A DNA stretch of 6,352 nt, from contig JALVPN010000042.1 of NCBI GenBank assembly GCA_027031765.1, forward strand, positions 1 to 6,352. Direction: 5' to 3'. Of this stretch, positions 1 to 6,352 are shown in pieces; position 1 is the first letter of the stretch; every line of letters starts with the position of its first letter. Source of the DNA: Promethearchaeota archaeon. Its GTDB lineage: Archaea; Asgardarchaeota; Thorarchaeia; Thorarchaeales; Thorarchaeaceae. Made by a program: the position numbers and the translations under genes. Below the pieces are notes generated by a model that was not told where the DNA came from, did no database searches, and was given only the letters and a program-made list of their open reading frames with translations.

Positions 1-888
1 GCCGAGTACAGGCGGAGGGAGGCGGCAGCTGTCAGAGAAGAGGCGAAGAGCGAAATACTGCGGAACATCAAGAGGAGTGTCATCGTGGCGTTGGTCTTCA
101 CAGTCCCCGCACTCATCTTTGTCGTCGGGGTGATTGGCTTCTCGACTCGCAGTAGGGCGATGTTCTCGCTCATGTTCTTGTTCATGAGTCCAATCATTTC
201 ATTCATAGTGGCATTTGTTGTGACTCAATTCCTGTCTAGAGGCCATGGGGCCGGTTCTGACGCTGACCACCAAGAGGAAACATATCGTTCGGGGTTGGAC
301 GAAGAGATAGAGGAGCTCATCAGGCGTAGCTCGGTCGGAGGAGCAATGTCGGTGAGGACAGCCCGCGCTGAAGACGGTGTGGAGTATCTTGTCGTCTTCG
401 ACTCGCCCAGTCCCTCGACAGACACAAGACTGCTGACACTGGTCCCGCATATCGCGGAACTCTTGGGAAGTGCTGATATGCTGGCCCCGTACATCCTCTA
501 CGAGACTCGCCGACAGGCCATAGTATCACGTTACGAGCGACTCATATGGGCCCTCACACTTGGTTCCACGGTCTTGTTTATCATATTCCTGCTGGCCGGT
601 CTTGCCAGCGGATCCCCACTGGACATAGTCCAGACACTGATGATATTCCTCGTGTGTTCTTTCGCTACCCTCTCTCTGAACCATCTCTGGTTCCGTCACA
701 CTACTTTTGAGCTGGACGTCAGGCTGGCGAGGGAGTTTCCAAGGTACATCGAGATGCTGCACAGACTGTACGAGGACGGATATGAAACGCCGTACATGGG
801 ATATCCTCTAAGAAAGAGATTCGAATATCTTAGTCGCAGAGGCTACGAGTCAGCAAGTGTGGGGTCGCCACCTTCCCCTGACTCTTAG
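1..888 (+). CDS. 5'-partial multi-pass membrane protein; probable catalytically inactive M48 (HtpX/Ste24-like) peptidase homolog
   Basis: Frame 1 is open from base 1 (AEYRRREAAAVREEAKSEILRNIKRSVIVALVF...), so the GTG at 85 is probably not the real start. It ends at TAG 886-888, followed directly by TGA. There are about 4 hydrophobic segments. The order of segments mirrors M48 peptidases: LLTLVPHIAELL...LAPYILYETRRQ (HExxH position), two TMs, RHTTFELDVRL (ExxAD position), IEMLHRL, GYPLRKRFEYL (HP..R position). The CDS is well supported; the family assignment is by-eye only. Confidence 0.75.
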   Translation, partial: AEYRRREAAAVREEAKSEILRNIKRSVIVALVFTVPALIFVVGVIGFSTRSRAMFSLMFLFMSPIISFIVAFVVTQFLSRGHGAGSDADHQEETYRSGLDEEIEELIRRSSVGGAMSVRTARAEDGVEYLVVFDSPSPSTDTRLLTLVPHIAELLGSADMLAPYILYETRRQAIVSRYERLIWALTLGSTVLFIIFLLAGLASGSPLDIVQTLMIFLVCSFATLSLNHLWFRHTTFELDVRLAREFPRYIEMLHRLYEDGYETPYMGYPLRKRFEYLSRRGYESASVGSPPSPDS

Positions 889-1027
889 TGAGCTGTCACG
901 TGGACTACCCAGAAACTATCACTGGGGGCCACGACTGAGAGGGGCGCCGGGGGGCAACACCGCGACCGCAAGCAGTGCGGTTCCAACTCTCAAGAGGGGG
1001 CGATGGTGATGTCAGCCGACCGACCAG

Positions 1028-1066
1028 CTCCCTGTGCGTACTCCCTGTACGCACTCCCTGCACGAC
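1028..1066. repeat. Imperfect 13-bp tandem repeat x3
   Basis: ctccctgtgcgta / ctccctgtacgca / ctccctgcacgac at 1028-1040, 1041-1053 and 1054-1066. Confidence 0.85.
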
Positions 1067-1650
1067 GCACCATTCACAAGCTAGTCCTAGCATCTTAACT
1101 CCGGCTATCTCCGCTGCGTCATCATAGTCAACAACCACCCCCTCTGCGACTTCTACGCTGCCCAAGTTTCTCTTCGCTGATCCGAGAATACGTCGCGTCT
1201 GCAACTCTGTCATATTCTGCACGCATCTCTTACACAACTGCCTTTCTAGTACAGGGGGTCTTCTCATGCATCAATGCAGAGAACAGAACAAGCTGTTTCA
1301 TTTCAACGGCTCTGTGTGAGAAGTCTGAGGGAGCAGTCCTTTCAGCTCAATAGTGGGAGTCAGTGATTGGACTGGATCCCCATATCAAGAATGTGACCAA
1401 TACTTGCAGTGCCAACCGACTTTCCACACAACACTCATCAACAAAGAAACAAGAATGTGACTCTGAAGGATAGACTCGTTTTCGCCTGGTCCTCCTGTTA
1501 CCACAGGAGTGCCTAGTTCTTGCATCTCGTTATCCTCCATAGTGTCGGTTGTAGTGGTGTGCGGTAGCAAGACCAAATATGACTGGGAGTACAGCCAATC
1601 TGCTGGCTCTTGAAGGTCTACACATAGTATGCAGAGCATCAAGCACCATT

Positions 1651-1667
1651 GAGGTATTGTCGCACTC
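1651..1667. repeat. Dispersed direct repeat shared with 3441-3457 (encodes ECDNxS on the minus strand)
   Basis: gaggtattgtcgcactc (1651-1667) vs gaggcattgtcgcactc (3441-3457), 16/17 identical. Confidence 0.85.
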
Positions 1668-1973
1668 CGCTATCGGACATACACTCTCCTGTCCGTCAAT
1701 GCTCAGATATGCCGTTCCGTGGCTACCCTGAAACGGATTCCACCACAACTCCCCTGCCTCGACAGAGGGGGAGGCCATGATTCCCTGACGGCTGCACACC
1801 ACTACCTCCATTCTGTGGGTAGGAACAGACGTTGGGCCAGCCCCTGGTGGTACCACCTCACACATCGTCCCGGTCCACCCCATGCACCGCCCCGTGGACA
1901 GGCATCACGGTCTCTCCCGCCCATCGTCCAGGCCGTAGTTGATATGCTCTGCCGTCTGCTGGGCCCTGAAGAG

Positions 1974-2543
1974 TCAGACGCTAGACGGGCCATGCTCCTC
2001 AATGTCCTCTTCATCATCTGCCAGACTCAAGGCATCATTTTCGAGGTATTCTACAAGTGATCCAAGAGGGCTAGCAGAACTGTAGCAGACGCTCGCGACA
2101 ATGAAGAATGTTATTAGTATCGGGACGCCGTCGACACCATATATTACGGCTACAAGCAGGACAGCAATTTGCAGTAGTATCCCTACAGTAGGTAGGACTA
2201 TCCCCAACAACAGTACGGTCCTTGATGTCTGCTTGTCCTGCCATATCAAGACGCGCTCTCCTCTTTCCCTGGCATCTCTCCAGAGCTGAGGGACAAAGGT
2301 GTCGTACAGATACGAAACCGGCAGTGTGGAGAGTAGCAGTCCTCCGTACCATACTGCAATAATCGAAAAGAGTAGGAACACATAGAAGAATGCTTGAGCG
2401 TCACGGGTCAGAATCAGCCAGCCGAAGGGGAGAAAAATAGCATATATTACTGCACATGATACCAGGTCTTTGACATGACCCTTTCGACCTGCGCGTCCGC
2501 TCAGACCAGCACCTTCTCCCTCACCATCAACAGCTCTGTCCAT
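1974..2543 (-). CDS. Hypothetical membrane protein (about 189 aa, about 4 TM, acidic C-terminal tail); candidate immunity/partner protein of the 2561-3706 cassette
   Basis: Open frame ending at TGA 1974-1976. The ATG at 2543 (MDRAVDGEG...) follows a GGTGGTG motif and lies 17 nt after the upstream TAG; an alternative ATG is at 2555. Four hydrophobic stretches are present, with tail LADDEEDIEEHGPSSV. The immunity role is inference from position. Confidence 0.8.
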   Translation of the reverse strand: MDRAVDGEGEGAGLSGRAGRKGHVKDLVSCAVIYAIFLPFGWLILTRDAQAFFYVFLLFSIIAVWYGGLLLSTLPVSYLYDTFVPQLWRDARERGERVLIWQDKQTSRTVLLLGIVLPTVGILLQIAVLLVAVIYGVDGVPILITFFIVASVCYSSASPLGSLVEYLENDALSLADDEEDIEEHGPSSV

Positions 2544-2546
2544 AAG

Positions 2547-2553
2547 CACCACC
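2547..2553 (-). promoter_or_regulatory. Putative Shine-Dalgarno site GGTGGTG for the ATG at 2543
   Basis: Minus strand reads catGGTGGTGcttATG; a near-identical context occurs at 4720-4737. Confidence 0.5.
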
Positions 2554-2560
2554 ATGTCCA

Positions 2561-3706
2561 CTAGACCCCACCGGTCCAGCACTCATAAAGCCACCACCCA
2601 GCCCCTATGAACAGTGCAACGGCAATACCAACTACTACAATGAATGCGCACTTTGTGTACCTCAGGCATTCCTTTAACCACCCAAGCTGTGGTATTCTTT
2701 GTGCCACCTTGTGTGCTTCTAGTGCAATGGATCGTGAGGACGACCTGCGGAGACCAAGTGCGGCACCCGCCCATATGATCCCAGTGCCGACGAGGAAAAG
2801 AAAGGCCTTGAAGCTGCTCCACTTACCATTTTCGACCATGTGCCATGCACAGATAAGTGGCAGTGATACAGCCAGCAGTGCCTGGAGGGTCAGTGCAGCA
2901 GCTGCCAAGGTAGTGGCAACAGCATTGCCAGTATTGACGGCCCACTCCAGAGCCCCCGCAGCAAACGTAGTCCCGGCAACCAGAGCGGGCGTAATCACTT
3001 GTTGAATACAGACCTCCACCAGTTCGTCAATGTCATCTTCTGTGAGTCCCGGGCCACCATCCATGGTGAAGGACAGACACTCGGTCGCACCAAAGAGGTT
3101 CCTTGCAATATGGCCCTAGACTGACAGTGCAGAGTCAGGCTGACCTGTATATGCAGAAAGGTCAATCGCATAGGAGAATACGACATGGAGCAGAGGCCAC
3201 GGGCCGGTCCAGTAGACCTCGATGCGCGTCATAGCATCCGTCAGGAGCTCGTCACTCTGCAAGAAATCATCACTCGTAAGACTGCCCGTCCCATCATACG
3301 CCACCGGCTCCTCCGGGTCTGGTGCTGTCGGGTCGTGCCGCGTCAGGTCCGCCACCACCCTGATGTCGTGGACCCGCATCCCCACCAGCTCGGGACTGGA
3401 GTACCTGTAGCCTAGGACTGCCACGTACTTGACCACCCGGGAGGCATTGTCGCACTCGCCCAGCGGGTATGGTGCGTCCTCCCCACCGGTACTGGCGTAT
3501 ACCGCACCTTGTACTGCGTCGTCGTGCGCCCCGTCAAACTCGCCCCACCAGGACCTGACCGTCTTCTGGAAAAAGGACGTGTAGCTGTAGCCGGACCACT
3601 TGCGGCAAGGCGACCCGCTGTCCTGTGGGTAGAAGTACGCAAAGACGTAGCCCTTCCTGGCGTTGGACCATGAGTCACCAAACACCACCATCACTACCCG
3701 TCGCAT
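2561..3706 (-). pseudogene. Second paralogous cassette: conserved N-terminal part plus hydrophobic C-terminal domain, interrupted by one in-frame TAG (3116-3118)
   Basis: ORFs 3116..3706 and 2561..3064 are in the same frame, separated only by TAG plus 17 sense codons (GHIARNLFGATECLSFT). The joined product is about 381 aa and is colinear with the 4719-5899 cassette (KYVAVLGYR..VVADLTRHDPTAPDPEE; GPWPLL; four C-terminal Ala/Gly-rich hydrophobic segments). The frame is closed by TGA 22 codons upstream of 3706, and there is no well-spaced RBS. Confidence 0.75.
3312..3359. repeat. 48-bp dispersed direct repeat, copy 1 (encodes VVADLTRHDPxxPDP on the minus strand)
   Basis: 41/48 identical to 5542-5589; offset 2230 bp. 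Confidence 0.9.
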
Positions 3707-3750
3707 CTCCTCGTCGCTCTGTACTCCAGGAGTATATCTCCGTGGGGGTT

Positions 3751-3975
3751 TCAGATACGTGAGATGTCAAGGCACTCAGAGCCCAAGAGTCCTGGTGGCT
3801 GGGACCCGGGGCCCTTCAATCCCTTCTCAGTTTGCCCATTTGTCTTCCCCGCCCATCCCAGAGTTACATAGAAGACCAAGGGCGCCACAAGAGGAAAGAC
3901 AACACCTATGGCGGACAGTCCAGGCAGGCAGTGCAACATCGTCTTGCATGTTCTTCTTCTCAACAGGACCAGCAC
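3751..3975 (-). other. Short ORF with one hydrophobic segment; possible remnant of a membrane-protein gene
   Basis: LPGLSAIGVVFPLVAPLVFYVTLGW is TM-like. There is no convincing RBS, and two in-frame stops lie directly upstream. It may be a pseudogene fragment or spurious. Confidence 0.3.
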
Positions 3976-4035
3976 TCAACTTCAAGACGCCCTTTCACCT
4001 GTGCCTGTGCCCGGCCATGCGGTCAGGATTGTGGA

Positions 4036-4722
4036 CTACCACGTCACTCCAAAGCGTTCTCTCAGTTGTTCCTGTGCCGCACTTGCAAGAATGTCTGCAA
4101 GGCCTTCAGTCCCACCACCGTCTTCATCGCTCGCTTCCACTTCGACTTCTTTTCCGGCATACATCCGAAGAACCCCTTCCACAACTGCTCGGGGTCTTCC
4201 AGCAGGGCCCAGGAGAAAGTCAATGAACTTCTTGAAGAAGAGGACGGGATTCCTGGAGTGACGCATCACTCTACACAGAACAGTCAGATCGGTCTGTATT
4301 CGGGACTGGGGGTCTGCAACCCCTTCCTTCATCGCTCTCTGTCGAGTCTTCTCAAGGCGGTCTTTCAGTCGCAGACCATTGTAATATCGCCCTTGACAAC
4401 AGACATTGACGAAACCGGCAGCGAAAGGCATTGTCATGGCACCCCTTAGACCGACCAGTGGATAACTACTAATCCCGGCAAAGGCCATTCCAACAAGGTA
4501 GAGAATATTGACCGTAGCTTCTAGGAGCACCGGGTGGGTCAAGAAGAGTCGGAAAGCAGACGTATCCCATCGACTACCTGGAACAACTGGACGGGACTGC
4601 TCAACTATCTCGTGAATAGTGAGTTCAATGGACATGGCCAATGCCGAAAAGAGTGCGGAGAAAAAGGCTGCACCTACAATGAGAATGAAACCCACGAACT
4701 TTTCAGAGAAGATGGCCATCAT
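4036..4722 (-). CDS. Hypothetical membrane-anchored protein (about 228 aa, 2-3 N-terminal TM, soluble C-terminal part with acidic patch); candidate partner of the 4719-5899 cassette
   Basis: The ATG at 4722 overlaps the upstream TGA (ATGA, 4719-4722) and is preceded by GGTGGTGA, so it is preferred over the ORF-track start at 4812. Sequence runs MMAIFSEKFVGFILIVGAAFFSALF... to EVEVEASDEDGGG...RFGVTW, ending at TAG 4036-4038. Confidence 0.75.
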   Translation of the reverse strand: MMAIFSEKFVGFILIVGAAFFSALFSALAMSIELTIHEIVEQSRPVVPGSRWDTSAFRLFLTHPVLLEATVNILYLVGMAFAGISSYPLVGLRGAMTMPFAAGFVNVCCQGRYYNGLRLKDRLEKTRQRAMKEGVADPQSRIQTDLTVLCRVMRHSRNPVLFFKKFIDFLLGPAGRPRAVVEGVLRMYAGKEVEVEASDEDGGGTEGLADILASAAQEQLRERFGVTW

Positions 4723-4726
4723 AAAG

Positions 4727-4734
4727 TCACCACC
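4727..4734 (-). promoter_or_regulatory. Putative Shine-Dalgarno site GGTGGTGA for ATG 4722/4719
   Basis: Minus strand reads catGGTGGTGActttATGATG; complementary to the conserved 16S rRNA 3' end (UCACC). Confidence 0.55.
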
Positions 4735-5541
4735 ATGCCAGCTGGTATTAGTAATAAACGTTGCACGGGGCAAGAAGCTACTGTGCCCAGCAGAAAACTG
4801 AGGGTCGCCCAACTGAAACGTGGGTCACTTAGACATAGGAGGTCGGAAGTGTCGATAGCAATATGGGAACCAGACATACTGGCTAGCACTTCATAAATGC
4901 GTATTAGTCTAGGAATTAGTTTGGAAGCGATTGATCCAGCGACTGATGCAAGTTTTCCAGAAAGCAACGCTAAAAGTGCGCTGATAGCTCCACCCAACAC
5001 CATTAACCAGACAACTCCTGCCTCAGGATATCCGAAAATCTCGATAGCTGTTGCTGTAAGAGAGTATGCAGTCGCTACAAATGTGCAGGTTAAGACTGTA
5101 GCTGCAACAGCAGCTGCAACCAATGCAGCCCTTGAAACGTCAGCAAACATGAGCGTATCTACAGATACCCATCCGGCCAAGGCAAAGTCCATGAAGACGG
5201 TTATCAGAACGAAGTTAACAACGTTCTCGTACATCTCAGCAATAAGCGCATTGATATATTCTACTTTGTCACCTGTAGAGCCAATCAGGTTGAAAAGCCA
5301 ATCTTCCACTATACAAGTATAGACTGTAATCACTTTCAACAGATCGATACCCAAATGAAGCAGGACGCCAGTCGTGTCAACAGGGTTGAGGACTTGCAGG
5401 TTGAGCACTGGCCAACCAATATTGAGAGTCCAGAACATCTTGACAAGTTGACCTGTTGCATCAGCAATGGCAGCACCAGCTCGTGCTTGCTCTTCTGAAG
5501 AGACTGCTCCTCCGCGTGTCCCATCGGACTCCTCTCGCTCA

Positions 5542-5589
5542 TCCGGGTCTGGCTCATCCGGGTCGTGTCGTGTCAGGTCCGCCACCACC
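5542..5589. repeat. 48-bp dispersed direct repeat, copy 2
   Basis: 41/48 identical to 3312-3359. A flanking second match is tgccacgtacctga (5648-5661) vs tgccacgtacttga (3419-3432). Confidence 0.9.
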
Positions 5590-5892
5590 TTCATGTTGTC
5601 GGCTCCCATCTCAAGGGGGGACAGGAGTAGGCCCTGTGACCGAGCAGTGCCACGTACCTGATGCCACACGACGCACTGGCAGCGTAAGCCAGCGGACAGG
5701 ATGACCCCGGGCCGTCGGTGCTGGCAGGAAAAAGGGCCGTCCTGAGGGTGGGGACAGTCGTCGGGGGCATCCACCTGGGCACTGTCCCAGTGTACCACCA
5801 CTGGCACCCGTGTCCGACTGTCAGGCAGGACTGCCTGTCCTCTTCCGCTCGCCGGGCGACCGTGCACTCCCAGTCGTCTGTGACTCGCCCGG

Positions 5893-6348
5893 TCAGCACA
5901 GTGGTGGACCTGAACTCTCCCCCGAATCAGTCCATTCCCCGTCATCTCCTTCTTCAGTCCACTCCTCCTGGACCTTCCACTCCTCCTGGACCTCATGGGC
6001 CACACGGCTCTCAATTGTGGGATATCTGTAGAGCATAAGCCATTGGCGAATGCCTGTGAAGGGGAGGGGGTAGAACAACAGAAAACCTAGGGTCGTGCCA
6101 ATCTTGAGGCCAATATTAATCTCTGCCATCCACGGCCAGGCCAGTAGGAGCAGCCCATCCACGACATATAGGATGTCCACAAGACAGTCATAGGCCCGCT
6201 GATGGGTGAGATACATCTTTACTCGCCAACCGACCTGGTCCTCGGAAAGGCCCTCCCCGGCCGGGCCCGTCCCTGAGACCGACCGTCCCCCCTCAGAGAT
6301 ATCGGCCTCATCGATGGGACGAGCACCGGAGATATCGGCCTCATCCAT
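5893..6348 (-). CDS. Hypothetical small membrane protein (about 151 aa, 2 TM, acidic tail); possibly 5'-partial
   Basis: Open frame with two hydrophobic segments (LVDILYVVDGLLLLAWPW; IGTTLGFLLFYPLPFTGI) and an acidic tail EEWTEEGDDGEWTDSGES, ending at TGA 5893-5895. The ATG at 6348 lies inside a repeat unit and the frame is open to the window edge, so the start is uncertain. Confidence 0.7.
   Translation of the reverse strand: MDEADISGARPIDEADISEGGRSVSGTGPAGEGLSEDQVGWRVKMYLTHQRAYDCLVDILYVVDGLLLLAWPWMAEINIGLKIGTTLGFLLFYPLPFTGIRQWLMLYRYPTIESRVAHEVQEEWKVQEEWTEEGDDGEWTDSGESSGPPLC
5958..5993. repeat. Perfect 18-bp tandem duplication (VQEEWK/VQEEWT)
   Basis: tccactcctcctggacct at 5958-5975 and 5976-5993; frame-preserving. 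Confidence 0.95.
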
Positions 6349-6352
6349 GGGA
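6296..6352. repeat. 24-bp direct repeat with 33-bp period (PxDEADIS x2)
   Basis: gagatatcggcctcatcgatggga (6296-6319) vs gagatatcggcctcatccatggga (6329-6352), 23/24 identical; may continue beyond the window. Confidence 0.9.

Follow-up and report, generated by a model that had tools for sequence, protein, structure and literature searches.

Pore-forming colicins and CdiA-CT(EC93)-type tips that depolarize membranes are matched by integral-membrane immunity proteins. Polymorphic toxin systems with orphan arrays, including CdiA-CT/CdiI, Rhs-CT/RhsI, and MafB/MafI, have been catalogued in detail, together with Sec-dependent polymorphic toxins, polyimmunity loci, and caspase-like releasing peptidases, which are usually placed immediately before the tip (Zhang et al. 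2012, PMC3482391). In archaea, the VARTIG module of Thermococcales, of unknown function, has been likened in its organization to polymorphic toxin systems; the searches in that study, which were directed at Ig and CARDB proteins, revealed no equivalent in lineages other than Thermococcales (Makarova et al. 2021, PMC8416519).

Here we analyze a 6,352-nucleotide stretch of DNA (hereafter, the window) from a contig of a hydrothermal-vent Thorarchaeota (Asgard) genome. The window is a row of damaged spare copies of the exchangeable membrane tail of one giant secreted protein. Its layout resembles a bacterial toxin/immunity locus, and the protein families involved are represented in databases by hypothetical proteins only. 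As in bacterial polymorphic toxins, a large exported protein (the parent) combines a constant body with a variable C-terminal tip that is set off by a short conserved motif; a cognate small gene (the partner) lies directly downstream; 5'-truncated tip-plus-partner modules are arrayed downstream of the parent; some loci contain partners only, resembling polyimmunity loci; the parent contains a predicted caspase-like (clan CD) peptidase domain; and the distribution among strains is patchy. Unlike the bacterial systems, the Asgard system belongs to an archaeon with a single membrane, has no TPS, FHA, RHS, PAAR, LXG, VENN, or DUF1020 domains detectable with Pfam and NCBIfam, carries its peptidase-like domain at the N-terminus, and varies one hypervariable helical membrane domain instead of many enzyme families; its toxicity and immunity are putative.

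VARTIG is similarly archaeal and lineage-specific: recombination makes the C-terminal region of a large secreted protein hypervariable, and variable genes lie downstream. However, VARTIG varies a C-terminal Ig domain accompanied by Ig-domain downstream genes, whereas the Asgard system, which consists of other protein families in another lineage, varies a polytopic helical membrane tail accompanied by small membrane partners. The resemblance to colicins and CdiA-CT(EC93) is that a narrowly specific small membrane protein accompanies a hydrophobic, helical effector domain and that one homologous effector domain has diverged into immunity groups; the Asgard tip, however, matches the colicin pore domain in neither sequence nor fold and is more hydrophobic, consistent with constitutive membrane insertion.

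Organization of the array

A preliminary description, made from the sequence of the window, proposed that three 5'-truncated cassettes alternate on the minus strand with unrelated small membrane genes. This alternation is confirmed: the ORFs lie where they had been placed, and the conserved N-terminal part of the cassettes occurs nine times in the genome (E-values from 1e-17 to 1e-145). The features, all on the minus strand, are as follows.

5893–6348, minus: Partner0, intact ORF, gene for a 151-aa small membrane protein
4719 to about 5830, minus: cassette 1 overall
5595–5830, minus: pre-junction part of cassette 1 (three-frame reading and tblastn)
4719–5594, minus: junction plus tip of cassette 1, open frame of 291 aa
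5543–5693, minus: anchor conserved at the nucleotide level, cassette 1 junction (DNA identity across the nine genomic copies)
4036–4722, minus: Partner1, intact ORF for a 228-aa membrane protein
2561–3715, minus: cassette 2 overall
3119–3715, minus: 5'-truncated conserved part plus junction of cassette 2 (identity to P0002)
3313–3463, minus: anchor conserved at the nucleotide level, cassette 2 junction (DNA identity to the copies on contig C221 and the parent on contig C137)
3116–3118, minus: in-frame TAG that splits cassette 2, with both halves in the same frame
2561–3115, minus: remainder of the cassette 2 tip, helical membrane domain
1974–2582, minus: Partner2, intact ORF for a small membrane protein of about 190–202 aa
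about 1530–1900, minus: cassette 3 remnant (tblastn of P0003 and reading of the sequence)
1385–1525, minus: truncated partner 3 remnant (comparison with positions 9480–10025 of locus L017)

All three tips are broken, by a frameshift, an in-frame TAG, and an internal deletion, respectively, and partners 0 to 2 are unbroken. A search for relatives of positions 905–1385 found none. An independent assembly of the source run (Logan contigs) reproduces positions 3012–3353 and 3686–6028 with zero changes, so the TAG and the frameshift are not artefacts of genome assembly.

Cassette 1 is present but is not a single frame as originally drawn: a frameshift near 5615–5625 divides its pre-junction part from the intact junction-plus-tip ORF, so that the two lie in different frames. 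The tblastn matches of P0001, P0002, and L018_363 cover 5633–5725 in one frame and continue from 5612 downward in another, and the Logan contig spanning 3686–6028 shows no indel relative to the window. The pre-junction part corresponds to the second half of the last beta-sandwich module of the parent and carries the WW, AST.G, and YVALLGHR motifs. The junction-plus-tip frame begins with M-KVVADLTRHDP, followed by an acidic linker, a W..WP motif, a small beta-sheet, and 5–6 long hydrophobic helices. The tip shares 38% identity across 277 aa with the P0028 tail, P0028 being a relative of 1380 aa, and 31% identity with an orphan in locus L018; its GC content is 0.46 versus 0.66 upstream.

For cassette 2, the proposed location stands, and the reading frame is corrected to one frame that is broken once, by the TAG at 3116–3118. 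This genome uses TAG as an ordinary stop, closing 739 of the 1907 long ORFs with it, and a search for a tRNA with the anticodon CUA found none. The TAG is also present in the Logan contig, and homology to other tips runs on past it. Homology to the parents begins at DEEMRRVV, within the last beta-sandwich module, and this truncation point is identical to that of an intact orphan in locus L018. The conserved part is 64.5% identical to residues 261–453 of P0002; the tip remainder, with three strongly hydrophobic segments, shares about 26% identity with the P0012 and P0006 tails across about 250 aa. At the DNA level, the anchor shows 83–89% identity over about 130–180 nt to six copies on C221 and to the C137 parent.

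Cassette 3 is a remnant, and its extent, originally put at about 905–1883, shrinks to about 1530–1900. A frameshift upstream of WW affects its pre-junction part, and an internal deletion fuses ECDN to the final 41 aa of a P0003-like tip (78% identity): in tblastn, residues 1390–1430 of P0003 match 1536–1652 at 78%, and residues 1111–1150 match 1641–1760. Like the P0003 partner, the adjacent partner 3 remnant opens with MQELGTPV; the two sequences then part, and the remnant ends after 47 codons.

The parent protein and its distribution

The preliminary description anticipated a full-length parent gene containing VVADLTRHDP to the right of the window, where the contig ends. A full-length parent of this family is encoded on contig C137 of this genome (at least 1283 aa, with a signal-like N-terminus) and also in relatives; about seven further truncated copies are located on C221, so that the genome has a single parent and, in total, about ten copies that are truncated. 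The motifs singled out from the window (WW, ECDN, YVA.LG.R, and VVADLTRHDP) are family motifs, shared by 28 relatives in databases and by 232 clusters. The named relatives are all Asgard hypothetical proteins, from Thorarchaeota, Promethearchaeota, and one organism labelled Lokiarchaeota.

The parent starts with a signal-like segment and a domain resembling clan CD cysteine peptidases, followed by a proline-rich linker, glycan-binding-type beta-sandwich repeats, the conserved junction (VVADLxRHDP, an acidic linker, DGT, and W..WP), and, at the end, about 200 aa of hypervariable tail with long hydrophobic helices. The next gene, at most a few bases downstream, encodes a small membrane protein. 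In the N-terminal domain, a His-Gly after one strand and a Cys after the next, 35 residues on, are both invariant. The likeness of the predicted alpha/beta fold to clan CD peptidases (MARTX/TcdA-B CPD C80, clostripain C11, CHAT, legumain C13, and metacaspases) is confined to this domain, which has no Pfam match. In fold comparisons, the MARTX autoprocessing protease, C11, CHAT, legumain, and metacaspase match best; the top hits are 3eeb (E = 8e-4) and, across 160 residues, 8tl0 (Z = 11.3), followed by legumains and a metacaspase. These matches are moderate, with low Foldseek TM-scores of 0.26–0.37 and a VIA Z of 11.3 compared to about 9 for generic alpha/beta folds; periplasmic-binding and LacI folds score nearly equally.

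Among 87 class-level genomes, about 18 contain a strong match to the N-terminal domain, mostly one per genome; tips number up to 22 per genome and are often in tandem downstream of the parent. The orphan cassettes expected downstream of parents were indeed found at four such loci (L018, G022:C77, G052:C7, and G003:C12). Truncated tail-plus-partner modules accumulate in arrays. The truncated copies begin inside a domain and have no signal peptide of their own, and most orphans in 30 genomes are open frames without stops.

Exchange of tails and partners as a block

The tips, described at first as diverging from one another, are not unrelated: with identities of 25–38% over the full length, they are distant homologs of a single hypervariable helical domain, which falls into at least 232 clusters when grouped at 50% identity. 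Pfam and NCBIfam searches detected no known toxin, immunity, or trafficking domain, and comparison of a tip structure model with PDB and ESM Atlas yielded no structural relative.

The switch from the constant N-terminal part to the variable C-terminus is sharp, as proposed: P0012 and P0016 are about 95% identical up to about residue 1070 and about 15% identical beyond, and the drop in identity between near-identical strains falls exactly at the junction. At the DNA level, loci L014 and L015 share 92% identity as far as the junction, then differ by an unmatched block of 1.5–2.5 kb, which consists of the tail and two small membrane genes, after which identity resumes at 97.6%; L012 and L016 show the same pattern. 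The tail and the downstream membrane gene or genes are thus swapped as one block, at the junction, between conserved flanks. The tight coupling to a small membrane ORF holds for all six parents examined, with the gene 1–23 bp downstream. The tail and partner also co-vary: wherever two tips share at least 55% identity, which is the case for five pairs, their partners are 42–88% identical, and the sole other partner match is a weak one (27%) between loci of other genomes.

The nine genomic copies show a mean pairwise DNA identity of 84–85% around the VVADLTRHDP codons, about 70% in the 90 nt upstream of the junction, and about 40% downstream, and in eight of the nine, GC content steps at the junction from about 0.63 to about 0.50. 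The cassette 1 anchor is accordingly a candidate recombination substrate.

Partner genes

Partner genes are still intact at sites with broken or missing tails. Partner0 has one strongly hydrophobic segment and no match in Pfam or NCBIfam; its cognate tip would lie past the contig end, and a 50% identical homolog is found in L020, an array of partner0-, partnerG-, and partner1-like genes where cassettes persist only as scraps of 30–47 aa. Partner1, whose start overlaps the stop of cassette 1 (ATGA), combines two N-terminal hydrophobic segments with a conserved soluble C-terminal half and is conserved end to end in P0032 (56%) and P0033 (52%); P0032 (locus L019) is a lone partner1 homolog among housekeeping genes, with no tip nearby. 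Partner2 has 3–4 hydrophobic segments and an acidic tail, and a search for a paralog in the genome found none.

Possible functions

The preliminary interpretation as the orphan tail of a polymorphic system is supported, with all its testable architectural predictions borne out, and the polymorphic toxin/immunity-like architecture is well supported. On balance, the window appears to hold the orphan cassettes at the tail end of a polymorphic effector/partner system, so far found only in Asgard archaea and chiefly in Thorarchaeia, most likely a toxin/immunity system delivered by contact or via the membrane. Because a known toxin fold was not found, we only infer toxicity, immunity, and delivery. 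The tail would damage the membrane of cells without the matching partner, which in turn would bind the tail within the membrane and neutralize it. The peptidase-like domain might process the parent; the junction, being conserved at the DNA level, could allow orphan modules to recombine into the parent; and orphan partners may provide standing immunity against tails of other strains.

Several observations go against a toxin. All tips apparently represent one homologous domain, as opposed to the mix of unrelated toxin domains in classic systems; the strongly hydrophobic tail segments should enter the producer's own membrane after Sec export; and no route to a neighbor is evident, with no secretion-machine genes nearby. 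The N-terminal position of the peptidase-like domain, away from the tip, speaks against a releasing role, and the intact ORFs of most orphans elsewhere are also compatible with genes expressed in their own right.

The main rival is self/non-self (kin) recognition without killing, which we consider possible but rather unlikely. Here, the tail and partner would pair in an allele-specific manner, in the same membrane or across two membranes, and their match would decide adhesion, membrane fusion, or cooperative behavior between Thorarchaeia cells. The closest comparison is with the Ids identity proteins of Proteus, where specificity resides in membrane regions. The diversification of one homologous domain into at least 232 clusters, rather than into many different enzymes, is compatible with recognition, as are the strict co-variation with a membrane partner, the adhesin-like ectodomain with its glycan-binding-type modules, and the expected retention of the tail in the producer's membrane; the VARTIG authors also considered this option for what is the closest published archaeal module (PMC8416519). 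However, lone partners and partner-only arrays fit protection more easily, although cheater-type or broadened recognition is conceivable, and in the window intact partners adjoin broken tips.

Less probable still, the tail could serve a surface adhesin or enzyme family as its variable membrane anchor, with the truncated copies serving as silent cassettes or being pseudogenes for gene conversion and the partners acting as accessory subunits or insertion helpers. The conserved junction DNA could drive gene conversion, the copies start mid-domain without a signal peptide, and a genome usually has a single parent. However, the varied part is embedded in the membrane and not surface-exposed, so immune or virus evasion offers no obvious motive for variation; silent cassettes would not each need a partner gene; and an accessory subunit would be useless without a tail, yet lone partners are conserved at 52–56% end to end.

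That the window is functionless debris, that is, decaying 3'-end duplicates of a large gene with chance ORFs in between, is very improbable: damage to all three cassettes and the lack of relatives for 905–1385 would fit, but this explanation is already contradicted by partner and orphan conservation across genomes, with intact partner ORFs that have conserved homologs in other genomes, mostly open, stop-free orphans in 30 genomes, and modular replacement between conserved flanks.

Truncated cassettes and intact partner genes

The window makes up the entire contig C42 (6352 bp) of an archaeal genome (2.95 Mb, 95% complete), with RadA encoded on C221, a contig that carries further truncated copies of the same family. 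On the minus strand of the window, the ORFs were found in the order given by the preliminary description, that is, 5'-truncated cassettes alternating with genes for small membrane proteins (hereafter, partners), and the motifs said to be common to the cassettes are present in them. Each cassette corresponds to the 3' end of a much longer parent gene and consists of a conserved part, a junction with the motif VVADLxRHDP, and a variable, helical C-terminal membrane tail (hereafter, tip). The features of the window are as follows.

5893-6348, minus strand: partner0, intact
4719 to about 5830, minus strand: cassette 1, with a frameshift near 5615-5625
4719-5594, minus strand: junction-plus-tip frame of cassette 1, open, 291 aa
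4036-4722, minus strand: partner1, intact; its start overlaps the stop of cassette 1 (ATGA)
2561-3715, minus strand: cassette 2, a single frame broken by one TAG at 3116-3118
1974-2582, minus strand: partner2, intact
about 1530-1900, minus strand: wrecked remnant of cassette 3
1-888, plus strand: convergent, unrelated membrane-protein gene

Thus, the tips are broken in all three cassettes, yet partners 0-2 are intact. In cassette 1, the frameshift separates the pre-junction part from the open junction-plus-tip frame; in cassette 2, similarity to other family members continues across the TAG; and in cassette 3, downstream of a frameshift, the ECDN motif runs straight into the final 41 residues of a tip that shares 78% identity with that of the database protein P0003, followed by the first eight codons of the partner of P0003, after which the sequences diverge. 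Cassette 3 had originally been placed at about 905-1883; its remnant covers only about 1530-1900, and the segment 905-1385 (minus strand), between this remnant and the convergent gene, has no relatives. A 120-aa ORF in this segment (905-1267) matched nothing in the genome or in the protein families examined, and the segment is probably non-coding or fully decayed.

The regions containing the TAG and the frameshift are reproduced exactly by independently assembled Logan contigs of the source run (a single run of a hydrothermal-vent metagenome), and assembly error was accordingly rejected as far as contigs can show. Introns or a different genetic code were rejected as the cause of the frame breaks as well: the genome is archaeal, TAG is an ordinary stop codon that terminates 739 of the 1907 long ORFs, and no tRNA with the anticodon CUA was found in an ARAGORN scan of the genome that recovered 24 anticodon types. 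The same scan reported a tRNA-SeC (anticodon TCA); the recovery of only 24 anticodon types is expected if intron-containing archaeal tRNAs were missed.

Comparison of the window ORFs with Pfam and NCBIfam yielded nothing above noise, in line with the initial impression that the cassette motifs match no recognized family, and an Rfam scan of the window, C221 and C137 (the contig with the parent gene) produced no match. The convergent gene at 1-888 covers only the C-terminal end (295 aa) of a membrane protein that has four hydrophobic segments and belongs to a family of proteins of about 540-680 aa that is represented in 11 of the 87 related genomes. A weak homolog (24% identity, with one internal TAG) is located between two tips in another genome of the class (G023:C5), and this family may be loosely associated with the cassette arrays.

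The parent protein and its family

The full-length parent predicted from the window is present in the genome, on C137. Its product, P0001 (at least 1283 aa), is encoded at the contig end, lacks only ~50 N-terminal residues, and is the only copy in the genome with the N-terminal region; altogether, the conserved part occurs nine times, with six to seven truncated copies on C221. A database search retrieved 28 relatives of 700-2100 aa, all annotated as "hypothetical", and those with a named source come from Thorarchaeota or Promethearchaeota. All full-length members start with a hydrophobic, signal-like N-terminus and continue with a conserved ~270-aa domain, a proline-rich linker, and a series of two to five ~200-aa beta-sandwich modules, a region that sometimes contains Glce_b_sandwich/CBM-like, DUF2341, or concanavalin-like inserts. 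Next come the junction (VVADLxRHDP, an acidic linker, DGT, and W..WP) and a small sheet with five or six long hydrophobic helices. Among P0001, P0002 (another family member), and the window ORFs, the only Pfam matches were Glce_b_sandwich and a weak CBM_4_9; P0004 additionally matched DUF2341 and GH43_C2, and a PDB sequence search with the parent gave no match.

A profile of the junction plus tip, searched against 1.84 billion representatives, detected at least 232 clusters at 50% identity, most of them in the size range of orphans (250-470 aa); the sampled cluster names are Thorarchaeota, with one labeled Lokiarchaeota. Within the class, a strong match to the N-terminal domain was found in ~18 of 87 genomes, usually one per genome, and tips in 30 of 87, often as a tandem series immediately after the parent and with up to 22 in one genome, so that the family is a clean and abundant case for study. 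Arrays of orphan tips with partners, described originally for the window, are also present on C221, at locus L018, and in the genomes G022 (C77), G052 (C7), and G014 (C39). About 20 orphan clusters (P0044-P0047, P0051, P0064-P0066, and others) are called as ~265-aa proteins whose start, the conserved Met of an MR(I/V)HDI motif, lies 5-7 residues ahead of VVADL; this Met could be a real internal start for tip-only expression or a habit of gene callers.

Exchange of tips at the junction

The combination of a constant N-terminus with a variable C-terminus, anticipated in the preliminary description, is apparent in pairs of closely related parents. Between P0012 and P0016, identity is 98% in the first 330 aa, remains at about 95% as far as about residue 1070, and then falls to about 15%; for P0007 and P0008, the drop is from about 85% to about 20%. 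At the DNA level, the syntenic loci L014 and L015 are 92% identical up to the junction and then unalignable for 1.5-2.5 kb, a block comprising the tail and two small membrane genes, before 97.6% identity resumes ahead of the next housekeeping gene. A similar block replacement distinguishes L012 from L016, and the flanks are 92-98% identical across the comparisons. When the nine copies within the genome are compared as DNA, identity reaches 84-85% in the region of the codons for VVADLTRHDP, about 70% just upstream, and about 40% past the junction, where GC content drops from about 0.63 to about 0.50 in eight of the nine. The conserved stretch is a candidate anchor for recombination.

All tips are distant homologs of one helical domain. 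For the tip model, Foldseek found no match in the PDB at E <= 0.001, and in the ESM Atlas the shape search reached TM <= 0.25 and the feature search gave no usable match. The ten-helix colicin pore domain was thus not among the structural matches, and the window ORFs had no Pfam match to it (Colicin), although models of helical membrane proteins are difficult to match by structure.

The C221 array also contains a toxin-antitoxin pair of a nucleotidyltransferase (Polbeta/NTP_transf_2) and a HepT-like (HEPN) protein (L010/L011; G000:C221 11266-12131, minus strand), and MazE/PIN and NTase genes likewise lie near the array at L018. Elsewhere on C221, a stand-alone scrap (12991-13239) matches the final 83 residues of the tip of the parent itself at 73% identity, and the next gene (12480-13019) matches the beginning of the parent's partner at 88%; together, they resemble the resident module, displaced or duplicated.

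Partners co-vary with tips and are retained without them

In all six parents examined, a gene encoding a protein with two or three hydrophobic segments starts 1-23 bp downstream. As had been proposed, the partner co-varies with the adjacent tip: in each of the five pairs of similar tips (cassettes A and C, B and F, G and the parent, P0010 and A, P0010 and C; 55-73% identity), the partners are similar too (42-88%), and the only other partner match is a weak one (27%) between loci of other genomes. Partner1 showed no similarity to the partner of the distantly related L018 tip, a comparison that is uninformative at that distance (the tips are only 31% identical).

Two homologs of partner1 (56% and 52% identity) are conserved end to end. 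One of these, at L019, is a lone gene with housekeeping neighbors, and the 9.4 kb read there contains no tip; L020 is an array with homologs of partner1, partner0, and the parent's partner in which the cassettes are reduced to scraps of 30-47 aa. Such intact partners next to broken or absent tips would be the pattern expected from selection for protection against the tips of other cells, and this retention, which matches that in bacterial polyimmunity loci (PMC3482391), is the result that discriminates best between toxin/immunity and other readings. On C221, two extra small membrane ORFs (163 and 202 aa, 3-5 hydrophobic segments; 17109-18299, minus strand) have no cassette in front and appear to be further orphan partners. 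The family accounts for a class of small membrane proteins annotated as "hypothetical" in these genomes, which are probably the products of immunity or identity genes.

Known systems and likely function

The architecture of a polymorphic toxin system is firmly supported. The exported multidomain body with a sharply bounded variable C-terminal tip, the small downstream gene that is swapped and co-varies with the tip, and the 5'-truncated orphan arrays of tips with partners all fit polymorphic toxin systems as defined by Zhang et al. (2012). This organization is already known; the domains that define CDI, Rhs, MafB, LXG, and colicins were not found in the Asgard family. Pfam detected no trafficking or pre-toxin domains (TPS, PAAR, LXG/WXG, RHS, VENN, HINT, DUF1020, and others) in P0001, P0002, or the window ORFs; the features of CdiA/CdiB (TPS domain, FHA repeats, VENN, cdiB gene) had no Pfam or NCBIfam match, and the neighbors of six parents are housekeeping genes. 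Rhs/YD-repeat toxins are characterized by RHS/YD repeats and PxxxxDPxGL, whereas the junction here is VVADLxRHDP ... DGT ... W..WP, and the parent proteins scanned had no Pfam match to RHS repeats. The nearest published archaeal analog is VARTIG of Thermococcales, an arCOG07710-type protein with Ig and CARDB domains that varies its C-terminal Ig domain and for which the authors, searching Ig and CARDB proteins, report no equivalent outside Thermococcales (PMC8416519); in contrast, the Asgard parent proteins scanned have no Pfam matches to Ig or CARDB, and the variable part of the family is a helical membrane domain.

With respect to function, we lean slightly toward toxin and immunity. Self-recognition by the tip and partner remains a serious rival because all tips are distant homologs of a single helical domain, contrary to the classical toxin reading, no toxin fold or family is recognized, the hydrophobicity of the tails would suffice for insertion into the membrane of the producer itself, and a delivery route is not apparent; Pfam and NCBIfam searches and, for the tip, PDB (Foldseek) and ESM Atlas searches found no known toxin or immunity family or fold. 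The retention of partners without tips is the one indirect line of support for tips being toxins that their partners would neutralize. A role of partners restricted to their own tail does not sit easily with the partner1 homologs kept without tips at L019 and L020 and with the broken tips and intact partners of the window. A more specific scenario, which we consider rather improbable, is that Thorarchaeia run a contact-dependent conflict or kin-recognition system in which an allele-specific partner recognizes, within the membrane, a polymorphic determinant that is itself an integral-membrane helical domain. If so, cells would have to exchange membrane proteins through fusion, contact of protrusions, or vesicles, and the family would give genetic access to membrane exchange between cells in the lineage of archaea most closely related to eukaryotes.

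Archaeal polymorphic toxin systems had been predicted, without experimental test, as of 2021 (PMC8416519). Our literature search yielded no publication describing an Asgard system of this kind, with the 2019 mBio survey of archaeal polymorphic toxins (PMC6509191), which may list the family, outside its coverage, and none linking Thorarchaeota with polymorphic toxins or immunity proteins. The family has every feature by which comparative analysis would identify a locus for conflict or recognition, with all components unannotated and the variable element embedded in the membrane, and the pairs of tip and partner offer a testable way into how Asgard cells fight or recognize each other.

N-terminal peptidase-like domain

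The identification of the conserved N-terminal domain as similar to clan CD cysteine peptidases is moderately supported. H77-G78 and C112 (numbering of P0003:25-320), the Cys 35 residues after the His-Gly, are invariant in all 22 sequences and, in the model (pLDDT 71), directly follow the predicted strands E71-75 and E106-109. The top Foldseek matches of this model are the Vibrio MARTX autoprocessing protease, a C11 protease, CHAT, legumains, and caspase-11; an independent aligner ranks CHAT best (Z 11.3 over 160 residues), then legumains and a metacaspase, with generic alpha/beta binding proteins close behind (Z about 9). Clan CD enzymes (3eeb, 6n9j, 8tl0, legumains, metacaspase, caspases) head both fold searches, although the Foldseek TM-scores are low (0.26-0.37). 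Caspase-like domains process Sec-exported polymorphic toxins of bacteria, in which they usually adjoin the tip (PMC3482391), whereas the domain in the Asgard family is N-terminal; it is a candidate autoprocessing peptidase. Proteins of ~1590-1600 aa encoded in five related genomes (G073:C73, G074:C5, G077:C146, G078:C67, and G026:C31) weakly match only the His..Cys core of this domain (E about 1e-7) and represent a second family of large proteins with a related peptidase-like domain.
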